Source: a virus (Duplodnaviria > Caudoviricetes). From it: 64,000 bases of DNA. Positions 1 through 64,000 of the stretch are shown here, in pieces. A program made the translations under genes and the position numbers. The DNA lies in IMG/VR virus record IMGVR_UViG_3300011727_000029, positions 10,347 through 74,346 of that record, one strand, 5' to 3'. Each line of letters begins with the position of its first letter. The stretch's first letter is position 1. The notes beneath the pieces were generated by a model, which saw nothing but the letters and a program-made list of their open reading frames with translations, ran no database searches and was not told where the DNA came from.

Positions 1-1130
1 TCTATCAATGAGAATTCTTTAATCTTCCAATTGTTGGAAGGGTTTATATTTTCGTGATAATTCCAAAACAACTCTTTGAATAGCTTTTCAATTTTGGAGC
101 GATCTTGAGCGGTAAGTTTGTTATAAACTTTTTGCGCTTCAATAATATCTCCTCCAGAAGAATTTCCAAGTTTACCAGCGGTGTAGTCTATTAACTGAGG
201 TGGTACACCTTTGTAAGCCTTTCGAATAAAGTTTGCAGACGAAGTTTCAAAATGTAAGTATCTATCAGGTTTTTGATCAGATGAAATTTTATCAAATCTA
301 ATGTTTCCTTGCTCTTTCGATATAGAATCATCTTCCCAATCATCTTGAATGATTAACACAGATGAAGCATTTTCAACTCCTGTTACTTCTTTTAAATCGC
401 CTTTCAGTTTGTTTTCGTCATTCTTATTTTCAAATTCTCTATGCCTTACGATAACAAGATCATTAAATCCACGTGATACAGTAGCATTAAAGAAATTTCC
501 CATTTTATGCTCAACATCAGCAAACAGATATGATGATTCAATCAAAGGTTTTGCATAATCATATTTGTTCGATAATTTGAAATACAAAATTTGTCCGTTG
601 TAATTATCCCAACCACCATCGCGATCTACTTGTGTTTGAATAACTGAAGGACGTGGATTGTAGATGTCATAAATCTGAACTTCATCAGCTTTCAAATTTT
701 TCCCCCAACCGTTAGGAGAAACAACGATTTTACCTGAAAAGTTTTTAGAGTCTTTCTTTCCAATTTTACAACGTGTATATGGAAATACCTTAAACCCTAC
801 CTTTTCATAAAGTGCATTATATTGTACATGAATAAACACGCCTTGATGTCTTGCTATTGGTTCGCATACTTCATATAATAAATCATCTGGTGTAACTGTT
901 TCCCAAAAATCCTCTGAAACATCAACCTCGCTAAATTCAAATTCAAAACCTGCACCCCCTAAAAATGATTGGTACAGGTTGTTACATTGTAATGCAGTAG
1001 GTGACGAATCTATGAGATTTTCCGTAACAACATCACGAAGATTATCTTCACCATTGAAGATAATTCCGAAACGCTTGTTATAGATGCTTACAGGCTCTTT
1101 TTTATATTGTTCTACTACTTTACTCTTCAT
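1..1130 (-). CDS. Portal protein, partial (runs off window edge; absent from ORF track)
   Basis: Manual translation from ATG 1130 (MKSKVVEQYKKEPVSIYNKRFGIIFNGEDNL...) is open to position 1; portal-like size and position in the head module. Confidence 0.7.
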   Translation of the reverse strand, partial: MKSKVVEQYKKEPVSIYNKRFGIIFNGEDNLRDVVTENLIDSSPTALQCNNLYQSFLGGAGFEFEFSEVDVSEDFWETVTPDDLLYEVCEPIARHQGVFIHVQYNALYEKVGFKVFPYTRCKIGKKDSKNFSGKIVVSPNGWGKNLKADEVQIYDIYNPRPSVIQTQVDRDGGWDNYNGQILYFKLSNKYDYAKPLIESSYLFADVEHKMGNFFNATVSRGFNDLVIVRHREFENKNDENKLKGDLKEVTGVENASSVLIIQDDWEDDSISKEQGNIRFDKISSDQKPDRYLHFETSSANFIRKAYKGVPPQLIDYTAGKLGNSSGGDIIEAQKVYNKLTAQDRSKIEKLFKELFWNYHENINPSNNWKIKEFSLI

Positions 1131-1132
1131 GA

Positions 1133-1849
1133 TTAATCTACTTGTTCATCAGAAACTTCAGAAACTGAATCGACATCCAATTCATCTTCATTTTCGCCTG
1201 TATTTTGATTATTCTCATTTGATAAATCAGTAGAGTTTTCATTGTTTGAATCAGCAAGTTTTAATTCTTCAATACGCAAATTCAACGCGTCAATTACTTT
1301 TTCACGTGGTTTTGATTTTGCTTTTTCTTGAGTTAAATAAATTTCTGCTTCGTTTATTAACTCTAATTGAGGAATTAGTGGAAGGATGTCGTTTTGCTTT
1401 CTTTCGATGAATGGCTTTTCTACTTGTTCATCAGAGAGTAATTCGTCAATATTTTCAGGTAGTTTGCTGAATAATGACTTTCTATTTTCGTTTAGTTTGA
1501 TAAAACGAATTGCAACCTCGTCAGTTAAGTTTGCGTTTGAATAAGATTCTGAAGTTCCTGCAAAAATAATAACAGCCCCAGTATGTAATGTGAAATTTGA
1601 TTTTTGTGACATTTGTTCGATTTTAAAATTTTTAATTCGATGAATGTAACCAGCTATTTTCGCTGGGCACGTTGTGCATGTTTCTTGAAATAAAGCTTGA
1701 TGGACTTCAAATAGAATTTTTAAAAAGGGCGTGTTATTACTATCATGCCCTTTTAATATTTCTTCACTCGAAAGAGCTTGAAGTTCTTCAAGGTTTTTAA
1801 GAATTAGCTTCTGCTTCTTTGAATTCATTAGTAGTGATAAATGTTTCAA
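1133..1849 (-). CDS. Hypothetical virion-module protein with acidic low-complexity C-terminus
   Basis: ORF track 238 aa; real start probably the internal MNSKKQ. Confidence 0.6.
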   Translation of the reverse strand: MKHLSLLMNSKKQKLILKNLEELQALSSEEILKGHDSNNTPFLKILFEVHQALFQETCTTCPAKIAGYIHRIKNFKIEQMSQKSNFTLHTGAVIIFAGTSESYSNANLTDEVAIRFIKLNENRKSLFSKLPENIDELLSDEQVEKPFIERKQNDILPLIPQLELINEAEIYLTQEKAKSKPREKVIDALNLRIEELKLADSNNENSTDLSNENNQNTGENEDELDVDSVSEVSDEQVD

Positions 1850-2375
1850 TATCTGCCATTACAAGATTTTTCACTCTTGTACCTTCTTCTTGACCTTCTT
1901 CAGTAGCAACTGTTAAAGTTGCAGTTCCTGAATTAGCATTTGAATCGTAATCATCATTTGTGATTGACATTCCAGATTCAAATCCAGCAACGATGTAAGT
2001 GCCTTCTGTTTTCTTGTTAATTGTTACAACTTTTGCTCCGTCAACTAATTCTTGAACTCGCTCTGATTCATCAACACCTTGATTAGTTACTATGAATGTG
2101 TCAGTGTGAATATAACCGTTAGAGAAATCCCCAACTGACAAAGCATGAACAACTTGTTTATTTGAAGATTTTGGCGCTTCAGCAGGATATAGTTTCGCTC
2201 CGGTTTTTAAAACTAAAGTTGTGATTGTCGTTCCTCTGTTAGCTAGTTGAGTAGCTTCATAGTCAATTTCATCACGGTTTAAATACCACTTCTTATCAAT
2301 ACCTTGCTTTGGTGCGTGTCCGCATTTTTTTCTAAACGCTCCTGTTAATTTAGATTCGCAATTTTCTACTGCCAT
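1797..2375 (-). CDS. Putative major tail tube protein
   Basis: 192 aa, beta-rich, Cys near N-terminus, lies after the capsid gene. Confidence 0.5.
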   Translation of the reverse strand: MAVENCESKLTGAFRKKCGHAPKQGIDKKWYLNRDEIDYEATQLANRGTTITTLVLKTGAKLYPAEAPKSSNKQVVHALSVGDFSNGYIHTDTFIVTNQGVDESERVQELVDGAKVVTINKKTEGTYIVAGFESGMSITNDDYDSNANSGTATLTVATEEGQEEGTRVKNLVMADIETFITTNEFKEAEANS

Positions 2376-2408
2376 TTTACTAAAATTTAAAAGTTAAACA
2401 AACAGCTA

Positions 2409-3470
2409 TTAAATAGCTGCCTTAATTGCGTAAGGATTAACCATTTTAAAGTCTAACATGTAATTCGCTTTAATCCAAAATGTTTCTTCTTTCCCCCCGA
2501 TGTATTCAAGACGTAAGTCCTGTAAAGCAGCTTCAGAATCAACCCCAACTTGTAAGTATTCTTTACGTGAAAACAAAGCGAAGTGAGGTAAGTGAATTGA
2601 TGCAGGTGTGCCGGTAACGAAATCATTTTTCTTCCAACGATCATAATTTACAATAGGAACAATCTTCTCATTATCTACTGTTAAATCTCCAACCCCTTTT
2701 AAAGTGTTATCAATATTGCTTTGGATTCCATAGCCATTTGCTCTTTTTACCCATTTAGAGTAATTTTTAAACAAGCGATTAGAAGACAACATAATATCAC
2801 CGTCAAAATCATACGTGTCAACTACTTCTTCGTAAATATCAAGAGCATAATCAGCTGGAAGCTGTAACTGGTCTGCCATTGCTCCTGTATTCTTGCTTAA
2901 AGCAACGAAATTATCAGAGAATTCAGGCAAAGTTTTTAAATACATCAATGTTGGAATTAACCCTTTATCAATAGTATTGTAAAACTTAGCTTTCCCGGCT
3001 TCATCTGTTAAAATGTCCTGAGTTTCTATATCCTTGTCTCCTAATAAAACAATACGTTGTAAATCTAAAGACATGGCTTTTAAAACTAAATCTTGAATAA
3101 AAGCAGATAATTCTTCTGATTCAGATAAATCCTTAATGTCTGGTCCGTTGGCTAATTTCCATTGCGTAAAATGATTCATAAAATCAGTATAACAATAGTT
3201 TATCTTAACTTCTTGTAATTTTGGATTCCAATTTTGAGAAAAAGCAGGGAAATCAGGTGAAATACCTTCTCCACCACAACCTTGAGAAGCAGTAGTAATG
3301 TATTCAAATCCTTTCATTGCAGCCACTTGTTGGCCGCCTTTTATTCCGGGAACAATTGTAAAGAAATCACTTGTATTTTGTTGAAACAAATCATTTACAA
3401 CGATTTCTCTAATATCTTGAATAGCTCTTTCGTTAGTAGCTAATTCTTGAAATGTATTAACTAATGGCAT
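2409..3470 (-). CDS. Major capsid protein
   Basis: 353 aa directly downstream of the protease/scaffold gene; size and position typical. Confidence 0.75.
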   Translation of the reverse strand: MPLVNTFQELATNERAIQDIREIVVNDLFQQNTSDFFTIVPGIKGGQQVAAMKGFEYITTASQGCGGEGISPDFPAFSQNWNPKLQEVKINYCYTDFMNHFTQWKLANGPDIKDLSESEELSAFIQDLVLKAMSLDLQRIVLLGDKDIETQDILTDEAGKAKFYNTIDKGLIPTLMYLKTLPEFSDNFVALSKNTGAMADQLQLPADYALDIYEEVVDTYDFDGDIMLSSNRLFKNYSKWVKRANGYGIQSNIDNTLKGVGDLTVDNEKIVPIVNYDRWKKNDFVTGTPASIHLPHFALFSRKEYLQVGVDSEAALQDLRLEYIGGKEETFWIKANYMLDFKMVNPYAIKAAI

Positions 3471-3473
3471 AGA

Positions 3474-4691
3474 TTATTTTTTTCGATTATTTCTAAATTC
3501 TTTCACATTTTCAGAATTGTAACCTTCAGTTACTTTTCTTTTTCCTGTTTCTTCGGCTGGAGGAACTTCAGGAGTTTTTGACTTTACAGACTTAGCAAGT
3601 GTCGCATGTGATTTTTTGATGTCAACAATTTCATTTGCTAATGTTCCTAAAGATTCTTTCATTTCCTTTTGAAATCCTGCTAACAAAGATTTAAATTCTG
3701 TTAAGCCTTCTTCTTTGTTTTCCTCTTCAGGAGTTTCCTCTGGAGTGTCGCTCGCTGTTTTAATTTCAGTAATAACACCTCCTTCAACTTCGTAAGAAGT
3801 TTCTCCATCAGGTAATTTGTACTCTCCATCAGCTAATGAAGAACCTGACTCATCAATTACTTTATCTCCAACTTGTGGATTTTCTGCATCTGTTACAACA
3901 GTAACAACTTGCCCATCAGCAAGAGTTACGTCAACATCTTTGAACTTTCCACCTAAAATGGATTTTAAAAAATTATTCAACTTCATTTTAATATTTGATT
4001 TTTTGGATTTCTCCTTATTATAATTTTCGTATCGTTTCATAAAATCCTGAAGCAATTCAGGTTTTTCCTTGATTAATCCAAATACTTGAGGATTTGCATC
4101 TAAAAAAGCGGTCACTTGAATACCTAAGTCATCAGAAGATTTGAACAGATTATCAGTTGCACATGGACTGTCAACTAAATCAGATGCGTAAAAAGATTTA
4201 AGATTCGAATACAATTCAACTGGATAAGTAACTTGACCACTTGGATCATCTTCCATTGATGATTCGCAATGAAAATGAATTGAGTTACCGAACATATCAG
4301 AATTTTCTTCTGACATTTTCATAATGTAATCAAAGTATGAAATGCCTTGTCCTTCAACTTGAGTTTCTTTTGTGATTTCATCTAAGTGTAGATCAGCAAT
4401 CAGTTTATTTTTACCTTCGTCTTCGATAATTGAGAAGTTCTTGTATCTACCAATGAAAGTTCCAAGAGATGTTTTACACATATTTGGATGCCCAAATCTC
4501 GATTTAACGCCATTTGTTTGAGCCTGTGCATCATTAAGTAGTTCTTGCAAAAATTCTTTTGTAAAATAACAATCATCTTTGTCAAGTCCTTCTTGCACAA
4601 TCACAATGTTGTTAATAATACCGCTTTCACGATCTACATTAGCAGCTTGATTTTCAAATAATGGTAATGATTTTATATGTTTTTTGCTCAA
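3474..4691 (-). CDS. Prohead protease/scaffold fusion-like protein
   Basis: N-terminal globular domain (KSRFGHP...SIHF...DLVDSP) plus acidic coiled-coil C-terminus; track start 4709 overlaps a TAATTTTG -7 box, so TTG at 4691 (MSKKHIK) is preferred. Confidence 0.6.
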   Translation of the reverse strand: MSKKHIKSLPLFENQAANVDRESGIINNIVIVQEGLDKDDCYFTKEFLQELLNDAQAQTNGVKSRFGHPNMCKTSLGTFIGRYKNFSIIEDEGKNKLIADLHLDEITKETQVEGQGISYFDYIMKMSEENSDMFGNSIHFHCESSMEDDPSGQVTYPVELYSNLKSFYASDLVDSPCATDNLFKSSDDLGIQVTAFLDANPQVFGLIKEKPELLQDFMKRYENYNKEKSKKSNIKMKLNNFLKSILGGKFKDVDVTLADGQVVTVVTDAENPQVGDKVIDESGSSLADGEYKLPDGETSYEVEGGVITEIKTASDTPEETPEEENKEEGLTEFKSLLAGFQKEMKESLGTLANEIVDIKKSHATLAKSVKSKTPEVPPAEETGKRKVTEGYNSENVKEFRNNRKK

Positions 4692-4773
4692 CTCTTTGAT
4701 TTTTAACAAAATTAAGTTGAGAAATAGGCAAGTAGTAGGTCGTCATTTGTACCTAAATTTGTATATTTGAATT

Positions 4774-5022
4774 ATGACTAATGATGAAAAAATAGATATA
4801 CTATACTGGGATTTAATTGCTGCTGTTGATAAGGCAAAACAAAGTAATAATACTATAATCGAGTTAAAGCTTCCTATACATGGAGGTGAGCTATTGTATT
4901 GCGGTATATCGTACGATATAAATCTAATAAATAAAGAAGTTTTATCAAAATTTGATAAATATGATATTGGATTTTTTGAAGATAATAAAGGTTATTTCTA
5001 TATTCAAATAAAGGGGTTCTAA
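4774..5022 (+). CDS. Hypothetical protein, moron gene 1
   Basis: 82 aa, opposite strand to the virion genes, TATATTTG box at 4762-4769. Confidence 0.6.
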   Translation: MTNDEKIDILYWDLIAAVDKAKQSNNTIIELKLPIHGGELLYCGISYDINLINKEVLSKFDKYDIGFFEDNKGYFYIQIKGF

Positions 5023-5024
5023 TT

Positions 5025-5561
5025 ATGGAAATAATTCTTGGAATAGTTATATTGTATTTTATATTTTTCTTTCGTTATCATTCAAAAAAACGAAAGGAAA
5101 AACTTGCATCTATTCCAAAAGAAGAAATTAAAACTATTCCTATTCAGAGAAAGCAAAGAGGTAACTTGAGTAAATCAATTAATCTAAATTATGATTTCAG
5201 TATTTCCGAAATGAATAGGAAAAAAGACTATTTACAAGTTACATTATTGATTCATAATTTAAGTAAACAACCTGTTGAAGCACTTGTTAAAAATGCTTTC
5301 TATATTTCATCGAAAACAAAAACGCAATATGAAGGTGATTGTACTTATTTTTCTTATGCTAAACTAGGAGATAAAAGTATTGATTCAATTATTCTTCCAG
5401 GCTTCAATGTTAAGCGCGAATGTAACTTTTATCGTTTTGATCTAAATGAGTTTTACGACGAAGATTATATAATCATTCAAGCGATTTTCGACAATCAAAT
5501 TTATACATTAAAAAAACAAATATTTGAAACAGATTTACAAAAAGTTCAAGTCATTAAATAA
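5025..5561 (+). CDS. Hypothetical membrane-anchored protein, moron gene 2
   Basis: N-terminal hydrophobic helix (IILGIVILYFIFFF) followed by a basic stretch. Confidence 0.7.
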   Translation: MEIILGIVILYFIFFFRYHSKKRKEKLASIPKEEIKTIPIQRKQRGNLSKSINLNYDFSISEMNRKKDYLQVTLLIHNLSKQPVEALVKNAFYISSKTKTQYEGDCTYFSYAKLGDKSIDSIILPGFNVKRECNFYRFDLNEFYDEDYIIIQAIFDNQIYTLKKQIFETDLQKVQVIK

Positions 5562-6288
5562 ATTTGAAATAACTCTATTTATTTTAACAATTTTAGCAGG
5601 TTTAATTCTCTTCCAAATAGTACTTGATTTAACATGTGTTCCAAGCATATTTTCAAGTAATATAACATCAAATATCAATGAAGTGTTGAAAGACTTGTCA
5701 ATTGGAATTATCACAAGTTCAATATTTTATTTAATAATACAATGGTTTCCAGAAAGAATAAAGAGAAGTCAAGCATTAGAATTAAATTTAAATAATATTA
5801 ATAAAGTCATAAATATTATTGATCGCATAATTTCAATTTATCATAAAACCTACTTTAGTGATAAATCTCCTGAAGAATTAATTAAAGAAGATTTTTTATT
5901 AATTACAGGATTTGATTTATTTAAAAATAAAAATAAATATAATACAATTTGGAGTCAAAGTAATAGGTTAGAGATATTTTCATTAAATTTTGAATTAAAA
6001 AAATTAATTAATATTACAAATAAAATATTGTTGAATAATGAGGCATCTTTTATGAAAGATGATTTAAAAATACAATTCTATAATATTATTGATTTAGAAT
6101 TTTATGAATGGATTAAAGATTTACAATCTCTTTACGAATCACCACTTTTGTATAATCCTCAATTTGACAACAATTATTTAACAGGGTACAATATGATAGA
6201 AGATAATAAAACACTTGAAGAGTTTCAGAATCATCTATTTCAACTTTATGTTATAAATAATAAAATAAAGTCATTTCTTCAATCTTGA
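5524..6288 (+). CDS. Hypothetical protein with two N-terminal TM helices, moron gene 3
   Basis: 254 aa, two hydrophobic segments then a soluble domain; very AT-rich. Confidence 0.7.
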   Translation: MKQIYKKFKSLNKFEITLFILTILAGLILFQIVLDLTCVPSIFSSNITSNINEVLKDLSIGIITSSIFYLIIQWFPERIKRSQALELNLNNINKVINIIDRIISIYHKTYFSDKSPEELIKEDFLLITGFDLFKNKNKYNTIWSQSNRLEIFSLNFELKKLINITNKILLNNEASFMKDDLKIQFYNIIDLEFYEWIKDLQSLYESPLLYNPQFDNNYLTGYNMIEDNKTLEEFQNHLFQLYVINNKIKSFLQS

Positions 6289-6510
6289 AACAATCTTCTT
6301 AACACGTTCTGAAGAAAGCTTAAACACTTCAGCTGTTAACTCATACTTGCAGTAAACGCACAACTTTTCATCAAGATCAGAGAAGTATTCAAAAATTTCC
6401 AAATCACGCAACCATGTAGGAGCTACAACACCTAAGTCTTGTAGCTCTTTAATATCTTTTTCTTTTCTTTTTAATTTTACGTAAAGCATTACCATTTCTT
6501 TTTTGGGCAT
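6271..6510 (-). CDS. Small protein with putative C-terminal helix-turn-helix
   Basis: C-terminal ELTAEVFKLSSERVKKIV pattern. Confidence 0.5.
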   Translation of the reverse strand: MPKKEMVMLYVKLKRKEKDIKELQDLGVVAPTWLRDLEIFEYFSDLDEKLCVYCKYELTAEVFKLSSERVKKIVSRLKK

Positions 6511-6743
6511 TCATAATTCTTACTTCTAACTGCTGTCGATAACGGACACTTGCAGACACCACAATAATGTCCTTGAATCTCTTTAACCGAATAATCAGGA
6601 AGTACAGCTGTATGATTTCCGTGTTTTGCTTCCGGACATTCAGAACATATTTTAGCTCGTCTTTTTGCTTCAGTTAATTTTTCTCTGTTCATTGGGATCA
6701 AATAATTTCTCCAACCATTTAAAATGTCATCTACCTTCTTCAT
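6489..6743 (-). CDS. Small Cys-rich (CxxC...CxxCxC...C) protein, DUF6171-like
   Basis: CSECP...CGVCKCP...CPKKKW motif. Confidence 0.6.
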   Translation of the reverse strand: MKKVDDILNGWRNYLIPMNREKLTEAKRRAKICSECPEAKHGNHTAVLPDYSVKEIQGHYCGVCKCPLSTAVRSKNYECPKKKW

Positions 6744-9700
6744 TAGAAATTTGCTTTTTGTTCAACTTTTAGCAATCTACTTTGTGCGTCGTTTATTTCG
6801 GTTACAGCAACTTTTGGAGCTGGTAAGCTTCTGTTTGCTTGCGCTACATTTTGACCTATTTTAGAAGCCAGCAAGTCGTAATCGATTGATAAATTACCTT
6901 GTGGTTTTGCTGTGATAATTCCGCCATTTTGAAAAAATCTTGTTGAAGATTTATTCCCATTGATGGCTTTAAGTATTGGTAAATGCATTGCAGTTGATTT
7001 CTTATTTACAACAAATTCACCTCCTTCAGCTTCAAACCCTGGAGTACCCGCAACGGTGAAAGGAATTCCGCCTTGAGCATGTGAAGGACCTTCCAATAAT
7101 CCACCTTTTGCAAGTTTTGTTTTCTTGATATTTTTTACCGCTCCAAGACCAGAAGCTAATACAGTTGCTGTACTTGCAAGTTTTTGAATAGTCCCGAAAG
7201 GTTCCGGTAGCACAGATTTAGCAGACCAAACCTCCGTAATACCTTGATAAGTGTTGATTGTAGCTTGAGCAACCGCAGCTGCTTTTCCTGCTTTTGAATT
7301 TTCTCCTAATAATTGTGCAACTCCTCCAAATAAATCTGCAACAGAATTCATTTTAGCTGAGTTAACTTCCTTTTGAATATTTTTCGAAGTTTCCCCATGT
7401 TGAAACTCCAAAGTATCTTTTCTTACACGATATTGTTCCTCTGTGATTTCTTTGTTATCCAGTTGAGCTTTTAAAAGAACTAAATCATTTTGATGTTGAA
7501 GATTCTCGATTTCTTTTCTTTTCTCATATTCAGCAGTCGAATCCTGTTCGATTTTAAGAAGTTTGTTTTGAAATTCAACCTCTTGATTGATTTTATCAAC
7601 TTCCGCTTGATACGCTTTTCTATTTGCTTCCGCTTCACGTCTTGAAGCATCAAGCGTTGCATCATTTTCAAGTGTTTTTTGTTTATAATCTTGAAATACT
7701 ATTTCTTGTTGAGCTTTCGCATTTTCATTTGTAGTCGCAATGAATTTTGCTTTTTCAGCTTCTGATATTTTTAATAAACCTATTCTTTGAACCTCGGTTA
7801 ATCTATCGTTTTCAATTTTTTGTAAAGCAAGGCGTTTTTCCTCTTCAAGTTCTTTAGATCGGATTCTTTGCTTATCTTCAAAAAGTTTAAGGCTTGATTT
7901 ATAAACTTCCTCTGTGAATTTCTTTTCAAGTTTTAATTTCTCTTCACGATTTTTAATATCGTTTTCAAGTTCATTAAGAGCAAGTTTGATTTTCGAATCC
8001 GCAATTTCTTGTAGAACCTTAAGTTGTTTTTCTTCTTCTTTTCTTAACTCTTCTTGAATTTTCTTTTCCTCCTCAAGTGCTTTTTTTGCATCTTTGGATG
8101 ATTTCTTTTTTTTGTCTTTTGCTTTTGCGTTGTCTTCTGTAGCTTTTGTGTTTTTCTTTGTCTCATCAGTATTGTCAGCAACAGCAGATGTTAAAGATTT
8201 AGTATTTAATTCTATTTTCTTTAGTCGACTATTCATTGTTTGATCTACAGCGTTAGAGAAGTTGTCAGCAATTTGTGATGCTCCAGAGATAACTATATCT
8301 TTAATTCCTGTAAAACCTTCAGATAATGCGCTTTTCATCCCTGCTAAATCGAAAGTTAATAACGATGAAAATAATTTAGTGGTAGATTTAATACCGTTCC
8401 AAAGCAACTTCAAAGCGGACATCATAATAACAACTTGATTCTTCATTGCACTTCCCATTCCAGCTATAATAGCACGCAATGGCAAAGAGTTGTTATATGT
8501 TTCGATGAATCCGTTTGCAAATTCAATTGTACCATCAATTAACTTGATTAAAACGCCATTTAGCCATGCTTTCCCTTGAGCTTTCAACATTTCAAAAGTT
8601 CCTCCGGATTGATCAAATAATTGTGCCCATTTTTTCTCAAGCAATTGAGTTGTTTCTATTTCTAATTGTTGAGCTTTTTCGATGTCTGTTAACTCACGAT
8701 TAGTATTTGCAAGACCTTCGTTGATTGATTGTACAACTTTCTCATAGCCACCAGCGTCTTCACCCATTGCACCCATAACATTTGCAACAACAGCTCCGGT
8801 ATCTTCATATGTTAACCCTAAGTCTTTTCCTTTCGTGATAAGTTTATCTAATGCTTGCCTTCCGTTTATTTCACCTTTTTCATAAGCAGATATTAACCCG
8901 TTTGTGAACTCAGTTCCAAAAGTTTGATTCATAGAATCTCTAGCTGCTTTTGGCAAATCATTGAATCTTATCGAAAACTCCTTTACAGTATCAATTAACT
9001 TATCTTTATACGCCCCTCCCTTTGCTCCAGCTTCCATTATAGAAAAGAACTCATCAGCTGAATAACCCATGTTATCGAAATGAGTAACATATTCTGATGT
9101 GTTATCAAAATAATCATCCGCCGCCTCTCCAGTTCTAATAAATCCATTTTGGACTTTTTGAAATGCTTCATCATAAGATATTTGATAAGCTTTTGCAGTG
9201 GCTACAACAGAAGAAAGAACAGCTTTTTCACTTTCTCCTGATACTTCAGCTAATTCACGCGTCTTCACCGTTAGGCTTTGTAATTCATCACCCGCAAGCC
9301 CTGTAAATTGTTGAACTAATCTTGTTGATTTTGACATTTCAAGATTATAATCATACCACATTTTAGTAACTGCTGCAATCCCGGCAAGCGCAGCAATTGT
9401 TGCTCCGATTGGATTCATTAATAATGCGACGAATTGAGCATATAATCCTTTGAAAGCAGTAGTTAAGGCAGGAACAACAGGTTCACCTGCTTTTAAAGAC
9501 GAGAATAAATCTTCAAGTTGACCGCGATAATCTCCAACATTACCTTGATGAACCCCCATTGTAGCATTAAGTTCTTTTAATTCCTTGTCTTGTTGATCAA
9601 TAATTTTTGATAATTCACGTGATGCAACAGAATTTTCACGAATATCGGCTGGTAAACCTCTGTATATTTTACGATTGTTAGCTAATGCTTGCGTCAACTG

Positions 9701-10195
9701 CTCTTGAGATCCGTCTGTAGTTTTTATTATTTTAAGATTTTCCTCAAAAGTTTTATTAACAACATCAACTTGCCTTTTAAGAGTAGCATATTCTTTTTGC
9801 TCTTTTCTTAATTCAGAAGATTGAAACTCTAATTGCTTTCTGTAGTTTTCTTGCGACTTAGTCAATGACTCGACCATTGATTTAGATTCGCTATACTTTT
9901 GTTTTTGTTGATCAATTTGATGAAGTAAAATTCCTCCTACATCTGCATTAGCTTTTTGTTCTGAAGAAAGTTTGTTGTATTGATCCTCCATTCGTGTAAT
10001 TGCTTTATTGGCAATTTCCATTTCAGAAGAATTGTCTTTAATCAATTTTTGATTTTCCTTTATTCCGTTTGAATACTTTTTTACCTGTGCTTGGAGTTGC
10101 TCTACACTTTTTTTTGATTCTGCTGCCTTTTTTAGCATCAAATCAATATCCAAATCCAACTCCATTAATCTAATCTTCTCTGCTCCGTTTGCCAT
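6743..10195 (-). CDS. Tail tape measure protein
   Basis: 1150 aa, long coiled coils, Ala/Gly-rich amphipathic repeats, C-terminal GG...GPSH..GG...EGGE motif. Confidence 0.9.
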   Translation of the reverse strand: MANGAEKIRLMELDLDIDLMLKKAAESKKSVEQLQAQVKKYSNGIKENQKLIKDNSSEMEIANKAITRMEDQYNKLSSEQKANADVGGILLHQIDQQKQKYSESKSMVESLTKSQENYRKQLEFQSSELRKEQKEYATLKRQVDVVNKTFEENLKIIKTTDGSQEQLTQALANNRKIYRGLPADIRENSVASRELSKIIDQQDKELKELNATMGVHQGNVGDYRGQLEDLFSSLKAGEPVVPALTTAFKGLYAQFVALLMNPIGATIAALAGIAAVTKMWYDYNLEMSKSTRLVQQFTGLAGDELQSLTVKTRELAEVSGESEKAVLSSVVATAKAYQISYDEAFQKVQNGFIRTGEAADDYFDNTSEYVTHFDNMGYSADEFFSIMEAGAKGGAYKDKLIDTVKEFSIRFNDLPKAARDSMNQTFGTEFTNGLISAYEKGEINGRQALDKLITKGKDLGLTYEDTGAVVANVMGAMGEDAGGYEKVVQSINEGLANTNRELTDIEKAQQLEIETTQLLEKKWAQLFDQSGGTFEMLKAQGKAWLNGVLIKLIDGTIEFANGFIETYNNSLPLRAIIAGMGSAMKNQVVIMMSALKLLWNGIKSTTKLFSSLLTFDLAGMKSALSEGFTGIKDIVISGASQIADNFSNAVDQTMNSRLKKIELNTKSLTSAVADNTDETKKNTKATEDNAKAKDKKKKSSKDAKKALEEEKKIQEELRKEEEKQLKVLQEIADSKIKLALNELENDIKNREEKLKLEKKFTEEVYKSSLKLFEDKQRIRSKELEEEKRLALQKIENDRLTEVQRIGLLKISEAEKAKFIATTNENAKAQQEIVFQDYKQKTLENDATLDASRREAEANRKAYQAEVDKINQEVEFQNKLLKIEQDSTAEYEKRKEIENLQHQNDLVLLKAQLDNKEITEEQYRVRKDTLEFQHGETSKNIQKEVNSAKMNSVADLFGGVAQLLGENSKAGKAAAVAQATINTYQGITEVWSAKSVLPEPFGTIQKLASTATVLASGLGAVKNIKKTKLAKGGLLEGPSHAQGGIPFTVAGTPGFEAEGGEFVVNKKSTAMHLPILKAINGNKSSTRFFQNGGIITAKPQGNLSIDYDLLASKIGQNVAQANRSLPAPKVAVTEINDAQSRLLKVEQKANF

Positions 10196-12135
10196 TATTT
10201 TCGAATTACGCGAATGAACTCGCCTATATTCTCTTTAGCATTTTGGTATGGTAATTTATTAAGAATGTAATATTGTTGTTCTTGTTCGAAGTAATACACA
10301 ACATCAAAACGTAAATTTTGAATGTCGACTGGTGTAAGATTCTTTAATTTGATAAAATGTTTGCGGGAGTTATTTATCAATGAATCAAGTGAAAGATACT
10401 CATTTTTTATGATTTCTGAAAATGATAAATCAGAATAATCTTCTTGTGCAAAACCTGGTACTTTTATACTATCATTTATTCTTTCATAGGAAAGATTAAT
10501 TTCATTTTGATTTTCTTTTGATCTTATGAAATAGTACCTATTTGAAAGATCTTTGTATTTTATCTCTGTAGTTGGATTTCCATTTTCGTCTTCTTTTTCT
10601 TGAACTTCCTTTTGCCATATCATATAGACATTTGAATCAAATTTTTGAGTAGAGCTTACAGGAAAATTAATTTTGTCTTTTTCAACAGTGTAAATTTTTG
10701 ATTGAATAGAATCAACCTCATCTTCTAAATTTTGATTGTTCACTTTTAGGAAGCCATCATTATAATTTGAATTTTCAGTATTGTATTTGTATTTGAAGTT
10801 ATTTCTTTGAGCATAATTATTGTAAACATATTCTTCGTTAATACGCCCATTAAATTTATCAGTCCAATTAACAACTTCAGCGTTTATTCTTTCATCAGTT
10901 GTAAGAAATAAAACCTTATTATCTTTTAGAGGTATAGGAGTTAATCCAAATTGCCAAAGGAATTCTTTGAAAAAATCTTTTATTCCGAAATCTATTAACG
11001 CGTCTTTAAAACTTATAACTCCAAGAGAAATCTGATAAATGGAAAAATTGAAATTATCAATAATCAATTCATTTAATCCCCAGCTTGGCCTATTCTCATA
11101 AATTTCAACATACACAAACGAAATTACGTCTCCAATGTTAACAGAAAAATTTATTTCTAAATCTTTATTGTCCATGTATATTTTCTTATTAGTTTGATTA
11201 CCATTAATACATAGAGTTAAATTTGGTGTTCTATTATCTATTCTTCTTGGATCTGTTTGATCATTAGGTTCTTCCCAATAATACTTTGCTAACCCATCTC
11301 CTTTATATTTAATATTGTAAGTTCCGGCCTTTTCAACTTTATATTCTTTATCATTTAGCCATTCTCCTTCAATGGCATTGAAACCATTGTTTAAATCTAT
11401 ATATGAAATTCCATCATCATACAAAGGGTTTACAAGGTTTAAAACTGAACCGGTTGAAACTAATACTGGATCTATTGTAATCTCTTCAGAAATTTCTGGA
11501 GATGGTTTTGGATAAGTCATCCACCAATTAAGATACTTAGGGTTTGAAAAAACAGAGCCAATAAATGTGAATCCAAATGTTTCTTGAATTTTTTCTATCA
11601 AATATTTACATCTTATTGATGGGATAAGATATTCTATGTTTACAAAATATTCTCCCCTAATTGATAGATGAGATTTTCCATTATAATCAGCTATGATGTA
11701 TCTATAATATTCGTTTTGAAAAGAGTTATAAACAGAATATAAATCTTTGTTATGTTCTGTCTCAGAAATATCCAAATCAGTACCTATTGTCTTATTTTCA
11801 ATTGCCTTAAATAAATCAATTATTCCAGAATATAGATTTAAATTGTAACTATCATCTGTATTATTTACAATTGCCCAACCGTTATAAATAACCGGTATTG
11901 TATCTTCAAAAAGTGATGCGTTAATTTTCTGATACGGTAGAATAGAAGTATCTCCAACCAATCCAAGCCCCTCAAATATCATTGTATTTCTTTTTGTTCT
12001 TGGAAGTGAAATAGTATTTGTGAAAGTGGTTTGCCGACTTTCTACATCTCCAATATCATTAACTTGAAAATTGTATTGAATTGGATCGCTTTGATTGAGT
12101 TCGCAAAGCTGATTATTTAGATAAAGTTCTTTCAT
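10195..12135 (-). CDS. Minor tail (hub/Tal-like) protein
   Basis: 646 aa, adjacent to the tape measure gene. Confidence 0.6.
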   Translation of the reverse strand: MKELYLNNQLCELNQSDPIQYNFQVNDIGDVESRQTTFTNTISLPRTKRNTMIFEGLGLVGDTSILPYQKINASLFEDTIPVIYNGWAIVNNTDDSYNLNLYSGIIDLFKAIENKTIGTDLDISETEHNKDLYSVYNSFQNEYYRYIIADYNGKSHLSIRGEYFVNIEYLIPSIRCKYLIEKIQETFGFTFIGSVFSNPKYLNWWMTYPKPSPEISEEITIDPVLVSTGSVLNLVNPLYDDGISYIDLNNGFNAIEGEWLNDKEYKVEKAGTYNIKYKGDGLAKYYWEEPNDQTDPRRIDNRTPNLTLCINGNQTNKKIYMDNKDLEINFSVNIGDVISFVYVEIYENRPSWGLNELIIDNFNFSIYQISLGVISFKDALIDFGIKDFFKEFLWQFGLTPIPLKDNKVLFLTTDERINAEVVNWTDKFNGRINEEYVYNNYAQRNNFKYKYNTENSNYNDGFLKVNNQNLEDEVDSIQSKIYTVEKDKINFPVSSTQKFDSNVYMIWQKEVQEKEDENGNPTTEIKYKDLSNRYYFIRSKENQNEINLSYERINDSIKVPGFAQEDYSDLSFSEIIKNEYLSLDSLINNSRKHFIKLKNLTPVDIQNLRFDVVYYFEQEQQYYILNKLPYQNAKENIGEFIRVIRK

Positions 12136-12455
12136 TTCTCAATTTTTAACTTAACGCCAAACTTCTTTTCAATTAATGAAATTTGATAATTCAAATCTTT
12201 ATCTTGTTTCTGCTTTAAAATTTCTTCTTTGGATTTTTTAGTTACTGAATATTCAGTAAAACCACCATAACCACAATCTCGTTCAGCTCCATATTCATCT
12301 CGTAATACTTTCCAATTCCATTCTTCTTTAGGGAATGCTAATGAAAAAACTTCACCTTTAGATGTATTATGTATAGTAAATTTTAAAGTATTATTTGATA
12401 TTCTATAATACTCAAATCCTTTTTCTAATAATTGTAATTCTGTAATCTCCTTCAT
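12132..12455 (-). CDS. Hypothetical protein
   Basis: 107 aa, coupled by ATGA overlap. Confidence 0.6.
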   Translation of the reverse strand: MKEITELQLLEKGFEYYRISNNTLKFTIHNTSKGEVFSLAFPKEEWNWKVLRDEYGAERDCGYGGFTEYSVTKKSKEEILKQKQDKDLNYQISLIEKKFGVKLKIEK

Positions 12456-13414
12456 TACTTCATTGTTAAAATTGGTTGTTTAATTAGTTCAAGTTCGATT
12501 CTTGAATTCTTTGAATTACTTTTGAACTCATAACCGCTAGTTACTTTAACTCTTGACCATGCATTAACATTTTCTGCGATTTCACCATAATTTAAGTTAT
12601 AAACATAAACTTCTGGAGAGTGAAATAAAGTTCTTACTAACGGCTCGTATTGCTTTGGTATTTGTCCGAAAATTTTAATTTTCTCTTGTACATCTACACC
12701 TGAAGGAGATGTTATTTGATTTTCTTCTGTATAATCTTGAACATTATCAATTGTTTCATTTCCTTGCGTAACTTGACCATTTAGAATTTGTCTTGGATTA
12801 AATAACCAGTACGAGTAATTATTTTTAGAATCCAACCATTTTAAATAGGTTCCTTGAAATGGATACATCTCGATTCCATACAGTGGTCCTGCTGGAAGAT
12901 TTTGCATAGTAGCGAATTCATTTGCGTCTCCTAAGTATTCAACTTGTGCTGCAACTCTTTTATATCCATTTTCTGAAAGTTTATTTATAGTGAAAGGATA
13001 ACCTGCCCAAACTTTGACTTCTTCTGAAATAGAATGAACTCCACTTTCTAGGTAATTCTTTTCTCCTGGTTGTGACACACCGTGAACAAATGTTTTTACG
13101 ATTGTTAATTCTTCAGTAGTATCATTTGAAAAAGTTAATTTGAAATTAATTGAAACATCAGCCTGATAATCAACATCAACCTCTCCGCCTTGCAATCCTA
13201 AATCAAATTGTTTGTCCTTGAAATTTGGAAGAAAATTAATTACATATTGAGAAATATCAACTTTAAATTTTCCGTTGATAGGATAGAAGGTTCCTTTGAA
13301 ATATGTTCCGGAACTTGAAAATATTACGTCAAGTTCAACCGCATCACTTTCGATGAAAACGTAATTCGGCGTATGAACGAAATAATAATTATGCTGTAAT
13401 CCTTGTATTTCCAT
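12455..13414 (-). CDS. Putative distal-tail/minor tail protein
   Basis: 319 aa beta-rich protein in the tail module. Confidence 0.5.
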   Translation of the reverse strand: MEIQGLQHNYYFVHTPNYVFIESDAVELDVIFSSSGTYFKGTFYPINGKFKVDISQYVINFLPNFKDKQFDLGLQGGEVDVDYQADVSINFKLTFSNDTTEELTIVKTFVHGVSQPGEKNYLESGVHSISEEVKVWAGYPFTINKLSENGYKRVAAQVEYLGDANEFATMQNLPAGPLYGIEMYPFQGTYLKWLDSKNNYSYWLFNPRQILNGQVTQGNETIDNVQDYTEENQITSPSGVDVQEKIKIFGQIPKQYEPLVRTLFHSPEVYVYNLNYGEIAENVNAWSRVKVTSGYEFKSNSKNSRIELELIKQPILTMK

Positions 13415-13917
13415 TATGCTACTTGTTTGAAAATTTTAATAATATCATCTTGAAGTTGATCGCTAAATACAACTCCAAGTTCTTGAATCATTGAATCAAC
13501 ATCAGCTTCCAAAAACTCAGTTAATGCACGTGAAACTATTTTCCCTTTGTTGAATTTATTCGGAACTTGAATTCCTTTTTCAGCAATATTCCGAGCGATG
13601 ATAAATGCGAACTGTTCTTTCTTTTCTTTGAAAACAGCAGGAAGCCCTTTTTTAATTTCAATCCAATTTTCGATGTCTTTTATTGGTGGAAACTTTCCGG
13701 ATGCACGACCATTCTCAATAAAGAAAGAATGATTCGCACCCCACATGGTAAATACAAAATTCCCTTTATTAGACGAACCTTTTGCAGTCCACTCTAATTC
13801 CTCCTTGTATCGACCACTCGCAACAATCCCCTCATCTTCATAGATCTTGATTAATTTTAATTTTAAAGCCTCAAGATACTTTGTATAGATTCGTTCGAGT
13901 TGATTTTGATTTATCAT
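13414..13917 (-). CDS. Putative tail-completion/morphogenesis protein
   Basis: ASGR...E.GR..GK.PP...I..WI motif typical of neck/tail completion proteins. Confidence 0.55.
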   Translation of the reverse strand: MINQNQLERIYTKYLEALKLKLIKIYEDEGIVASGRYKEELEWTAKGSSNKGNFVFTMWGANHSFFIENGRASGKFPPIKDIENWIEIKKGLPAVFKEKKEQFAFIIARNIAEKGIQVPNKFNKGKIVSRALTEFLEADVDSMIQELGVVFSDQLQDDIIKIFKQVA

Positions 13918-14381
13918 AGTTCTACATTTATGGAGTAATTCACTTTGACACCGTCAAGATTGTTATCGTACACGTTCACGACTTCAGATTCTTTAGCACG
14001 TGTTATATTGAAATCTTCACATAATCCGAATTGATTATAGAAGCTCTGAAGCACTTTCTTTAAATGCTTGATGTGATTATCATATTTTTGATTATAATCC
14101 TTGTCATCTATTCTCGATCTAACCGCAAGAACGAATTCGCCTGTGAAATCAATTCGAGTAGGAGTAGAGAATTCGTTGAATATCGTTTCATCATCATTCC
14201 AAAGAAGCAAACAATAGATTTGCTTTTCTTCGAATGGATTTTCGCAGTCATCCGGAAAATCAACTAAGTTTTGCCAAACATCACTACCTTGATTGAACTT
14301 CCAACCAAGCGAGTTACTAATTACTTTTATTTTTTCTGCTAACAATTTCTTGCATTTTATCATTAAACATTCGCTTGTCAT
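13914..14381 (-). CDS. Putative tail terminator-like protein
   Basis: About 150 aa, tail-module position; start uncertain. Confidence 0.45.
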   Translation of the reverse strand: MTSECLMIKCKKLLAEKIKVISNSLGWKFNQGSDVWQNLVDFPDDCENPFEEKQIYCLLLWNDDETIFNEFSTPTRIDFTGEFVLAVRSRIDDKDYNQKYDNHIKHLKKVLQSFYNQFGLCEDFNITRAKESEVVNVYDNNLDGVKVNYSINVEL

Positions 14382-14910
14382 TTAACAGACATAGCTTTCT
14401 GAAAATATATTCGTATGATTTATTTAAGTAAAATTCTTCTTTCGTTGAATCTCCGTTAGTTAATCCATCAAGCGTAACATAGTAGTCGTATTTCTCGAAT
14501 TCTTCTGAACCAGCTTCTTTTTCTTCCTCGCTTGCTTCGTAGTTTAGATTTTCTTTTTCAGATTCTGCAATATCTTCGAGTTGGTTGGTAATCCATTTTA
14601 TACACGAAAAATAATTGAAGATGTCAAGGTTCAATATTTGTTTTTCGGTAACTGCATAAATATTTTTGAAAATAGAAAGTAAATCTTCGTTATCGTAATC
14701 ATGTCGAATTTCAATTAATTCAATCCATTTAAGGGACCAAAAATTATTTATTCTAGGTTCAATTACTTTTCTTCCTATTCTCAAGCTCGGATTAGCTTTT
14801 GGAATAATCAGTTTAATGTATTCCTGAACCTCATCATCAAGGAAAACGTAATCTTTGACCTTTGGCCTTTTATCGAAAATAGAATCTATTGTGTACTTGA
14901 CTTTCCCCAT
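14317..14910 (-). CDS. Putative tail assembly chaperone
   Basis: C-terminal LTNGDSTKEEFYLNKSYEY resembles the frameshift extension of the prophage 2 chaperone. Confidence 0.5.
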   Translation of the reverse strand: MGKVKYTIDSIFDKRPKVKDYVFLDDEVQEYIKLIIPKANPSLRIGRKVIEPRINNFWSLKWIELIEIRHDYDNEDLLSIFKNIYAVTEKQILNLDIFNYFSCIKWITNQLEDIAESEKENLNYEASEEEKEAGSEEFEKYDYYVTLDGLTNGDSTKEEFYLNKSYEYIFRKLCLLNDKRMFNDKMQEIVSRKNKSN

Positions 14911-16193
14911 GATCCACTTGATTTATATTCAAAATACATTCGCATTGCTAAGGCATCAGAATAATCTGGAGACCTTCCTATATTTTGTTTTATTTCTGTT
15001 TTTGGCTTTATTTTCATTTTCCCATCAGAATCAGCGTCCCAACTTTCGACTTGTTCTAATTCTTCAGCAATCCAATCTTTTTGTTGTTGAGATAATTCGC
15101 AATCAAAAAATATTTCATTGTTATTGATTTTATCAGCTAGCTTATAGTAGCATTGAGTTTTTAAGTTTTGGTAATTCTCGTCTTTTAATGCTCTTGAATT
15201 ATTTACAAAACCAACTATTTTGCAGTTGTCAACAACACCACCACCGACACCATCCTCGTCAGCAATTATATTTTTATTAGGTATTTTATATTTTACTTTT
15301 AAAGCGTTTATAGCATTCTGAATATCTGTTGTTCTACTTAAATCAAATTCGATAAGCTCTTTTATTCTCCAGCCACTCCAAACGTAAATCACAGCTTTAT
15401 CAGAACCTAATCGAGCGATATCAGCAGATATATATCCTTTAGATTCTTCAGCATGAGTATTTGTGAACACGCTTAAAATATCATCATAAGACATCAACGC
15501 ATTTGGATTGTCGTCATATTCCCAATTACCATAATACAAACGTTCTCTTGAATTTTTATCTAATGCAAGAAGTGAACTTAAATATGACTTTGGTAAGTGT
15601 GGATTATCAGTTGGTAATGCTTGAATGAATTTTCGATAAGCTTTTAAAGTCTTTTCTTTTGCTGCTTTATAAAATTCTGAGTAAGTCCAGTTCTTAGCAG
15701 GATTACAACTCCCTAAAAGTTTAGGTATTAAATTAAATTCATTTAACTTAAAACGAATACGAGATTTAACAACTTGCCATGCTTTATAAACTATCTGGTT
15801 ACATTCGTCAATAAATGCTCCTGTAATTTCTAACGAACCTAAGCTGTCAAAATTTGGATCGGATGGATATAGAAATAAATCTTTCAAGATTATTTCACTA
15901 CCATTCCACCACTTGATAATACTCGACTGAGCGTTGTAGATATATTGGTTAGCTAAATCAAGCTTAGAAGATAAATCAAAAAAGGTGTTTAGTGTAGTTT
16001 CTTTTAAAGCTTTCAATTTTGAACGCCCCATTAACCAGCGTGAGCCAGCGTAATTTTGGCAATTTTCTATCAGCCATAAACAACCAAGCGCACTTTTACC
16101 ACCTCCAGCAGCACCACCATAAAGTACTTCTTCAGTAGTATCATCTTTAAGAAAATAAAGAGCATGTTCTTGTTTGATTAATAATTCTAACAT
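14886..16193 (-). CDS. terL: Terminase large subunit
   Basis: Walker A YGGAAGGGKS, Walker B AFIDE, C-terminal nuclease SADIARLGSDK and SPDYSDALAM. Confidence 0.95.
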   Translation of the reverse strand: MLELLIKQEHALYFLKDDTTEEVLYGGAAGGGKSALGCLWLIENCQNYAGSRWLMGRSKLKALKETTLNTFFDLSSKLDLANQYIYNAQSSIIKWWNGSEIILKDLFLYPSDPNFDSLGSLEITGAFIDECNQIVYKAWQVVKSRIRFKLNEFNLIPKLLGSCNPAKNWTYSEFYKAAKEKTLKAYRKFIQALPTDNPHLPKSYLSSLLALDKNSRERLYYGNWEYDDNPNALMSYDDILSVFTNTHAEESKGYISADIARLGSDKAVIYVWSGWRIKELIEFDLSRTTDIQNAINALKVKYKIPNKNIIADEDGVGGGVVDNCKIVGFVNNSRALKDENYQNLKTQCYYKLADKINNNEIFFDCELSQQQKDWIAEELEQVESWDADSDGKMKIKPKTEIKQNIGRSPDYSDALAMRMYFEYKSSGSWGKSSTQ

Positions 16194-16702
16194 TATCCTT
16201 CTGGGTTAATTCCTTTACCTAATTGTATCACATTAATACTTTCGCCTTTAGTTGTGTGGTCTGTTTCTTGTTTATTTCTCCAGTTTTCTGATTGACGATT
16301 AGTAAGCCAAAATTTAATTGCATTTGTATCTGGAGGTAATTGTTCTTGTAATGTTACTACTTCAACACCTTCGATAATCTTTAATGTTTCAGGATCAATC
16401 TTTTTTACTTTAACTTCTTTTTCTTTAGTCAAAGTAGCTCCTAGACAATTTTGATAAAGAGATTTTGCTACTTGAATATCTGCAATTTCCTTGCCCGCGC
16501 GTATGGACTCAAAAAACTCTTCATGTTCTTTTTTCCAATTATTAATTGTTTGTTCAGTAACATTAAAAAACTCCCCTAATTGCTTATCTGTAGCACCTAA
16601 TAAACAATAATTGAAAGCTTGTTCATTATATTCTTTTTTGTAAAGCGTTGGAGCCCCTCCTTCGTTACCTTCTGCGTATTTATTTCCTTTAGGCGCTGCC
16701 AT
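16193..16702 (-). CDS. terS: Terminase small subunit
   Basis: MAAPKGNKYA start, HTH-like segment, directly upstream of TerL. Confidence 0.88.
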   Translation of the reverse strand: MAAPKGNKYAEGNEGGAPTLYKKEYNEQAFNYCLLGATDKQLGEFFNVTEQTINNWKKEHEEFFESIRAGKEIADIQVAKSLYQNCLGATLTKEKEVKVKKIDPETLKIIEGVEVVTLQEQLPPDTNAIKFWLTNRQSENWRNKQETDHTTKGESINVIQLGKGINPEG

Positions 16703-16703
16703 C

Positions 16704-16826
16704 TTAACTCATTTTTAAATACAACCAATAAATGAAATAACAAAGTGCTGCTAATCCTGTAATTGAAGTAAAAGTTGATGAGATTAAAAAATACCAAAAG
16801 ATTATGTTTTCTTTTTTTGTACTCAT
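16704..16826 (-). CDS. 40-aa single-TM peptide (not in ORF track)
   Basis: Manual translation MSTKKENIIFWYFLISSTFTSITGLAALCYFIYWLYLKMS*; fills the gap, with ATGA-type overlap upstream. Confidence 0.55.
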   Translation of the reverse strand: MSTKKENIIFWYFLISSTFTSITGLAALCYFIYWLYLKMS

Positions 16827-17005
16827 AGTTTATAGTTTTTACTTGTGTTTAATTCAAATTCGAAATGCCAAGATGTATTTGCTCCGCAAGCAACTCTATA
16901 TTGAATTGAATTTTGCTCGTATAATACTCCTGTGATTATTCTTTCTTTTTGGTCTTCGTCTGTTATTAGATATATAATATCTTCTAAATTGTATTTTGCT
17001 TTCAT
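16823..17005 (-). CDS. Hypothetical 60-aa phage protein
   Basis: ORF track; first gene after the late leader. Confidence 0.65.
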   Translation of the reverse strand: MKAKYNLEDIIYLITDEDQKERIITGVLYEQNSIQYRVACGANTSWHFEFELNTSKNYKL

Positions 17006-17028
17006 AGCTCCTTTACTTTAGTATAAAT

Positions 17029-17062
17029 AAAAAAGGCTTGGCTTATAATTAAACCAAGCCTT
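17029..17062 (-). terminator. Intrinsic terminator at end of prophage 1 late leader
   Basis: AAGGCTTGG/CCAAGCCTT 9-bp stem with a U-tract on the minus strand. Confidence 0.7.
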
Positions 17063-17310
17063 ATGACTTTTTTGGAAGTAACCACCCTATTTTGAAACAT
17101 CTATTAAAATTATCATGATAAACAAAAACATTTCTACTTCCTTTAAGCTTTCGCTTAGGTGATGAACGACTCATTTTGGACTTTTTGACTGGTAGTCTAA
17201 CCAGTACTCTTTAATTTCCCGCAAAAGAAAAGAGCCACTTCGACAGCATTAACTCAACAACATTATAGAGGCTCTTTAAACAACCAACCTAATACTATTT
17301 GAATATGTAA

Positions 17311-17318
17311 CAAATATA
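17311..17318 (-). promoter_or_regulatory. Bacteroidota -7 promoter box (TATATTTG), putative late promoter of prophage 1
   Basis: Matches TAnnTTTG consensus in the intergenic gap upstream of terS. Confidence 0.6.
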
Positions 17319-17358
17319 GTAAAAATATACAACAAGTTATATAACTAAATGAAAAAAG

Positions 17359-17646
17359 TCAAAATTTTTTTAATCTTTTTTTATGAATATCAGTTAAATC
17401 CTCTTTTGTCAGTTCATTTGCATGAGCTTTGTTATGACAGCTCCGGCAAAGGGCGATTAAATTTTCGATTTGATCCTGGAGATGTTTCATTTTCTTGCCG
17501 AATTCTGAACGACGTTTGATGTGATGAATATCTTCTGCTTTCTTTCCGCATACTTCGCAATCGTAGTACCCTGTATGACTTGGAAAATGTTCTGTGTAAA
17601 CTTTATGATGTTTTTGCATTGAAGTGAATTTATTTAAATCTTTCAT
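17359..17646 (-). CDS. HNH endonuclease
   Basis: CEVCG...HHI...NLIALCRSCH..AH motif. Confidence 0.9.
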   Translation of the reverse strand: MKDLNKFTSMQKHHKVYTEHFPSHTGYYDCEVCGKKAEDIHHIKRRSEFGKKMKHLQDQIENLIALCRSCHNKAHANELTKEDLTDIHKKRLKKF

Positions 17647-17938
17647 TGTAAATCTGATTAGCTTTTATTATTGCTTGTTTCCACCAGTTTGTAAATCCGT
17701 ATTTTGTTAGCTCTTCGTAAGTGCAATCAATGACGTGTTGAACTTCTTCTTGGCCATTCCAATCTGTAACAATCATTCTTGTGTTAACAGTGTCTTTATC
17801 GATTGTTATTGCTTTTTGAGTTTCAAACCATTCTACGATTAGTGCGCTTTTAAAACTTTCGCTTAATAAATCAAAAGTTACTTCATTGTAATTAACTTTT
17901 TTAAAGAATTCCTCTTCCGCTTTTCCTGTTAGTTCCAT
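17630..17938 (-). CDS. Hypothetical nin-region protein (MELTGKA family)
   Basis: Shares N- and C-terminal motifs with 59799..60137. Confidence 0.7.
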   Translation of the reverse strand: MELTGKAEEEFFKKVNYNEVTFDLLSESFKSALIVEWFETQKAITIDKDTVNTRMIVTDWNGQEEVQHVIDCTYEELTKYGFTNWWKQAIIKANQIYNERFK

Positions 17939-18174
17939 TACTTTATGTTTTCTGTGTTAAGTATTTCTTTTATTAATTCCGGGTTTTCCATCCAAATTAA
18001 TTCTTCTGTAATACGTTCTTTCAAATCCTCTTGTACTATTTGGATTACTGCGTTAAAAGCATTTTCTAGAACTTCATATTCTTGATATTCTACATTATAG
18101 TTAAATAGTTCTTCCCAATTTTCATACCCTTGCTCCTTAGCGTATTCGTCCTGTATTTGTTGTAGTGTTTTCAT
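17938..18174 (-). CDS. Hypothetical nin-region protein
   Basis: Homolog of 60403..60741 (DEYAKEQGYE.W...NTENIK). Confidence 0.7.
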   Translation of the reverse strand: MKTLQQIQDEYAKEQGYENWEELFNYNVEYQEYEVLENAFNAVIQIVQEDLKERITEELIWMENPELIKEILNTENIK

Positions 18175-18178
18175 CTCT

Positions 18179-18589
18179 TTAATAAATTGGCGGTTTAGGT
18201 TTTTCTATTGGTTGGTAGTGGGTAACTATTTTCATCCAATCACTATTTTGCTTTTGTGTATCAGCGTAAGGAAAATTTGAACTATGCCAATATTGAATTA
18301 CAATCTTTCCATCCCAAATAACCCAATAATCACCTTTTTCATTAGGCAAATCCTCCTCACTTTGTATTTTAATCCAACCGTTGTTGTGTTCTATCCCTTG
18401 TAGTGATTTTGGTCTAAAAATACTTACCCCACCTCCCGGCATAAACTGTACATTTTGAAATACTGATTGAACTTCTTTTAAAACTTTACTGCTTTTATAA
18501 TGCAAATAGCCGTCTTCTAATGAAATTCTATCTTCATATTTTTCAAACAATTCTCCCCAAGCTTCTTTTATTATCTCTTCTTTTGTCAT
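18179..18589 (-). CDS. DUF551-like protein
   Basis: NGWIK....LP...G.Y...VTHYQPI.KP motif; homolog of 60933..61301. Confidence 0.65.
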   Translation of the reverse strand: MTKEEIIKEAWGELFEKYEDRISLEDGYLHYKSSKVLKEVQSVFQNVQFMPGGGVSIFRPKSLQGIEHNNGWIKIQSEEDLPNEKGDYWVIWDGKIVIQYWHSSNFPYADTQKQNSDWMKIVTHYQPIEKPKPPIY

Positions 18590-18592
18590 ACC

Positions 18593-18898
18593 TTAAAATG
18601 TTGGTTCGAATGAAACTATTTTTTCTGCAAATTCTACCGCTTCTTTTGGTTCGGTAATGTTTAACCACATGAATACATTTTCAGCGTAAATACAAAACCC
18701 TTGATTGATTCCACTGTTACCAAAAAGAAGAGCCGGCAACTCATCTTCTCTCAAACCGTTTTCCTCCATTACTTCCTGCTTAATATGATCTTGAATTAAG
18801 CATTTTGAATAATAAAACATTGGATCTGTTTCGTCTTTTACGAAACCTAATGCGATGAATTTCTCATCATTATTTTTAAAAAATTCTTCTTTTGTCAT
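18593..18898 (-). CDS. Hypothetical protein
   Basis: ORF track 101 aa, MTKEE start. Confidence 0.6.
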   Translation of the reverse strand: MTKEEFFKNNDEKFIALGFVKDETDPMFYYSKCLIQDHIKQEVMEENGLREDELPALLFGNSGINQGFCIYAENVFMWLNITEPKEAVEFAEKIVSFEPTF

Positions 18899-18919
18899 GA
18901 TTATTTGTTTTTGATTAGT

Positions 18920-19261
18920 TTATTCGTGAATGTTTCCGATTATTTCGATTTCTTCTGTTTTAGGTATATCTAAATTTAAAATGTATGTGTCAGAGTTTTT
19001 AAATCTAAACGCTCCATTAATAAACTTAACTACAAATATTACAGAGCCTCCAAGTTTAACTCTATCCCCTTCAAAAATCTTATTTCCGTTTTTGTCTAGT
19101 ATCCCGGTGAAGTATTCTGAATTATTCCAATTGAAATAAAGTTCATAAAAAGATGGTTCTAATTCATTTTTTAACTCTTTATCAGAATAATATTTCCCAT
19201 TGAAGAAGTAGTAAAAACTTTCTAATTCTTCATCGTAACTTCTAATTAATATTTCTCTCAT
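18920..19261 (-). CDS. YopX-family protein
   Basis: MREIL.R...FTGILDKNG.KIFEGD.V...EIIGNIHE signature. Confidence 0.9.
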   Translation of the reverse strand: MREILIRSYDEELESFYYFFNGKYYSDKELKNELEPSFYELYFNWNNSEYFTGILDKNGNKIFEGDRVKLGGSVIFVVKFINGAFRFKNSDTYILNLDIPKTEEIEIIGNIHE

Positions 19262-19263
19262 AA

Positions 19264-19506
19264 TTAATCTTCTGTATCTAATTCTGAAAGTTCACAATCC
19301 CATTCCATACAATCACTTTCTTGAATATTAGTTGATAACCAATCTGCTGCATTCGGAAATTGCATTCCTGAAATTCCAGATGGAGAAATGGTTGTTCCGT
19401 TTTCAATACATTCTAACAATTCATCGTAAACATTATCTTCAACTTCTAAATCACATAGTGATACTGTGTATGTTATTTCAACATCTATTTGTTTTATTTT
19501 TTTCAT
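19264..19506 (-). CDS. Hypothetical acidic protein
   Basis: ORF track 80 aa. Confidence 0.6.
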   Translation of the reverse strand: MKKIKQIDVEITYTVSLCDLEVEDNVYDELLECIENGTTISPSGISGMQFPNAADWLSTNIQESDCMEWDCELSELDTED

Positions 19507-19608
19507 ATTGTTAGTGTTTTAAAATCCCCCAAATCACAATTGCAGTTAACACAGCTGTTGTAGTTAAAATTTGAATTACACGGAAACATCCGCCTTTCTC
19601 GTATTTTG

Positions 19609-20343
19609 TCATAGTGTTCTGTTTTTTAATTCGTTTTCGTAGGTTTCAACAAAGTCATTAAGAGAATAATGTTTTGCTTTTTGAATCTCAGTTATTAATT
19701 CTTCATTTGACATTAATTTGCAATTTCGCTTTGCTTGTTCTAAGAAAAAATCAACTTCCTTTTCTGATGAATGAAATTCCTGGAGTCTTTTCGCTCTTTG
19801 TTCTTTTATAATTTTTCTTGACATTTTGTCAAGCATTTCAAGATTATAATTCAAAGAATCTTCATCGGTTTTATTAACTGTGGTTTTGTTGTTTATTTGA
19901 CTTTCCTCTCTTTTTTGACTTTTTTTAGTTAGATAAGCCGGGATTATCAATGAGTGTATAACATCAGAATCTAAACGTCCTTTTAAGCTACCGAATTCTC
20001 CTTGTCTTGCCATTTTAAACATTAAACCAATATCATCAAGAGTTTCATATTTCATTTTATCGAAAACATCCGATGCTAAAGTTGTAGCTTGAGAAAGCGT
20101 GATGTTTTCGGCAAATTTTAATGTTGAAGCTGTGTTTAATATTAATTCTCTGATAAAAACAATACAGCTCATTTCATTGATTTCTTTGTTGTTGATTAAA
20201 TTAATAAGCGGCTTTTTGTCTAAAACTTGATTAAAATTTAATGATCTTTCAAATTCAATTATCGAAAGAGATTTATCTTGTGATTTATTAATTGTAGATA
20301 CCCAAAGGGTCGTGTCCTCTATCTTTTTGATTTGATTTTCCAT
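19609..20343 (-). CDS. Putative replication accessory protein
   Basis: Follows the initiator gene; helical. Confidence 0.45.
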   Translation of the reverse strand: MENQIKKIEDTTLWVSTINKSQDKSLSIIEFERSLNFNQVLDKKPLINLINNKEINEMSCIVFIRELILNTASTLKFAENITLSQATTLASDVFDKMKYETLDDIGLMFKMARQGEFGSLKGRLDSDVIHSLIIPAYLTKKSQKREESQINNKTTVNKTDEDSLNYNLEMLDKMSRKIIKEQRAKRLQEFHSSEKEVDFFLEQAKRNCKLMSNEELITEIQKAKHYSLNDFVETYENELKNRTL

Positions 20344-21100
20344 TGTTTAAATTTTTTGCCACCCATGAATATTCGAACCCTTGCCAACCTTTGTCTGCAC
20401 AAACTTTCACAGCTTCGTAAACTGGGAAATTATTTACTTGACATTCGTTTAAAATCTTTTTTAAAGCTCGTTCTGTAAATGGTGCTTTTTTTTCTTTTCT
20501 GATTTTTAGCCAATCATCAATATCTTTTGGATCCGCACCATTTAATTGAAGTTCTTCTTTCCAATTTTCTAAATCTTTATTTTTATTTAAATCTTTATTT
20601 TCAATTTCATTTTCATTTCTATATAGTTCAAACATTTGTTCAAACACTTGTTCAAGCATTTGTTCGTTTTTTAAATCAATAGAATCAAAATCAAAATTTT
20701 CTTGTATAAATTCTTTGACTTTTTTCTTTTTAAATTCTTGCGGGAATTTTTTAGAAAAAAACCTCATCAAATACGACATCTTACCAGCGTTTGAGCGCTT
20801 TTCTTTAAATATTTCTCGGCTTTTTAAAATGTCTGATGTTCGCTGGTTCGTTAAGTTTCCGAACTCATCTTTGTTAAACTTGTGTTTTAACACTTGTTCA
20901 AACACTTGTTCAAATCTGTTGAATTCTGAAAATCGAACATTACACAGAACTGCTAGCTTTTCTATATCATCCGGAAGAGAACCTTTATCGTAATTGTGTA
21001 ATAGTAGATTTAAAAACCAACCGCGACAATCCGCATCCATATCAGCTGTTGAGACTAACCAATCGTTTATATACAGTAAAACTGCTGGATCCTTTTTCAT
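20288..21100 (-). CDS. Replication initiator (YdaU/DUF1376-like N-terminus)
   Basis: MKKDPAVLLY..DWL...M....RG....LL N-terminus; C-terminal W...RK.KKAP.T...WQGF; internal 12-bp repeats. Confidence 0.75.
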   Translation of the reverse strand: MKKDPAVLLYINDWLVSTADMDADCRGWFLNLLLHNYDKGSLPDDIEKLAVLCNVRFSEFNRFEQVFEQVLKHKFNKDEFGNLTNQRTSDILKSREIFKEKRSNAGKMSYLMRFFSKKFPQEFKKKKVKEFIQENFDFDSIDLKNEQMLEQVFEQMFELYRNENEIENKDLNKNKDLENWKEELQLNGADPKDIDDWLKIRKEKKAPFTERALKKILNECQVNNFPVYEAVKVCADKGWQGFEYSWVAKNLNNGKSNQKDRGHDPLGIYN

Positions 21101-21267
21101 TTATCAATTCTCACTCTTTTACGCGTACGTGAATCAATCCAAATCCATTTATAAGCGTAATTCAACATCTTTTGTTTTTCATCGTATTTCTCCTTTATTT
21201 CAACCGCTTTATTTCTTACAGCTTTGTTAAAATCATTCGAGCATACATTTACATTTTCGTCACTCAT
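21097..21267 (-). CDS. 56-aa hypothetical protein (not in ORF track)
   Basis: Manual translation MSDENVNVCSNDFNKAVRNK...RVRIDK*; ATGA overlaps at both ends. Confidence 0.6.
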   Translation of the reverse strand: MSDENVNVCSNDFNKAVRNKAVEIKEKYDEKQKMLNYAYKWIWIDSRTRKRVRIDK

Positions 21268-21443
21268 TTGTTAGATTTTTATTATTGAAATAATTTTTTA
21301 ATTCCTGTCGTGTAAAATCCTTGATTAAACCATCACTACGCTTGATTGTGTCTATTGTTTTCCATATACTATCTCTAGAATTAGATTTAGTTCCAATGAT
21401 TTTGTAATTAAAACCATTACATTCAAACTCAAGCATTAAGATT

Positions 21444-21905
21444 TCACCCTTGACACTTACCAACATCGTTTAAAGTTGACAGCTTACCTAAGTGTCTGAT
21501 TCGGTTTTTAATTTTCTGAATCTCCTTTCTTATTAATTCTTTGGTGTGTTTAGAATTACATTTCAGTGAATCTATTTCCAGTTGTGACTTTTTATCAATA
21601 AGCATTTGATATGCTGCATCGATTAAATCTTTTCTTTCGTCAAGATTTTCAACCACTTTGTAAGTAGTGTTTTTCTTTTGAGTGTATACGTTCTCTGTGT
21701 ATCCAGTTTCTGCGATTAAGAATGAATTTTTCAACTCTGTAACTCGTGGTGAAATTTCATTGATTGGCTTCATTGTCAGCTCCGAAAGCTTTTGAATAGT
21801 TATATCAACGTTTCTTGATATGATGTTGAAAATGTATTGACGTTTTTCAGGAAGTTCATTTACAATACTTGCAAATGCTTCGTTTCTATGAATTTCTGAT
21901 CTCAT
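21444..21905 (-). CDS. Winged-HTH-like phage protein
   Basis: ITIQKLSELTMKPINEISPRVTELK HTH pattern. Confidence 0.6.
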   Translation of the reverse strand: MRSEIHRNEAFASIVNELPEKRQYIFNIISRNVDITIQKLSELTMKPINEISPRVTELKNSFLIAETGYTENVYTQKKNTTYKVVENLDERKDLIDAAYQMLIDKKSQLEIDSLKCNSKHTKELIRKEIQKIKNRIRHLGKLSTLNDVGKCQG

Positions 21906-22336
21906 TTTATAATATTGTTGTTTTTAAGTTCAATTTGTATTTCATCAAGAAAATCCTTTTCATCTGGAGATGGTAAGTATATTCCAGCTTCTCGACTTGC
22001 GTAATCTCTGAAATTGTTAATTGCAATAGTCATTTCTTTCGTGTCTAAAGTTGCAGTACTTCGCCACCTTTGAATAGGAAATAAATCCCCAAATTCTCCC
22101 TCATAAAAAATGACTGGGTTAACAATTTTTTTGAAAATATCCTGTTTAACTTCTTCGAGTGTGTAACCGAATTCAAAACCAAACCATCCTAAAATCAAAT
22201 GCAAATAACTATTTTGCTTTATGGTTCGTTTTGGTTTTTTTTCAGTTAATTCAATTGTTGCTTTTTTTTCCATTAAGAATTTAAAGCGTTCAATTGCTCT
22301 TTGTCTATGATGTAGATTGGTTGTTTTGTAAATCAT
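21902..22336 (-). CDS. NinB/YbcN-like recombination protein
   Basis: KRTIKQNSYLH...STATLDTKEM..AI..FRDYA...GI.LPSP motif. Confidence 0.7.
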   Translation of the reverse strand: MIYKTTNLHHRQRAIERFKFLMEKKATIELTEKKPKRTIKQNSYLHLILGWFGFEFGYTLEEVKQDIFKKIVNPVIFYEGEFGDLFPIQRWRSTATLDTKEMTIAINNFRDYASREAGIYLPSPDEKDFLDEIQIELKNNNIIK

Positions 22337-22476
22337 GTTTATACTCTTTAAAAAATTGATTCATAAAATCTTTTTCCCAATCTGAACAATCATTTAGATG
22401 CTTATTATTTACAAGCCATCGACCATCGATTAACTTAATTGTGATTTGTGTAGTCATAATAATGTTGTTTGATTTG

Positions 22477-22590
22477 CTCCCTTGCCAGGATTCGAACCTA
22501 GATTTGTCATAGACCACTTATGAACGTCCGTCACGATCGGAACCAATTATGCACACTAGGGCATAGCGTCTACCATTCCGCCACAAGGGA
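22477..22590 (-). ncRNA. tRNA-like RNA (Leu-type D arm) with 8-nt anticodon loop and oversized variable region
   Basis: Acceptor TCCCTTG/CAAGGGA, D arm GCGGAATGGTAGACGC, T arm CTAGG-TTCGAAT-CCTGG; 114 nt. Confidence 0.7.
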
Positions 22591-22597
22591 AACCACA

Positions 22598-23308
22598 TTA
22601 AATCTCAATTATGGGTAAGCGGTCTGTAATTTTTATTATTTGTTCTAAAACAGAATCAATGGCTTCATCTGTTATTTGTTCAATAATATCATTTGCTTGA
22701 GGAGAAACTAAAGTACAAGTCAGATCATCAGGATTGAAATAAGTTTCCAGTTCTAGAATATATTTTTTACCACCTTTAAAAATTGGCAACTCTACATTGA
22801 AAGTTGGTGGTAAATTACTATCTACAACTTGATTGTAAATTAATTTTTTATCGCCTTTGTTTAAATCAATATTCTGCTCAACTTCTTTATTTACTTTTGC
22901 TTTGAATACTTTTAATAAAGAAACCAATTCCATTGCAGTCTGTGTGTTTTCAAAATAACTTCGGTTCATTTTGAATAGTTCTGACATTTCAAGCGGTGTT
23001 CTATATTTACCTGAATTAATACCGAATTTTTCAAAAACAGGATGAATAGATAATTGCCCTCTCACCATAGAATGCTCATAGGTGTTTGTTTCGTTAAAAA
23101 CTAAAGAAATTATTTTTTTATCACGTGCTACAACAATGTGAGCTTCGTTTAAATCAATTTTTTCTAATCTTTTTTCTAACCATTTTACTGGAGAATCTAA
23201 AACACCATATATTTCAATATTTAATGGAGGTTTTATTTCTAAGGCTTCACCTTGACGTACTTCTAAAAATTGCCCTGATTCGTTTAAAGTAATGTTTACA
23301 TCTTTCAT
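22598..23308 (-). CDS. Conserved phage early protein
   Basis: 236 aa ORF in the early operon. Confidence 0.65.
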   Translation of the reverse strand: MKDVNITLNESGQFLEVRQGEALEIKPPLNIEIYGVLDSPVKWLEKRLEKIDLNEAHIVVARDKKIISLVFNETNTYEHSMVRGQLSIHPVFEKFGINSGKYRTPLEMSELFKMNRSYFENTQTAMELVSLLKVFKAKVNKEVEQNIDLNKGDKKLIYNQVVDSNLPPTFNVELPIFKGGKKYILELETYFNPDDLTCTLVSPQANDIIEQITDEAIDSVLEQIIKITDRLPIIEI

Positions 23309-23310
23309 AA

Positions 23311-23730
23311 TTACTGAACTTTTCTATTGATATTAAAAATTGTTGATTGTTTTTCTTGTGGTAGAATTGGACGAGAATAAACGAGCTCACCTAATTGATT
23401 ATAAAATCCGACCATTCCTTCTTCATGGCTAATCATTTTGAAACAATCTTCTTCAACTACTTCAGCTTTATTGTGAATTTTTTCTAGTAAATCACTATGT
23501 TCAATATTCAAAGGTTTCATTCTATCTTTGAACTCGTCCATAACATCTTTTTTCTCTATTGCGATTGAATTAATATTAATTGCAACTGTTGATAATTTAT
23601 CTTTAAACTCTGCTAATTCTTCGTGTGTAAATTTTCGAGTATATGATGTTAATTCTATCGAATCTGCATTATCTTGTAAAAATGCTTTTCGTTGCTCAGG
23701 GGCATGATCTGCAAATAATTGTTTTTCCAT
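23311..23730 (-). CDS. Conserved phage early protein (coiled coil)
   Basis: 139 aa ORF paired with 22598..23308. Confidence 0.65.
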   Translation of the reverse strand: MEKQLFADHAPEQRKAFLQDNADSIELTSYTRKFTHEELAEFKDKLSTVAININSIAIEKKDVMDEFKDRMKPLNIEHSDLLEKIHNKAEVVEEDCFKMISHEEGMVGFYNQLGELVYSRPILPQEKQSTIFNINRKVQ

Positions 23731-23777
23731 ATAAATTGAATTAAAATGCAGCCAGCCAAAACCGACTGCATTAATTA

Positions 23778-24488
23778 TTATTTAAAATTTTTGATTAGTT
23801 CTAATTTCTTGTCAATCGCTAATTGTAGACGTAATTTCAATAATTCAATATCATTTTCGTTACGTTCGATAACTGCATAATGCAGGCGGTGTTTTTCTTT
23901 TGAAAATCTTTTGTCATAACTAATAAAAAACCACTTAGATTTTTTAGCACATAGCATTGAAAATTGAATTTGCCAGTAGTAATCAGAATTTATTTTCTTT
24001 AAGTCTTGACCATTTAAAATACCTTTATAAATAACATGTGTGGATGATTTAGGGCACTTTGTTTCTGCACCAAAACCATAACCTAAGCCGTCAGGTGTAC
24101 AACCCGCATGTTTACCATATTTAATAAATTTTTGATTTTCACCAGTATTATTTACGAATAACCTTGTCTTTTCCTCAAATTTCTCAATTGCTTCAACTTC
24201 ATTATCTTTACCCCATTGCATAGCTTCTGAACTGAATGATTCAGGCAGGCCATCAGTTAAAGTTTCAGCCACTTTTTCAATTACATAAGTAATCGCACCT
24301 ACTGGTAATTCATTAGGTTTAGACAAAGCGGTCATAAGTCGATGAATTTCACTTGCTGTGAATTTACCTTTGCGTTGTAAAAGCCATTCTTCGTGACTTT
24401 TGTCTGCTTGAAGATTATTCAAAGCCCCTAAATCAAGGCTTTGAATAACGTTCATTTCTACTGGTTGTAATTGAAGTGCTGAATTCAT
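23778..24488 (-). CDS. YqaJ/lambda-exonuclease-family recombination nuclease
   Basis: W...R.GKFTASE, AMQWGK..E, GCTPDG, ETKCP, YYWQIQ motifs. Confidence 0.92.
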   Translation of the reverse strand: MNSALQLQPVEMNVIQSLDLGALNNLQADKSHEEWLLQRKGKFTASEIHRLMTALSKPNELPVGAITYVIEKVAETLTDGLPESFSSEAMQWGKDNEVEAIEKFEEKTRLFVNNTGENQKFIKYGKHAGCTPDGLGYGFGAETKCPKSSTHVIYKGILNGQDLKKINSDYYWQIQFSMLCAKKSKWFFISYDKRFSKEKHRLHYAVIERNENDIELLKLRLQLAIDKKLELIKNFK

Positions 24489-24489
24489 C

Positions 24490-24894
24490 TTATGCTAATT
24501 TTGTTACATCAAAAATCATTGTAGAACCTTTAGAACTTTTGTTATTACGTTTATCTCGATAAACAATTTCTACAGGTGTTTGAATTGGTAAATTTTTAAC
24601 CGCTTCAATTAATGTCATTTGGCCACTTAAGAAACATTCAGTTGTTGAAACAAATAATGCACAATTAACCATTTCGCCATCTTCGTTCGGTATTTCTTTC
24701 ATACCCATATAATAGGCTCTAACTGGTTTGTCTTGTAACTTAGCCCACTCATCAGCTGTTTTATATTTCAAAGTCAATGAAAACTCAGGTTTCATTTCAT
24801 TTAATTGACCTAAACTTTCTGTATTAGGTATTAAAAAAGCTACTTCTGTACCAGCTGCTTTTTCTACTTCTGTGTTTTGGTTTTTCTTTGCCAT
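24490..24894 (-). CDS. Hypothetical protein upstream of exonuclease (possible ssDNA-binding/annealing partner)
   Basis: Likely start MAKKNQ at 24894; function inferred from position only. Confidence 0.5.
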   Translation of the reverse strand: MAKKNQNTEVEKAAGTEVAFLIPNTESLGQLNEMKPEFSLTLKYKTADEWAKLQDKPVRAYYMGMKEIPNEDGEMVNCALFVSTTECFLSGQMTLIEAVKNLPIQTPVEIVYRDKRNNKSSKGSTMIFDVTKLA

Positions 24895-24913
24895 AATAAT
24901 GTGATTTAATTGA

Positions 24914-25090
24914 TTATTTAATTTTTTGATTTTTACCATGTTTAGCACGAAACAAAACACGGCATTGAGCTATTTTCTTTTTTCTTTCTTCAACTTGTTC
25001 AAGTATCATGTTTTGAAACTTGCTTTGCTCAATACTACTCATCTGCAACTTCATAGTATTGAATAATTCAATGCCTTGTTCTGCTGTCAT
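24914..25090 (-). CDS. 58-aa hypothetical protein (not in ORF track)
   Basis: Manual translation MTAEQGIELFNTMKLQ...GKNQKIK*; TAATG overlap with upstream gene. Confidence 0.6.
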   Translation of the reverse strand: MTAEQGIELFNTMKLQMSSIEQSKFQNMILEQVEERKKKIAQCRVLFRAKHGKNQKIK

Positions 25091-25386
25091 TATGCTGTTA
25101 ATTTTATATATTCATCTTGCAATTTTTCAACTATCATATTTTCAAATTGCTTTTCTAAGCTTTTGTTTAATTTGAAAGTTGTACTACCATTATCACTCAA
25201 TAGAACTGCTTTCATATTGACATCAATAGATTTTACATTTACTTCATTGAAATCAAAATCTACATTTACATTCTCATTGAATTTTACTTCAAGTTCACAA
25301 GTAGTATATTGAATGATCAAAGTGCTTTCGATAGAATGATTAATTTTTAATCTAGTTTCTATTATATCAGTGTTAATGTTTAGCAT
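25090..25386 (-). CDS. Hypothetical early protein
   Basis: ORF track 98 aa; follows a -7 box. Confidence 0.6.
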   Translation of the reverse strand: MLNINTDIIETRLKINHSIESTLIIQYTTCELEVKFNENVNVDFDFNEVNVKSIDVNMKAVLLSDNGSTTFKLNKSLEKQFENMIVEKLQDEYIKLTA

Positions 25387-25406
25387 GATTTATAATATTT
25401 ATATCG

Positions 25407-25426
25407 CAAATATAATAATTATTATA
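25407..25426. promoter_or_regulatory. Operator/promoter copy 1 (CAAATATAATAATTATTATA)
   Basis: Perfect 16-bp palindrome TATAATAATTATTATA overlapping a minus-strand TATATTTG box; identical copy at 25773-25792. Confidence 0.65.
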
Positions 25427-25476
25427 ATAAAACAAAATAATTTTATAATTTTTATTATAATAAATCTTAATAATTA

Positions 25477-25719
25477 TTATAAACCCATTGATGTCACTAT
25501 CTTAATGTAGTTTCTACCATACTTCTTTTTAAGATGCGTAAACTTAGCTCTGACAGATTCAGCATTAGAATAATTATATTTTTTTGCTAATTCACCGTAA
25601 ACAAGCATTTGGTTTGCATCTGGCTTATTCAGGTACATATCGACATAATCAGAAACTAAATTCTTTTCCTTTAATAGAATTTCCTTTTTAAAAGGGCTAA
25701 CTAATTTATTCTCAGTCAT
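25477..25719 (-). CDS. Cro-like small regulator
   Basis: Divergent from CI; YGELAKKYNYSNAESVRAKF HTH-like segment; likely start MTENK at 25719. Confidence 0.55.
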   Translation of the reverse strand: MTENKLVSPFKKEILLKEKNLVSDYVDMYLNKPDANQMLVYGELAKKYNYSNAESVRAKFTHLKKKYGRNYIKIVTSMGL

Positions 25720-25772
25720 AATCTTTATTATATTTTTTATTATATTTGTATTTGAAAACGAAATAATATTCA

Positions 25773-25792
25773 CAAATATAATAATTATTATA
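25773..25792. promoter_or_regulatory. Operator/promoter copy 2
   Basis: Identical 20-mer to 25407-25426, in the cro/cI intergenic gap. Confidence 0.65.
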
Positions 25793-25829
25793 TAATTATA
25801 ATAATAGTTATAATAAAAAAGTTAACAAA

Positions 25830-26663
25830 ATGAATGCAGATATATATAGCTTAGATTTTTTTAAGAATTATTTGCACTATTTAAAAAATAAAAAGAAGTA
25901 TAAAAACTTGACAGAATTGGGTAATTTGATTGGATCAAGTCAAAGTTATATTTCTCAAATAACAACCGGAAAAATTGCTTTAACTAAAGAATTTGCAGAT
26001 AAATTATATTCTGTATTTCCTATTCAAGATTATATTGAACAAAATTCTTTTAAATTAAATGGAAGTAATCATACTGTAAAAGAACCTAAACTACCTATAG
26101 AAATAGAACAAGAACTAATTATTTCTAAAGATGAAATATATACTAACAATTTTGGAGTTAAATTTCTTCCAATACCAAACGGTAAATTTCAAATGATTGT
26201 CCCAGTACTTAATGCAGCAGCTCAAGCAAGTTATATCGATAACTACCAGGATGTAGGTTATGTTGAATATATCTCAAACTTTCCAGACACTGAATCATTT
26301 ATTGTTGATAAACCATTGCAAGGTAATTATGTATGTTTTAAGGTTATTAATGATAGTATGGCTAATGATAATCCAAGAACTGCAATTCTACCTGAAGATG
26401 AAGCTTTAACTAGAGAATTACATAGGGACCATTGGAAGTCTAAATTAAAAATTAATGACTTTCCGGAGTGGGTGATATTTACAACTAAAAATCCTTACCC
26501 TTTAATTAAAAATATTACAAATCATGATGTTGAAAATGGTGTAATTACATGCCATTCTTATAATGAATTTGTGCCTGATTTTGATTTAAGTTTAAATGAT
26601 GTTCAAGCATTGTTTTATGTAATCGATATTCGTAGAAAACGTAACAATAAATTTTATTATTAA
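25830..26663 (+). CDS. CI-like repressor (HTH plus S24 peptidase-like domain)
   Basis: LTELGNLIGSSQSYISQITTGK HTH; CFKVINDSM and LIKNI catalytic-type motifs. Confidence 0.88.
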   Translation: MNADIYSLDFFKNYLHYLKNKKKYKNLTELGNLIGSSQSYISQITTGKIALTKEFADKLYSVFPIQDYIEQNSFKLNGSNHTVKEPKLPIEIEQELIISKDEIYTNNFGVKFLPIPNGKFQMIVPVLNAAAQASYIDNYQDVGYVEYISNFPDTESFIVDKPLQGNYVCFKVINDSMANDNPRTAILPEDEALTRELHRDHWKSKLKINDFPEWVIFTTKNPYPLIKNITNHDVENGVITCHSYNEFVPDFDLSLNDVQALFYVIDIRRKRNNKFYY

Positions 26664-26665
26664 TC

Positions 26666-27307
26666 TTGATTACAAAAGATATATATCAGAACAATGAATA
26701 CATTTCAGTTTTACGTGAAACTGCGGATCTGTATGAGTATTGTAAAACTTTTACTGACGTTTTCATTCCAATAAAGTATGATACTGAGTTTATCGTAGAA
26801 ACTTACAATAATGTTTTTCTAAAAGATATAAGTGATTATCATTCAAGTAACATTATTAGTAGGTCAAACTGGACGCATCATACTGCAAATACTTTTTTTC
26901 GTACTTGCCAATTGTTAGGTTATAATTGTGATTTTGAGTCTGAAAACAGACATGATGGAATTATTAGAGATATTGATGGTAGTTTAATAATGTGTTCTGA
27001 ATGGGAAATAGAAGAAAAAACTATTTTTAATGAAAAAGGAGAAATTAATAAATTACTGAATACATGTAATATTCACAAAACATGTGAGGCATTATTATTC
27101 ACATATAACATAAAAATTGATCCTAAGGAATTTATAAAAAAAGCTTATGAATTATGGAATATTGATTCTAATAACACTAATTCAAGACTTTTTCTAATAA
27201 CAGCTATTTTTAAAGATAGTGAAAATACAAAAATTAAATATCTTAAAGGATTGAGAACTTTTGTTATAGGAAAGGGAACAATTGACATTTGGGAAACTTT
27301 ATCGTAA
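26666..27307 (+). CDS. Hypothetical protein, possible PD-(D/E)xK nuclease fold
   Basis: FE...RHDG.......SEWE.....E..KL motif spacing; co-transcribed with cI. Confidence 0.45.
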   Translation: MITKDIYQNNEYISVLRETADLYEYCKTFTDVFIPIKYDTEFIVETYNNVFLKDISDYHSSNIISRSNWTHHTANTFFRTCQLLGYNCDFESENRHDGIIRDIDGSLIMCSEWEIEEKTIFNEKGEINKLLNTCNIHKTCEALLFTYNIKIDPKEFIKKAYELWNIDSNNTNSRLFLITAIFKDSENTKIKYLKGLRTFVIGKGTIDIWETLS

Positions 27308-27845
27308 CAACATAAAACCTATTAATATGAGAAACATAATAATATACCTATTTTTTATTTCATCATTTATAAATGCTCAAGAAAGTGAAAAAAATTATAA
27401 AGATGAGTTTACAGGTGATAACATCAAAAGAAGTTCATGGGAATTCCTGAATAATGCTTCAAACGGTTTTACTGCAAAATTCAGATTGTCAAATATTGAG
27501 AATCTATATTATTTAGATTTGAAAATGATGATAGGAACTTCTTCGCCTAAAGTATTTTCGATACATGAAGGAGATAAGTTAATGTTTAAATTAAAAAACG
27601 ATGAAATTATTGAGATAAACAGTTTATCATCTGAAATAACATGCACCGGTTGTGGATCTACTGGATTAATTGGAAGTAAGGCACAAGGAATAAAAACAAC
27701 ATACGCATTAACGGACGAACAATTTAATAAATTAAAGTCTGAACCCGTATCCAAAATTCGTATTTATACTACAGATGGATATGTTGAAAATGATGTGAAA
27801 GGTAAACATTCAAAAACTATACAAAAAGCATTTCAATTATTCTAA
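27282..27845 (+). CDS. Putative secreted/periplasmic protein
   Basis: Signal-peptide-like MRNIIIYLFFISSFINAQ from the internal Met. Confidence 0.6.
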   Translation: MTFGKLYRNNIKPINMRNIIIYLFFISSFINAQESEKNYKDEFTGDNIKRSSWEFLNNASNGFTAKFRLSNIENLYYLDLKMMIGTSSPKVFSIHEGDKLMFKLKNDEIIEINSLSSEITCTGCGSTGLIGSKAQGIKTTYALTDEQFNKLKSEPVSKIRIYTTDGYVENDVKGKHSKTIQKAFQLF

Positions 27846-27847
27846 AC

Positions 27848-28144
27848 ATGAATACATTTCACGAAAGGTTAAAATTTGAACGTACTAAAAGAGGAATGAC
27901 ACAAAAAGAGTTTGGTCAAATTTTAGAGATTACACAAAGTCAAATGGCCAACATAGAGAAAGGCATTAATAGTCTAACCGTTGATAAATTGGTTATTCTT
28001 CATAAAAAACTTGGTGTAGATTTAAATTTCCTGATAACAGGAGAGTACTTACGTTTAGACTATGGCCTTGATAAAATGGATTTTTCTCAGCTTAAAAAAC
28101 TTAATGCTGATATTTTCAACGAATTAGAATCAAGAAATAATTAA
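27848..28144 (+). CDS. XRE-family HTH regulator
   Basis: ERLKFERTKRGMTQKEFGQILEITQSQMANIEKG. Confidence 0.9.
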   Translation: MNTFHERLKFERTKRGMTQKEFGQILEITQSQMANIEKGINSLTVDKLVILHKKLGVDLNFLITGEYLRLDYGLDKMDFSQLKKLNADIFNELESRNN

Positions 28145-28149
28145 TACTC

Positions 28150-28171
28150 AACTGCACAAAAACTGCACAAA
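28150..28171 (+). repeat. Integrase arm-type direct repeats, left of core
   Basis: AACTGCACAAA x2; related GCACAA pair at 28315-28333. Confidence 0.6.
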
Positions 28172-28238
28172 TAATTAAAATTTTTAATCAATAATAGATA
28201 CTTAACATGTTGATATTGAATAGTATTTTAAGATACAA

Positions 28239-28259
28239 GAGAATCCCTCACTCTCCGCA
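28239..28259 (+). other. att core: 3' end of a tRNA (Ser-like), GAGAATCCCTCACTCTCCGCA
   Basis: T-loop/T-stem plus acceptor 3' strand pattern (GAATCCCTC.CTCTCCGC) with no 5' half upstream; immediately before the integrase. Confidence 0.8.
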
Positions 28260-28264
28260 AATCT

Positions 28265-28304
28265 ATCCTGAAACATAGACTGCAACCTTGTTTCAGGATT
28301 TTTT
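28265..28304 (+). terminator. Intrinsic terminator after att core
   Basis: ATCCTGAAACA/TGTTTCAGGAT 11-bp stem followed by a T-tract. Confidence 0.75.
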
Positions 28305-28367
28305 AAATTTCTATTCGCACAAAAGTGCACAACTTCAACTTGTTCAAGTATCGTAAATAATTACGAT

Positions 28368-29534
28368 ATGAAAAAAAACAACTGGACAGAACCTAAAATT
28401 AAAACTTATCCAATTCCTGGAAAGGATTGGTATGTATGGTTTCGCTTTAATGGCGGTAACCCTAAACGATTTTCGACAGGAATTAATGATTCTGATTCCT
28501 ATGATCAAAGAATGGAGAACGCTGTTATACTACAGCAAACAATCAAATTAGAGTTGGAAGCTGGATGGAATCCTGATTTAAAAAATACAAATCAAGCAAA
28601 ACCTAAGAAAGTTAAATTTTCAGATGCAATTGATTTTTCATTAGAAAAACTGAAATTACGAGTATCAATTAAAACTTACAGGGATTATTCCGGAACATGT
28701 CGATTTGTAAAATCAGCTGCAGAAAAATTAAAGTATATTAATCTTGGTATAGACACAATTGAACGCTTCCATATTAAAAATATTTTTGAAACAATTCAAA
28801 GCCAACGAAAATGGTCAAATCATGCTTACAATAAAAATTTAGGATATTTTAAATCTATTTTATCTGAATTAGTAGAATATAATTTAATTAAAGATAATCC
28901 GGCGCATGGCATTAGAACATTGAAATACGACACGCCACCTACTGAATTTCCAACGGATAAAGAGCAATCAAAAATCATAAAACATTTACATGAAAGAAAC
29001 TTTTCATTTCTCCGATTTGTAAAAGCACTTTATCAAACTGGAATTAGGCCAGCTGAATTATTAAGGTTGAAAGTTGGAGATGTAGACCTTATTAAAGATA
29101 TGATTTTATTACGGCCTGAAGATGGTAAAACAAACAAATATAGATTAGTTCCGATTAAACCTGATTTGAGAAATGATTTGGTACAAATAATTTCTTTCAA
29201 TCATAGCGATGATTTGTATTTATTTGGTACACCTCGATTACATGGTGGACACTTGGATCACTCAAATATGTTTTGCCCTAATCCATATAAAATAAAGCGT
29301 GACACAGTTACTAAATACTGGAAGAAATATGTAAAAGATGAATTAGAAATTGACAAAAAATTGTATTCACTAAAACATAAAGCTGCAAATGACATGATGT
29401 TTGATGGTGTAGATTTAGAAACCATCCAAACAATATTCGGTCATTCAAAAACTAAAACAACTGAAATTTATGCAAATCAAATAAATTTAGTGCGTTTTGA
29501 GAAAGCTAAAAAGGCTGAAAGAAAATTCATTTAA
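28368..29534 (+). CDS. int: Tyrosine recombinase (phage integrase)
   Basis: TGIRPAEL (catalytic R), KTNK, YSLKH (HxxR variant), GHS and Y in TEIYA. Confidence 0.95.
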   Translation: MKKNNWTEPKIKTYPIPGKDWYVWFRFNGGNPKRFSTGINDSDSYDQRMENAVILQQTIKLELEAGWNPDLKNTNQAKPKKVKFSDAIDFSLEKLKLRVSIKTYRDYSGTCRFVKSAAEKLKYINLGIDTIERFHIKNIFETIQSQRKWSNHAYNKNLGYFKSILSELVEYNLIKDNPAHGIRTLKYDTPPTEFPTDKEQSKIIKHLHERNFSFLRFVKALYQTGIRPAELLRLKVGDVDLIKDMILLRPEDGKTNKYRLVPIKPDLRNDLVQIISFNHSDDLYLFGTPRLHGGHLDHSNMFCPNPYKIKRDTVTKYWKKYVKDELEIDKKLYSLKHKAANDMMFDGVDLETIQTIFGHSKTKTTEIYANQINLVRFEKAKKAERKFI

Positions 29535-29562
29535 TAATATCTGAATACTCTTTTAAACAATA

Positions 29563-29590
29563 AATAAAGCTACTTTTTTGTAGCTTTATT
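29563..29590. terminator. Hairpin terminator after integrase
   Basis: AATAAAGCTAC/GTAGCTTTATT inverted repeat. Confidence 0.7.
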
Positions 29591-29592
29591 TT

Positions 29593-29883
29593 ATGATTAC
29601 AAACTCTGATGCAGATAAAGTGTTTTCCCTGTTAAAATGGATTGAACCACGTTCAAGTGAAAATGTTCAGATATGGGACAATAAATACCCTATGATGTCT
29701 AATTTCGTTTATAAGGTAGAGAAATTCGGTAAAATAAAAATGCTATTCTTTCAAGTTAATAATTTATCAGAAGCTAATTTTAAAAAAATTTATAAAAAGC
29801 GACGAGAACTTTCTCATTTGGATTTCACATTAAAAAATAAAGGTGAAAAATGGATATTAATTTGGGAGCCTAAAGTTGTATGA
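29593..29883 (+). CDS. Hypothetical protein
   Basis: ORF track 96 aa, convergent with the lysis cassette. Confidence 0.5.
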   Translation: MITNSDADKVFSLLKWIEPRSSENVQIWDNKYPMMSNFVYKVEKFGKIKMLFFQVNNLSEANFKKIYKKRRELSHLDFTLKNKGEKWILIWEPKVV

Positions 29884-30466
29884 ATCTTGATTTTGTAACT
29901 TTATATCCAATTAAAGACACCGTTAACAATCCAAATGCAATCCAGCCATAATATTGTGTAGAAGTTTTTTTTATTAAATCTTCTTTTGTGTCAAGATATT
30001 GTTTTGATAGATCCTTATTTGTTTTTTCGCAATCTTTATTTGAATTTTTTAATTCAATAATATAATTTTCTAACGTTTGAATTTCAGATTTAAGTTTAGA
30101 TAATTCTCTTGTATCAGCAACTTTTATCGTGTCAACCCGTTGAGTACTATTATCAATAATTTTATTTGGTGGACATTTTACAGCTGGTTTAGGATTTTCC
30201 TTTGTCGGTTTAGGACATTCAATAATTGGACCCGGAACTTCAATAGTATCAGTTTGTACAATTACATCTCCTTTTATATATTGAGTTGAAACGCGAGGAA
30301 AAGCAATATCGCAAGCATCAAGAAATTTATTCATATCACCCCGTACAATATTTAGTGATTTATTATAACGTTTTTCAGCTTGTTTCTGACTTGCACACGA
30401 CCATAATGTTAAAGTCAACAAAAAGGTAAGAAACAAGATAATTCTTTGTGGAATATTATTTCTCAT
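29870..30466 (-). CDS. Putative unimolecular spanin
   Basis: N-terminal lipobox (LTLWSC) and C-terminal TM helix (YYGWIAFGLLTVSLIGY), last gene of the lysis cassette. Confidence 0.7.
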   Translation of the reverse strand: MRNNIPQRIILFLTFLLTLTLWSCASQKQAEKRYNKSLNIVRGDMNKFLDACDIAFPRVSTQYIKGDVIVQTDTIEVPGPIIECPKPTKENPKPAVKCPPNKIIDNSTQRVDTIKVADTRELSKLKSEIQTLENYIIELKNSNKDCEKTNKDLSKQYLDTKEDLIKKTSTQYYGWIAFGLLTVSLIGYKVTKSRFIQL

Positions 30467-30467
30467 A

Positions 30468-31127
30468 TTACTTAGTTAAGAGTTTATAAAAATATTGAGT
30501 TCGTTCGTAACGTAAATCAGCGTGCATCATTGCTTTGCCGTTAATGGCAAGCGTAACAGCATCGCAAGATTTACGAGTAATATCTTTCATTTTAGCAAAG
30601 ACATTATTTGATTTTAAGTAAAATAAAAACGCTTCGAAATAGTATTTCTCCCAAACAATATCCGGATTAGTCATAATACTTTGATCTTTCAAGTGATTTG
30701 CTAGTTCTTGATGCTCATATCTACCGGTAGTTTGCCCGGCAGCATTTCCACGAAACAACCAACCATCACCTATTTTCACATTACCTAACTTATAACCAGG
30801 ACGACGATTTTTATCGTCATAAACTTTGTTGAAGATAGTTTTTTGACGTTCGATAGGTAAAATTTTTTCATTTACTTTTCGTCCATCCTGAAAGGCTTCA
30901 TGTGGTCTATCTCTGTAATATGAAAAAGTTGAACGTAATCCAGCAACCGAATAATTTCCACTTTCTCTTTTTAGTTTAAAGAAATCACTTTCGACGGATC
31001 CTTGACCAAGAAAATGAGCAGTTTCAATATTTGACATTTTAAAAACTTCACGCATTTTTTTTGCGGTTTTTTCACCTAATTTTCCATCAGGAAGTAAACC
31101 ATTATTTTTTTGAAAATCTATTAACAT
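30468..31127 (-). CDS. Endolysin, GH19 chitinase-like with short N-terminal peptidoglycan-binding motif
   Basis: FQKNNGLLPDGKLG; AHFLGQ...ES....E..NYS; FRG...QTTGR. Confidence 0.8.
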   Translation of the reverse strand: MLIDFQKNNGLLPDGKLGEKTAKKMREVFKMSNIETAHFLGQGSVESDFFKLKRESGNYSVAGLRSTFSYYRDRPHEAFQDGRKVNEKILPIERQKTIFNKVYDDKNRRPGYKLGNVKIGDGWLFRGNAAGQTTGRYEHQELANHLKDQSIMTNPDIVWEKYYFEAFLFYLKSNNVFAKMKDITRKSCDAVTLAINGKAMMHADLRYERTQYFYKLLTK

Positions 31128-31597
31128 TACAATATCTCTTTTTGACGTTTTAATTTTCTCTCTTCAATCTTTTTTTGTTCATCACTATCATAATGATACA
31201 TAGGATTATCTTTTAATTGAGCTGTCAAAAAACGATGAAATCGGATAATGAAAACTCTTGAGAATGTTGAAGATTTATCAACTGCAATAGCATTTTCTAA
31301 TATTGAAATCAATTCAATATAAATCATTAATATTACAACTCCGTTTTGCAACCAGCTTGAATACTCATTAAACCATTCATTTGATTTATCAAATCGCATT
31401 AAATTAATAAGGAAAACAACTACAATAATTGCAGAAAAGTATTGTATAATTTTTTTTATCGTTTTTCTAAAAGCTTCTGAACTTCGATTCACTTTAAGAA
31501 ATTTTGCTTTTGCAAAGCCTGTTGCAAAATCAAATACCATTGCTAGTGTTAATGCAATAAATAGTATCCAATTCGGGTATAAAAAAATTTGATTCAT
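31127..31597 (-). CDS. Holin
   Basis: Multiple TM helices, DFATG...K...S...RKTIKK and ELISILEN motifs, upstream of the endolysin. Confidence 0.82.
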   Translation of the reverse strand: MNQIFLYPNWILFIALTLAMVFDFATGFAKAKFLKVNRSSEAFRKTIKKIIQYFSAIIVVVFLINLMRFDKSNEWFNEYSSWLQNGVVILMIYIELISILENAIAVDKSSTFSRVFIIRFHRFLTAQLKDNPMYHYDSDEQKKIEERKLKRQKEIL

Positions 31598-31604
31598 AAG
31601 TTAG

Positions 31605-31961
31605 TTACACATTTTCGTTAATTGAATTGATACAATGATTTTTATCTATTGTATCAAGTATTTTTGTTAGAATATTTCCAGCAATTGTTAACGTATCGTC
31701 GCGTTTATTTTTCCCTAATACGCTCGAAATGGTTTCGTTTATATTTCCGTGTTGGTAGCCTTTTTCAGTAACAAACCAAGTATTAAACAATGATCTATAT
31801 TGAGAGTTTCCGAAGCGGTCAATTGCAATTGCTTCATTTCTGAAATAGCCGTTTAATCGTTTCCATGAAAATTTTGTTTTAATAAAAATTACATAAATGA
31901 AATTAATAGGTTCAACAGCTATATACAGTAATTTTGCGAGGATGACTAATACAAAATTCAT
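31605..31961 (-). CDS. Conserved phage protein
   Basis: AIDRFGN...ETISSVLGKN...DKNHC motif. Confidence 0.65.
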   Translation of the reverse strand: MNFVLVILAKLLYIAVEPINFIYVIFIKTKFSWKRLNGYFRNEAIAIDRFGNSQYRSLFNTWFVTEKGYQHGNINETISSVLGKNKRDDTLTIAGNILTKILDTIDKNHCINSINENV

Positions 31962-32347
31962 TCGTCAAATCGTTTTAATTCCGAGTCATCGTTTAAGATT
32001 CCTTGTTTCAAAATAGGTTCTAAAGCTTGTAAAATCAATGTTTGGTAAGCATCAAATGCGTTTACTTTTATAACATTTTCATCTTCATCCAAAACTGGTT
32101 GATTCTGATTATTTCTTTTTTTGATTTGATAATCATTGGAAACTATCCAGTCTTTAACTTCTCGAGTGAACTCAGGTAAAAGAGTTCTTACTCCATCTAC
32201 AGCTTTAAAATGCTCTATTCTTGCTGAAATAGGCATTTGTTTTACATCCATATTATCTGCAGCTCTATAAACAACTACATCACGTTCTAAATCTTCTAAA
32301 ACAGGATGATTACTAATTTTTTGTCTTACTTCGTACATAATTTCCAT
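31958..32347 (-). CDS. Hypothetical protein (possible fibre chaperone)
   Basis: Directly after the tail fibre gene. Confidence 0.45.
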   Translation of the reverse strand: MEIMYEVRQKISNHPVLEDLERDVVVYRAADNMDVKQMPISARIEHFKAVDGVRTLLPEFTREVKDWIVSNDYQIKKRNNQNQPVLDEDENVIKVNAFDAYQTLILQALEPILKQGILNDDSELKRFDE

Positions 32348-32364
32348 TGGTAGTAGTTTTTATT

Positions 32365-34209
32365 TTAATTGAATTTAAATGCTTTTACTATTTGTCCTGA
32401 ACACGTATCAGTAACACCAATTAGCTGTGCAGATAATCTATATCCAGAATTATTAGAAATATTTACAACACCAGTTTGAACACCATCAGTAACAGTTACA
32501 ACATTAGATATTTTAGTAAAAGATATTGTAATAGCCTGTGAACTTGTAGATGTACTATTACCTCTTGCTATAGGAGAATTAGGATTTACTTTAGTAAATA
32601 ATACTTGACCGCCGCCAGACTTGTTATATCCAAAGAAATGAAATGGTAAAAACTCTAAACTATTTTCTGTCGTTGAATAACATAACCCCATTCTGAATAT
32701 GTCATTTAGTGACAGATTTGCTGTACCAGTGTTTATTAATAATTCGATATAAAAATCTTCACCAGCATTAAATAATATGGAACTTAAGAGTGAAGTTGAA
32801 GGTAATGTTTTAGTTGACGAAACGACTGAATCAAGTAAAAAATTTCGTTTAGAACCATAACTTCTATCTGTTGTTACAATTGCTGTATCTACTACTTTGC
32901 TCCAAGTGACTAAATCAAAATCTATATTAGTAACCTCATTTACAATGGTGAAATTTAAAGTTGTAATATAAGTCTTTACCCCACTTGTAATTTTTAATTT
33001 AAAACTCCCGGTATTTAACGAGTAAAAATTGTAAAAAAATACTAACGACAGTCCATCGGACATTAGTTGAACTTGAGAGTTAGGCACTGTCGCTAATTCT
33101 ACAGAATCCGAAGCTCTCAGTATCTTAATAGACATGTCTGTTACATTAAGATTTAAGTTCGCCCCTCTTAATACGATGTAATTGTTATTGTTTTCCTTTT
33201 GAAATAAAGGTGGTGAAATCATGTTGACAGATATTGCTCCAGCACTTCCTTGACCTCCATTTAAGAGCTGTCCTAATTCCGTAGATTCAGCAATCGTACA
33301 TTGTGTCAGAAAATTTTTAAAAGCAAAAAACGGCTTTGATGCTTTTGCTAAATTCCCATTGCTGTCTAAAACTGGAAAAGTATTATAAGTCGCATCTGTA
33401 CTTTTATCAACTAATCCCGAAAAACGTTGACTTGCATTTGTCCAGTTTGTCGGTTTCGAGAAAATATCTTGAATGTCTGAGGTAAGCGCTAATGAGCCTG
33501 ATTTAGATTGAAATTTTTGGATATTACGATTTTCAATTAAATCATCACATATAATATCTAAAATTTTAACATTTGGATTTGAACTTTGAAAACTAATTCC
33601 TATGTTATTTGTACCGCTGAATAATACTTTATCTACCTTATTTGTTGTTGCAGATAAATCATTATTCATATACATTATATAATCTTTGTCAATTGTTACA
33701 CCTTTAGTAGCGTATGATGTAGAAAAATTTTTCCCTACTTGAAATTGATTTTGTGTTTTGTTATTCTCCTCCAAAACACTATTAAGGTCGATTGATACAT
33801 TCTTATTCTCATCAGGAGCAGTATCATTTACAGTGCTTATTTTTCCAAAATCATCAAAATTGTAAACATGATACGTGTTATTATCCAAATCTCCAATAAC
33901 AATAGTATTTGTATTTGAATTATAATAAATTTTATTTTCTATACCATTGTTTAAAATATCTTGTAATTCCTCATCTGAGAAATAATATTTAATATAATTA
34001 TTTACATCAAACATTACTTCGTTAGAATTTTCCATTAATTTCTTAATGAAAGAAGTATTTTCATCAAGAAATTTTACAATTTTATTTAATTCTTCAGCTT
34101 GAAGATATTCATTAGGATCTTCACCTTGAGGAATATCATTTTTATCATGATGTTCTGCTATTCCGGTAGGAATTCTAGATTCTATTTCTTGTTCGTTAAA
34201 CTCTCTCAT
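32365..34209 (-). CDS. Tail fibre/receptor-binding-like protein
   Basis: 614 aa mosaic, STVNDTAPDENKNV fibre-type motif, beta-rich C-terminus. Confidence 0.6.
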   Translation of the reverse strand: MREFNEQEIESRIPTGIAEHHDKNDIPQGEDPNEYLQAEELNKIVKFLDENTSFIKKLMENSNEVMFDVNNYIKYYFSDEELQDILNNGIENKIYYNSNTNTIVIGDLDNNTYHVYNFDDFGKISTVNDTAPDENKNVSIDLNSVLEENNKTQNQFQVGKNFSTSYATKGVTIDKDYIMYMNNDLSATTNKVDKVLFSGTNNIGISFQSSNPNVKILDIICDDLIENRNIQKFQSKSGSLALTSDIQDIFSKPTNWTNASQRFSGLVDKSTDATYNTFPVLDSNGNLAKASKPFFAFKNFLTQCTIAESTELGQLLNGGQGSAGAISVNMISPPLFQKENNNNYIVLRGANLNLNVTDMSIKILRASDSVELATVPNSQVQLMSDGLSLVFFYNFYSLNTGSFKLKITSGVKTYITTLNFTIVNEVTNIDFDLVTWSKVVDTAIVTTDRSYGSKRNFLLDSVVSSTKTLPSTSLLSSILFNAGEDFYIELLINTGTANLSLNDIFRMGLCYSTTENSLEFLPFHFFGYNKSGGGQVLFTKVNPNSPIARGNSTSTSSQAITISFTKISNVVTVTDGVQTGVVNISNNSGYRLSAQLIGVTDTCSGQIVKAFKFN

Positions 34210-34574
34210 TTCTTGAATAATTTTGTTATGAAAAATAAATTAAATACAGTTTGTAAAGGCACTTGAATGAAATACCAAATCACATAAATAAATATTGGAA
34301 AGTGTAAGTCATATTGCATACTTACACCAACCAATAAAAACCAAAATGCAACAAATGAAACAAGATGAGAAAAACACAGTTCGCAGAATCCAAATATTTT
34401 TGAAAGAAACAATCCTTTTTTTGTTCCTGATACGTCCCATTTTCTTAATTTGTCTTGCCAATTAAAAAGCAAATCCAACCATTGTCCTTTTTGAATTGAC
34501 ATAAACAAGATAAAGCTAAACGATGCTACACCTAATAAATAAAATATGATTAATAATGTAATTTCTAAAAACAT
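34206..34574 (-). CDS. Membrane protein
   Basis: Several hydrophobic helices, CELCFSH motif. Confidence 0.6.
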   Translation of the reverse strand: MFLEITLLIIFYLLGVASFSFILFMSIQKGQWLDLLFNWQDKLRKWDVSGTKKGLFLSKIFGFCELCFSHLVSFVAFWFLLVGVSMQYDLHFPIFIYVIWYFIQVPLQTVFNLFFITKLFKK

Positions 34575-34852
34575 GATTTGTAAGTTTTAAAGGAATAAAA
34601 ACCTTCTATTTTGTTATTTGGATTAAAAACTTGAATTAAGTAGGTATAATCTTCATTCAAGTTTTTTTCTATTATTATTTCTTGACCTATCTCGTATTCT
34701 TTTTTTATAACATCTGTTATACCCATGAAATGAATTTCAATTCTCCAAGTTCCTGGTATATCTATTTTAATACCTGTATTAACCGGTTCACAGGAATTAA
34801 AACACCCAAGTTTTATAATGTTATTACTACATTTCATAAACAATCTATACAA
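34565..34852 (-). CDS. Small virion-module protein
   Basis: ORF track 95 aa, overlapping neighbours. Confidence 0.55.
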   Translation of the reverse strand: MYRLFMKCSNNIIKLGCFNSCEPVNTGIKIDIPGTWRIEIHFMGITDVIKKEYEIGQEIIIEKNLNEDYTYLIQVFNPNNKIEGFYSFKTYKSCF

Positions 34853-35373
34853 GGATTACACTTAACACAATCTCTGTCATTAGGCTGAAAGATTTCAAAT
34901 ATTGTGAATGAAATTTTCACTAATGATCTATCACCGATTCGTGATAATATATTTTTTTGAGCATCAATATTTAAAAATGAATATTCAGATTTTATAACCT
35001 TTTCATTTGTAATAAATGCTTTATTGATTTCGATTTCATTATTTGTCCCCAATGAATTAAGCAAGCATTTCAATAATTCATTTGGATCAGCATTTGCAAC
35101 ATTTGCAACAAAAACAATAGGATTACTCAATTCAATGTTTGGAATATGGTCAATAATTCTATCTCTTGATTTAGATACTTTTATATCTCCATCATTTCTC
35201 AAGTAGAAATAATTTCCAAAACGATCATCTATACCATAAGAAATTGATGTATTTTCTTTATATGAAACCAATCTTTCAGCTGTATAATCCATAAATAAAT
35301 CTGAAAATCCATTATTAAAGAATTTCATTTTTTCTAAGATTTCATTTTTTATTTCTACCTGGGTAACGCTCAT
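34834..35373 (-). CDS. Putative tail terminator/head-tail joining protein
   Basis: Position after the neck genes. Confidence 0.45.
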   Translation of the reverse strand: MSVTQVEIKNEILEKMKFFNNGFSDLFMDYTAERLVSYKENTSISYGIDDRFGNYFYLRNDGDIKVSKSRDRIIDHIPNIELSNPIVFVANVANADPNELLKCLLNSLGTNNEIEINKAFITNEKVIKSEYSFLNIDAQKNILSRIGDRSLVKISFTIFEIFQPNDRDCVKCNPCIDCL

Positions 35374-35894
35374 AATTGAAAAGTTTTTCTTAACGCCAAT
35401 GCAACTTGCTTTTGTATTATTTGTTTTTCTTCATTTGAAAATTGAAAAATTATTTTTCCATATTTATTTTCAAGTTTTTCAGATTTTTCAGCATTCTCAG
35501 TACTATTGAAACCTATAATAAAGCCATTCTTAAGATTCTTATATTTTATAGAGTTTTTTAATTCTCCGGAATAAAGTAAGTTCACTGAATCACTTTTTAA
35601 TCCTTGAACCTGTTTAAGTTCTTTATAACCATTTTTTAAAGTCATTGACTTTCCTTTTTTACTTGTTGGAACAAAAGCTGACTTTTTAATAAATTGCTGC
35701 TCTGTTACATTTATGGTTTTAGTTGAATATTCTCCAATTTCATTTTCGTTAGAATCCAAACCTTTAGTGAATATTCTATTTCTATAAGATGTAGTTATTG
35801 ATTCCGCAATCTCAGGATATACATTCTCATTCAATTGTTCAGGTAAACTATCTTTTAAATATTGAATTCTATTTATGTAATCCTGTATTTCCAT
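35370..35894 (-). CDS. Putative morphogenesis/tail completion protein
   Basis: VNLLYSGELKNSI motif. Confidence 0.55.
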   Translation of the reverse strand: MEIQDYINRIQYLKDSLPEQLNENVYPEIAESITTSYRNRIFTKGLDSNENEIGEYSTKTINVTEQQFIKKSAFVPTSKKGKSMTLKNGYKELKQVQGLKSDSVNLLYSGELKNSIKYKNLKNGFIIGFNSTENAEKSEKLENKYGKIIFQFSNEEKQIIQKQVALALRKTFQL

Positions 35895-36895
35895 TACACA
35901 TTAACTACTATTTTTACTTTTTGGCAATCGATACAATCAGTATCGTTGATTAATAAATTTGGTACGCTTTCAACAAAAGCATTCCAAGTTTCGCGGTATT
36001 CATTTTCAAGTTCAATAGATAATTTTTCCGCTTCATCACGTCCGTAAATAATGAATGAATTGATTCTATCATTATGGATGCGTTCTTTCAATATATTTGC
36101 ACGTGTTTTAAGAAAAATAATCTTTCCTACATACGATTTAGAGTATCGACAAAGTAGACTTTCATAATCGCATTCACACGTAAATACTGCATTTATTCCG
36201 AATCCCTCGCGCTGCACTTCATTTCCGTTATTATACCCTTTTACAAATCCGCATTCGTTTGGTATTGTTCCATTACAACCTACTAGACAGGTTAGATTTG
36301 ATGCGTATGTGGAAATATTTTTTAAGTAAATATTGACACTTGAATTTTCAATTCTGTGATTGATTGAAAACTTATTTATTTTTCCCCCGATTAATTGAAT
36401 AGGAATTTCTTTTGTTTCTTGACCATCTTCAATGAATAGGATTGTAGAATCATGATCATCCATAGGGTAAATTAAAACAGACTGAATAATTAGCTTTTTT
36501 ATGCTGTCAGGACGAATATTTTTTAAATTCCTATGAATAGTGATTCCTTGATCATTATTTGCTGTATTCGTATAACCGTTGTTAAATTCACCTGTAGAAA
36601 TTGAATTATTGTAAATCTTAGTGATAAGATTATTAGTATTCAACAAAGCAATAAAATCATTTGTAACATCACGAGTAGCAAACTTTAATTGTTCTTTAAG
36701 AAATTCATACCCATTCGGATTATCAGAACCTGCAATTTGTGAAATGTTTGATTTATTCAATTCCGGTGCATCTAGAATATCATAACCACTTGTACTTAAT
36801 TCTTTAATTTCAGAACATGGATTAGAAACAGAAACTATATTTGATAAACAGCTATTCATTATTATTTTAATTAAAAAACCCGCCCTTTTCCACAA
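35894..36895 (-). CDS. Putative head completion/adaptor protein
   Basis: Directly after the capsid gene; Cys-rich ends. Confidence 0.5.
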   Translation of the reverse strand: MWKRAGFLIKIIMNSCLSNIVSVSNPCSEIKELSTSGYDILDAPELNKSNISQIAGSDNPNGYEFLKEQLKFATRDVTNDFIALLNTNNLITKIYNNSISTGEFNNGYTNTANNDQGITIHRNLKNIRPDSIKKLIIQSVLIYPMDDHDSTILFIEDGQETKEIPIQLIGGKINKFSINHRIENSSVNIYLKNISTYASNLTCLVGCNGTIPNECGFVKGYNNGNEVQREGFGINAVFTCECDYESLLCRYSKSYVGKIIFLKTRANILKERIHNDRINSFIIYGRDEAEKLSIELENEYRETWNAFVESVPNLLINDTDCIDCQKVKIVVNV

Positions 36896-36909
36896 AGGTT
36901 TTAGGCGGG
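36873..36909 (-). terminator. Terminator downstream of capsid gene
   Basis: CCCGCC/GGCGGG stem with a U-tract on the minus strand. Confidence 0.6.
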
Positions 36910-36930
36910 CAAATCAACACTATTATATTA

Positions 36931-38259
36931 TTATGCTTTAGTAAAAGCGATTGGAATTACTTCGTTAATATTTCCGGTAATTGGAGAATAACCTTGATAT
37001 GTAACTTTTTCACCTGATACGGTAAATTGGTATGTACCGGCCGAATTTAAAGCAGAAACTAAATCGTTGATGTCATTAATATTTGCTTCAACACTAAAAT
37101 TTGTAGAACCTAATTTTATTGTGTTTACAAATTTTGGATAACAATCTGATGGCGGTGTCCATTCGTAAACTGCTTTCTGAACAGGTGGAGTTGGTGTTAC
37201 TTCAGGACAAGTAGTTTGCGCCATCTCACATCCTGTAAAGTGGAATATTCCATTAACTGATGGATCATTACATACACGATCCGGCATAAAGAATACATCC
37301 CAGTATAAACCAAATTGAAAACGCCACTCTCCGAATTTATCTCCATTTGAACAAGGCTCATGAATTACATCTAAATCCCACATTACTCCAGTAGTAGGAT
37401 CAATGATAGAACCGAAGTAAACGTTTTTACCATAACCTTGACTAAATAATCCTTCGATGTCAGTTACAGATAATCCTTTTAAATCTGTTGTCCATCTACC
37501 TGTATTTTCAGTGTATGATACAAATTTTAAAGTTTGTGGATCAAATGCAATTAAATGTTCACCTCCTCCAAACGCTTCATTAACCGCCTGGTCATAATAG
37601 TAATTTGCATAAGGTAAACCGCCTGTATTAATACCATCTTGATTTTGTCCAGAAATTGGAAGTAATGAACGAACAAACTGAACATGAGAACCACCAATCA
37701 CAACAGGTTGGTTAAGATTTGCATCTGAAAATGTATTTGCAATTATTACATTTCCAAACGGATCAATTGTTCTTTTTTCCACGTTAAACAATGAAACCAT
37801 TTTTTTATCTGAACCATCAGGAAAACGCCCCATATTAGCGATGAAATACGCAATCAATTGTAAATTGAAAGTTTTTCTAGCTGCTGCTAAAGCATTCGAA
37901 AACATTTCCATGAAATAGCTATTTGGTGTAATACCATCTAGGTCATGTAAATCTTTTGCAGAAATAGAAAAAACAGGAGATTTAGAACATTGTTTAATAT
38001 ACCAATCTTTTGTTTGAGGTTTTAACGTAGTTCCTGTGTCACAAATATTTTTAGAGCAATCAAACTCTAATTCGCAAATAGGAGGAAAGTATTTAGCTGT
38101 AAATTTTCGATTATCATTTTCATTTTTGTAATCACTTTGTTGAATCGTTGTATTTCGTAAAGATGCAGCAATAACAGCTTCTGAAAATTCATGTCGAATT
38201 GCAGAAGTTAAAGACCAATTACGAATCCAACGCTGTACGTTTATGTGAAATTTTTTCAT
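36931..38259 (-). CDS. Major capsid protein
   Basis: 442 aa after the scaffold-like gene and followed by a terminator. Confidence 0.7.
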   Translation of the reverse strand: MKKFHINVQRWIRNWSLTSAIRHEFSEAVIAASLRNTTIQQSDYKNENDNRKFTAKYFPPICELEFDCSKNICDTGTTLKPQTKDWYIKQCSKSPVFSISAKDLHDLDGITPNSYFMEMFSNALAAARKTFNLQLIAYFIANMGRFPDGSDKKMVSLFNVEKRTIDPFGNVIIANTFSDANLNQPVVIGGSHVQFVRSLLPISGQNQDGINTGGLPYANYYYDQAVNEAFGGGEHLIAFDPQTLKFVSYTENTGRWTTDLKGLSVTDIEGLFSQGYGKNVYFGSIIDPTTGVMWDLDVIHEPCSNGDKFGEWRFQFGLYWDVFFMPDRVCNDPSVNGIFHFTGCEMAQTTCPEVTPTPPVQKAVYEWTPPSDCYPKFVNTIKLGSTNFSVEANINDINDLVSALNSAGTYQFTVSGEKVTYQGYSPITGNINEVIPIAFTKA

Positions 38260-38381
38260 TATGATAGATTTTTAGATACTTAAAAATGTTTTTTGAAGTT
38301 TTTAAGGCACTTCTAAAACCTACCAGTATGGTTTTAGGACTTTACATACATCGTCCACAAATATTTAAAGTCATTAGCGAA

Positions 38382-39215
38382 TTATAAACTCGCTAATGAA
38401 TCTTCTGTAGTTTTATCAATTCCAGCATTACTGAAAGAGGTTGCATTACTTGGTGCTTGATTACCTTTATCCGATCTAGTTTCATCATGTCTATTATCGG
38501 TTTTAACAATTCCAATCCCGGTGAAATACTCAGAAGCAAAATCTTTTGGAGTAAGGAAAGTGTTATCTTTTACGATAACCGGCGACTCTATATTATCCAT
38601 TTTACGGATTTCAACTTCATTCTTATCATTAAGAACTAAATTATACTGAGCTGACAAAGCAGTTTTCAGCAATTCAGTTCTAATTTTTGCATCTCCATCA
38701 ACTAGAGGAATTTCGGGTAGAACTTTAGTTGCTAAATAATCTGAAATTTTATAATCATTCAAACGATTATTTGAATTTAATAACTCAGTTTCATGTTCAG
38801 ATTTAATTCTTTCAATTTCAGACGTATATTCTTCATTTGTTTTTTTTAGAAGATTTCTTAAATCTTCAGAATCCTTACCTTTGTTAGCATCTAAAATTTC
38901 GACTAATTTCGAGATCTTTTCAGAATCAGATAAATTTTGTAAATCAGCTAAAGGAATTTGGTTATTAGATGCTTTACGAATATACCCGTTAAGCTTTCCG
39001 CCAAATTCTCCAGCAACTTCTTTAATTTTATCTGGTAAAATAGATTCATTAAATTTAGCTAAGAAAACAGGTTCTTTGGACTGAATATACTCATTCAATT
39101 TTTCATCTGCGTTAAAAGTTGTATCAACTTCCTCAGCTGAATTAACTATTTCCACAGCTTCTGCAATTCCCAATTTTTGAAATAGTGCTTGTATTTGTTC
39201 CTTTGTCAGTTTCAT
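38382..39215 (-). CDS. Capsid scaffolding protein
   Basis: Coiled-coil, acidic, low-complexity C-terminus, upstream of the capsid gene. Confidence 0.7.
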   Translation of the reverse strand: MKLTKEQIQALFQKLGIAEAVEIVNSAEEVDTTFNADEKLNEYIQSKEPVFLAKFNESILPDKIKEVAGEFGGKLNGYIRKASNNQIPLADLQNLSDSEKISKLVEILDANKGKDSEDLRNLLKKTNEEYTSEIERIKSEHETELLNSNNRLNDYKISDYLATKVLPEIPLVDGDAKIRTELLKTALSAQYNLVLNDKNEVEIRKMDNIESPVIVKDNTFLTPKDFASEYFTGIGIVKTDNRHDETRSDKGNQAPSNATSFSNAGIDKTTEDSLASL

Positions 39216-39227
39216 ATAATGTTGATG

Positions 39228-39446
39228 TTATTGATTTTTTTTTATCAATTTAAATTTTGATTCATCAGAGAAATATTTTTCAAATGAAACAATTGATGTT
39301 TTAAATTGATTTCCCTTACTTTCACCTGAGATAGATTCTACCAAACACTCTCCAAATTTCAATTCAATATCTGAAACTTTTGAAGTTTCAATAATTTCAG
39401 GTTGTAATGGTTTATTCTCTTCTAAAGTATTATCCTTTTTTGCCAT
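39228..39446 (-). CDS. Small hypothetical protein
   Basis: ORF track 72 aa. Confidence 0.55.
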   Translation of the reverse strand: MAKKDNTLEENKPLQPEIIETSKVSDIELKFGECLVESISGESKGNQFKTSIVSFEKYFSDESKFKLIKKNQ

Positions 39447-39448
39447 GA

Positions 39449-39760
39449 CTATTTTTTGAATTTTGAAATAATCTCACTTGTTTTTGCACTTACACTAACT
39501 TTGAAATGAGCTCCTTGAACTTGAACACGTCCATCTTCAATAATTTGAACAGGTACGTTTTTAGGTTCTATAATTTCAGCTTTTAATGGCTCAATAACCG
39601 GATCAGTGTTTAATTCTCCTGATTCAGGTTGATTATCCTCAGTAATAACAGTTTCCAAAAATTCTGTTTTATTTTCAGCTTCTTGAGTTTCTAAATTCTC
39701 AATAACCGGATCAGTGTTTAATTCTCCTGATTCAGGTTGATTATTTTTTTTCTTAGCCAT
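39449..39760 (-). CDS. Small acidic protein with internal 15-aa duplication
   Basis: NQPESGELNTDPVIE twice; 47-bp exact DNA repeat at 39590-39636 and 39698-39744. Confidence 0.65.
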   Translation of the reverse strand: MAKKKNNQPESGELNTDPVIENLETQEAENKTEFLETVITEDNQPESGELNTDPVIEPLKAEIIEPKNVPVQIIEDGRVQVQGAHFKVSVSAKTSEIISKFKK

Positions 39761-39799
39761 AGGAATAATATTTATACAAATATAAATAATATATATTTA

Positions 39800-41488
39800 T
39801 TAATTCATATTATTTATTTCATTTATTAATTCTTCAACTGATTTTTGACGAATGTAATCTTTTGTTTTTGTGAGAATAATGTTTTCTACTCTACTTTTAA
39901 TTGTTCGTGAATTTTGAATATCATCATTTGTGATGATACCAATTTCTTTTGCAGTTGAGATTTCTGTTAATGATAAACCAAAAGTGCTATCTAGTGTAGC
40001 ATAAATTTGATTAATTTTTAAATCAATGTCATTTCCTTTGTAACGTTTGTTTACAAATTCATTGATTAAATATTTACGCACATGTAACGGGGTTCCGTTT
40101 GTTTGAGCAGAAGTTAATTCTGTTAATAATTCAAGGGCTGTTTGAGTTTCAAATTTATAAGGTTTTTGCAACGTAAAACCTCCTTCGAATTTGGGTTTTG
40201 GAGTTCTATATGCAATAAAACATTTTAAACAAAAATCTTTCAGTTCAAATAATCTGTCCGATATACTAGAAGTAAATTGATATAGATTATCCCTGTCAAT
40301 TGTTTTTGCAACACCACTTTGAGCTGCATCAACTTTTAATAAATTTAAAGCATCAAGAATTGAATTAAATAGATCTTTATTTTTGTTTCTATGATACTGA
40401 TTAATATTAACATCAGGGTTAATAATTTTAACCATTTCTTTATCCATTTCATTAACAGGAACTTCATAACGTTCCGCTGGATTAATAGATATTTGTTTTT
40501 TTCCTTGACATGTTTTACATTCAACTTGACGGGTCCCGTTAGGATAAATCTCACAAACATCTACAACCTCCTGATTTGTTCCAAGACCGTTACAAGTAGG
40601 ACATTCAACTAAAGCCTGTTGAATATATGGATGAGAGGCTTCCTTATCAATTAACTGTTCTGAAGAGTATGATGAAATATATTCATCCGCATAAGGAATC
40701 GCATCATCAATAAATGATTTATAAATTCCATTGTCATAAACACCCCCTAACTTTATTGATGGTAAGAATTTGAAATCATGACGAAAATAACCTTCTTCTT
40801 CTTGAATCCATTCTGATTTTTCATTTTTCTCAAATCGTATAATATCTTCTTTGTTTATCCAAAATGAATATTTATCATCCTGCGTTTTATAAATTAGATT
40901 TTCGTCATCTTGATAAAGAATATCTATACATCTAATATATTGAAATGAAATATCTAGTGGCTTATTTTCTTCAATAGTTTCAAGTCGATGTTTACTAGGA
41001 ATTATTACGATAAAGCCATTAGGATCTTCAAATAAAGTTTGAAGAATGATATTCTTGAATAATGAAATGAAATTATTCTTTTCTTGAAAATTATTTCCCT
41101 CTAAATAATCAGAATTTGATTTATCATCTATTTTTAAAGTATGTTTAATATCTTGATAAATCAATCCTCTGACAACTTTTATAAGTCTTTGAAAAGCTGA
41201 CTTAGTGAGTGGTTTGTATTGAGAATAACGCCACCATCTAGTAACTTCTTCTTCTCTAGGATGTCTTGATAATATAAATTTTTCAAATAAGTCTTGATAA
41301 TTACCATCAATATAACCAGGAGGTTTAATGTATCCGGAATTATTATTTTTTGACAAGTCTTTAAATGCAGGGCGTACGCCTTTAGTATGTAAAGTAATTG
41401 CATAATAAACGTCCCTAGCTTCTTTGTATGAAGTAGGAACGCTTTGTTTTTTTACAATTTCTATAACTTCCTTAATTTCCATTACCAT
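39800..41488 (-). CDS. Portal protein
   Basis: 562 aa, helical, internal CPTC...CKTC zinc-ribbon insertion, SGVAK..D motif; head-module position. Confidence 0.75.
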   Translation of the reverse strand: MVMEIKEVIEIVKKQSVPTSYKEARDVYYAITLHTKGVRPAFKDLSKNNNSGYIKPPGYIDGNYQDLFEKFILSRHPREEEVTRWWRYSQYKPLTKSAFQRLIKVVRGLIYQDIKHTLKIDDKSNSDYLEGNNFQEKNNFISLFKNIILQTLFEDPNGFIVIIPSKHRLETIEENKPLDISFQYIRCIDILYQDDENLIYKTQDDKYSFWINKEDIIRFEKNEKSEWIQEEEGYFRHDFKFLPSIKLGGVYDNGIYKSFIDDAIPYADEYISSYSSEQLIDKEASHPYIQQALVECPTCNGLGTNQEVVDVCEIYPNGTRQVECKTCQGKKQISINPAERYEVPVNEMDKEMVKIINPDVNINQYHRNKNKDLFNSILDALNLLKVDAAQSGVAKTIDRDNLYQFTSSISDRLFELKDFCLKCFIAYRTPKPKFEGGFTLQKPYKFETQTALELLTELTSAQTNGTPLHVRKYLINEFVNKRYKGNDIDLKINQIYATLDSTFGLSLTEISTAKEIGIITNDDIQNSRTIKSRVENIILTKTKDYIRQKSVEELINEINNMN

Positions 41489-42108
41489 TTACCATTTAAG
41501 GCGGTTACAGTGTTAAGGTTGATTAACGGTTTGTACTTCATTGACAAAGGATCACCTTGAAAAGTTAAAGTACCAGCTTTAATTTCGATTGCACCACCAC
41601 GTTGAAGATTTTCAAAATTTCTAAACATTGTGAATGTTGCTTTCAAGCCATAACCATTTTCATCAACAGGAGCTACAAAATCACCGTTTTTCATGACAAA
41701 TGCATAATTCAATTGATCTTCATGATCAATTTTATCTTGCCAAAAATCATAATCCAGAAATAAATTTGGAGTATCTCCCGGAACTTCAACTTTTATTCTA
41801 TCCTCAAAGTTAACTTGACGTTCGACAATTTCTTGTTTAGCAGGTCTACTATCAGATAATTTTCTTTCTTCTGTGACTGGATCAGCAAAAGAAACATTTA
41901 CTAATTCGTTTGAAAAAACCAAACCACCAGCTGTTACTAACGCTTCTAGGGCTGCAGCATCCAATGGCGATGGTAATTTTACATCACATTTATAAAAAGC
42001 TAGAGATCGAAGATTTACTTCTCTATATTCAATTTTGCAAGAGGCAGGTTTTACTTCCACCATATCAAAATCAGCACAAGCAGTTGGACAAAAAGACATA
42101 TTTAACAA
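41482..42108 (-). CDS. Major tail tube-like protein
   Basis: About 205 aa beta-rich protein, Cys-rich N-terminus; likely start MSFCPT. Confidence 0.55.
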   Translation of the reverse strand: MLNMSFCPTACADFDMVEVKPASCKIEYREVNLRSLAFYKCDVKLPSPLDAAALEALVTAGGLVFSNELVNVSFADPVTEERKLSDSRPAKQEIVERQVNFEDRIKVEVPGDTPNLFLDYDFWQDKIDHEDQLNYAFVMKNGDFVAPVDENGYGLKATFTMFRNFENLQRGGAIEIKAGTLTFQGDPLSMKYKPLINLNTVTALNGKW

Positions 42109-42201
42109 TTTTAGAATTAAACAATTATATACAAATATAATTAATATAAATATTAATATTCGTAAAATATATAATTTACTTTTGTTTTTTTCCTAAAACG
42201 A

Positions 42202-43152
42202 TTAATTATGTATTTCAATTTTTACATCAGTAAGTAAATCATGGCTTGCGGTTCCCTCTCTTTGACTTCTAACAAAAAAACTTGAACCATCATTATTAAA
42301 ACCATAACCAGTTCCATATAAGCCCATTCTATTACTTCCATAATAAGTATGTTGTCTACCCCAATCTCCCAAATCTTTGACCTCGGATTCAAACCATTCT
42401 CTTAAATTATTATAATTTGATTGAGCTTCATATTCATTATTAAATTGAACTACAAAACCGCTTTTTCTTTCGAATTTAATATAAATCTTAATTTTAAATC
42501 CTTGTCTAATTCTTATCAATTCTTGAGTTCCTTCTTTATAAAATTTAGGTTCTGTATATGTTTCATAAGAGTATCGAAGCTTTGTGTACTTTTCAAAAAC
42601 TCTATTAATAGTTTCCTTGTATCTAACAGAAAGAATATTAGAAAATGCTGTATTATTTTTAGAATCTGTCACTTTTACTCTATAAAAATAATCATTTGGA
42701 CTATTACCAGATACTAGATAATTGTTAGAAACAACACCAATACTAATCCAGTTATTACCATCTGTAGAAGTTTCACCTTCAATCATCACAATGTCATTAT
42801 CAGTATCAGTGGCATTAATACCTATATTGTATCCGAAATTGTTTTCATATTCTCTTTCTTCAGTATTTTGACTGTCATTCCAAAAAATATCAACATTAGG
42901 CGGGTTTCCCTCGTTTTCATCAAAACAGAAATTCTCAATATATCCGGGAGTTGAAAGAGTTCCATCCGGGCACACGGTTTTTATTTCTGCTATATATTTT
43001 TCTTCATCTAAATTCGGAATTGTAAAAGTATTTGTGATAGGATTCGGCAGAAAATCTAACCAAACCCCATCTTGTTTTTTATAACGTACTCTAAAGCTCA
43101 TTCCTTCATCTAAAACAGGATTAGCTATTGATATTTCCCAGTTAAATGCCAT
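42202..43152 (-). CDS. Fibronectin-III/Ig-like domain tail-associated protein
   Basis: FRVRYK...W...FTIPNL...Y...IKTVC and Y.YRVKVTDSKNN fn3/Ig patterns. Confidence 0.65.
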   Translation of the reverse strand: MAFNWEISIANPVLDEGMSFRVRYKKQDGVWLDFLPNPITNTFTIPNLDEEKYIAEIKTVCPDGTLSTPGYIENFCFDENEGNPPNVDIFWNDSQNTEEREYENNFGYNIGINATDTDNDIVMIEGETSTDGNNWISIGVVSNNYLVSGNSPNDYFYRVKVTDSKNNTAFSNILSVRYKETINRVFEKYTKLRYSYETYTEPKFYKEGTQELIRIRQGFKIKIYIKFERKSGFVVQFNNEYEAQSNYNNLREWFESEVKDLGDWGRQHTYYGSNRMGLYGTGYGFNNDGSSFFVRSQREGTASHDLLTDVKIEIHN

Positions 43153-44995
43153 TTATATTGTATTTAAGGTTAATTGAAATTGATAAATATCCTTTAGAAA
43201 AATCTAAATTCTCACTCATGTAATAAATATTTCCATCGTTAAGAATTGTAATATCAGTAATGTCATCATCAAAATTTAATGATTCTATAGGTCTTAAATC
43301 AGGAGATAGATAACCGAAATTTTCACTTGTCCACTCAATTGTAGAATCAGTGATTTCTTCATTGTAAACAGTAAAGTTTAAGGTAACATTACCAAGCTGA
43401 TCAACTTCTAATATAAATCCATTTAGCAGCTTCCATGTATCATACAAAGTGATGTTTCCTTTCGTAATTAATGGATCTAGACATCTGCTTGTTATTCCAA
43501 GAGGTTTGAAACAAGATTCGAAAATAATACATTTAGAGGTTATTGTATTTGGAGGGGTGCAAATTCCCTCTATTCCATCACATAAGTTATTTGGACTAAC
43601 ACAATCATCTCTACGATTGTAAATTCTGTTAGTTGGTGAATACTCCCAATAATGTATATAAGATGGAACAATACCATATGTATCTATTTTAATAACTGCA
43701 ATTGGTGTACATTCTATCTTAGTAACATCAAAATCTTCTACAGAAATAACACCTGATAATGAGTTGAAATAATTTAAAAGATCTTGATATAAAAACCCTA
43801 TTAATTTGCCATTTTCATCATAATAAGCCTGATCTTTAGTTCCTCCAAAAATGCTAAAATAGTAGCAAAGCATAGAGCATTCTTCTTGGCAGCTAAATTC
43901 ATTTACAATTACTTTTTTTTCTAAAACAGTATCTAAAATCCAACTACATGTATTTCGAATAGTATCATTTTTAAATATTGCACCTTTTTTATGAACGTAT
44001 TCTACAGAATCTAAATAAACATTTTTGCCACTGAATACAGTTTCTATTTCATCCGATTTCCATTGAGGAAATACAATCAAACCGGTAAATTTAAAAATTG
44101 AAGTATAATCAACTCTTTGAGTTCTACCTAAAAAAGAAACTTCTTTTTGAAAATCTACTGGTTGTTTTTTTATTTCTGATTCAATCCATTGTGAATTAGA
44201 ATATTTTAAGTCAGGATCATTTCCTAGATAGTTTAATAATTCCTTTGGATCACCATAATACAGTCCGGTAATATTATCCAGACATTCATAAGTACTTTCA
44301 AGCCTTGAAATAGGAAGTTTACAACCATTTTCATCTACTGCGTAAACTGCATAAATTGGTAGAACTTTCGTTGTGCCACCTCCCAAAACACCAGCCAAAG
44401 GAAAAGCTAAAGCAGTAGAACGTAGTATTTCAATTTTGGATATTTGAGAACAATCAAAATAAAGTTGCCATTTATTAGTGCCTTGTTGATAAATTGATTC
44501 AAAATGATTCGGTAATTCTGAAGGATTTTGAATAATTAAATTAGAATTTAATTTTATAAAGCTTTTACCTAATGAAAAATTATCCCACTCAATTTCTTCA
44601 AACTCAACATAACATCTTTTATTCGGATGTAATCGTCTATAGGTTTCAGTAATTTTATTAAAAATAGTTTGTCCGTTATTTTTAATTTCAACTTTAAATG
44701 TAAAACAATCTGTAGGAAAATTATTTCCCCATTCTCTTAGCTGTAAGTTGAAGTATCTGAATTTATAAATTGATTTTGCAAACTGAATACGGAATTGATC
44801 AGTAACATCTTTAATAAAAGTTTCACCATTGCAATTATATAGTTTAATTTCTATTGTATAATCATTCCAAGTTTGTTCAGGCAATCGACCTTGCAAATTA
44901 ATATCAGAAGCAACAATAACAGGTTGAGAGTATGGTTTTTCAAAACCACATAAGTTATTAATTTGCAACTGTGAAAGTGTGTCAACAAATATCAT
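43142..44995 (-). CDS. Minor tail protein
   Basis: 617 aa in the tail module. Confidence 0.55.
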   Translation of the reverse strand: MIFVDTLSQLQINNLCGFEKPYSQPVIVASDINLQGRLPEQTWNDYTIEIKLYNCNGETFIKDVTDQFRIQFAKSIYKFRYFNLQLREWGNNFPTDCFTFKVEIKNNGQTIFNKITETYRRLHPNKRCYVEFEEIEWDNFSLGKSFIKLNSNLIIQNPSELPNHFESIYQQGTNKWQLYFDCSQISKIEILRSTALAFPLAGVLGGGTTKVLPIYAVYAVDENGCKLPISRLESTYECLDNITGLYYGDPKELLNYLGNDPDLKYSNSQWIESEIKKQPVDFQKEVSFLGRTQRVDYTSIFKFTGLIVFPQWKSDEIETVFSGKNVYLDSVEYVHKKGAIFKNDTIRNTCSWILDTVLEKKVIVNEFSCQEECSMLCYYFSIFGGTKDQAYYDENGKLIGFLYQDLLNYFNSLSGVISVEDFDVTKIECTPIAVIKIDTYGIVPSYIHYWEYSPTNRIYNRRDDCVSPNNLCDGIEGICTPPNTITSKCIIFESCFKPLGITSRCLDPLITKGNITLYDTWKLLNGFILEVDQLGNVTLNFTVYNEEITDSTIEWTSENFGYLSPDLRPIESLNFDDDITDITILNDGNIYYMSENLDFSKGYLSISINLKYNINGI

Positions 44996-46983
44996 ATTCT
45001 TCCTTTTATTTTAATATGCCTACCTCTATTATTTCTACTGTCAAAGTTTAATTCAATTTCTTTTATAATTCCATCCTTATAAAATTCTCCAGCATCGATT
45101 TTTACTTTTCTTTCAATATTGATATTTCCCGAATCATTAAAAATATTTAATCGCTGTAAGTTTTCACAACATAAAGGAATTGACAATTCAAATTCTTTAT
45201 TAAATACCGGATTAATTCGCGGATCTTCTGATTGATGAAAATCCCAAAGATTACCTTTATACTGTGCATCAAAAAACATCGGGTAGTTAATTAAATATGA
45301 ATTTTCTTTCAAAAAACTATCATATTGTTCATCTCCTTTATCTGCTTTATTATACGGAATTCCCTCTGTATTATATTTATCATTTGGACTTGGAAGCAAA
45401 TGATCATATTGGTATTTTCTTTGTGGCTTTGCTGCCTTTTTTGTTTGTCCATCCCAAATAATTAAACGTGGTAGCATAGTTGTGTTATTTTGCATGACAA
45501 CAGAATATTTATATCTATCCATTCTTTTTTTAACTTCATTCTTCGATACTAAAAAAGTTGGACCAGTAAATAAGACTGCTAAAAAATCACCCCATTGGCC
45601 AAGTGGGTTTAATGTTTGACTTACATAATCCTTTTCAATTCCATCATTTCTAAATCTAGTAGGAGCAAAGTCAATTAAAGTTTTGTCATCATAACCTGAC
45701 AAAATAGGATTTATAGGTTTATTAAATTCTACAATATCATTATATCTTCTTCTAGAATCGGATGTAAGATTATCAAAAGGATCTACTGAATAACCAACAC
45801 GCATATATGCAGGTTTTGAAACTTCATTCCAAGAAAAACAAATATTATCTATGATTAATTTTTTATCTTCACCAATAAAATCAAAAACATAATCATGATT
45901 TTCTAATTTATCAACATGATCAAAATATAAAACACCACCCTTTACAAACCATTTTGCATTGAATACTTTTTTTAGTTTATCTAAAAGCATATCAAGTGTT
46001 AGTAATGGATCGTTATCTGGAATCCAAAAATTATCTGAATCTTTATCAACACCCTTTTTAGTTTCAGCAGAAAACCATGTAAGATTATAATAATCTGAAT
46101 CAGGATTAAAAAACCATGGAATAGAATCTTGAGTAATTGTAATGCCACATTTTGAGCATACATTTGTGATGTAATCTCTTATTAAAGGAGCCGGGTGTTC
46201 ACGACCACAACCAAATAAATCAACAAATAGTTCGAGAAACATATTTTTAATATCTTTTAGATCTGGAATTTTTTTTATTTCTCGTTTCAACTTTTTCAGC
46301 TTTCCAAAAGAAAGAAAATTTAAAACACTAACTAAAACATTTAAAATACCTTTTATTACAGTCAGGAATAAACCTAAAACAGAAGCTATAATACCTGCAA
46401 CACCTAATATTTGAAATAGTAAGGACAACAAAAATGTTGGTCTAAATTCATTACAATATGAGAATCTAGGATGTTGATATTTTCCATCAAACATATTCAT
46501 ATGATTATCTGTAATCAATGTAGAATAAATACAAGTATAGAAATCATCCTTTTGTTTAAGATTTACATCAATGTTACAATATGAATCGGTACAATAACTA
46601 ATTCCATCACTTTTTATTATTAAGTCAACTATATCGCCACAATTCTCAATCTCAATTCTGACTTCAATTCCATTTAACGGAGAAGCAACATGATCAATTA
46701 GCCACAACTTTACAAATTCAAATGCTTCACCAATAAACTGCAACTCATTAGATACTGATTTTTCAATATTAGAAATTGATTTTGTATTTTCAGTAGAACG
46801 TACTTTCCAAGAAGTTGAAAATTCATTCAAATTATCAATGAAATTTGAATAATCTTTCCATTCGTTATCTGGTAAATATCCTTGTACAACATTTAATGAA
46901 TTAGGATTTAACCCAGAATACCAAACAGGCTTTTGATACTCATCATAAAGCTGAAGCTTTCGCATAAATAATTTCAACTTCAT
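44992..46983 (-). CDS. Minor tail (hub-like) protein with internal hydrophobic segment
   Basis: 663 aa directly after the tape measure gene. Confidence 0.55.
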   Translation of the reverse strand: MKLKLFMRKLQLYDEYQKPVWYSGLNPNSLNVVQGYLPDNEWKDYSNFIDNLNEFSTSWKVRSTENTKSISNIEKSVSNELQFIGEAFEFVKLWLIDHVASPLNGIEVRIEIENCGDIVDLIIKSDGISYCTDSYCNIDVNLKQKDDFYTCIYSTLITDNHMNMFDGKYQHPRFSYCNEFRPTFLLSLLFQILGVAGIIASVLGLFLTVIKGILNVLVSVLNFLSFGKLKKLKREIKKIPDLKDIKNMFLELFVDLFGCGREHPAPLIRDYITNVCSKCGITITQDSIPWFFNPDSDYYNLTWFSAETKKGVDKDSDNFWIPDNDPLLTLDMLLDKLKKVFNAKWFVKGGVLYFDHVDKLENHDYVFDFIGEDKKLIIDNICFSWNEVSKPAYMRVGYSVDPFDNLTSDSRRRYNDIVEFNKPINPILSGYDDKTLIDFAPTRFRNDGIEKDYVSQTLNPLGQWGDFLAVLFTGPTFLVSKNEVKKRMDRYKYSVVMQNNTTMLPRLIIWDGQTKKAAKPQRKYQYDHLLPSPNDKYNTEGIPYNKADKGDEQYDSFLKENSYLINYPMFFDAQYKGNLWDFHQSEDPRINPVFNKEFELSIPLCCENLQRLNIFNDSGNINIERKVKIDAGEFYKDGIIKEIELNFDSRNNRGRHIKIKGRI

Positions 46984-49900
46984 AATTTATCCCTTTTGCG
47001 TTTACGAATATTGACCGCATTAGTCACTGCAAATATTCCATCTTGATCAAATGAAAAAGAGCTTGTTTCTTGATTCTCAACAGCAAGAACTACTTTTTCA
47101 ACTGTTTTAACAACGTTATCAAGTTTAGATTCTAAAGCTTTGTAATCATTTCCAGTATTTGATGAAGTAATTATTGCACTATCTTTCATTTTAAGGTTTG
47201 GCAAAGAAAAAGCAATACCATTGTTCATCATTTTTAGTATCTCAGCATTATCACCAGCTCTAGTTCCTTTGGCTGTAATGACACTTTCGCCACGACTTAA
47301 TCTAGCCGGAATACTATCTGATGTTTCAGAACCTGGTCCATTAAGTCCAACGACACCATCTTTAAATCCTAAAGTTCCTGTTGTATCCTGTGTCATTGAT
47401 TTAACCATTGCAAATCCAGACATCAACGCTCCAATTGTGGCCATAACAACAGGAACAGACAACCAGCCACCACCAGCCGCCGCAGCATTTGCAATTGCAA
47501 GTAAGGATGCCGAAGCTTGTTGAGCTGCATTTATTGCAATTTGTGATCTAGCGTATTTTTCTTGCTGTGCCTGAGCTCTCTGTAAACGTTTTTCTTCAAG
47601 TTGTAATAATTCAGCGTTTCCACGTTCTGCAATAGATTTTAAACGCTCTACTCGTTTTTCGCGAATAGATATTTCTAAATCGACCGCTTGTTGTAAAGCT
47701 GATGTAATTGTATTTGCTGCTTGAGTTGCTCCATCAGTAATCTCAGAAATACTTTTCGCTAGAGATTCAAAAGGATTATCTTCTTTGTCTTTTTTTCTAT
47801 TTCGTTCATTTATTTTAGTAACAATATTTCCTTGCACCACTCCTAATTGAGCCTGAGTTGAATCAATTAATTTTTTACGTCCTTTTTGCTCTTCTTCAGT
47901 AAGTAAATCATATCCTGTCTGATAAATTTTTATTCTATCTTCAAAGTATTTTTTTTCATTGAATAATTTGGCAAGATCAGAACGATAAGCAATTTCATCC
48001 GAAGTTTTAATATATTCTTCTTCAAGTTTTAACCTTTTACGTTTAGATACATTTTCTAAATCTTCAGTTTTAGTATTTTTTTCTCTTAACCTTTTTAATT
48101 CCCTACCGTTATTATCTAACTCAATTTGATATTTTTTAAAGAACATTTTTTCTTCTGAATCTGTATAAATATCAATTTTATTATTTGCTGAGTCTTTTAA
48201 ATCGTCAAGTTCCTGTAAATCGTATTTAAGATTAATATCACGTTCTTTTATACGGCCATCCTCAATAATTTTCGCTCGTAATTCATGTAGCTTTTTAATA
48301 TTAGCATTTACAACTTCCAATTGATTCGTTGCAGACTTCACTACATCAGAATTAGAACTGTTTAAATCTGAATTTAAATTATCACTACTTGTATATAGAG
48401 AGGATAATTGATTATTAATAGTTGTTATTCTATTATTAGAATCACGCTTAGAATTAGCAATTTCTTTTGTCCGGGAATCTGCTGAAAGTTTAAAAATCTC
48501 ATCATCAATATTCTTTTGTTCATCAATTAATTGTTTGATTATTTTTTCTGAACGTTCACGAATTGCATCAGAATATTCCTTGAAACTATTTTTAATCTCA
48601 TCAATACGAGTTTGATTCGCTTCTTTCTCAGCTTTCTTCAAATATTGAGGTCGTTTTAAAGCATATTTTAATTCAATTTCAAGTAATTTTTGACCATTTT
48701 CTTCTACAGCTTCCGTTAAACGCTGGCTATATGTTTGACGATCGATTAATTCCGATTCAAGAGCATTCAATAATTCTTCCTTACGACGTTGGAAACGTTG
48801 CTTTTCTAGTTCTTGTTCAACTTTCATTTGCCTGTCGATTTCGTCTAATGCGATTTCGTTAGGATCTTTTGCTTTTTTAGTTTTGGTTTTCTTCTTTTTA
48901 GTATCAGTTGTAGGTTTAGCAATATTTGGTTTAGGTGGATTTATCAAATCCTTAATCCCTTGTATTAATTTTTCTTGAGCTAGGATTTCTTTTTGATTTG
49001 CACCACTTTTTTTAAGTGCTTGAAGTTCTTTTTGCTCTAAAGCTAATGATTCTTTTAACCCATTGATGTAACTTTCATTTTCCGCATTCGCTAATTCAAT
49101 GTTATGTACACGCTCTTTGTTTAATTGATTATTTAGTTTATTGAAATTTGCAAAATCACTTTTAAATTTATCTAATGCAGCAGTTTCTTTGAATTGATTA
49201 GAAATCATTCCGGAACCTGGCATCATAGTATTACTTTCAAATCCTTTTGATTTACTACTAGATTTATTTGTTAAATCAGTAAGGATTTGATTACCTACTT
49301 TTTGCTGTTGTGATGGACTTAACCTAGAAAAACTAACTTCAGAATATCCGTACTTTTTTAATTCAGGTAAAAGCGTTTTAATAGCGTCTCTCTGTTTACG
49401 GATTAAATCAGTTTGTTTCTCAGTAATTCTACTTTGTTGTTCATCAATTAAAGCAAGGCGTATTTTATTTTCGTATTGTTGATTTAAAACAGATAAAGCA
49501 GAAGCTAGCTGTTCTGTATTTGATTTTTCCGCATCTATCAAGTTCAAGAACTCAGGATATTTTGCGGTAATTTCACTCATAATTACGCTTCGAACTTCTT
49601 CCTGATCATTAGCTATAATTAGCTGACCTACTAAATTATTTAATTCAGCTTGTTGCTCTCTATAACTATCTGCTGGACTTGTTTCAATCAATTTAGTAAA
49701 CCAATCTACAGATTCTTTTACGATACCAAGTAAATCATTAAATTGAGATACTCCTTTATCTCCAATTGCAGAAAACAAACTATCGAATGAATCACCCAAA
49801 TTTGAAACTGTACCACTTAAAGTTTTAGCTTGTGCATTCATTCCTCCGGCAACTCCTTGAAGTTTACCAAAAGATATTACAGCGTTTCTTAAGGCTTGTT

Positions 49901-50846
49901 CATCAGTTTTCTTGACTTGTTTCTCAATTCCTTTGAATGAAAGAGTTACCATATCACCAGATGTTCTGGCTTTTATTCCAAATTCTTTTAAACGTTCAAA
50001 TTCGCCTGTTTGAGCATCAAGGATGGCCTCTACAAGTTGATCAAATGATTTTCCTTGTGAAGCTGCTAAATCTCCAATGTTTGTTAATTCATCCATTGTT
50101 GGAACAAAACCACGATTAACCAGTTTAATAAATGATGAGGTTAATTCATCAACTGCGAATGGAGTTTTTTCGGCAAACTCTTTAATTTTTGCAAATTCTT
50201 CATTTGCTTTGATAGAGGATTGAAATGTATTTCTTAATGTAGTTCTATAAGATTCGAAACGTTGAGTAACATCTTTTATTTGGCTTCCTAGTTGAGAAAT
50301 TCCAATTGCTCCACCAATCATCGGAAGTAATCTAGAAATTGCACCGCCGCTGACCCCTAAACCTAAACCGCTTAATAAACCACCGTTTTGATTTACATTT
50401 CTTGCCGGATTGGTTACGTTTAAACTGTTTTTTGTCCGGGAAATTAAATTATTGTACCGGTCTATTTCTGCTGGAGAAGTAGCACGTCTACGAGCTTGAG
50501 ATAAGATTTGTAAACGACGTTCTAAATTTCCTACTAATCCTATTTCTTGATTTAGAGCGTTATTTAAACTTTTGTTAGAAACAAGATTATCCTCTAGACT
50601 TCTTCGATGATGGTTTAGTGCGGTAGCATTTTGGTTAATCATACGATTAAGTCGTTCACGTGTACGAACATCTTGAATATTTGTACGATTGAACTGTTCA
50701 ACTAAACGAATTTGTCGTTTTGTTAAATTTTCAATACCTGTAATATTGCCTTTAACCGTTTTTACTGCGTGGTCAAGTTCCCTATCTTCAACGTCGTAAG
50801 TAATTCGATGTATAATGTCTACAATTTCATCCACCATAATACACAA
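46980..50846 (-). CDS. Tail tape measure protein
   Basis: 1288 aa; FA.KTPF...ELT...GD.AA...FERLKEFGI tape-measure domain; C-terminal GPG..TSDSIPARLSRGE. Confidence 0.93.
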   Translation of the reverse strand: MCIMVDEIVDIIHRITYDVEDRELDHAVKTVKGNITGIENLTKRQIRLVEQFNRTNIQDVRTRERLNRMINQNATALNHHRRSLEDNLVSNKSLNNALNQEIGLVGNLERRLQILSQARRRATSPAEIDRYNNLISRTKNSLNVTNPARNVNQNGGLLSGLGLGVSGGAISRLLPMIGGAIGISQLGSQIKDVTQRFESYRTTLRNTFQSSIKANEEFAKIKEFAEKTPFAVDELTSSFIKLVNRGFVPTMDELTNIGDLAASQGKSFDQLVEAILDAQTGEFERLKEFGIKARTSGDMVTLSFKGIEKQVKKTDEQALRNAVISFGKLQGVAGGMNAQAKTLSGTVSNLGDSFDSLFSAIGDKGVSQFNDLLGIVKESVDWFTKLIETSPADSYREQQAELNNLVGQLIIANDQEEVRSVIMSEITAKYPEFLNLIDAEKSNTEQLASALSVLNQQYENKIRLALIDEQQSRITEKQTDLIRKQRDAIKTLLPELKKYGYSEVSFSRLSPSQQQKVGNQILTDLTNKSSSKSKGFESNTMMPGSGMISNQFKETAALDKFKSDFANFNKLNNQLNKERVHNIELANAENESYINGLKESLALEQKELQALKKSGANQKEILAQEKLIQGIKDLINPPKPNIAKPTTDTKKKKTKTKKAKDPNEIALDEIDRQMKVEQELEKQRFQRRKEELLNALESELIDRQTYSQRLTEAVEENGQKLLEIELKYALKRPQYLKKAEKEANQTRIDEIKNSFKEYSDAIRERSEKIIKQLIDEQKNIDDEIFKLSADSRTKEIANSKRDSNNRITTINNQLSSLYTSSDNLNSDLNSSNSDVVKSATNQLEVVNANIKKLHELRAKIIEDGRIKERDINLKYDLQELDDLKDSANNKIDIYTDSEEKMFFKKYQIELDNNGRELKRLREKNTKTEDLENVSKRKRLKLEEEYIKTSDEIAYRSDLAKLFNEKKYFEDRIKIYQTGYDLLTEEEQKGRKKLIDSTQAQLGVVQGNIVTKINERNRKKDKEDNPFESLAKSISEITDGATQAANTITSALQQAVDLEISIREKRVERLKSIAERGNAELLQLEEKRLQRAQAQQEKYARSQIAINAAQQASASLLAIANAAAAGGGWLSVPVVMATIGALMSGFAMVKSMTQDTTGTLGFKDGVVGLNGPGSETSDSIPARLSRGESVITAKGTRAGDNAEILKMMNNGIAFSLPNLKMKDSAIITSSNTGNDYKALESKLDNVVKTVEKVVLAVENQETSSFSFDQDGIFAVTNAVNIRKRKRDKL

Positions 50847-50945
50847 AAATAAACAATATAAATGTAAATATATATTATAATTATATTTATCTTTGTTAAG
50901 AACTATTCTTACCGATTAATACGATAGTTTGACATGCTGAAAAAT

Positions 50946-50974
50946 AAAAACCACTCATTTATGAGTGGTTTTTT
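50946..50974. terminator. Perfect hairpin at end of chaperone -1 frame
   Basis: AAAAACCACTCAT-TT-ATGAGTGGTTTTT. Confidence 0.75.
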
Positions 50975-51671
50975 AATTGTTTATTATGCCATTCAACATA
51001 TTTATTTCGATTGGAAATTCTGTAGTAATACTCAAATACAGAACAATTTAAAAAGTAATCTGCTTTTTGCTGATCTCCTTCAGATATTTTTAATGCGCCT
51101 AGCGAAAACGATTCATATAAATCATTTACTTTTACTGGTGGGGCGGTGGTGTCAATTGCCGAATTGTCATTCTCCTTTGTTCCAAATAACTCTGTGAAAC
51201 TTCCATTAAGTATTGCTGATAACTTGGAGTGAATTCCAAACCTATTGGCAAAAAAAAACTGTAAGCTTCAGGATCTTGTTTTACTTTTTTTAATTTTTCT
51301 TCAGTCCAATGATTTTCGCAAGTTTCAGGATTTTCACCATCAATAAAATGATAAATCATAGCCATACGCAATGCGGAATCTTCATCAACAGGATAAGACA
51401 TTCTAGCTTTAATGTTATTAATCCACACTGAAACCTCATCAAGTTTATTTTTATTTACAGCTTCAGTCATGTTTTTACAAATCTCTTTAAGCATTTCTTT
51501 TGTTAATCCGGCTTCAGAATAAATATTTTGGGCATTTGCTGCAACATTTCTACTCAAGTGATATTGTGTAATATCCTTTAAAGCATAAAATTTTAATGGC
51601 TCATTATTTTTATCTTTTAGAGTAGAGGATTCAAAAGCTACCTTGTATTTTTCTGTGTTAAATTGTGTCAT
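50959..51671 (-). CDS. Tail assembly chaperone G (51132..51671) and -1 frameshift product GT (to 50959)
   Basis: T9 slippery run at 51250-51258; -1 frame open 96 codons to TAA at 50961-50959; upstream of the tape measure gene. Confidence 0.75.
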
Positions 51672-51693
51672 AACATAGGGGGATTTTGCAGAA

Positions 51694-51906
51694 TTAATTT
51701 ATGTTTAAATCTTTTCGATAAATAGCAACTTTTGCCCAATCAGGTAATTTATACTCTTGTCCTTCCTGTATAAATTCAGTTCTAGAAGTTTCTTTTCTTT
51801 CCAAAGTTTCATCATTGTACCAAAATGTTACCTCTTGATATTTATATTCATAGAATCGATTATTTCTATGATAAAATGTTTCTGTTTTTTCAATTTTCCA
51901 TGCCAT
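51694..51906 (-). CDS. Hypothetical 70-aa protein
   Basis: ORF track. Confidence 0.6.
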   Translation of the reverse strand: MAWKIEKTETFYHRNNRFYEYKYQEVTFWYNDETLERKETSRTEFIQEGQEYKLPDWAKVAIYRKDLNIN

Positions 51907-51908
51907 AA

Positions 51909-53243
51909 TTATGCTGATTTATTTTTAATATTAAAATAATTTGTTCGCGCGAAATCATGGAAATATTTCTGGAAGAAATATCGACCACCATCGAAATAAT
52001 CCATTTTATAAATTTCACGATCTTTTTTAAGTGTATGCGGTTTGTGACTTTTTTCGTCAATAGTTGCAATTGTGCAATCATTGATAAAATTAGGACATCC
52101 CTCTTTTGAAATAGAAAGATTTGGATATTGTGCAAACATTTGATTCATCAATAATCTACTATTTTCAAAATGAAGATTTGAAGTATTTGGCTGTATTTGT
52201 TTTGGCTGTAAATCTAAATAAGAACGGATTAATGAGTATGCAGAATCGTGTATTGATTCGTAACCAACAACACCCTCTGTATTTCCTGAGCTATCACCTG
52301 TAACGTACAGGATAGAACTAGGAAATGTCATCTTAATTTCTTTACATAAATCTTTCAAAACTTGTTTACCTCCAAACTCTTTAAGAATATTAATAAAACT
52401 ATGCGGATCTCCCATGTTTGGAGATTTTTGATAAGCTGTACATGTTAACGGGTCCTTATTAAAATCAAATGACAAGTAAACTTCATACGTTGGAAGAAAT
52501 GGCAATTTTTCTTTTACGTGTTTATCATAATTGAAAGCATAAAGCCACATATTATCGTTTTGCTCAATTCCCCATTCACCAAGTACATAAATTCTATAAT
52601 CAGGATGAGATGGGGGAATTTCCATCATAATTTCTTTGTATTCCTGGTCAATGAATTTATTATCCTTGAATGTAGTAATCAAATTAAACATTTTCTTAGG
52701 ATTGTAACGCCCTCCTTCTTCAGGAGAATCCCAAAAACGTTTTTTAATCCAATGCTTTTCATGTATCGGATTAAACGACAAAATGATTTGATAAAAACCA
52801 TCAACATGCCCACGAATACGACGATCTATTTCATTGAAATCAGCTTCAGAAAATTCAGTTGCTTCCTCCATCCAAACCTTTGTAACACCTGAAATTGATT
52901 TTAATTTCTCTGGGTCATCTACACCAGCAAGAATTATTTCATTTCCGTTTTTCGCATGAAATGACATAGTTGTCGATTTAAATTGCACATCAAGTCTGTA
53001 CAATTCAATTTGCGATTTCAGTAATGCGAAAATCGAATTTCGTAAAGTCGTTCCAACTTTTCTTAACGCTAAAATCTTTTCTCTATGTCCGTACGGATTA
53101 AGCAACCAGAACAATACTTTTTGCCCTACCGTCCAACTCTTTGATGAACCGGAACCACCACGTAAATTAACATATCTATGCGTTGATTGAAAAAACGGAT
53201 AGTATGCTTCATTGATATTATCTTCATGGAGTAGGGCACGCAT
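51909..53243 (-). CDS. terL: Terminase large subunit (PBSX-type)
   Basis: LRGGSGSSKS Walker A, WMEEATE Walker B, SFNP, SFDFN nuclease motif. Confidence 0.95.
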   Translation of the reverse strand: MRALLHEDNINEAYYPFFQSTHRYVNLRGGSGSSKSWTVGQKVLFWLLNPYGHREKILALRKVGTTLRNSIFALLKSQIELYRLDVQFKSTTMSFHAKNGNEIILAGVDDPEKLKSISGVTKVWMEEATEFSEADFNEIDRRIRGHVDGFYQIILSFNPIHEKHWIKKRFWDSPEEGGRYNPKKMFNLITTFKDNKFIDQEYKEIMMEIPPSHPDYRIYVLGEWGIEQNDNMWLYAFNYDKHVKEKLPFLPTYEVYLSFDFNKDPLTCTAYQKSPNMGDPHSFINILKEFGGKQVLKDLCKEIKMTFPSSILYVTGDSSGNTEGVVGYESIHDSAYSLIRSYLDLQPKQIQPNTSNLHFENSRLLMNQMFAQYPNLSISKEGCPNFINDCTIATIDEKSHKPHTLKKDREIYKMDYFDGGRYFFQKYFHDFARTNYFNIKNKSA

Positions 53244-53399
53244 TCTACTTGATTAAATATTGAAAAAGTATATAAAATAAAAAACTAAAAACCAACCCAA
53301 TTAGAACACCTAAACCCATCGATACCGATAGATAGTGTTCTAATTCTTTTTTAGAAAATAAATATTTATTTTTCATAATGTTGATTTTAAACATTGATT

Positions 53400-53654
53400 T
53401 TACACTGATGCTGTTTCAACTAATCCGTTAATCTCATCATCTAAATCTGAAATTAATTGACCAATTGTAGATAAACTTTCATTAGTTGATTCATCAAGGA
53501 ATTGTTCATTTTTTGACAAAAGTTCTAAAGCATTTTTTGCACCTGAAAGCATATCCAGTTTAATTGAATTAAATACCACTTCTTGATTTACTTCATCAAC
53601 TTCAACTGTTGATTCTATTTCTTTTTCGAAATTTTCTAATAATTGTTTTATCAT
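53400..53654 (-). CDS. Hypothetical acidic protein
   Basis: ORF track 84 aa. Confidence 0.55.
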   Translation of the reverse strand: MIKQLLENFEKEIESTVEVDEVNQEVVFNSIKLDMLSGAKNALELLSKNEQFLDESTNESLSTIGQLISDLDDEINGLVETASV

Positions 53655-53656
53655 TT

Positions 53657-54091
53657 TTATTTTAAATATTGAGTTGTGATTTTTACAAATTCTTCAAAGG
53701 AATAACAGACTGCTGTTGCGAATCTTTCCTTTTTTGCTTTTTCTAAGAAATTATCTTGTGCTTCGGTTGTGGTGTTTTTTCCGTATTTCATTTCGATGAA
53801 AAGACCATGAAAACCTCTCGATGCTTTCATAATGAACAAATCGGATACACCAGCCAAAACTCCCGCTGCTTTAATTTTTGAAACTTCCTTTTGATGTCTT
53901 GAACCACCATTCGGAATTGAAAAGATGATGACATCATGGAATTGCAAACGAAACCATTTTACACAAGCTTGTTGTAGCTTACTCTCGTGGTTCGCTGGCT
54001 TCTTGCGTGGTTGGTTTTGGACGCAAATTTTCGGGTAATTCAATGACAGTGATTGGCTGATTATTAATCTTTTCCCCTTTGGATGTAACAT
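53657..54091 (-). CDS. VRR-NUC domain endonuclease (start uncertain)
   Basis: ESKLQQACVKWF...IPNGG...GV.AGVSDL...FIEMK motif. Confidence 0.88.
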   Translation of the reverse strand: MLHPKGKRLIISQSLSLNYPKICVQNQPRKKPANHESKLQQACVKWFRLQFHDVIIFSIPNGGSRHQKEVSKIKAAGVLAGVSDLFIMKASRGFHGLFIEMKYGKNTTTEAQDNFLEKAKKERFATAVCYSFEEFVKITTQYLK

Positions 54092-54446
54092 CTATTTCTT
54101 CTTTAATTCCTACTGATCCTTTGTATTGGTTCATTAACAAATTTGCATGTTGCAATCTTGTTCTTACATCAACCTCTTCGTAAATTGTTTCGGAAGTAGG
54201 TTTTCCATTTTCATCTAAAGCACTTTTTTGGATGAAACCAGTTTTAACCGCGAACGTTGTTAAGCTTTCTAAATCCTCGTGAAGCTTTGATCTTGCACTT
54301 TCTCTGATTTCTTCAAGTTCAGGATGCTTCTTCATAAAACGATAAAGCGTGGAGTAATCAACCTTTAAAAGTCTTGACGCTTGTACAGGCATTCCTCCAG
54401 CTTTTTCTAAAGCATTCTTAACTTTTGTTTTAGTCAGTGTTGCCAT
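53979..54446 (-). CDS. Terminase small subunit-like HTH protein
   Basis: ALEKAGG...ASRLLKVDYSTLYRFM HTH; EEIDVTSKG.KI C-terminus typical of TerS. Confidence 0.7.
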   Translation of the reverse strand: MATLTKTKVKNALEKAGGMPVQASRLLKVDYSTLYRFMKKHPELEEIRESARSKLHEDLESLTTFAVKTGFIQKSALDENGKPTSETIYEEVDVRTRLQHANLLMNQYKGSVGIKEEIDVTSKGEKINNQPITVIELPENLRPKPTTQEASEPRE

Positions 54447-54471
54447 ATTGCGTTATATTGTAGCATTTTAG

Positions 54472-54981
54472 TTATTTTCGATTCATCGGAATAACCTTTT
54501 TATTATCTTGTTTTTGCATCTTATTTTGCTCAACTAATTGTTGATTTTGAAATTCGTCTGCTTTCTTTTGAAACTTTTTTTGAATTTCATCTTTTATTGG
54601 ATTTGCATGTTTACTATGTAATTCTCCTAACACATACGCATCACGAATAAGATTTACATATTCGATTGGCGTGATACCTAATTCGTTTGGAGTAAAGTCT
54701 TGTAGTCCATTTAATAAAAAAGGAATTGAAAATAAATTATAATTTTCATTGGCTAAATCTTCAAAAACATCAACATCAATTTTTAATCGATTTAATGAAA
54801 TATTTTGAAGCATTACTTTACCTATTTTCAAAACATTTGAATCAATTAACGGATCAACTATTTCATCAAATGGAAAAGGTGTAGCTGTTAATTTTTCTCT
54901 AGTTTCTGCCTGTAATTTTTCGTTTAATTCTTGAAAGAATTTTTGTTGATCTACTGCTGTGTTTAATTCGTTTTTGTTCAT
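54472..54981 (-). CDS. Hypothetical protein
   Basis: ORF track 169 aa. Confidence 0.6.
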   Translation of the reverse strand: MNKNELNTAVDQQKFFQELNEKLQAETREKLTATPFPFDEIVDPLIDSNVLKIGKVMLQNISLNRLKIDVDVFEDLANENYNLFSIPFLLNGLQDFTPNELGITPIEYVNLIRDAYVLGELHSKHANPIKDEIQKKFQKKADEFQNQQLVEQNKMQKQDNKKVIPMNRK

Positions 54982-54997
54982 AATGTTGAATATTGGA

Positions 54998-55726
54998 TTA
55001 ATAAATTCGTTCTATTTTGTTCGAAAACTCTTCACCTTTTACAATGTTTTCATTTTCGTTTATATCAAACCTTTGACAAAAAGCTGCTTTTGCGTTATGA
55101 TCATCAAAGGATAACATTACATAAGCGGTCATATCTTTTGCTTTTTCTATTGCTTTTTCTTTTATTTCTTCTTTTGCCTGTTTTACGGCTTCTTTTCTTA
55201 CTTCTGCATCAAAGGCTTTTTGTTCTGCAACTGGTTCGTAAAGAGATTCTATTTCGTTAGCAATTGAATTATTTTCTAATTCAGGAACTGGGACACCGTA
55301 ATAATTCAAATCAAATTCATCAAGTCCCGCGTTCTTGTAATCGATGTCATGGAGTAATTGTCGCATTAATTCGTCGTCAAGTTCTGTACGGCTTCGAGTT
55401 TGGAAAACGTTTTGCTCTTTTTCGGTTTTTAGATCTAGTTCAATCTTTTCAACTTTAACCTCGTAATCTTCTGAACCATCATACCTGTTAATTACATCTA
55501 AAGCCATTAAGCGTTTATGGCCATCAATCAAATTACCCGTTGTCTCATTCCAAACAATACCACCCAAAAAAGCTACATTCTTAAAATTGCGTTTAATTTC
55601 ATCAATTGCTTGTTTTGAATGATTCTTAGGATTATAAGGAGCAAATTTGATTTGTGAACGTTTGACAATAATTGTTTCTGATTGTCTAACTTTCATATCA
55701 GGATTTTTAAGAATTCTGTCTGTCAT
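54998..55726 (-). CDS. ParB/Srx-like N-terminal domain protein
   Basis: APYNPK...IVWN..TGNLIDGHKRL motif. Confidence 0.85.
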   Translation of the reverse strand: MTDRILKNPDMKVRQSETIIVKRSQIKFAPYNPKNHSKQAIDEIKRNFKNVAFLGGIVWNETTGNLIDGHKRLMALDVINRYDGSEDYEVKVEKIELDLKTEKEQNVFQTRSRTELDDELMRQLLHDIDYKNAGLDEFDLNYYGVPVPELENNSIANEIESLYEPVAEQKAFDAEVRKEAVKQAKEEIKEKAIEKAKDMTAYVMLSFDDHNAKAAFCQRFDINENENIVKGEEFSNKIERIY

Positions 55727-56387
55727 AATCGAATAATAGTTTTTGAGATAAAGGGTAAGCTTTTAGAATCTTTTCCAAATCATCCGGGTAATTTTGTCTT
55801 AACCAAACAAAAACATCAGTATCGAAAAACACCCCAACTGATCTATTTTTCTTTTTGCCGTAATTGATTGGTTTTGGTAATTTGTTTTTTTCTATGTAAG
55901 TCAATACATCACCATCACGCCAATTTGAAAGGGGGTAAACATTATTCGTTGTACTAATCGCTTCTAATTCGTATTGTCTTAACTTAATTCGACGATTCAT
56001 GTTATCAGCTTTCTTTTCACCAATAAAAGCGTATTGAATGCCTGTTTTTATTTTCATAGCTTCAATAACATCCTTCAATTTGATTAATCTGATTTTCTGA
56101 GGCACGCAAAACATACCTGAACGATGAATTTGTGATAATATCCAATGAGGGACCTCAATGAATTTTACATTTGAATATTTAGCTTGACTAAATCGAATGT
56201 ATTTGTTTACATGTTCAAGATCTTTTACGAAATACATAAAAATACATACAACCTCTTCAAATTCTTTAGCCATTAAGTCAAGTAAAGCGATTGAATCTTT
56301 GCCACCTGAATAAAAAAGTATTGCACGATTAGACTTTTGACGAATCGTGCGAATTACTTTTTTACTATGTTCTAACGGTGTCGACAT
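55707..56387 (-). CDS. Phosphoadenosine phosphosulfate reductase-family (PP-loop) protein
   Basis: FYSGGKDS PP-loop, G.KKAD...RR and YPLSNW motifs. Confidence 0.88.
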   Translation of the reverse strand: MSTPLEHSKKVIRTIRQKSNRAILFYSGGKDSIALLDLMAKEFEEVVCIFMYFVKDLEHVNKYIRFSQAKYSNVKFIEVPHWILSQIHRSGMFCVPQKIRLIKLKDVIEAMKIKTGIQYAFIGEKKADNMNRRIKLRQYELEAISTTNNVYPLSNWRDGDVLTYIEKNKLPKPINYGKKKNRSVGVFFDTDVFVWLRQNYPDDLEKILKAYPLSQKLLFDYDRQNS

Positions 56388-56389
56388 AA

Positions 56390-56551
56390 TTAACCACCAG
56401 CCATACCGAACGCTCTACGCATATCGTATGTACGTTGTCTACGTGTTACAAATCGACCACCTCTACCAACAGCACCGCCACTAGATTGTGATGCTGCTCT
56501 ACGTCCACCTCTATAGTTTGACGTAGCGAATGTTGTTACTCTTCTTCTAAC
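56390..56551 (-). CDS. 53-aa Arg/Gly-rich basic peptide with GTT first codon (not in ORF track)
   Basis: VRRRVTTFATSNYRGGRRAASQSSGGAVGRGGRFVTRRQRTYDMRRAFGMAGG*; in-frame TGA immediately before GTT; no in-frame ATG/GTG/TTG until codon 44; fills the ASCH-PAPS gap and stops 2 nt before the next ATG. Confidence 0.7.
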   Translation of the reverse strand, partial: VRRRVTTFATSNYRGGRRAASQSSGGAVGRGGRFVTRRQRTYDMRRAFGMAGG

Positions 56552-56569
56552 TCAGCTTTGTATTTAAGA

Positions 56570-56956
56570 TTAAACATTACTTTTTTGAACTGGAGCTTCT
56601 AAGATCTCACCTAATTTATATTCGATAACTGCAGCAAAGTAATCTTCACCTTTATCATCTTTCAAAATAATTAGCTCGTGAGTTTCTTCATCTTCTAACA
56701 ATAGAATTCTTGCACTCTTGACCTTGACAATCATTTTAGGGCGTTTACCAACATAAGCACCTGTGAGAAATGTTATAGTATCATAGATTGCCGGTTCGAT
56801 GCCTTTGTCATTTTCAATTGCGAAACCTTCTTCGTCTACCTGGCAATACTTAACCATGTTATTAGGGCGTATTTCGCGCGTTTCAATTATTTTTGTACCA
56901 GCCAGAATTTTATCGAAAAACTCTTGTTTGATACTTAATGTTAGATTTTTACTCAT
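56570..56956 (-). CDS. ASCH domain protein
   Basis: LTLSIKQEFFDKILAGTK.IETRE signature. Confidence 0.88.
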   Translation of the reverse strand: MSKNLTLSIKQEFFDKILAGTKIIETREIRPNNMVKYCQVDEEGFAIENDKGIEPAIYDTITFLTGAYVGKRPKMIVKVKSARILLLEDEETHELIILKDDKGEDYFAAVIEYKLGEILEAPVQKSNV

Positions 56957-56977
56957 AATTCATAATGTTGATTTTTG

Positions 56978-57051
56978 TAGCGAGAGCCGGATTCGAACCG
57001 GCGACCTTCGGCAAGTTAAACCGACAAGCTAACCAACTGCTCTATCTCGCA
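56978..57051 (-). tRNA. Initiator-type (tRNA-fMet-like) tRNA with AAC (Val) anticodon
   Basis: T-GCGAGA/TCTCGC-T acceptor with U1xU72 mismatch, D stem GAGC/GCTT, anticodon stem TCGGT/GCCGA, loop TT-AAC-TT, T arm GCCGG-TTCGAAT-CCGGC, A73; 74 nt, CCA not encoded. Confidence 0.88.
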
Positions 57052-57064
57052 ATAATACTATTTA

Positions 57065-57085
57065 CAAATATAACTAATATATATT
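57065..57085 (-). promoter_or_regulatory. Putative late promoter of prophage 2 (AATATATATT-N3-TATATTTG)
   Basis: -7 box ends 13 nt before tRNA position 1; same extended motif upstream of other structural operons. Confidence 0.65.
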
Positions 57086-57123
57086 ATAATATAAATAATA
57101 CTCATGTTTTATCGCAAATTTTT

Positions 57124-57426
57124 TTACTCCAAATTATCAATCATTACTGATCTTAACTTTTCTAATAATTTATCATTTAATAAAATTTCACCCATTGAAG
57201 CAACATCACAATAATGTTCATTTCTAAAAGTTCTTAAATTCACTTCAAGTATTTCAGTACCTTGCGATTCACTTCTTGCAAGAATTATTTTAACAACATC
57301 AAAAGGGTAGTTTATTATATTTTCTTCAGATAAATATTCAATCATTAATTTCTTATTACTGTCAACTAATTTAAAATTATCGATTGCCTTTTTTAGTTCT
57401 TTTTGCTTTTCTATATTTGTATTCAT
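57124..57426 (-). CDS. Hypothetical protein
   Basis: ORF track 100 aa. Confidence 0.55.
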   Translation of the reverse strand: MNTNIEKQKELKKAIDNFKLVDSNKKLMIEYLSEENIINYPFDVVKIILARSESQGTEILEVNLRTFRNEHYCDVASMGEILLNDKLLEKLRSVMIDNLE

Positions 57427-57428
57427 TA

Positions 57429-57617
57429 TTACTTTGATTTTGCTATTTTAAACCCTAATTCAAACATTGTTTTTGCGTTATACTCTTCTTTCAATTTGTA
57501 GATTTCTTTTTCAATAGAACTTAAACTATTGGGTTTATAATTCTCATTTTTGAATATTTGAGCGATTTGTATCTGATTCAAGCCCTCTGATAAATGTTTT
57601 ATTAATTTATTTCTCAT
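57429..57617 (-). CDS. Small LuxR/GerE-like HTH protein
   Basis: GLNQIQIAQ...SLSSIEKEIYKLKE...A.T.FELG pattern. Confidence 0.7.
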   Translation of the reverse strand: MRNKLIKHLSEGLNQIQIAQIFKNENYKPNSLSSIEKEIYKLKEEYNAKTMFELGFKIAKSK

Positions 57618-57970
57618 TGTTGTTGTGTTAAATTTTCAATTTGTTCTTTCAGATTATCTATTTCACTTTCAAAATCATCTCTTTGTTTTTCGCAATCTGT
57701 TAACTCTGATTCGATGTTTTTTACTACGCTATCTACTTCATATCTGATTTTCGAATTACAATCACGTACATTTTCGAAAACAGGTTCTGCATTTGAAAAT
57801 ATATGATTAAACCAATTTTCTATAAAGTCTTTACCAGTTTTTGTATCTTCAATTATAGGGCATAACTCTCTAATTATATCATCTAATGAATCACGCAAAT
57901 TATCTTTGAAATTTTCAATGTTTTTATCAATTTCAGGACAAGTGTAAGGGTAATGAAATCTATCACTCAT
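57614..57970 (-). CDS. Hypothetical coiled-coil protein
   Basis: YTCPEID motif, ORF track 118 aa. Confidence 0.6.
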   Translation of the reverse strand: MSDRFHYPYTCPEIDKNIENFKDNLRDSLDDIIRELCPIIEDTKTGKDFIENWFNHIFSNAEPVFENVRDCNSKIRYEVDSVVKNIESELTDCEKQRDDFESEIDNLKEQIENLTQQQ

Positions 57971-58167
57971 AACTCATTATAATTTGCCCAATTACCTATA
58001 TTTTCTTCATGTTCTAATTTTAAATCAACTTTAGATTGTTTTTTATAAGGCTTTATACCTAAATCATTAACTAATTTTCTATATTCTTTTAAAAGTATAT
58101 TTTTCTTAGGTTGCCCCATATCAGAATTTTTTATTTCTTCAATTCTTTTAAAAATTACTGTTTTCAT
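57967..58167 (-). CDS. Hypothetical protein
   Basis: ORF track 66 aa. Confidence 0.55.
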   Translation of the reverse strand: MKTVIFKRIEEIKNSDMGQPKKNILLKEYRKLVNDLGIKPYKKQSKVDLKLEHEENIGNWANYNEL

Positions 58168-58322
58168 TTTCGTTTAATTTCTTTTTCAACTTCAGTTATT
58201 TGACATTTTCTATCGCATCTGTTACAAGTCCAGCCATAACAAGTTAGACCTACATAACCATTATATCTAACATCTGATTTACAACAAATAGATATTTTTA
58301 TTTTTTCATACTTTTTACTCAT
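58164..58322 (-). CDS. 52-aa Cys-rich zinc-ribbon peptide (not in ORF track)
   Basis: Manual translation MSKKYEKIKISICCKSDV...WTCNRCDRKCQ...KRK*. Confidence 0.6.
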   Translation of the reverse strand: MSKKYEKIKISICCKSDVRYNGYVGLTCYGWTCNRCDRKCQITEVEKEIKRK

Positions 58323-58324
58323 AA

Positions 58325-58966
58325 CTACGTCCATAATTTAACTGCTAAATCATATTTCTTTTGAAGTTCATTAACTTCTTTTTTCGCATAAGTCAAAGAA
58401 AAAGAATGACTTTTCTCAATTTTACCGGCTTTCATATCGGCATGATATAGTTTAGCTTCTTCTAATTTAAATTCGTAATATTCTAAACTTTCAGGCATTG
58501 ACAAATTAATATCGTTTGCTCTTTGCGCCCAGTATGCAGCTTTATTTTCATGTTCTTTTGCTTTATCTGCATATTCAACTGATTTACCCATACGTGCCCA
58601 ATTTCGATCAATTAAAGCACGATGACGTTTTTCAGAATGATGACCGATTTTAATAGGTTCACCAAGTGAAAGAAAATCTTTGCCCTCTTGACTAGCTTCG
58701 TAATACTGATTGCTTTTATTTTCAGCTGAATCTGCCCAGTTTTCGTATTTCTCAGCTTTTAATTTTGCTCGCTCTTGAATATTGAAACCATCTGCACGAA
58801 TGATAGAGTAGTAGAAAAAACCATCTTTTTCGTAGATCAGGTTAAAAACAATACTTTCATTGATTTTACCATATTTAGTCGTTAATTTGATTACGTCGCC
58901 TTTTTCATGTTGCTCTTCACATTTTGCAAGAAAAACGTTAGGACAGAATTTTGAATAAGTGTTCAT
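58325..58966 (-). CDS. DUF3560 domain protein
   Basis: GEPIKIGHHSEKRHR signature. Confidence 0.85.
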   Translation of the reverse strand: MNTYSKFCPNVFLAKCEEQHEKGDVIKLTTKYGKINESIVFNLIYEKDGFFYYSIIRADGFNIQERAKLKAEKYENWADSAENKSNQYYEASQEGKDFLSLGEPIKIGHHSEKRHRALIDRNWARMGKSVEYADKAKEHENKAAYWAQRANDINLSMPESLEYYEFKLEEAKLYHADMKAGKIEKSHSFSLTYAKKEVNELQKKYDLAVKLWT

Positions 58967-59169
58967 ATTTATATTTTTTAATGAGTTACAATAAATTCAA
59001 AAATGCTTTTTGTGTTATTATAAAGTCTTGAAGCTTGTTCAAATTTTTCATTCATCATTTTCTCAACTTCACTAGCGTTATTATACTTTAATAATTTTGC
59101 TTCAACTCTTTTTCTTAATATTTCTACTTTCATCGTATTTTGTTTTAATGATTAATTCTTTTACAAATA

Positions 59170-59203
59170 TAAAACAAATAGTTTTAATAAAACAAATAGT
59201 TTT
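59170..59203. promoter_or_regulatory. Tandem 16-bp operator-like repeats
   Basis: TAAAACAAATAGTTTT at 59170-59185 and 59188-59203, each AAAAC-N5-GTTTT, abutting a minus-strand -7 box. Confidence 0.6.
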
Positions 59204-59289
59204 GTAAATATTTTTAACTAAAATAAAACTATATATTTTATTTAATAAGTTGAATACTGCTTATTTGTTTTATTTACTATATTTGCTAA

Positions 59290-59541
59290 ATGGAATTAAG
59301 ATTAAAAGAAATACAACAAAAAAAAGGAATTACAAATGTTGAACTTTCAAAACTAACTGGAATTGGAACTCAACAAATTTCTTATTATCATACTGGAGTT
59401 AGAAAACCACCTTTAAAAACATTAGAAGTTATTGCGAATGCCTTAAATGTTGATCCAATTGAATTAATAGAAACTGGATTAGATTTTGCTCATTTTTATG
59501 ATGACAAAACAGGCGAATGGTTAGGAATTAGAAAGAAATAA
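59290..59541 (+). CDS. XRE-family HTH regulator
   Basis: LRLKEIQQKKGITNVELSKLTGIGTQQISYY. Confidence 0.9.
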   Translation: MELRLKEIQQKKGITNVELSKLTGIGTQQISYYHTGVRKPPLKTLEVIANALNVDPIELIETGLDFAHFYDDKTGEWLGIRKK

Positions 59542-59563
59542 GCGGTTTTTAATCCGCTTATTT
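59536..59563. terminator. Bidirectional terminator between convergent HTH and HNH genes
   Basis: AAATAAGCGG/CCGCTTATTT inverted repeat. Confidence 0.7.
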
Positions 59564-59815
59564 TCCTAAGTTCTTATTATGTTTTTTAATTAAATACGCC
59601 TTAGTAAGTACATTGTCATGAGCTTTGTTATGACAGCTCCGGCAAAGGGCGATTAAATTTTCTATTTTATCCTGAAGATGTTTCATTTTCTTGCCGAATT
59701 CTGAACGGCGTTTGATGTGATGAATATCTTCTGCTTTCTTTCCGCATACTTCGCAATCGTAATACCCTGTATGACTTGGAAAATGTTCTGTGTAAACTTT
59801 ATGATGTTTTTGCAT
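59558..59815 (-). CDS. HNH endonuclease, near-identical to 17359..17646
   Basis: Same CEVCG...HHI...LCRSCH sequence. Confidence 0.9.
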   Translation of the reverse strand: MQKHHKVYTEHFPSHTGYYDCEVCGKKAEDIHHIKRRSEFGKKMKHLQDKIENLIALCRSCHNKAHDNVLTKAYLIKKHNKNLGK

Positions 59816-60137
59816 TGTAAATTTCGTTTGCTTTTATTATTGCTTGTTCGGTGGCTTCTTGACGAGAATCTTCTTTAATTCTACACTTTAGGCAATCATT
59901 AAAATGCAATCCTCTTGTATCTGAAATAACGTAATACCATTCTTTAAACTCTAATCCTTGACAAAATCTCTTAGTCTGGATATAAATACCAACCGAATCA
60001 AAGAACTCTATAATATGTGCATTCTTTTCAATATTTGATTTTGATATAAAAATTAATATTAAATGTGATGATATTTTAATTAATTCTTTACAATACCACT
60101 TCTTAAAATCTTCTCTCGCTTTTCCTGTTAGTTCCAT
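59799..60137 (-). CDS. Hypothetical nin-region protein (MELTGKA family)
   Basis: Homolog of 17630..17938. Confidence 0.7.
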   Translation of the reverse strand: MELTGKAREDFKKWYCKELIKISSHLILIFISKSNIEKNAHIIEFFDSVGIYIQTKRFCQGLEFKEWYYVISDTRGLHFNDCLKCRIKEDSRQEATEQAIIKANEIYNAKTS

Positions 60138-60406
60138 TACTTTATGTTTTCTGTGTTAAAATCTCCATAAACATCTTTTCCGAAGTCAATTTGCTTAATA
60201 ATTCCTTGTTTGAATAAATTGACAAATAATATTTTTTTCCAATCAATAGCATTTCCTCCCCATGCTCCATCAATAATACCCATAGAGCATTGATATAATT
60301 CATTTTTTATTGCTTTATGGAGAGTTATTTTTTCAACTAATGGAATTGCATACATTCTAAATTCTTCCATAGGTATTGACAATGTGAATTTTGCAGTATA
60401 TTTCAT
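60137..60406 (-). CDS. Hypothetical protein ending NTENIK
   Basis: ORF track 89 aa. Confidence 0.6.
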   Translation of the reverse strand: MKYTAKFTLSIPMEEFRMYAIPLVEKITLHKAIKNELYQCSMGIIDGAWGGNAIDWKKILFVNLFKQGIIKQIDFGKDVYGDFNTENIK

Positions 60407-60741
60407 TTTATGTTTTCTGTGTTAAGGATTGATTGTTTTTCTGTTCCAATAACATCTATATAATCTCCAAATTCGTCAACGTGTTCAATTTTAATATCTT
60501 CAATATTCGCTATCTTCTTCTTCAACTCGTCTTGGATTAGTTGTATTACTGAGTTAATATGATTATCTATTTCGTCTGATGAGACAAGGATGTGATGTGC
60601 TAATAAATGTGTCCAATCCTCATACCCTTGCTCCTTAGCGTATTCGTCTTTGATTTGTTCTATTATCATAGTTAATCCTTTTTTAAAATAAATAATGTAG
60701 TGTGTTTTGTATCTAGTTTCACACAATAAAAAACAGTCCAT
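60403..60741 (-). CDS. Hypothetical protein, homolog of 17938..18174
   Basis: DEYAKEQGYEDW...ILNTENIK; real start likely the internal MTMIIEQ. Confidence 0.65.
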   Translation of the reverse strand: MDCFLLCETRYKTHYIIYFKKGLTMIIEQIKDEYAKEQGYEDWTHLLAHHILVSSDEIDNHINSVIQLIQDELKKKIANIEDIKIEHVDEFGDYIDVIGTEKQSILNTENIK

Positions 60742-60932
60742 CCTAACCTAAGATGATTGTTCAATTCTCCTTTTCTAATTTCCGTATCCGTTAACACTAT
60801 ACTTGTCATAGTTTATTTTTTTTTGCGTTTTTTTCTTAATTTATTTTTAGTTTGGTCGCTTGGTATTGTAGAGAACTCTTTTCTTGGTTTTAACAACTTA
60901 TATACCGTTTTAATCTCTCTCATTCTCATAAC

Positions 60933-61301
60933 TTAATATATTGGTGGTTTTTGTTTATCTATCGGCTTCCAATGCGTAACACCGTAAAACTTTTCCCATG
61001 CGTAAGGAGTAACTAAATAAAAATGCTCTTCGGTCATTATACCGTTTTTTCTGTACGTTAAATACTTCCCTTGCTCCTTTGGTAAACCTTCCTCTATTTT
61101 AATCCAACCATTGTTGTGTTCTATTCCTCGAAGTGATTTAGGTCTAACACACTTATTTATTATGTCATATTCTGTTTTATCTAAAAACTTTTCCATATTA
61201 GGAACATGTTGCAAATACCACATATTAAACCATCCGTTTTCGCATATATGAGGATTAAAAACTCCTCCCCAAGCTTCTTTTATTAATTCTTCTTTTGTCA
61301 T
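60933..61301 (-). CDS. DUF551-like protein
   Basis: NGWIKIEEGLPKEQGKYL...VTHWKPI. Confidence 0.7.
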   Translation of the reverse strand: MTKEELIKEAWGGVFNPHICENGWFNMWYLQHVPNMEKFLDKTEYDIINKCVRPKSLRGIEHNNGWIKIEEGLPKEQGKYLTYRKNGIMTEEHFYLVTPYAWEKFYGVTHWKPIDKQKPPIY

Positions 61302-61322
61302 GATTATTTGGTTTTGATTAGT

Positions 61323-61775
61323 TTATTCGTGAATGTTTCCGATTAATTCAAAAGACTCTTCATGAGGTTGATAAAACAATAGATAACCCCCATCATCCGG
61401 ATTCTCACACTTTAGAAAAAGTCCTAAAGAAGTAATTTCAATAACTCCCTCTACTTCTTTTTCGCACTCAATAGCTCCACCGGAATAAACGCCCTGATAG
61501 AAGTAATGAAATTTCACTTTATCCCCTTCAAAAATCTTATTTCCTTTTTTATCAAGTATCCCGGTGAATTGAGAAACAGTTTCAGGTCTTACTTCATAAT
61601 ATCCATAATCATCTGTAAAATCTTCAAATGAGTAAGCATCTTCGCAATCTTCTGGATTAAAAATATAAAATACTGTTTCTCTACTTTTCACTTTATAGAA
61701 TGCGTTATTTATTAAACTCCCATAAACCAGCTCTCCGTTGTCAACTCTCTTTCCTCTAAATAATATTTCTCTCAT
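61323..61775 (-). CDS. YopX-family protein
   Basis: MREILFRGKR...VSQFTGILDK.G.KIFEGD...IGNIHE. Confidence 0.92.
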   Translation of the reverse strand: MREILFRGKRVDNGELVYGSLINNAFYKVKSRETVFYIFNPEDCEDAYSFEDFTDDYGYYEVRPETVSQFTGILDKKGNKIFEGDKVKFHYFYQGVYSGGAIECEKEVEGVIEITSLGLFLKCENPDDGGYLLFYQPHEESFELIGNIHE

Positions 61776-62065
61776 AATCCTATTCCTAAATTGTCCTGTT
61801 CCTCTTTTTCAATTATAGCCCAATTTGGCTGCGTGAATATTCCATCTGGAGTTTCACCTTTATGTTTTTGTGTAGATTGAATCGTGTCTGTGTTTATACG
61901 AATATTTGGATAAGTTCCAGTATAAATATTAGGTGGTAATTTGAATGCTTCAATCTCAACATCACCAGTTATTTCTTGGCCTAAAAAATCATCAGGAACA
62001 ACAGCCATTAAAGCTATTTTATCTCCTATTTTTCTAGCTATTATTTTAAAGTAAACTGTTTTCAT
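61772..62065 (-). CDS. Hypothetical protein
   Basis: ORF track 97 aa. Confidence 0.6.
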   Translation of the reverse strand: MKTVYFKIIARKIGDKIALMAVVPDDFLGQEITGDVEIEAFKLPPNIYTGTYPNIRINTDTIQSTQKHKGETPDGIFTQPNWAIIEKEEQDNLGIGL

Positions 62066-62532
62066 AATCCTATTTGTTTTATTGCGGTTTCGGTTAGTGT
62101 TATTTCTACAGAAAACTTGAGTAAACTTTCAATTGTAGTTTTAGTTTTGTTTTTCAAAACCCTTAAGTAAACCCCGTTCTTATCCTCGATTATATAAAAA
62201 TTAGTTACATTTCTAATCAAACTCAAATCGCCATCAAATTCAAACAATACACGCTCTTTAGCTTCTATAAATTCAAAAATTCTAGTATAATCACAAGAGA
62301 AATCCCCATAAGCTAAACCTTTAAACCATTCCATATCTTTTTTACTAGGCTCTTTCAAAACATTCCCATCTTCATTCGTTGGAACAAACATTCCAAGTGT
62401 TAATGGTTGTTTTAGGAATTTAGCATAATTGTAAGACGTCATATAAGCTTTTGTCATATGTTGTACTTTAGGTAATGCTGGAAGCTCTTTAGATTGCTCC
62501 AAAACAAAATCTGTCATTCCTATTAATTTCAT
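62062..62532 (-). CDS. Conserved phage hypothetical protein
   Basis: MKLIGMTDFVLEQ...FLKQPLTLGMFVP. Confidence 0.65.
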   Translation of the reverse strand: MKLIGMTDFVLEQSKELPALPKVQHMTKAYMTSYNYAKFLKQPLTLGMFVPTNEDGNVLKEPSKKDMEWFKGLAYGDFSCDYTRIFEFIEAKERVLFEFDGDLSLIRNVTNFYIIEDKNGVYLRVLKNKTKTTIESLLKFSVEITLTETAIKQIGL

Positions 62533-62942
62533 TTCTCCTGATTTAAAGTGTTAATATCAACCGCCTCTTTTTTATCTATTAAGTTGTGTATATCAAAATG
62601 ATGGCTATAAAAGAAATTCACCAATCCATGAGGTAAATAATCTATGTCGCATTCTAATATTTCTGATTTTGTTAACCCGTACAAACTCATAAATAAACTA
62701 AAATCTTCTTTCGTAAGGTCTGAAAGAGGTCGTAGAATAGGGATTAATTTATTTTCATCTCTATTAAACACATTACTTCTAATTCGTGTAGTGTTTTCAA
62801 ATCTAACTTCACCCGTTATAAAACATTTGTCATTTGTTTTGTAAGGCTTATTTAATCCAATAAGTGTATAAATACCGTCATCTCCTTTTAATTTTAATTT
62901 GTAAGGAAAATATGCAGCTAAATGTTTTTGTTCTAAACTCAT
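62529..62942 (-). CDS. Conserved phage hypothetical protein
   Basis: HLAAYFPYKL...PILRPLSDLTKE...HFDIHNLI. Confidence 0.65.
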   Translation of the reverse strand: MSLEQKHLAAYFPYKLKLKGDDGIYTLIGLNKPYKTNDKCFITGEVRFENTTRIRSNVFNRDENKLIPILRPLSDLTKEDFSLFMSLYGLTKSEILECDIDYLPHGLVNFFYSHHFDIHNLIDKKEAVDINTLNQEK

Positions 62943-63184
62943 AACTCTGTAGCTTTTTTGATTAGTTGTTTGATTTCTTCGTATGATTCTTTGACATAAA
63001 GCTCAAAATTATCTCCACTGCACTCATACTTACTTACAAGCTCACTTGTTACAATTAAAACTGGACTTATATTTAAAACCCTTAATATTGAATTAACCGA
63101 TACTAATTCTTTTTTATCCGAATCTGAGGCAGATACCTCAATAAACCCTTTTAGAGATTCTATTAACTCGTTTTCGTTTTCCAT
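62939..63184 (-). CDS. Hypothetical protein
   Basis: ORF track 81 aa. Confidence 0.55.
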   Translation of the reverse strand: MENENELIESLKGFIEVSASDSDKKELVSVNSILRVLNISPVLIVTSELVSKYECSGDNFELYVKESYEEIKQLIKKATEL

Positions 63185-63267
63185 AGTTTTGATTTTTTAA
63201 AATTTTTATTATTTTTGGGATTCATAAAATTGAAGTTTAAACTTTAAAATCCCATTAAAGTTTGGTC

Positions 63268-63768
63268 TCAAGCCCTTTTAGGAGGGCTTTTTTTTATTTC
63301 TAAACAGATCCCTAAACCATTTTTTTGTGCATTTAATAAAGCTTTAACTGCCGCTTCTCCATTAGCAAAAAGAGTTGTCCCATTAGCTGGCTGATCGCCG
63401 CTAGTTCCATCTGGTTTAATGAATTTTATTTTTTTATCAACTATTAAAATTGCATCAGATTTACTTACTAAATATTGATACCATGATGCGGAAGTTCTAT
63501 CTGGAAATAGCGCTATTCCATTCGAATGGTTAATAAATTTTTCAATCCATTTTAATTTCTCTTTTTGATTGCCAAATGGTGGATTCATCCAGATAAAACC
63601 ATCCCATTTTTTTCGCAAACTATCTGAAGTAATTATTCTTGATGATGGAACAAATGTTCTTGAAGTTGGATGCGCTACATCTAAATCAAATTCAACCTCT
63701 AAAGCATCAAATATATATTTAGGTGTATACCATTCATCTGATTTGCCTTTTGATTCATGTATTCCCAT
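63268..63768 (-). CDS. Phage DNA N6-adenine methyltransferase (Dam-like)
   Basis: DEWYTP, FDLDVA and catalytic NPPF motifs. Confidence 0.9.
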   Translation of the reverse strand: MGIHESKGKSDEWYTPKYIFDALEVEFDLDVAHPTSRTFVPSSRIITSDSLRKKWDGFIWMNPPFGNQKEKLKWIEKFINHSNGIALFPDRTSASWYQYLVSKSDAILIVDKKIKFIKPDGTSGDQPANGTTLFANGEAAVKALLNAQKNGLGICLEIKKSPPKRA

Positions 63769-64000
63769 TTGTTAGATTTTTTATATATTCGCAGTGACAC
63801 TCACCTTGAGTGTCGCAGGTAGTAGAGAGGAGCTCCGGTGTTTTCATCGGGGCTTTTTTATTAGAAATAATAATTGTTGTTATTTAAATATTTCTTTTTT
63901 GAGATTGTTTATAGGCTAAATGTTTTGGATAAACAATATTTGTAAAATTCTCTTTTTGTTCATCTGACATTATTTTCCATAAAACAGCCTTACCTCCTAA

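Follow-up and report, generated by a model that had tools for sequence, protein, structure and literature searches.

The provirus described here most likely encodes an initiator tRNA of its own, together with a gene that is started by it. In the window, by which is meant the whole stretch of 64,000 nucleotides that was analysed, part of a 74-kb provirus record, a tRNA with the anticodon AAC stands at the head of a string of genes. A 53-codon gene in this string, referred to here as the client gene, begins with GUU. The initial annotation of this DNA had read the tRNA as a phage initiator for the phage's own GUU-start gene, and this central reading is supported by the comparison of related loci. 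Very probably the tRNA is a dedicated phage initiator that is, in the likeliest case, charged with valine, formylated and placed in the ribosomal P site on the GUU codon of the client gene. The amino acid, the formylation, the use of the P site and the purpose of the tRNA are what we infer from its sequence and from that of its relatives.

The genes of this region all lie on the minus strand, and their order from 5′ to 3′ is a promoter-like box, the tRNA, an ASCH-like gene, the client gene, a PAPS-reductase-like gene, a ParB-like gene, two unknown genes and the large terminase gene. The box, TATATTTG (positions 57065–57072), which had been pointed out in the initial annotation, lies 13 nt before position 1 of the tRNA. 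It matches TAnnTTTG, which we take to be the −7 promoter box of Bacteroidota and which would identify it as a promoter element. The tRNA (56978–57051) measures 74 nt up to A73, and its CCA end is not encoded. Between the tRNA and the client gene stands the ASCH-like gene (56570–56956; 128 aa; phrog_625, E 5.9e-11), and a 19-nt spacer leads from it to the client open reading frame (ORF). The spacer ends in the conserved pentamer GCUGA (56552–56556), whose G-2 and A-1 could pair with U38 and U37 of the tRNA. The start codon GUU (56549–56551), complementary to the anticodon AAC, opens the client gene (56390–56551), which closes with TAA at 56390–56392. Directly downstream follows the PAPS-reductase-like (PP-loop ATPase) gene (55707–56387; PF01507, E 3.4e-14; phrog_424), and then come the ParB-like gene (54998–55726; phrog_9353) and the gene for the terminase large subunit (51909–53243; PF04466; phrog_620).

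This layout recurs among relatives. A TAnnTTTG box is found upstream of the tRNA, mostly at 8–13 nt, in 31 of 43 distinct family upstream regions, the background rate being 4% of random 60-nt windows; its place just upstream fits the tRNA as the first product of the transcript. An ORF of 118–132 aa occupies the ASCH position in every family locus examined, and the distance from its stop codon to the GTN start is mostly 15–34 nt, with 5 nt in six loci. The closest relative of the provirus was found in a metagenome-assembled genome of Algoriella (Weeksellaceae, Flavobacteriales). Searches with the window itself were less productive: its ASCH protein gave no confirmed relatives among viral contigs, its exact anticodon-arm pattern gave no match among viral contigs, and a blastn search of the locus against cultured phages gave tRNA-level matches alone, to Lak and Vibrio phages.

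The tRNA is called as tRNA-Val(aac) at 56977–57051 by ARAGORN and scores 54.7 bits with the Rfam tRNA model at 56978–57051 (cut-off 29). The structural details given in the initial annotation, including the 1:72 mismatch, the stem pairs, A73 and the UU-AAC-UU loop, were all recovered from the sequence. Position 1:72 is a U1xU72 mismatch, the discriminator is A73, the pairs G2:C71, C3:G70, A11:U24, G29:C41, G30:C40 and U31·G39 are formed, and the anticodon loop carries U37. For the question of descent, the tRNA complement of the Algoriella genome with the sister prophage was extracted in full for comparison. The phage tRNAs are 77–83% identical to the Algoriella tRNA-fMet, as against 55–59% to its tRNA-Val(UAC), and the next-best matches are to elongator Met (67–70%). 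The acceptor stem, D arm, 27–30/40–43 stem and variable loop are common to the phage tRNA and the Algoriella tRNA-fMet, which itself has a C1xU72 mismatch and all three G:C pairs of the anticodon stem. Across positions 31–39 of the anticodon arm, 7 of the 9 bases differ, the host initiator reading G-CUCAUAA-C and the tRNA of the window U-UUAACUU-G. Judged by this kinship, the tRNA is a descendant of a host-type initiator tRNA.

Among 30 distinct tRNAs of the family, position 1:72 is unpaired in all 30 (CxA in 17, CxU in 9, CxC in 2 and UxU in 2). A73 and G2:C71 are each present in 30/30, C3:G70 in 29/30 and A11:U24 in 28/28. By this tally the initiator determinants of the tRNA are conserved across the family, and the tRNA can be classed as initiator-derived and as resembling an initiator in the determinants of its acceptor stem and D arm. 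With both the CAU anticodon and the stack of three G:C pairs missing, it does not count as a canonical initiator tRNA. Three consecutive G:C pairs at 29:41, 30:40 and 31:39 are a near-universal mark of initiators. In the window the corresponding pairs are G:C, G:C and U·G, and many relatives have one G:C; over the 30 distinct tRNAs, 29:41 is A:U in 18 and G:C in 10, and 31:39 is always U·G or U:A. Loss of this stack should weaken acceptance by the P site and IF3. The unusual bases of the arm are themselves fixed, and U31, U32, U33, A35, C36, U37 and U38 are invariant in the same 30 tRNAs. Of the cloverleaf cells in the nine tRNA relatives first found via the peptide, 98.9% are paired, and 11 pairs show compensatory changes. 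The earlier caveat that a tRNA with U37 and U31·G39 might be decaying is rejected, since U37, U38 and U31 do not vary within the family and the cloverleaf has been kept by compensatory changes.

The bases A35, C36 and A73 are the main identity elements of valyl-tRNA synthetase (ValRS), and the family keeps all three, together with an NAC anticodon, invariant. An elongator tRNA-Val would not be expected to look like this tRNA, with its mismatched 1:72 position, U37 where a purine belongs and low kinship to the host tRNA-Val(UAC). A stop suppressor is likewise not indicated, the anticodon being AAC and ordinary table-11 ORFs covering 92% of the window. A reading of the anticodon loop as UUA within a 9-nt loop, which would make the tRNA an ochre suppressor, was tried and rejected: base 34 changes in step with the third GUN base, and there is no stop readthrough to account for.

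The client ORF was described in the initial annotation as 53 codons past the ASCH gene, beginning with GTT after a stop codon, and this description holds. The GTT directly follows an in-frame TGA (56552–56554), and the first ATG, GTG or TTG is at codon 44. On the coding strand of the window, it is the only coding-looking ORF that lacks a start codon. The predicted product is an Arg/Gly-rich protein of 53 residues ending in Gly-Gly. A protein search found a homologue of 52 residues (P0001), 78% identical to the client, on a contig where it lies between ASCH and PAPS-reductase genes and begins with ATG behind AGGAGG, with no tRNA; this ATG aligns exactly with the GTT of the window. Codons 2–15 specify the same residues in L012, L006 and L001, with one difference in L007, and the nucleotide changes are mostly synonymous, which argues that the N-terminal stretch ahead of any ATG is translated. 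By these signs of coding, the small ORF is a real and conserved gene. The client belongs to an abundant family, at least 415 viral contigs, many from gut-type metagenomes, encoding one clade of the peptide. No family was found for the peptide in Pfam or PHROG and no usable match in the ESM Atlas. Readthrough from the ASCH gene in the same frame was considered as a source of the product and rejected, three stops intervening in the window and the frames differing in relatives. The first codon is GTC in 47 of 47 distinct GAC-type genes, while GTC accounts for 8 of 129 internal Val codons in them; on this codon usage the first codon of the client is under a constraint of its own.

It had been predicted that anticodon and first codon would co-vary at ASCH–peptide–PAPS-reductase loci. 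They do, AAC occurring with GTT, GAC with GTC and UAC with GTA, and ATG where the tRNA is missing; the cases that had been named as refuting, GTT kept without such a tRNA and start codons that do not track the anticodon, did not turn up. A first sample of 19 loci was found through the peptide in viral, genomic and metagenomic collections. All nine tRNA-bearing loci in it have the cognate GTN start and none has ATG: AAC/GTT in the window, L005 and L011; UAC/GTA in L012; and GAC/GTC in L007, L008, L016, L018 and L019. In these nine the tRNA lies upstream of the ASCH gene. The ten loci of this sample without a tRNA all start with ATG, and the tRNA pattern was absent from three virus records (one of them 99% complete) and two whole host genomes of this ATG type.

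Another sample was found through the tRNA, by a pattern of the odd anticodon loop plus the T arm in viral contigs, which gave at least 107 loci; a second pattern added one. Homology was the sole means of locating the peptide gene in them. Among the matches listed, the cognate codon stands at the peptide N-terminus in 99 of the 100 tRNA-found loci with a detectable peptide (GAC/GTC 87, AAC/GTT 10 and UAC/GTA 2), and eight further loci, divergent or truncated, also match. The one exception among the matches listed is L116, where tRNA(AAC) stands with a peptide that starts with ATG; the phage has retained a further gene whose frame opens ...AGA GTT, in the position of the GA-GTT start of a ~230-residue protein in relatives. 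In a second peptide-found sample, 80 more loci obtained with a narrower peptide alignment and consisting of near-identical loci only, anticodon and first codon match in 76/76.

A tree of the PAPS-reductase-like gene places two origins of AAC and two of ATG, and the nearest kin of the window include AAC, ATG and GAC forms. The independent contrasts are two for A34 against G34 and two for presence against absence of the tRNA, plus two UAC loci judged separate on the basis of their peptides; phylogenetically independent co-switches are therefore few, about 5–6. With only 2 + 2 contrasts, a formal independent-pairs sign test cannot reach significance, and weight is placed on the concordance of the switches and on long-term matching, not on locus counts. 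The matching of anticodon and start in >100 loci, together with GTT at the position of the homologue's ATG, is more than chance would be expected to give.

The sequence before the start codon is also constrained. Among 39 distinct start contexts, G is found at −5 in 37, C at −4 in 33, U at −3 in 31, and G at −2 and A at −1 in all 39; GA at −2/−1 occurs in 1 of 6 ATG-type loci. Opposite A-1 and G-2 stand U37 and U38, which in the phage tRNA have taken the place of the initiator's A37 and A38. The anticodon loop is complementary to mRNA positions −2 to +5, and often to −3 to +6; complementarity of 7 nt, with U33:A+4 and U32·G+5, is seen in 8 of the 9 loci tabulated. In E. coli, base 37 of the initiator has been shown to pair with mRNA position −1 (Hollerer and Jeschek, 2023; PMC10018350). 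A loop–mRNA helix longer than the codon may form in the phage system.

Such complementarity could have another use, in which the tRNA-shaped RNA does not decode at all but is a trans-acting regulator that pairs over 7–9 nt around the start, for example opening a structure, guiding cleavage or blocking, while the host initiator starts weakly at GUN. The loop complementarity does exceed the codon, and GCUGA before the start is conserved beyond the needs of codon reading. The host initiator can pair with G1 (by wobble) and U2 of GUN, and the native initiator of E. coli weakly starts at GUU (bioRxiv 10.1101/2021.05.25.445580). However, a pure antisense RNA needs no acceptor stem, whereas in this family the 1:72 mismatch has been kept by way of four base combinations, along with A73, G2:C71, C3:G70, A11:U24 and a fully compensated cloverleaf. 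In addition, the ATG start has been lost only where the tRNA is present. We consider a non-decoding regulator unlikely.

Still less probable is an elongator-type tRNA that enters the A site, the leader positioning a ribosome whose P site is empty or mimicked, in an IRES-like or termination-coupled manner, and GUN being decoded first. The ASCH stop is always close upstream (19 nt in the window) with a conserved motif before the start, and the G:C stack of the initiator anticodon stem is not kept, both of which would suit this arrangement. However, host tRNA-Val(UAC) could read GUN, which would make a special tRNA and the matching of base 34 needless. A 1:72 mismatch disfavours binding by EF-Tu in bacteria, and the body of the tRNA is initiator-derived, not Val-derived. 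Coincidence or decay, with a dead peptide gene that has lost its start and a tRNA that is either a decaying copy of an initiator or the remnant of an integration site, can draw on the rarity of U37 and A34 in bacterial tRNAs and on the single mutation that separates GTG from GTT, yet it is almost certainly wrong in view of the retention of the arrangement with matching codons in >100 loci, purifying selection on the peptide N-terminus, the invariant odd loop bases and the place of the tRNA inside a gene string behind its own promoter box and not at a prophage end.

Some relatives of the provirus carry extra ORFs that begin with GA-GUN, namely small basic proteins with VRRKS-like N-termini and the ~230-residue protein. 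Their starts are GTC or GTT beside a GAC tRNA, only GTT beside AAC and GTA beside UAC; the GTT starts beside the GAC tRNA fit G34·U wobble, yet they loosen a strict one-to-one matching. Homologues of these extra client genes are absent from the window, and a search of the window for GCYGAGTTAG gave matches no commoner than expected by chance. The module is also carried by a cultured phage, Bacteroides phage BS-TP2 (PQ571275.1), whose host is Bacteroides salyersiae BG8 and which has tRNA(GAC) and a GCUGA-GTC start. In its record, the ASCH-like homologue is annotated as an ASCH domain protein, the small protein (gp53) is given an internal ATG as its start, 11 codons past GCUGA-GTC, and the features listed for this stretch do not include tRNA(GAC).

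If the tRNA is a dedicated initiator, as we prefer, it would have arisen as a copy of a host-type tRNA-fMet in which positions 31–39 of the anticodon arm were remodelled. Its own TAnnTTTG promoter would drive it at the head of the ASCH–peptide–PAPS-reductase–ParB–terminase string, and the tRNA would be cut out of the transcript. Charging with valine by host ValRS is most likely because of A35, C36 and A73, and such charging has been shown for an engineered E. coli i-tRNA(AAC) (bioRxiv 10.1101/2021.05.25.445580). Formylation by the host formyltransferase is most likely because the 1:72 mismatch, G2:C71, C3:G70 and A11:U24 are kept; no formyltransferase (Fmt) was found in the virus record, which would leave this step to the host enzyme. 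The charged tRNA would then enter the P site of the ribosome at the GUU of the client gene. Pairing of U37/U38 with A-1/G-2 would extend the codon–anticodon helix to 5–7 bp, which may offset the loss of a third G:C pair from the anticodon stem. In Bacteroidota, start sites are chosen without Shine–Dalgarno pairing, and the extended helix may select the start site in such a host. The client gene would be almost silent without the tRNA, and its output, being set by both the mRNA and the accumulated tRNA, would be delayed or thresholded. The two purposes suggested in the initial annotation, a lysogeny-tight switch and a way around host nucleases that cut tRNA-fMet, may apply, the comparison having yielded evidence neither for nor against them. 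Formyl-Val ends are poor substrates for deformylase in E. coli (bioRxiv 10.1101/2021.05.25.445580), so a persistently blocked N-terminus of the product is possible.

A further-reaching version of this mechanism is put forward tentatively, with confidence somewhat short of even. It supposes a private initiation code, in which a helix of 5–9 nt between the loop (U31–G39) and the mRNA (GA-GUN-AG) selects the start, sets formyl-Val as the first residue and places a small phage regulon under the control of the tRNA. The regulon would consist of one gene here, and of several small basic proteins and the ~230-residue protein in relatives. The extended helix would replace the G:C stack and the IF3 check, and expression of the clients would be invisible to the normal start-codon rules of the host.

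To our knowledge, bacterial cellular and viral genes are held in the textbook view to start via one initiator tRNA(CAU) on AUG, GUG and UUG. A second initiator owned by a virus, with its own start codon, would, if true, mean that the genetic code has changed naturally at the step of initiation. Gene callers would be expected to miss or truncate client genes of this kind. For synthetic biology, bases 31, 32 and 37–39 together with the GA leader may represent an evolved answer to the weakness of engineered orthogonal initiators, and the system could give a direct handle on start-site choice in Bacteroidota. A search of the full-text literature on natural, phage-encoded or alternative initiator tRNAs found engineered systems only. 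The loci compared here point to a natural private start codon in phages, which was otherwise found described only as a laboratory design.

The closest cellular counterpart is bacterial tRNA-fMet of the Flavobacteriales/Bacteroidales type, which the phage tRNA resembles in the acceptor stem, A73, G2:C71, C3:G70, A11:U24 and the T arm. In contrast to tRNA-fMet, the anticodon is not CAU but AAC, with GAC or UAC among relatives; U32, U37 and U38 stand in place of C32, A37 and A38; and G31:C39 has become U31·G39 or U31:A39. It is also phage-encoded, would probably carry Val and not Met, and appears to serve one gene here and a few in relatives.

Among engineered systems, older initiator anticodon mutants read GUC. 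The nearest likeness is an E. coli i-tRNA(AAC) that raises initiation at GUU alone (Hutvagner et al., bioRxiv 10.1101/2021.05.25.445580); like the phage system, it combines an initiator body and a Val anticodon with a client that has the complementary Val start codon. Its products have Val and formyl-Val N-termini, and it initiates at GUU ~100-fold less well than initiation at AUG (bioRxiv 10.1101/2021.05.25.445580). Only the three anticodon bases were changed in the engineered tRNA, whereas the phage tRNA is also altered at 31, 32, 37, 38 and 39, and unlike the engineered system the phage clients carry a matching GA at −2/−1 and the conserved GCUGA leader. The quadruplet pairing of the E. coli initiator, in which A37 pairs with U-1 (PMC10018350), is similar in that position 37 faces −1, the bases here being U37 and A-1. 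The phage complementarity differs from it in reaching U38·G-2, and often U33:A+4 and U32·G+5, and in being invariant and not a mild preference. Phage suppressor tRNAs accompany stop-codon recoding in crAss-like and Lak phages, and there too a phage tRNA alters the reading of the phage's own genes. Those suppressors act in elongation and at stop codons, whereas the tRNA of the window has an initiator body, has no in-frame stops to read and would act at a start codon.

In relatives, the initiator-derived tRNA appears to serve more than one gene. In the gut clade whose tRNA carries the AAC anticodon, a protein of 211-231 residues (L067:6812-7504, L071:3118-3801, L139:6767-7450 and L249:1501) also begins at GTT, preceded by GA, and has no in-frame canonical start codon upstream. 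This includes the phage of L116 and L249, the one phage in which a tRNA(AAC) accompanies an ATG-start small peptide gene. Its 211-231-residue protein gene retains GTT, and the frame contains no canonical start before codon 17. One or two additional startless ORFs of 53-95 codons are found in relatives (in L089 at about +1363 relative to the anticodon loop of the tRNA; also in L063, L070, L093, L095, L100, L144 and others). These ORFs encode basic proteins (VRRKS..., VRKRKT...) and are preceded by GCYGA; where the tRNA is of the GAC type they open with GTC or GTT, and where it is of the UAC type they open with GTA. They look like more clients of the tRNA.

The module is also present in a cultured phage, Bacteroides phage BS-TP2 (L250; PQ571275.1), which contains, in the coordinates of L250, a tRNA-Val(GAC) at 1522-1594 and the small peptide gene, gp53, at 2045-2239, with GCUGA-GTC marking the start at 2045. 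The tRNA is absent from the annotated features listed for this stretch of the phage record, and the annotated start of gp53 is an internal ATG (2078), 11 codons 3' of GCUGA-GTC.

The spacer before the start (window 56552-56580, minus strand, and homologous spacers) contains an (A/T)TGTTTAA motif, located 25-29 nt upstream of the GTN start in most tRNA-type loci. The ASCH stop codon lies inside this motif in the window and elsewhere in several relatives. Pairing of the anticodon loop with the mRNA around the start does not account for the G and C at positions -5 and -4 of GCUGA.

A weak match in the window to the Staphylococcus sRNA S774 (57032-57120, minus strand; Rfam 27.3 bits, cut-off 48) was rejected as a by-product of the initiator-like tRNA, because the S774 model runs at its end into the 5' portion of a gene for an initiator tRNA. 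The window also holds a second tRNA-like element, 114 nt long, at 22477-22590 (minus strand; Rfam tRNA 34.7 bits), which was not called by ARAGORN. Its acceptor, D and T arms are well formed, with about 40 surplus nt in the anticodon/variable region, and the loop on its anticodon stem is apparently 8 nt long (CCUAGUGU). By fold energy, shuffled sequence does at least as well.

Upstream of the terminase, a PAPS-reductase-like and ParB-like gene pair (54998-56387, minus strand) is kept in all family loci, whether the tRNA is present or absent; it resembles the IbrA/IbrB-type pair of many prophages. The PAPS-reductase-like PP-loop ATPase gene (55707-56387, minus strand) invariably comes next after the client peptide gene (56390-56551, minus strand), whose Arg/Gly-rich product belongs to no known family and almost always ends in Gly, often Gly-Gly. 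In both its Gly end and its adjoining ATPase gene, this arrangement recalls C-terminal-Gly carrier proteins and their adenylating activators. As a lead only, the client peptide may by analogy resemble a carrier of this type, activated by an adenylating enzyme.
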